A stretch of 13,151 bases of DNA from Candidatus Thorarchaeota archaeon (GCA_016840855.1 JAEORO010000102.1:1-13151); one strand, 5' to 3'; shown: positions 1-13,151, numbered from the stretch's first letter. Notes: a model not told the origin generated them from the letters alone. Translations and numbers: made by a program.

Positions 1-1
1 G

Positions 2-1585
2 ATAGACAATAGCTACAGCGACACTTACAACACCAGCACCAACAATAATGAGAAGCATTAGAGGTGAGGGGGGGATTATGGGTACACGGTATGGCTGGGC
101 GTATCGATCCACACTGCCAGCAAATCCTGGAATTATATATTCTCCTGGAGCATTGAGGTTGCTCCAGTAGTTGCCAAGAGAAATCCCGTCATCCCAGATG
201 TTGTCTGACCCATCGTCGTTAGCGTTCTGGGTGTTGTCATAAAGAATATTGTAGTACAGATTGTTTGAAGACGAATCTGAAGCAATCTCGATTCCAATAT
301 TGTTTCCAAAAACAGTATTGTTATGGATTGAACCGTCATTGCCATCGATGTATATCCCAGAATCGAAATTCTCGATGACATTGTTGTAGAGGGTTACACC
401 GTTCGACTGTAGGTTGATGCCATGATTGTCTTGCGACTTCGAGCCTTTCATCGTGTTGGTGGAAACCAACAGGTCTGTGTTGTTCTCACGGATATACAGC
501 CCATATTCAGGACAATCAGTGAGTGTGTTGTTGTAAACCAATGAGCCATTACAGTTGTAAGCAACTTGGATGTGGCCATCGGTTATAGTATTTGAGCTGA
601 CTTCTGACGCGGGAGAGTCAATAAGACTAATACTACCACTGTTGAAAGCGCAGTTAGTAATCGCGAGGCCTTCCTCAACAGATTGCCCGTCACAATTCAC
701 AGACTCAAACAAACAGTCCTGAATTGTGATGTCAAGTGTTCCTGAAAAACCCCTGAAGTCAACTCCAAACCATCCAACTCCTGAAGGACCTGAAGCAATG
801 AAATCGCAATCCGTGATGATGATACCTTGACATTCCTGAATTATAATTCCAGTTATATTGTTGATATTGAATATGTTATCCTGGACAGTTCCCAGTTGGG
901 ATTCACGTAGAGTTAGCCATTCATTATATTCCTCGATGTTGAATGTGTTTCCACTGACTGAGAATCCAGCAGACATCCATACTGCCATTTGTGTACCTGA
1001 GAATGTATTCCCAAGGACGTTTAGACCTGATACTTCCTCAAAGAGTACCTCACCAGCATTGTCAAAGTTCGAGTCTACAAAACTGACATCATCAACTTGG
1101 AAAGCGTAGATTCCAAACGGGGTATTGTAGATTTCAGTAGAAGTAATCAGATAATCACTACCTTCTAAAGAAACACCCCACGTATGGTTCATAATCTCGC
1201 ACGTATCAATAACACCATGACCACCTAGAAGATTGATGCCTGTGCCAGTGAATGTATTATAAACCCGACAGTTTCGAATTTCATAATACACAGTCACAGA
1301 GGCACCAATCCAGATGCCGTCACCACCCAAGGTTCCTTCTATGTCATAGTTTTCAATTCGATATGGATCGCTCTCACTTCCATTACCAGGGAACCCAAGT
1401 GGATGCGATGCAAATTCCGAATCAGAAGTGATGGAAATTGGTGACACAGATGTCAATTGAGAGAGAACTGGACCTTCGTTGGCAATTATGAATGATGTCG
1501 AATTATCTGGCATGGTAGGATTGGTCAACATCATCAAGAAAAGAAGTGCCAATGTACTGTATGTCAAGTAATTGTAAAACCTCAT
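2..1585 (-). CDS. Right-handed parallel beta-helix (NosD/PbH1-repeat) cell-surface protein with N-terminal signal-like segment and C-terminal TM anchor; 3' end runs off the window
   Basis: Hand translation from ATG at 1585 gives 528 codons with no stop: MRFYNYLTYSTLALLFLMMLTNP...SPISITSDSEF...GFPGNGSESDPYRIENYDI...(G-I-x-I / N-N-T-[ILV] repeats)...NANDDGSDNIWDDGISLGNYWSN...GSVDRYAQP...PLMLLIIVGAGVVSVAVAIVY. The WDDG..GNYWS..DRY cap is typical of archaeal NosD-type proteins. Absent from the ORF track, presumably because no stop lies in the window. Confidence 0.9.
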   Translation of the reverse strand, partial: MRFYNYLTYSTLALLFLMMLTNPTMPDNSTSFIIANEGPVLSQLTSVSPISITSDSEFASHPLGFPGNGSESDPYRIENYDIEGTLGGDGIWIGASVTVYYEIRNCRVYNTFTGTGINLLGGHGVIDTCEIMNHTWGVSLEGSDYLITSTEIYNTPFGIYAFQVDDVSFVDSNFDNAGEVLFEEVSGLNVLGNTFSGTQMAVWMSAGFSVSGNTFNIEEYNEWLTLRESQLGTVQDNIFNINNITGIIIQECQGIIITDCDFIASGPSGVGWFGVDFRGFSGTLDITIQDCLFESVNCDGQSVEEGLAITNCAFNSGSISLIDSPASEVSSNTITDGHIQVAYNCNGSLVYNNTLTDCPEYGLYIRENNTDLLVSTNTMKGSKSQDNHGINLQSNGVTLYNNVIENFDSGIYIDGNDGSIHNNTVFGNNIGIEIASDSSSNNLYYNILYDNTQNANDDGSDNIWDDGISLGNYWSNLNAPGEYIIPGFAGSVDRYAQPYRVPIIPPSPLMLLIIVGAGVVSVAVAIVY

Positions 1586-1588
1586 ATC

Positions 1589-1598
1589 TCACCACCTC
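1589..1598 (-). promoter_or_regulatory. Shine-Dalgarno site of the beta-helix gene
   Basis: Minus strand reads GAGGTGGTGA-gat-ATG, matching the archaeal GGAGGTGA-type SD. Confidence 0.7.
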
Positions 1599-1624
1599 AA
1601 GGCATCGTTCTGATTCATGGCTTC

Positions 1625-1640
1625 TTATATTACTTTCTCG
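1625..1640 (-). promoter_or_regulatory. Putative BRE + TATA promoter of the beta-helix gene
   Basis: Minus strand reads CGAGAAAG-TAATATAA, a purine-rich BRE-like element followed by a TATA-like box about 40 nt upstream of the ATG, leaving room for a short SD-containing leader. Confidence 0.5.
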
Positions 1641-1697
1641 AGGTTATGGTCACACTGCGGAATGACAATCGTAACAATACTTGTCAAACATTGAGTG

Positions 1698-2609
1698 CTA
1701 TTTGCTTTCTTTCACCATTTGGACGAGTTTCTCTCGTCGATAGCTGGAGAAATACTTGTGATGCCCACTAATCAAGGCCTTTACGCTTGTAACATGTTTA
1801 TTCTGCCTGATTGAACGAATGGTGTCAACAAGTTCAGTGATATCATCAGCTACGAGGAGGGCATAAATCACAGGCTCTGATGCAGAACGGTAAGTTTCCC
1901 TATGTTTGAGCGGATAGTGTGTTTCAAGCCATTCAGCAATCTCCGCTTGGGTGACTGCTTTCTCATCCCACAGAATTCTAATAATAAATGGCAGACTTGT
2001 AGCAGCCCCTAGTTCAACTAATGATACAAAACGAATCGCATTGTTTTCCTCTAGCTCACCAATCAACCTCCTGACTCTTCGAGCAGTCAGTCCGGTTTTC
2101 TGAGCAATATCAACTATAGGAAGTCTTGGATCTTCAAGTAGTGGTCCTAACACACGAAGATGGGTCTTGGTGAGGTTCATCTTTGTCCCCCACGTTCCGA
2201 TGATGGTGTGCAATTCAGCAGTCTCAACGCTATCAAGAGTTCTAAGAAATGTACCAATTTCCTGTAATTCTTGAGGGCTGTTATATTCAGCTACCAGAGC
2301 GTAGACTCCGTCGGTATATGATGAAGCAGCCATGATATATTTGTTCGACCCAATCGCGTCGACCATCTCAACTTCATCTCTAGAACCATCAGTTGATAAA
2401 AGACCAAAGAGCAAGCTTGTGCCAGTCATAGCTGGAGACATGATAATCGAATAGCCCGAGATTACCCCTGATTCTTCCATATTCAGAATACGACGTCGAA
2501 TAGCATTGGCGGATATGCCATATTTGCGAGAGAGTTCTTGGTAACTAATTCTACAGTTATGTTGTAAATCAGTCACTATCTTCTTGTCCAGTTCATCCAA
2601 AGGCTGCAC
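1698..2609 (-). CDS. Lrp/AsnC-family transcriptional regulator with two tandem HTH+RAM-like units
   Basis: First wHTH: LDELDKKIVTDLQHNCRISYQELSRKYGISANAIRRRILNMEESGVISGY. Second: LTKTHLRVLGPLLEDPRLPIVDIAQKTGLTARRVRRLIGELEENNAIRF. Each is followed by a beta-alpha-beta-type segment. The ORF track starts at 2624. I prefer the in-frame GTG at 2609 because it lies about 25 nt from the TATA box at 2634-2641. Confidence 0.9.
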   Translation of the reverse strand: MQPLDELDKKIVTDLQHNCRISYQELSRKYGISANAIRRRILNMEESGVISGYSIIMSPAMTGTSLLFGLLSTDGSRDEVEMVDAIGSNKYIMAASSYTDGVYALVAEYNSPQELQEIGTFLRTLDSVETAELHTIIGTWGTKMNLTKTHLRVLGPLLEDPRLPIVDIAQKTGLTARRVRRLIGELEENNAIRFVSLVELGAATSLPFIIRILWDEKAVTQAEIAEWLETHYPLKHRETYRSASEPVIYALLVADDITELVDTIRSIRQNKHVTSVKALISGHHKYFSSYRREKLVQMVKESK

Positions 2610-2633
2610 ATCCAAGCTCAACAATCGTGTGGG

Positions 2634-2641
2634 TATAAAAA
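2634..2641 (-). promoter_or_regulatory. TATA box of the Lrp gene (probably leaderless transcript)
   Basis: Minus strand TTTTTATA about 25 nt upstream of the in-frame GTG at 2609. Confidence 0.55.
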
Positions 2642-2666
2642 CCCAAGCAGAAAGTTTTAGCTTGGG
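2642..2666. repeat. Inverted repeat CCCAAGC-N11-GCTTGGG (operator or hairpin terminator of the LRR gene)
   Basis: Perfect 7-bp arms at 2642-2648 and 2660-2666, with AAA/TTT inside. On the minus strand it is followed directly by TTTTT. Confidence 0.55.
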
Positions 2667-2704
2667 AGATTTATGATTTCCGAACTAAGCGCAGAGTAGA
2701 GCTA

Positions 2705-3955
2705 TTAAACACTGACTGTCTGGCGAACATGACTCAGAATCACATCGCCGGTGGCGAATCGATTAGCCTCTTGTTCTTGTGCGTTATCAGGCACTGTTTC
2801 AATCGAGAGATTATGATTGATAGCTTTGAATGCTTTATCAATCTCAGATATGCGAGAGCTTGATACATATCGTTTGAAACCCATAGCCGCGAGTATCTTG
2901 TTGCCATAGCTTGTTAACCAAAGAGGGATTAAATCGATTTTACCAAAATCATCCAAAAGAGTCACTTCCTGCAACTCTTGATTTCTGCGATTTAGGACAG
3001 ACGGAATCAGAATACTTCCAGGAGTTGTAGAGAGGGCATCCATATCGAAGAAGAGTGTATTTCCCCCTCGTTTGAGTTGAGATTTCAATAAATCCACTAC
3101 CTTAGGGTATAATTGCTGAATGCCTTTATTGAAGCTGCCTCTAGTTGGCAGTAACTTCACAATGTCACGGACTCGACCATCGTAACATGCAAGTTCTGGA
3201 ATTCCAAACGCTTCCAGAAGAACTCGCTGAGCAGCGAACTCGACACCAATCTTTAATTTCTTAGATAGTGCAGTTAGATGTTCTTTTACAACAGCCCAAC
3301 CAAACTCTTTCACAAGTTCTCGATACGACTTTGGCGAGTATTCTATCTCAGTATTCTTATCATATAGCCACTCTGGAACAGTGCCAGCACGTCGTTCTGT
3401 GAAGGAGGCAGAGAGCAGGTCATTGAGGTACGGAGGCACATTGCTCATGAAAGAATCGATGATAATCTTTGGCCGTGGACTGTGTCGGGTTAGTTGAATC
3501 ACAGCAGTTGTTAACTGGTCTAGTTCGTAAAGTGGTGCGATATTCACCTTTTGAAACATGTTCTCTTGTAGATAGAGATACCTCAAATCTTTACACCCTG
3601 CGAGGGGTGTGAGATCGATTTCCTTCAAGATATTGTGTGAGATATCAAGATGCCTTAATCGGTTACAGTGTTGGAGTGGTGTTAAATCCACAGTTTCTAA
3701 TCTATTCACCGCAATGCTCACATACTCGAGGTCATTACAATTTGCCAACGGACTCAAATCTACCTTTGTTAGCCAATTCGAGCTTATATCAATACGAACT
3801 GGATTGTCAATCTCTTCAACCCATTTCAGGTTTGATTTTAGTTGGTTACGTGTACTTCCGTAATCTGGAGTGACTGTAAAAATGAAGTGGTAGTTTTTTA
3901 TCGGTGCTTTTGCACAACGAACAACGAGCAATAATCTATCTGACAAGTTACCCAC
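2705..3955 (-). CDS. Leucine-rich repeat protein (about four 24-aa LRRs) with an uncharacterised C-terminal domain
   Basis: Repeats LTKVDLSPLANCNDLEYVSIAVNR / LETVDLTPLQHCNRLRHLDISHNI / LKEIDLTPLAGCKDLRYLYLQENM / FQKVNIAPLYELDQL match LxxLxLxxNxL. GTG start is preceded by AGGAG. Confidence 0.88.
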   Translation of the reverse strand: MGNLSDRLLLVVRCAKAPIKNYHFIFTVTPDYGSTRNQLKSNLKWVEEIDNPVRIDISSNWLTKVDLSPLANCNDLEYVSIAVNRLETVDLTPLQHCNRLRHLDISHNILKEIDLTPLAGCKDLRYLYLQENMFQKVNIAPLYELDQLTTAVIQLTRHSPRPKIIIDSFMSNVPPYLNDLLSASFTERRAGTVPEWLYDKNTEIEYSPKSYRELVKEFGWAVVKEHLTALSKKLKIGVEFAAQRVLLEAFGIPELACYDGRVRDIVKLLPTRGSFNKGIQQLYPKVVDLLKSQLKRGGNTLFFDMDALSTTPGSILIPSVLNRRNQELQEVTLLDDFGKIDLIPLWLTSYGNKILAAMGFKRYVSSSRISEIDKAFKAINHNLSIETVPDNAQEQEANRFATGDVILSHVRQTVSV

Positions 3956-4052
3956 CGCTCCTAGATACTTGTGGGACGTTCCTGTATATTAGCACCCCCT
4001 GAAACAGCTGTACAGTTTGAGTTAAATTGCTGAAGTGAATTCAACCTGTGAA

Positions 4053-4709
4053 ATGTCTAGCAATCTCGAAGATTTACATATCCACACCAACTATTCTGAT
4101 GGGATATCAAGTGTAGACGAGATTGTACAGAGAGCTGCTTCTCTTGGACTAAAGACAATTGCAGTTGCGGATCATTTTTGGCCATCACTTGGGTCTAGAA
4201 AAGGAGGGCTAAATCTCATCGAACAAAGACGTCATGAGATTGAAATTTGTAGAAATGACTACGTAGATTTGAAAATCCTCGATGCTGCTGAAGTTGATAT
4301 CCAGTCAAATGGCGAATTAGCACCTATTTCTGGAGGCTTTGAGCAGTTCGACCTAATCATAGGATCATTTCATTGGTACACAGACTCCACAAATTGGGCA
4401 TCAGCACTAGTCCAGTCATTAAGAAGAAATGAGTTTCATATCCTCGGGCATTGGGATGGATATCTGTCCTCATATCGAGAAGAAGATGGAAGACTCGCCG
4501 CAGAAGCGCTAGCAAAGGCAGGTGTAGCAATCGAGCTGAATGGACGGTACTCAGTTGAGCATATTGGGTTTCTCGAGCTAGCAAAATCATATGGATGCTC
4601 TTTCACACTTGGGAGTGATTCGCATGATGTGAGTACAGTTGGAGATCTCACCTTTCAACAGAGGCTTGCTGCAAGCATGGACCTTCAAATACTGCAAATT
4701 AATATCTAA
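4053..4709 (+). CDS. PHP-domain metal-dependent phosphoesterase (YcdX/histidinol-phosphatase-like)
   Basis: Motifs DLHIHTNYSDG, AVADH, AEVD, GSFH, ILGH, AIELN and GSDSH. The ORF track starts at GTG 4035. ATG 4053 fits better with TTAAAT at 4022-4027, about 25 nt upstream. Confidence 0.9.
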   Translation: MSSNLEDLHIHTNYSDGISSVDEIVQRAASLGLKTIAVADHFWPSLGSRKGGLNLIEQRRHEIEICRNDYVDLKILDAAEVDIQSNGELAPISGGFEQFDLIIGSFHWYTDSTNWASALVQSLRRNEFHILGHWDGYLSSYREEDGRLAAEALAKAGVAIELNGRYSVEHIGFLELAKSYGCSFTLGSDSHDVSTVGDLTFQQRLAASMDLQILQINI

Positions 4710-4788
4710 GGGTAGCAGATCAGTCAAAACAGAAATCCAGAAGCCTTTTCACTGGCTGATTATACAAATAGAATCTTGGAGATGATTA

Positions 4789-5208
4789 GTGATGGGTGAC
4801 GAACTTGTTTTCCCCTCAGAAGAATGGATAGAGATGTACATGGAACTCTTGAACAAGAACGACCGGTATGAAGATGCAGCAAAGACTTGGGAGGGAGACT
4901 TTGTCTTTGAAATCACTGCAGATGGCGAGGTCGTGAATGAACCAATCAGATTCTACATGGATCTTTGGCACGGCAAGTGTAGGTCTGCTAAAATGGCGGA
5001 GCCTGGGGACACTGCAGAGTTTACATATTCAGGACCTTATAAGAATTGGAGACTTCTATTCGATGGGAAGATTGATCCAATCAAGGGAATTATGGCTCGA
5101 AAGTTCAAGCTTGATGGTGACATGGGTAAAGTCATGCGTTACACAAAAGCGGCTCTTGAACTTGTGGCTACAACTAAACTGGTGCCCACAAAATTTCTGG
5201 ATGAATAG
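4789..5208 (+). CDS. SCP2 sterol/lipid-binding domain protein
   Basis: FPSEEW...LN...YEDAAKTWEGDFVF...YMDLWHGKCR...GPYKNWRLLFDGKIDPIKGIMARKFKLDGDMGKVMRY is the typical prokaryotic SCP2 pattern. GGAGATGA SD upstream; start is GTG 4789 or ATG 4792. Confidence 0.85.
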   Translation: MMGDELVFPSEEWIEMYMELLNKNDRYEDAAKTWEGDFVFEITADGEVVNEPIRFYMDLWHGKCRSAKMAEPGDTAEFTYSGPYKNWRLLFDGKIDPIKGIMARKFKLDGDMGKVMRYTKAALELVATTKLVPTKFLDE

Positions 5209-5254
5209 CTGAGAGAACTAATCAATCTCAGATGGCAACAGGAGCCACACGGAA

Positions 5255-6304
5255 ATGTGGTGGAAGAGGAGTGGACAAAAGAAAAGACCCGGACCTGGGT
5301 GTGCAGTATGGGAGATAACCCTAGCTTGCAATCTGAATTGTATCCACTGTGGTTCTGCGGCAGGTAAAGCGCGCAAAGATGAACTGTCAACTGAAGAAGC
5401 ACTTCAGCTGTGTGAAGATCTCAAGAAAATTGAGTGCAGAGGAGTCGCGCTTATGGGTGGGGAACCATTATTGCGTCCAGATTGGATCACCATTTCCCAA
5501 AGAGTTCATGACTTGGAAATGGAACTCTCGATTATCACAAATGGATGGCTTGGAAAAAATGATGGCGTCACTCAACAGATTGTGGCACTATCGCCAGAGT
5601 GCATCACTGTGAGTCTTGATGGAGGAACATCATCCATTCATGATATGATTAGAGGCGTGCATGGTTCCTTCGAGCGCGCAACGTATGCTATTGACATGTA
5701 TGCAGGGCTTGGTTTGCCAACAACTGTAATCACAACAGTACACAAGTTGAATCTGAAAGAATTGACCAAGATACGTGATTTCTTGATGGGAAAAGGAGTT
5801 GCATGGCAAATCCAGATGGCTACTCCTCATGGTAGACTTGAACATAAACATGTACTATCTCAGGATGAATTCTACTCTGTTGCCTTGTTCATTGCAGCGA
5901 CTAGGAAACTACATTCCAAGGAATTAATGGTAGCCGGAGCTCACGATATGGGATATTACTCCACCATTCTCCCTGACCTTCAGGTCAATCAATGGCAAGG
6001 TTGTCAGGCTGGAATCGGTACTCTTGGAATACAAAGCAACGGTAACATCAAAGGGTGTCTCGCACTTCCTGAGCAGTTTATCGAGGGGAACATGAGGGAT
6101 CGGTCTCTTAGAGAAATTTGGTATGATGAAAACTCGTTCAAGTATGCACGTTATGTGAAGATGTCAGACATGAGAGCTCACTGCGCACAGTGTGAGTTTA
6201 AGAAACAATGTAAGGGAGGATGTTCAGCAGTATCTTCAACGATGGGCAAAGGTCTTCATCAAGACCCGTATTGTGTTCGTCATATTGAACAAATGATAAA
6301 ATGA
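5255..6304 (+). CDS. Radical SAM/SPASM-domain peptide/protein maturase, probably PlpX-type splicease clade
   Basis: CxxxCxxC in AVWEITLACNLNCIHCGSAAG; GGEP; VSLDG..HDMIRG..GSF. SPASM cysteines in WQGCQAGIGTLGIQSNGNIKGCLALP...CAQCEFKKQCKGGC...DPYC. AWQIQ and GYY motifs resemble PlpX-like enzymes as I recall them. The rSAM/SPASM call is firm; the clade assignment is about 0.65. Confidence 0.9.
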   Translation: MWWKRSGQKKRPGPGCAVWEITLACNLNCIHCGSAAGKARKDELSTEEALQLCEDLKKIECRGVALMGGEPLLRPDWITISQRVHDLEMELSIITNGWLGKNDGVTQQIVALSPECITVSLDGGTSSIHDMIRGVHGSFERATYAIDMYAGLGLPTTVITTVHKLNLKELTKIRDFLMGKGVAWQIQMATPHGRLEHKHVLSQDEFYSVALFIAATRKLHSKELMVAGAHDMGYYSTILPDLQVNQWQGCQAGIGTLGIQSNGNIKGCLALPEQFIEGNMRDRSLREIWYDENSFKYARYVKMSDMRAHCAQCEFKKQCKGGCSAVSSTMGKGLHQDPYCVRHIEQMIK

Positions 6305-6365
6305 TACAATGTAAAAATCAAAGAGCTTATTGCGTTTCTATTCATATTAGTATTGGGTGAAGTAG

Positions 6366-6749
6366 TTGAGATGGATTGGTTTAGGAGACATAGGATTCAG
6401 GTACCTACGCATTCGTCATGCTCTCCCAAAAAGCCTGAAACTAAAATTCGATAGACTTCTGCCTAGGCTGATTCCGCTAAAAGAGCAGCTGGCTGAAATT
6501 GAGATTCTTGGGAGAGGAATAGGTTTGGATGCAAGAGAAATTCATGCCGCCGCTACTCTTCTAGCCGACAATGAGCAACCAGCAAAACGTTGGTTGACGC
6601 CTCTAACAGTTTTCGTAATGATTGTAGTGATTATCATCTTGAGCTTTGTAATTCTTATTATTACAGGAATTTATACAAACCCGCCTACAATTTATGGTGC
6701 CGGGCTACGCTACGGAAGTATAAAACCCAAAGATTTCGTCTCATATTAG
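6366..6749 (+). CDS. Small single-TM protein, paralog 1; putative radical SAM substrate with C-terminal YG motifs
   Basis: TTG start with GGTGA SD at 6356-6360. Basic N-terminal domain, TM about W76-I102 and tail YTNPPTIYGAGLRYGSIKPKDFVSY. Aligns without gaps to paralog 2 over residues 1-62 (21 identities by hand count). Confidence 0.8.
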   Translation: MRWIGLGDIGFRYLRIRHALPKSLKLKFDRLLPRLIPLKEQLAEIEILGRGIGLDAREIHAAATLLADNEQPAKRWLTPLTVFVMIVVIIILSFVILIITGIYTNPPTIYGAGLRYGSIKPKDFVSY

Positions 6750-6770
6750 TTCAATCCAGGTGGTGTAGAA

Positions 6771-7175
6771 TTGCAAGGGATTAGTATGCAAATGATTTGG
6801 TTTGGTATCAAACGATTGGAAAGTCATCTACCTATTAGACTCTATGAGGGGATGCGACAGATAGTAAGGAAAATTAAGCCTACTGAATTGCAGCTAAGCA
6901 AAATCGAACTGCTAGGCAAGAATATTGGACTTGAGAGAACCGAGGTTTTGGCAGCTCTCGATTCACCCTTAGGCGCTCCTGGTGTTGGTGGTAAACAAAG
7001 ATTGACTCTATTCATTTCAATAGTCGCAGTTTTCGTCATCGCAATAATCAGTGTCCTTCTTACGTGGCTTGTTGTCGATCCAGAAACCTTTCCCATACCG
7101 ACTTATGTTCCGGGGTCACTCTATGGGACCATTTCTCCACGGGACTTCAATCTCGCAAAGACACCAAGTTTCTAG
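6771..7175 (+). CDS. Small single-TM protein, paralog 2; putative radical SAM substrate with C-terminal YG motif
   Basis: TTG start with AGGTGGTG SD at 6758-6765. TM about L78-V102 and tail DPETFPIPTYVPGSLYGTISPRDFNLAKTPSF. Homologous to 6366..6749. Confidence 0.8.
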   Translation: MQGISMQMIWFGIKRLESHLPIRLYEGMRQIVRKIKPTELQLSKIELLGKNIGLERTEVLAALDSPLGAPGVGGKQRLTLFISIVAVFVIAIISVLLTWLVVDPETFPIPTYVPGSLYGTISPRDFNLAKTPSF

Positions 7176-7189
7176 TGGTGAGTTAATAG

Positions 7190-8482
7190 TTGAAGCTCAA
7201 TATTGGATGCGGTCTTGAATACAAGAAAGGCTACATCAATATTGATGCATTTGACAGGTCTGTTGCAGACCAAGTAATGTCAGCACTCAATCTTGAGTTT
7301 GAAGATAACTCATTCACCCAAGTTGACTGTGTGCATGTCCTTGAACATCTTGGTGCTGGAAAATCAATCTACGCTCTAGCTGAGGTTTTTCGCGTTTTGA
7401 GGCCAAATGGGCTGTTTTTTCTCGAAACTCCAGATTTGAAGAGTTCATTCAAAAGTTTCCTAAAAGGAAATGAAGACCAACGGAAGTATGTGATGAATTG
7501 GATATATGGACTTGATATGCCGGGCATGTCGCACAAGTATGGCTTCCCAGAGGAACTCCTGGAAAGAATGCTACAAGAATCTGGTTTCGTTGACACTGTC
7601 ATCAAACGGGTGAACACAGATTCAATGTATCCCTCACTTCGAGTGACTTGCAGAAAGTCGTCATCAAAGTGGCATCAGTTCTTTACACACTTTCGAAAAA
7701 AACTCGTTGAAATGAACTTGGTGGATCTCAATGACCAAGTAGATGTGATTGACAAGGAGAGTATACTACAGGACCTATTCGCGAATTCATTGACATTATG
7801 TGATATCAAAGCGATTTTTGAATTGACATCAACAAGCAGTCCAAAGTTAGGTAAATTATACCTAGAAACCTCTATTGATGAAAATCTAGTTACTGAGAAG
7901 ATGGTTCAGAATTATCTATCAATTTTAGAAGAATTGGATCTCTTAGAATTCCCAAAGGTAATGATACATCTATTTCGAGAGATGCCGGTTATGCCTGGAC
8001 AACAAGATGAAACATTTGATGCTGTCAAATCAATGTGTAGTCAATCAATCAAGAAAATTCTCTCGAAAGAGGAAGACACTATTGTTGAACTAAGAAACGT
8101 ATCCAAAAAAATAGAGAGTGAAGTACAAACGGATATTTTCTCCAAGGCCGTACTGAACTCAATTTCACAAGAACAGCTCGCTTTAGGAGCTAAGGCATTT
8201 GCGCATGCTCAATTAGAGGAAGCAATCACTCGGTACAGAGATGCTGTTCGATATAATCGGGACAACATTTTGGCATACTGGAATCTAGCTCGATTACGTG
8301 TGTTGAACAACATGTTAGAAAAAGGCAAAAAATGCTACAATATAACTAAGACATTGATTTCATCGATGCAACTTAAAATTCAGAGGCCTTTAGTTAGAAA
8401 GCTTGAAACTGAAATTAACCAGATAGCGAAAGGAAACCAACGACATATCGAACAACCAGTCTTATCACTTCTTAGGCATTAA
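7190..8482 (+). CDS. Class I SAM-dependent methyltransferase-domain protein with C-terminal TPR-like repeats
   Basis: N-terminal KLNIGCG..KGYINID..FEDNSF..HVLEHL..EVFRVLRPNG..ETPD (Methyltransf_11-like). C-terminal LALGAKAFAHAQLEEAITRYRDAVRYNRDNILAYWNLARL is TPR-like. TTG start with GGTGA SD at 7177-7181. Confidence 0.8.
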   Translation: MKLNIGCGLEYKKGYINIDAFDRSVADQVMSALNLEFEDNSFTQVDCVHVLEHLGAGKSIYALAEVFRVLRPNGLFFLETPDLKSSFKSFLKGNEDQRKYVMNWIYGLDMPGMSHKYGFPEELLERMLQESGFVDTVIKRVNTDSMYPSLRVTCRKSSSKWHQFFTHFRKKLVEMNLVDLNDQVDVIDKESILQDLFANSLTLCDIKAIFELTSTSSPKLGKLYLETSIDENLVTEKMVQNYLSILEELDLLEFPKVMIHLFREMPVMPGQQDETFDAVKSMCSQSIKKILSKEEDTIVELRNVSKKIESEVQTDIFSKAVLNSISQEQLALGAKAFAHAQLEEAITRYRDAVRYNRDNILAYWNLARLRVLNNMLEKGKKCYNITKTLISSMQLKIQRPLVRKLETEINQIAKGNQRHIEQPVLSLLRH

Positions 8483-8491
8483 GGGCGGTAA

Positions 8492-8498
8492 TTTATAA
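8492..8498 (+). promoter_or_regulatory. TATA box for the flavoenzyme-ADH-AOR unit (probably leaderless)
   Basis: Canonical TTTATAA ending 24 nt before ATG 8523. Confidence 0.6.
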
Positions 8499-8522
8499 CT
8501 CGCTTAGTTAAACTGAGGAAAC

Positions 8523-9614
8523 ATGACTCATCTTCACACTGAACTCTGTGATATTGTTGGCATTAAACATCCCATACTGCAGGGAGGGATGGGACCCTAC
8601 AAGACTGAGCACCTCGCAATTGCGGTAGCGAATGCAGGAGCTCTGGGGATTATCAGTTGTATTGGTATGGCAGCCACACTCCTGCCTGAAGCCGCACCAA
8701 TCGATGCAAGAAGATTGTTTGGAACAGACCCACCAGCAGTAATCCTTCAGAAGTCAATTGAGAATGTAACAAAGAAAACCCGTTACTCAGGAGGCGTCTT
8801 TGGCGTCAACGTTCCTGTGGCTGCAGAGTTCACCCTTGCATCTAAGATGTTTATTGAGCAGACGATAGAGTCATGTAAATCCGATTCAGATACTGAGCGT
8901 TCGCTGCGTGTTGTTGTTACATCAGCAGGGAACCCAAAACCTTGGTCAGTCCTCAAAGATGAGGGTTTCATTTGGGTGCACGTGACTCCATCAGTATATC
9001 ATGCGAAAAAAGCTGAAGCCGCAGGAGCTGATGTTGTTGTTGCGTCAGGCCATGAGGGTGGAGCGCATGTTTCGTGGGATCCTGTTCATTCTATGGTTCT
9101 TGTTCCCGCAGTAGCAAGAGCAGTGAAGACACCAGTTGTCGGAGCAGGCGGATTCTGTGATGGAGCAACCCTTGCTGCTGCATTGTGCATGGGAGCTGTT
9201 GGAGTTCAAATGGGCACTCGTTTTATTGCTACTAAGGAAAGTGACTTTGAGCCCATGTGGAAACAAGCGATTCTGAGCAGGGAAGAACGCCAGACCCTGG
9301 TGGGGCGAGGTCTCTTTGGACCAATGAGATTTCTACGTAACAAGAGGGCTGAGGAAATTGTGATACAGACCTTAGAGGATCTACCAAAGTTCTATCTAGG
9401 TGAGCCTCTTGATTCAAATGAGAAGATTCTGGAACTTGAACAAACGGGATTCGATAATCTCCTTGATGCTAAGGAGGAAACAGCCTTAATGTTTGGAGGA
9501 GAAGTAGTGGGCCGTATCCAAGATTTACCAACCACAGCAGAACTCATAGACAGTATTATTCACGAGGCGGCAGAAGTACTCAGAAGTGTACCTAAGTTTG
9601 TGATTAACAAGTGA
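8523..9614 (+). CDS. Nitronate monooxygenase / FabK-like FMN-dependent oxidoreductase
   Basis: HPILQGGMG, LAIAVANAGALGII, FGVNV, AKKAEAAGADVVVASGHEGGAH, VVGAGGFCDG and MGAVGVQMGTRFIATKES. Confidence 0.9.
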   Translation: MTHLHTELCDIVGIKHPILQGGMGPYKTEHLAIAVANAGALGIISCIGMAATLLPEAAPIDARRLFGTDPPAVILQKSIENVTKKTRYSGGVFGVNVPVAAEFTLASKMFIEQTIESCKSDSDTERSLRVVVTSAGNPKPWSVLKDEGFIWVHVTPSVYHAKKAEAAGADVVVASGHEGGAHVSWDPVHSMVLVPAVARAVKTPVVGAGGFCDGATLAAALCMGAVGVQMGTRFIATKESDFEPMWKQAILSREERQTLVGRGLFGPMRFLRNKRAEEIVIQTLEDLPKFYLGEPLDSNEKILELEQTGFDNLLDAKEETALMFGGEVVGRIQDLPTTAELIDSIIHEAAEVLRSVPKFVINK

Positions 9615-9684
9615 AAAAAGGCAGTGCGAGGAAATAAAGGGACGGGAGTCCTCCGTATGGGAGGATATTGAACGCGATGGAGAG

Positions 9685-10866
9685 ATGGGAATGGTCTGGT
9701 GGTTCTATGTTCCAAACATTATTTTTGGTGAAGATGCGCTGAGTGAGCTTGAGCGGATAAATGGGAGTAAAGCATTCATTGTTACTGATAAAGTAATCAA
9801 TAGTCTTGGACTTGCAGAGAAAGTCTGTCGAGTATTTACAGAGAAACAGTGGGAAGCTGCGATTTGGGATGGTGTCGAGCCCGATCCTAAGGTTTCTACA
9901 GTCAAGGCAGCCGCTGAAGCAATCAAAAGATTCAGCGCAGATTGGATAATAGCTGTCGGTGGCGGAAGCGTCATGGATACTGCAAAAGCTGCATGGGTCC
10001 TGTACGAGAAGCCAGATGTGGAACTTCACGCCCTGACACCGTTCGATGAATTAGGTCTTCGAACGAAAGCAAAGCTGGTGTGTATACCAACCACCACCGG
10101 GACAGGGTCGGAAGCAACTAAAGCTATTGTAATTCGAGATGATGAAACAGGAAGAAAATTCGCAACAATAAATCCTGAATTAACTCCTGATATCGCGATA
10201 CTAGATCCAGAGTTTGTGGTTGGACTACCGAAGAACCTCACAGCATATACCGGGATGGATGCATTGACACATGCGGTGGAGGGATTTGTTTCAGTCTGGA
10301 AAAATGATTTCTCTGATGGTTGTTCGCTTCAAGCAGTAAAGATGATCTTCGAGTGGCTTCCAAAATCTGTTGAAGACTTGTCAGACCTTGAAGCAAGAGA
10401 AAAGATGCTGATTGCTGCTTGCCTAGCAGGCATGTCATTTGGGAACTCACAAGCTGCACTTGCACATTCACTAGGGCATAGTATGGGTTCTGTGTTAAGA
10501 ACTCATCATGGCATGTCAGTTGGCATGGCATTACCCTACACAATTGAGTTCAACTGTATCGATAACGAGGACACAGCTAAGCTATATGCTCAACTTGCAA
10601 GAATGGTTGGAGTTTCCAGTAAGAAACCTATAGATACAGGGATGCAGTTTGCGCAAGCAATCAGGGAGTTTATGAGAAAGATTGGTAGTCCAACAAGCTT
10701 CAAGGAGGCAGGTATTAAGAAGAAAGATTTCAATGCAGGGCTTGAGAACATGGTTGATTTTGCGATGATGGACACTAGCTTAACAATGAATCCGCGTAAT
10801 ACTGACAGTGACGAAATTCGGAAGATGTACAAATACATGTATGATGGAACAGTTATTGATTTCTAG
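9685..10866 (+). CDS. Iron-containing alcohol dehydrogenase
   Basis: VEPDP, AVGGGSVMDTAK, IPTTTGTGSE, GMDALTHAVE, AHSLGH and HHG metal/NAD motifs. The start may be ATG 9691 (GGAG at 9679-9682). Confidence 0.93.
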   Translation: MGMVWWFYVPNIIFGEDALSELERINGSKAFIVTDKVINSLGLAEKVCRVFTEKQWEAAIWDGVEPDPKVSTVKAAAEAIKRFSADWIIAVGGGSVMDTAKAAWVLYEKPDVELHALTPFDELGLRTKAKLVCIPTTTGTGSEATKAIVIRDDETGRKFATINPELTPDIAILDPEFVVGLPKNLTAYTGMDALTHAVEGFVSVWKNDFSDGCSLQAVKMIFEWLPKSVEDLSDLEAREKMLIAACLAGMSFGNSQAALAHSLGHSMGSVLRTHHGMSVGMALPYTIEFNCIDNEDTAKLYAQLARMVGVSSKKPIDTGMQFAQAIREFMRKIGSPTSFKEAGIKKKDFNAGLENMVDFAMMDTSLTMNPRNTDSDEIRKMYKYMYDGTVIDF

Positions 10867-10881
10867 AGGGAGGACATCGAT

Positions 10882-12702
10882 GTGCATGGTTATCGAGGGA
10901 AAATACTGCGAGTCGACTTGAGTACAGGATCAACATCTGTGATATCACTTGATGAAAAACTGTTACGACAGTTCATTGGTGGTGCAGGATTGGGAGCACG
11001 TCTACTGTATGACGTGATTGACACAGACACGGACCCACTTGGTCCAGATAATCCACTCCTCTATCTCACAGGACCATTATGCGGCACGATGGCACCAACT
11101 GGTAGCAAGTCTACATTCTGTTCAAAATCTCCAAAGACAGGGATTTTGGGATATAGTACTGTGGGAGGTCATTTAGGTGCAGACTTAAAGTTTGCAGGTT
11201 ATGATGGAATCATCTTCACTGGTACAGCGGAAAAACCATCTTACCTTCTTGTTGATAACTCAGATGTGGAAATCAGGGATGCCAAGCATCTATGGGGAAA
11301 AGACACGATATATGTCTGGGAGGCTTTAAAGAAAGAAACAGGCTATAGGAATGCAGGGATAGCGAGGATTGGCGTAGCGGGTGAGAACCTAGTTAAGTAT
11401 GCTAATATCATCGTAGATCATCACAGGGCAGCGGGACGAACAGGACAAGGCGCAGTCATGGGGTCCAAGAAACTCAAGGCAATTGTCATTCATGGGACTG
11501 ACCGAAAGGTACCCGTCGCTCATGAGGATGAATTAAGCAAGTATGTTTCTGAGCTAAACGAGGACAAAAAGGAAGACCCCACCTTTAGAATGTATTCTGA
11601 TCTCGGAACTGCAGGATTTACTGATATGGCTAGTATGATGTGGGGTTCACTCCCTGCAGGCTATTACACAGTTTCTGATTTTGATACATACAATCTAAGT
11701 GGAACTTCTGTTCGTGAAACGATTCTAGTTGGCAAGTCAGCATGTTATAGATGCCCTATTGGATGTGGAAGAGTAGTTGAGATTCCTGAGGGCAAGTACA
11801 AGATGGATAAGTATGCTGGCCCTGAGCTCGAAGTGACTGGGACAATGGGTTCACTACTGCTTAACAACAATGTTGAGTCAGTGGCATTTGCAAACAAAGT
11901 TCTGAATATGCTTGGGATTGACACAATATCTGGAGGGAACACCATTGCATTTGCATATTATCTCTTCAAGGAAGGAAAGATTACTGCCGATGACCTTGAT
12001 GGAATTTCGCCTGAATGGGGTGAGGTTGAACCAGGAATTGCTCTCGCTGAAAAGATAGCTAGACGTGAAGGGATTGGAGACCTGATGGCAGAAGGGGCTC
12101 TACAATTCGGTGAGAAGTTTGGAGTTCCTAATCTTGCTGTTCAGGTGAATGGTCTGGAGTTGCCGCAGCATGATCCAAGAGGGTTCTCGGGACATGCCAT
12201 TGGTTATGCAACATCACCTCGTGGAGCATGTCACATGAGCGCAGACATGTACAACGTTCAGATGGGGCAACCAAACGAAGCTTTCAACATTGAGAGTGAG
12301 GATCGGTTTGCTAACGAGGCGGATTTAGTTGCTAGACTCCAAGATTTTCGTGCGTTGACGAACTCAGCAGTCACCTGCAATTTCTATCCATTGGATGGAG
12401 ACCAGTTACTGAAGATTCTACAATTAGCAATTGGGTGGGATATGGAGATTGAGGAATTGGTTCAGACGGGGGAGAGAATCTTCACTATGATGCGACTATT
12501 GAATCTCAAACTTGGTTATGACCCAAAGAATGAAACATTGCCTGAACTTATTTTAAAACCGCTTGAGGGACCCACTGAGGGGCACGTTCCAGACATTGAG
12601 GCACAGTTGAAGAAATGGTATGAATATCGAGGATGGGACAGAAAGACAGGAAAGCCTCCTCGGAACAAGCTTGAGAAACTTGGTCTTGGAGACCTTACCT
12701 AA
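10882..12702 (+). CDS. aor: Aldehyde:ferredoxin oxidoreductase family (tungstopterin/4Fe-4S) enzyme
   Basis: GYRGKILRVDL, DPLGPDNPL, KSPKTG, AAGRTGQGAVMGSKKLKAI, CYRCPIGC, GPELE, GIDTIS, HDPRG, RGACH and VTCNF. GTG start with GGAGG SD at 10869-10873. Confidence 0.93.
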   Translation: MHGYRGKILRVDLSTGSTSVISLDEKLLRQFIGGAGLGARLLYDVIDTDTDPLGPDNPLLYLTGPLCGTMAPTGSKSTFCSKSPKTGILGYSTVGGHLGADLKFAGYDGIIFTGTAEKPSYLLVDNSDVEIRDAKHLWGKDTIYVWEALKKETGYRNAGIARIGVAGENLVKYANIIVDHHRAAGRTGQGAVMGSKKLKAIVIHGTDRKVPVAHEDELSKYVSELNEDKKEDPTFRMYSDLGTAGFTDMASMMWGSLPAGYYTVSDFDTYNLSGTSVRETILVGKSACYRCPIGCGRVVEIPEGKYKMDKYAGPELEVTGTMGSLLLNNNVESVAFANKVLNMLGIDTISGGNTIAFAYYLFKEGKITADDLDGISPEWGEVEPGIALAEKIARREGIGDLMAEGALQFGEKFGVPNLAVQVNGLELPQHDPRGFSGHAIGYATSPRGACHMSADMYNVQMGQPNEAFNIESEDRFANEADLVARLQDFRALTNSAVTCNFYPLDGDQLLKILQLAIGWDMEIEELVQTGERIFTMMRLLNLKLGYDPKNETLPELILKPLEGPTEGHVPDIEAQLKKWYEYRGWDRKTGKPPRNKLEKLGLGDLT

Positions 12703-13150
12703 GCACCATTCGTTTCATATTGGGTAGATCCTCAACAATCTCTCTCAGAACATTATAGAGAACCTCAACATCAATTATCTTGAGGCGCTCATCAGGTGTG
12801 TGAGGATTCTCTAGAGTTGGACCAATTGATACCATTTGGATTCCTGGTATCTTCGCCCCAATTATCCCACATTCCAAGCCTGCATGAATTGCTTCAACTT
12901 TCACCTCTCGACCAGTTATTTCTTCAAAATGCTTGCGAACAAAGGAAAGAAACGGACTTTTGGGTTCAGGATTCCAACCAGGGTATCCGGGTTTCCTAGT
13001 GACCTGCCATCCACTTAACTCGGCAAGATCGAACACGCTCTGTCTAAACGCTTCAAGCTCTGAATCAACACTACTTCTTGTTGAGAGTAGGACTGATATC
13101 TCCTGACCATCAGTCTTTACCACAGCTACATTGTTTGAGGTCTCTACAAG
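12695..13150 (-). CDS. pepD: Aminoacyl-histidine dipeptidase (peptidase M20C), C-terminal part; 5' end is outside the window
   Basis: The frame is open to the window edge: LVETSNNVAVVK...STRSS...GYPGWNP...AIHAGLECGII...MVSIGPT..PHTPDER, which are PepD hallmark motifs. Confidence 0.9.
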   Translation of the reverse strand, partial: LVETSNNVAVVKTDGQEISVLLSTRSSVDSELEAFRQSVFDLAELSGWQVTRKPGYPGWNPEPKSPFLSFVRKHFEEITGREVKVEAIHAGLECGIIGAKIPGIQMVSIGPTLENPHTPDERLKIIDVEVLYNVLREIVEDLPNMKRMVLR

Positions 13151-13151
13151 A

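Follow-up and report, generated by a model that had tools for sequence, protein, structure and literature searches.

We asked what an archaeal radical SAM (rSAM)/SPASM enzyme modifies, and by which chemistry, when its gene is followed by those of two small paralogous proteins and a methyltransferase. The locus lies in a 13,151-nucleotide stretch of a Candidatus Thorarchaeota genome (GCA_016840855.1, JAEORO010000102.1:1-13151), hereafter the window; an Asgard (Thorarchaeota) origin is supported by how its closest homologues are named. A first-pass annotation had described a tight same-strand block of four ORFs and read it as a splicease system acting on X-Tyr-Gly (X-Y-G) sites. The block and its gaps of 61, 21 and 14 nucleotides are all reproduced by the computed ORF coordinates (Table 1), and two paralogous X-Tyr-Gly tails are indeed encoded in 5255-8482 (...GLRYGSIKPKDF... 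and ...GSLYGTISPRDF...). The three genes with TTG starts each have a GGTGA-like Shine-Dalgarno motif 6-9 nucleotides upstream, as expected of genes internal to a single operon. The copies of a 17-nucleotide direct repeat lie 15 and 21 nucleotides upstream of the two paralog starts; the repeat is possibly a trace of their tandem duplication, or it may be due to chance.

Table 1. Features of the four-gene block, in window coordinates
Feature	Position	Strand	Basis and remarks
rSAM/SPASM enzyme gene	5255-6304	+	ORF, 349 aa, ATG start; Pfam, NCBIfam ranking, tree
Paralog 1 gene	6366-6749	+	ORF, 127 aa, TTG start; leader, single TM segment and Tyr-core tail; X-Y-G is R-Y-G
Paralog 1 parts	leader motif ~6495-6554; TM window 6609-6665; core ~6690-6737	+	HMMs, alignment A2, hydropathy
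Paralog 2 gene	6771-7175	+	ORF, 134 aa, TTG start; architecture as paralog 1; X-Y-G is L-Y-G
Paralog 2 leader contact region (residues 34-64)	6870-6962	+	Predicted interface with enzyme
Paralog 2 TM window (residues 84-102)	7020-7076	+	Hydropathy
Paralog 2 core (residues 111-126)	7101-7148	+	Core HMM, alignment A2
Methyltransferase gene	7190-8482	+	ORF, 430 aa, TTG start; Pfam
17-nt direct repeat	6335-6351; copy 2 at 6734-6750	+	Repeat search; copies 82% identical

Every enzyme motif quoted in the first-pass annotation, CAVWEITLACNLNCIHCGSAAG, AWQIQ, GYY, WQGCQAGIGTLGIQSNGNIKGC and PYC, is present in the translation of 5255-6304. Direct reading of the sequence gives C25/C29/C32 as the CxxxCxxC motif, and the SPASM pattern is canonical, with seven cysteines (C250, G-x4-C268, C310-x2-C313-x5-C319-x3-C323 and C340); all these radical SAM and SPASM positions are invariant in the family alignment (A1). 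Pfam assigns Radical_SAM (1.3e-22) and SPASM (9.1e-7) domains, and an N-terminal RRE domain is absent from the 349-residue protein. The best NCBIfam model is TIGR04103 (205 bits, E 1.4e-60, 28% of its cutoff of 725; unchanged when the whole genome was searched), which we take to be IPR026482, ‘nif11-class peptide radical SAM maturase 3’, followed by TIGR03913 (190.5 bits, cutoff 592 (591.75)). The same models are the top two in four distant family members (Geobacter, Elusimicrobium, Aenigmatarchaeota), and TIGR03913 comes first in some members, with scores of 190-210 bits. The enzyme passes no NCBIfam cutoff, both leading scores being below one third of theirs. Lower still are the cofactor models MftC (TIGR03962, 147.9 of 265 bits) and PqqE (TIGR02109, 92.8 of 381), the heme models AhbD (152.5, cutoff 500), NirJ2 (140.6), AhbC (120.2, cutoff 650) and NirJ (115.4, cutoff 515), and those of other characterised RiPP rSAM enzymes, WgkB (131.8), StsB (117.8) and DynA (67.7). 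This ranking bears out the initial impression of an enzyme more PlpX-like than PqqE-, MftC- or AhbC/D-like.

In a maximum-likelihood tree of 39 rows, the cassette enzymes form a single clade (support 100/99), which shares about 33% identity with the splicease-type references. They share with the PlpX-type and GDL-type references a node of moderate support (92/85), which also takes in TIGR04133 and an Agathobacter enzyme; AhbD-like, TIGR04053 and MftC enzymes form a separate group (92/91). An exclusive clade of the cassette family with the three splicease-type references is not rejected by the AU test (p-AU 0.24); these three are the only such sequences in the tree, the activity of none of them has been tested by experiment, and TIGR03913 was counted as splicease-associated, the splicease chemistry of its members being putative. 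Ten of the 88 family-conserved enzyme columns are common to all three splicease-type references and to at most two of the ten heme/cofactor references. The PlpX-type reading is supported in part: the best models are splicease-associated, but with scores this far below the cutoffs the enzyme does not belong to TIGR04103 or TIGR03913, and the clade stands beside those families rather than nested within them.

A clade with MftC is rejected (p 0.008), as is one with the heme/TIGR04053 enzymes (p 0.0014). The latter grouping, named beforehand as one that would overturn the splicease reading, was not seen, and a heme rSAM identity is ruled out at the sequence level, the families lying apart in the tree. 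That the enzyme is of AhbC/AhbD/NirJ type, with incidental neighbours, could draw on the AhbD, NirJ2 and AhbC matches and on a double-HTH gene of Lrp/AsnC type that lies 2.6 kb upstream and has a weak NirDL-like HTH match (E 0.005). However, the heme scores are far under their cutoffs of 500-650 bits; the upstream gene is on the other strand and is named Lrp/LysM-like by NCBIfam, not siroheme decarboxylase; and genomes with a true AhbD carry the cassette enzyme as a separate gene, the Thorarchaeota genome having only three matches to it. We regard the probability of this explanation as negligible.

Passages of PMC11002830 place PlpX in IPR026482. Type I spliceotide systems (PlpX/PlpY/PlpA and PcpXYA of Pleurocapsa) resemble the Thorarchaeota block in their rSAM/SPASM enzyme, with signature positions HCGS, WQIQ, G233 and W247, in their adjacent and often multiple precursor genes, and in a Tyr-Gly site near the C-terminus preceded by a variable residue; a Nostoc TIGR04103 locus, for example, encodes a Nif11 precursor with a terminal L-Y-G core. 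They differ in using PlpY and Nif11/NHLP leaders, whereas the Thorarchaeota leaders are neither and have no Pfam match, and Pfam and NCBIfam searches found no ORF or domain for a PlpY-type PqqD-like helper in the block. The Thorarchaeota system is further set apart by an enzyme reaching 205 of 725 bits in a separate clade, an archaeal host, membrane-anchored putative substrates and a methyltransferase coupled to the enzyme. The binary type II spliceotide systems of Rheinheimera (RhaX/RhaA, RcsX, RasX) lack a Y protein according to passages of PMC11414181 and PMC11626197; in models described in the former, the α-helix of the precursor leader substitutes for it by binding the enzyme, and XYG lies in the active centre, which resembles the leader helix and core seen as two predicted contact blocks in the Thorarchaeota complex. 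Their products inhibit proteases (passages of PMC11626197), fitting the Kunitz fusions of the cassette family, but their substrates are, as far as these passages go, soluble disulfide peptides with no methyltransferase, unlike the Thorarchaeota cassette; this comparison is one of analogy only. GDL maturases (TIGR03913) match at 190-210 bits, fall in the same tree neighbourhood and have tandem small precursors (DUF1843) directly upstream, and the GDL system of Aureibacter has a class I methyltransferase after the enzyme, although it is unrelated to the Thorarchaeota one. GDL peptides carry P-Y-G, L-Y-A or M-Y-A near the N-terminus, in contrast to the C-terminal Tyr site here; the Thorarchaeota enzyme scores below the 592-bit cutoff, and the two small proteins encoded after it have no DUF1843 match.

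The two small proteins are 30% identical (E 2e-15), and neither has a Pfam match, DUF1843 included. Each combines a leader (signature LG...GL...E), one hydrophobic segment and a core (T-Y-x-P-G-x-X-Y-G-S/T-I-x-P-x-D-F); G49 and G53 in the leader and Y112, G115, Y118 and D125 in the core are invariant in alignment A2. Core and leader HMMs, trained exclusively on loci of other genomes, were run over the 72,384 stop-to-stop frames of the 3.36-Mb genome. The core HMM retrieved the two paralogs with E 1.2e-7 and 1.1e-3 (next best 3.1) and the leader HMM with 3.2e-4 and 0.019 (next best 1.3). The combined pattern is thus unique in the genome to paralogs 1 and 2 and more than chance. Across the family, the residue after the conserved Tyr is Gly in 29/29 Thermoplasmatota and 36/49 Asgard cores. 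The conserved YG of the first-pass annotation is therefore mostly kept in archaea but fails as a general rule: Ala replaces the Gly in 13/49 Asgard cores, and none of the 26 bacterial ones has Gly (Tyr 21, Phe 3, His 1, Ala 1). The preceding residue, L (21), R (16), D (6) or F (3) among the 49 Asgard cores and R (22) or K (4) among the bacterial ones, is mostly of a typical protease P1 type. A second Tyr at -6 is fixed in 49/49 Asgard and 26/26 bacterial cores, as are Gly at -3 and Asp at +7. In 22 proteins analysed for hydropathy, the single hydrophobic segment ends 23-40 residues (median 30) from the C-terminus, with 50 Lys and Arg in its N-terminal flank and 25 in its C-terminal flank. Across the family, membrane-anchored and lipoprotein-like precursors are seen beside fusions to a folded Kunitz domain; there are one to five tandem copies per locus, and precursors with three cores occur in loci L019, L021 and L025. 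Judged from sequence and predicted structure, the paralogs have the general makeup of RiPP precursors, i.e. a putative recognition region and a separate core, encoded beside the enzyme and often multicopy.

The first-pass annotation had asked whether enzyme and YG proteins occur together across archaeal genomes, and would have taken their failure to do so as a refutation; they do occur together, and tightly, at both locus and genome level. A core-HMM protein is encoded in 55 of 80 related loci, with a leader match in 50 of these; diverged cores were found in 10 further loci and leader-bearing ORFs in 2 more. The enzyme is encoded in 54 of 251 Asgard genomes, the motif protein in 39 and both in 38, which leaves the motif in only 1 of 197 enzyme-negative genomes. 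Ten loci were fetched from the 16 enzyme-positive, profile-negative Asgard genomes, and nine of them encode a diverged multi-TM version bearing the same leader, with tails of the form x-Y-G-(V/T/A)-(F/Y) in seven and A-Y-S-V-F in two. The cassette (enzyme, methyltransferase, and a protein with leader and Tyr core) is also present in Thermoplasmatota, Elusimicrobia and Geobacter; leader and core are joined to a Kunitz/BPTI domain (E 6.2e-15) in Geobacter and in three loci from Deltaproteobacteria. Within the genus, distribution is patchy (3/16 other genomes).

Structure prediction of the enzyme with paralog 2 gave ipSAE values of 0.89, 0.89 and 0.88, with 0.00 for the best control; these values are the model's own confidence and were obtained with custom alignments and ligands, unlike the setting in which the ipSAE mark was calibrated (reached by 116/157 solved complexes and 2/215 mismatched pairs). 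Part of the score may reflect likeness to solved rSAM/SPASM-peptide complexes, since such complexes exist. Contacts were at least 83% common across the runs, with partner pLDDT of at least 62. The predicted interface consists of leader residues 34-64 and core residues 111-126 and skips the TM segment; the core sits inside the enzyme barrel, and the leader lies against a conserved helix of the enzyme. Three of the ten positions shared with the splicease-type references, Q185, Q187 and W247, are in predicted contact with the substrate. Together, co-occurrence, genome-wide uniqueness and this complex prediction indicate that the small proteins are partners of the enzyme.

Partners could in principle be scaffolds or regulators, with enzyme and methyltransferase acting on a lipid or small molecule. 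Enzyme and methyltransferase, as a pair, are conserved more widely than any other part of the cassette, and no motif protein was found in 13/80 loci, or in L113, after all searches, although several of the 13 end at a contig edge (L026, L068, L072, L078). Moreover, three Deltaproteobacterial loci have enzyme and motif protein but no methyltransferase, and the parts of the cassette are thus separable. Against a non-substrate role are the predicted placement of core and leader with controls at 0.00, the substrate-like tandem duplication and multi-core repeats, and the fact that the nearest named relatives are peptide maturases adjoining their precursors. We consider such a role quite improbable.

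We find equally little room, if not less, for a further alternative, in which the small proteins would be sacrificed: enzyme and methyltransferase would build a small molecule or redox cofactor from the Tyr, which would then be excised, as PqqA gives PQQ and MftA mycofactocin. MftC and PqqE too are rSAM/SPASM enzymes acting on a conserved Tyr of a small ribosomal precursor, and MftC is among the higher-scoring models. The core is as unusually conserved, from bacteria to archaea, as in cofactor precursors, genes are multicopy with some precursors carrying three cores, and an FMN-dependent NMO-type oxidoreductase gene (Pfam) follows within the window. However, that gene is syntenic in only 8/80 fetched loci, all from close Thorarchaeota relatives, and the cassette includes no conserved peptidase or cofactor-type accessory gene. 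The scores fall short of the MftC and PqqE cutoffs, the MftC clade is rejected, and Pfam and NCBIfam searches of the block found no MftB/PqqD chaperone, MftA/PqqA neighbour or cofactor-pathway gene. The Thorarchaeota precursors are membrane proteins, unlike MftA and PqqA; anchored, lipoprotein-like or Kunitz-fused proteins fit a displayed tail and not a released cofactor, and the patchy distribution within the genus also speaks against one. This makes a cofactor precursor very improbable.

The fourth gene had been called a methyltransferase-TPR protein. Pfam methyltransferase domains are present (Methyltransf_23 5.5e-8, Methyltransf_11 6.7e-8), the TPR_11 match being borderline (3.9e-6, 26.9 bits, cutoff 26.8). 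The protein begins with a class I SAM-dependent domain (residues 1 to ~170), continues with a helical domain and ends in a TPR-like region; its AF2 model (pLDDT 91.1) has only generic class I MTase fold matches. A homologue is encoded in 57/80 related loci (alignment A3), which marks it, by sequence, as a conserved partner of the enzyme. In the available passages of the spliceotide-cluster literature, no tightly coupled methyltransferase is reported.

What, then, is the reaction? Most likely, on the basis of conservation and predicted docking, the rSAM enzyme rewrites the invariant Tyr in the tails of both small membrane proteins. By analogy with the bacterial spliceases, which cut the peptide backbone and are the nearest relatives of the enzyme to have been studied, we propose that the block would be a RiPP-kind cassette for protein-tail maturation in which tyramine is excised splicease-style at X-Y-G, with a probability of roughly 0.45. 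A second possibility, to be taken seriously even at odds clearly below even, is that cassette and leader docking are the same but Tyr is modified without tyramine excision, the methyltransferase capping the product; possible outcomes are a C-C or C-O cross-link to the -6 Tyr or to a side chain close by, modification of the beta-carbon, or cleavage between Cα and Cβ. The evidence for an enzyme-substrate relation applies equally to both. Sister rSAM/SPASM families often differ in chemistry, and this one stands as a clade of its own, with ~33% identity to the splicease-type references. The fixed -6 Tyr, -3 Gly and +7 Asp suggest a structured product, the bacterial +1 residue is a bulky aromatic, and the spliceotide passages describe nothing comparable to the coupled methyltransferase. 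On the other hand, the second archaeal core type, x-Y-G-V-F, keeps X-Y-G alone, without -6 Tyr and Asp, which points to a reaction centred on the triplet; the nearest named families are splicease-associated and have the contact residues Q185, Q187 and W247 in common; and the WgkB, StsB, PqqE and DynA models score lower. Scores below every family cutoff, the moderate joint node, a Gly that is not fixed and the coupled methyltransferase are points against splicing.

From the computed gene content, family placement, co-occurrence and docking, we infer the following chemistry, order of events, topology and inhibitor role for the splicease-type reading. In the cytoplasm, the conserved EEFYSVALF helix of the enzyme would bind the leader helix (LG...GL...E) in the N-terminal part of each small protein, and the C-terminal core would thread into the barrel near the SAM cluster, where the invariant Tyr would be acted on. 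As in spliceases, excision at X-Y-G would remove the equivalent of tyramine (C8H9NO, -135 Da) and convert X, which is Arg in the first paralog and Leu in the second, to an alpha-keto-beta-amino amide; the coupled methyltransferase would add a second modification. As only ~30 residues follow the hydrophobic segment, modification probably precedes insertion, which would be of the post-translational, tail-anchored type and would keep the leader in the cytoplasm while exposing the modified tail on the exterior of the cell. Indeed, with the N-terminus inside, the tail would be outside and beyond reach of the enzyme, so that the proposal requires this order.

The Kunitz fusions and the P1-type residues before the Tyr provide a protease-inhibitor context. 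Passages of PMC11626197 report that spliced ketoamides inhibit Ser/Cys proteases. By analogy, the modified Tyr site possibly becomes a protease-blocking group, and the displayed ketoamide, with its Arg- or Leu-type side chain, would then inhibit trypsin-like or chymotrypsin/subtilisin-like proteases while remaining tethered to the cell.

The cassette consists of four consecutive genes on the plus strand, and the gaps of 61, 21 and 14 nt given for it in the first-pass annotation are borne out by the ORF coordinates. Every enzyme motif listed there is likewise present in the translation, in which a complete 7-Cys SPASM pattern can be read. Pfam matches in the block are Radical_SAM, SPASM, Methyltransf_11/23 and a borderline TPR_11. 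The small proteins are paralogs of one another (30% identity, E 2e-15), and a GGTGA-like ribosome-binding motif precedes each of the three TTG starts. The closest homologues carry Thorarchaeota names. The copies of a 17-nt direct repeat (82% identical) lie 15 and 21 nt upstream of the paralog starts, the second overlapping the final codons and stop of paralog 1; this repeat may be the trace of a tandem duplication, or may have arisen by chance. No RNA gene came up in the window with Rfam or tRNA scans, and no RNA dataset is listed among the 20 runs (6 studies) containing the stretch.

Features of the cassette and of its surroundings in the window
Feature	Position	Strand	Description
NosD-like protein	2-1585	-	beta-helix repeats, hydrophobic C-terminal end
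Double Lrp/AsnC protein	1698-2624	-	308 aa, two Lrp/AsnC-type HTH halves
Leucine-rich-repeat protein	2705-3955	-	416 aa
Radical SAM/SPASM enzyme	5255-6304	+	ORF, 349 aa
Direct repeat, copy 1	6335-6351		17 nt
Small protein, paralog 1	6366-6749	+	ORF, 127 aa
Direct repeat, copy 2	6734-6750		17 nt
Small protein, paralog 2	6771-7175	+	ORF, 134 aa
Methyltransferase	7190-8482	+	ORF, 430 aa
Redox genes	8523-12702	+	NMO/FabK-like FMN oxidoreductase, Fe-alcohol dehydrogenase, tungsten-type aldehyde:ferredoxin oxidoreductase

Several genes surround the cassette. SCP2, PHP and NMO neighbours were considered as cassette parts and rejected: apart from the window's own sub-locus, they are present in only 9, 8 and 8 of the 80 fetched loci, respectively, all from close Thorarchaeota relatives, and this synteny reflects shared ancestry, not a functional link. 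The double Lrp/AsnC gene upstream was also rejected as a siroheme decarboxylase, its NirDL-like HTH match being weak (E 0.005) and its NCBIfam name Lrp/LysM-like. As far as could be seen, the NosD-like and leucine-rich-repeat proteins bear no relation to the cassette.

The enzyme had been described as PlpX-like. Its best-scoring model is indeed TIGR04103, which we take to be PlpX's family, but it passes no NCBIfam model cutoff (TIGR04103, 205 bits against a cutoff of 725; TIGR03913, the GDL-motif maturase, 190.5 against 592; TIGR04053, 154 against 395; AhbD, 152.5 against 500; TIGR04133, 148 against 425; MftC, 148 against 265; PqqE, 93 against 381) and it falls in a clade of its own. The same two models come first for family members of Geobacter, Elusimicrobium and Aenigmatarchaeota. 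A 39-row maximum-likelihood tree was computed with PGAP-named references from a plasmid collection (Nostoc TIGR04103, Azospirillum TIGR03913, an Aureibacter DUF1843-associated enzyme, MftC, PqqE, TIGR04053 and TIGR04133), and with an AhbD reference taken from a related genome and scoring above its own cutoff. In this tree the window enzyme's family is a single clade (100/99) of archaeal and bacterial members, which joins the three splicease-type references (the Nostoc, Azospirillum and Aureibacter enzymes), TIGR04133 and an unnamed Agathobacter enzyme at 92/85, with the AhbD-like, TIGR04053 and MftC rows on the opposite side (92/91). In AU tests, grouping the family with the heme/TIGR04053 rows is rejected (delta lnL 48.2, p 0.0014), as is grouping it with MftC (delta lnL 38.6, p 0.008); an exclusive clade of the family and the splicease-type references is not rejected (delta lnL 6.1, p 0.24). 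Ten of the 88 family-conserved columns (L23, G33, S34, R40, L56, Q185, Q187, G233, W247 and G267) are common to all three splicease-type references and to at most two of the ten heme/cofactor references. HMM scores, tree and AU test led to rejection of the reading as a heme enzyme. Because of the HMM scores, the tree, the AU tests and the shared columns, the enzyme appears, on sequence grounds, to be a close outsider of the splicease families, belonging to neither the TIGR04103 nor the TIGR03913 model. Among solved structures there was no splicease, the top match being PqqE (E 8.6e-15).

Among plasmid-borne enzymes, the unnamed Agathobacter rectalis radical SAM protein (L089, 3983-6414) is the most similar (34.7% identity). 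It is followed by an MFS transporter and branches beside the family, a placement that is weakly supported (81/79), and no YG precursor could be recognised adjoining it.

The distribution of the enzyme, the small proteins and the methyltransferase was analysed in 80 related loci and in 251 Asgard genomes. A methyltransferase homologue occurs in 57 of the 80 loci. It lies directly downstream of the enzyme or overlaps it, often by 4 nt, in 27 bacterial loci, and 0.6-1.8 kb downstream in 24 archaeal loci, where the small genes or a second copy of the enzyme occupy the space between; three loci have it at a distance of about 3 kb, and another three have an upstream or weak homologue. By HMM, 55 of the 80 loci encode a protein with the C-terminal core, in one to five copies per locus, and in 50 of these the leader motif is found as well. 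The first core HMM was blind to bacterial Y-Y-T-V-S cores and to a second Asgard core type; pattern searches added diverged cores in 10 further loci, and leader-bearing ORFs are present in 2 more. Thirteen loci are left with no motif protein, at least four of which end at a contig boundary.

Among the Asgard genomes, about a fifth encode the enzyme (54/251; 20 of 89 high-quality genomes, and 3 of 16 others of the genus). The motif protein is found in 39, and 38 of these are also enzyme-positive, which upholds the predicted co-occurrence of enzyme and YG proteins; only one of the 197 enzyme-negative genomes has a motif match. For 16 enzyme-positive genomes with no profile match, 10 loci were fetched, and nine of them carry a diverged version of 137-192 aa that retains the leader and has several hydrophobic segments. 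The terminal motif is x-Y-G-(V/T/A)-(F/Y) in seven of these versions, which occur in as many as five tandem copies, and A-Y-S-V-F in the other two. Within the window's own genome, the leader and core profiles match only the two small-protein genes among 72,384 frames. On these results the small proteins are the partners of the enzyme, and the cassette is a real, conserved unit, most probably of an enzyme and its substrates. Several motif-protein matches in other Asgard genomes contain one to three in-frame stops (e.g. 62275-62643 on G086:C153 and 69001-69369 on G051:C3, two contigs of the match table), which probably represent read-through between tandem copies, or alternative starts.

The substrates share a leader and a Tyr core, and differ in what lies between. 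In the 22-row Asgard alignment, G49 and G53 of the leader and Y112, G115, Y118 and D125 of the core are invariant. The Asgard set has a single hydrophobic segment ending 23-40 residues (median 30) before the C-terminus, with twice as many Lys and Arg on its N-terminal flank, pointing to a tail-anchored geometry with the tail outside. The Thermoplasmatota form consists of soluble peptides of 59-104 aa, some with three tandem cores behind a single leader (L019 8155-8469, L021 5537-5869 and L025 7367-7651). In five Thermoplasmatota loci (L016, L017, L022, L024 and L030), a tandem enzyme pair, whose copies belong to different subclades, precedes the methyltransferase, with precursors upstream. The Elusimicrobia form (about 100 aa) is composed of leader, lipobox-like segment, linker and Cys-flanked core, while in Geobacter and three Deltaproteobacterial loci a signal peptide and then a Kunitz/BPTI domain (E 6.2e-15) stand between leader and core. 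The 41 public relatives that were found are all unnamed or "hypothetical" and without a Pfam domain, and a protein atlas search with paralog 2 gave no usable match.

Some of these loci have further features. One Elusimicrobia protein (L046 7771-8061) has leader and lipobox segment and lacks the terminal Tyr core, perhaps through truncation or a frameshift. Elusimicrobia often have a small Ala/Pro-rich lipoprotein between methyltransferase and motif protein, and the motif protein is followed by a conserved protein that looks secreted and measures about 310-345 aa (L035 8499-9428, which has no Pfam or NCBIfam match; similar ORFs in L070, L074, L077 and L080). The Geobacter hydrogenophilus gene directly after the methyltransferase (L036 8372-9217) encodes an ankyrin-repeat protein whose N-terminus is signal-like, and the Kunitz-core protein lies at 5365-5964 of the same locus.

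A complex of the enzyme, paralog 2, SAM and three 4Fe-4S clusters was then modelled using our own alignments of the enzyme family and of the Asgard small proteins. The three scores were 0.89, 0.89 and 0.88, against 0.00 for the best control; of 157 solved complexes 116 attain this mark, as do 2 of 215 mismatched pairs, counts that are only rough here since own alignments were used and ligands rode along. The runs have at least 83% of contacts in common, with a partner pLDDT of at least 62. The predicted interface comprises exactly the two conserved blocks and leaves out the hydrophobic segment: leader residues 34-64 are placed against the conserved enzyme helix 204-219, and core residues 111-126 against enzyme residues 18, 65, 94, 118, 157, 183-185 and 229. 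The model supports binding of paralog 2 by the enzyme; part of this result may reflect likeness to known complexes, because solved rSAM/SPASM-peptide complexes of distant relatives exist. Binary spliceases have been modelled with a leader helix in just such a role (PMC11414181).

We propose that the enzyme would dock on the leader and then act on the invariant Tyr, the candidate reaction being excision of tyramine at X-Y-G, a reading to which we assign a probability of roughly 45%. Pointing towards it are the enzyme's nearest relatives and the contact residues in common with them, the multi-copy and multi-core habit of the precursors, and the X-Y-G motif itself, the sole feature common to two otherwise unlike archaeal core types. 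The residues flanking the Tyr bear on the reaction in both directions. Of 104 cores anchored on the Asp (four more HMM matches lack a Tyr at D-7), the following residue is Gly in all 29 from Thermoplasmatota and in 36 of 49 from Asgard (Ala in 13). However, this Gly is lost in a quarter of Asgard cores and in bacteria (26 cores: Tyr 21, Phe 3, His 1, Ala 1), and the enzyme's family stands apart as its own clade, with about 33% identity. A different Tyr chemistry on the same substrates is a serious, if somewhat less probable, alternative to splicing. The residue preceding the Tyr is Leu 21, Arg 16, Asp 6 and Phe 3 in Asgard, Tyr 12, Phe 6 and Arg 5 in Thermoplasmatota, and Arg 22 and Lys 4 in Bacteria. 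Such P1-like residues, together with the Kunitz fusions, argue for splicing, as does the report that spliced ketoamides are inhibitors of Ser/Cys proteases (PMC11626197).

Two further points weigh against splicing: the coupled methyltransferase is unexplained, and the reaction has to come before membrane insertion. The methyltransferase is strongly conserved over its N-terminal domain (about 170 aa), which is followed by a helical middle and then by a TPR-like end, the last missing from Elusimicrobia homologues; its AF2 model is confident (pLDDT 91.1). As a clue to the substrate its fold was set aside, since Foldseek matches are generic class I methyltransferases only (TM-score on query about 0.27). 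An Aureibacter methyltransferase was also rejected as a relative, with an hhalign probability of 1% and a match limited to the glycine motif. All remaining explanations, taken jointly, are improbable.

If splicing does occur, Archaea (Asgard, Thermoplasmatota) and some anaerobic bacteria might splice tyramine from the tails of tail-anchored, lipoprotein-type or Kunitz-fused proteins, giving a surface-tethered alpha-ketoamide protease inhibitor whose P1 (Arg/Lys or Leu/Phe/Tyr) would be set by the residue before the Tyr, a scheme that we put forward only tentatively. Since the leader precedes the membrane anchor or signal peptide, export itself would part leader from product.

A 2022 survey, as summarised in a review (PMC10849128), counted 189 bacterial genera in which PlpX-like enzymes have YG-rich neighbours, and reported 27 confirmed pairs. 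The literature examined describes spliceotides as soluble peptides of bacteria. No paper describing the window's cassette family was found in the literature searched, a scope outside which the survey of Scott et al. 2022 falls. Searches on Kunitz, radical SAM and SPASM found none, those on DUF1843 and radical SAM nothing related, and those on splicease and archaea, within the text retrieved, nothing of relevance beyond one generic sentence; the portions of PMC13635244 covered by Asgard, SPASM, spliceotide and Thorarchaeota terms do not mention the cassette. Judged by its sequences, the cassette appears to belong with splicease/RiPP systems as a variant of them, its new elements being a coupled methyltransferase and protein substrates that are anchored in the membrane or exported.

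Tyramine splicing is among very few routes to beta-amino acids and electrophilic ketoamides in ribosomal proteins. The cassette would carry splicing, or a sister Tyr chemistry, into archaea near the eukaryotic stem and to membrane-anchored and exported proteins, and would add a leader ahead of the export signal and fusions to a classical Kunitz inhibitor domain. If surface-tethered splicing holds true, its products would be, within the literature searched, the first proteins of archaea to contain beta-amino acids and the first integral-membrane spliceotides. The cassette is present in a cultured bacterium, Geobacter hydrogenophilus DSM 13691, and is therefore directly testable. Should the chemistry differ, it would represent a widespread, well-defined enzyme-substrate pair with a new Tyr modification, equally useful to enzymologists.
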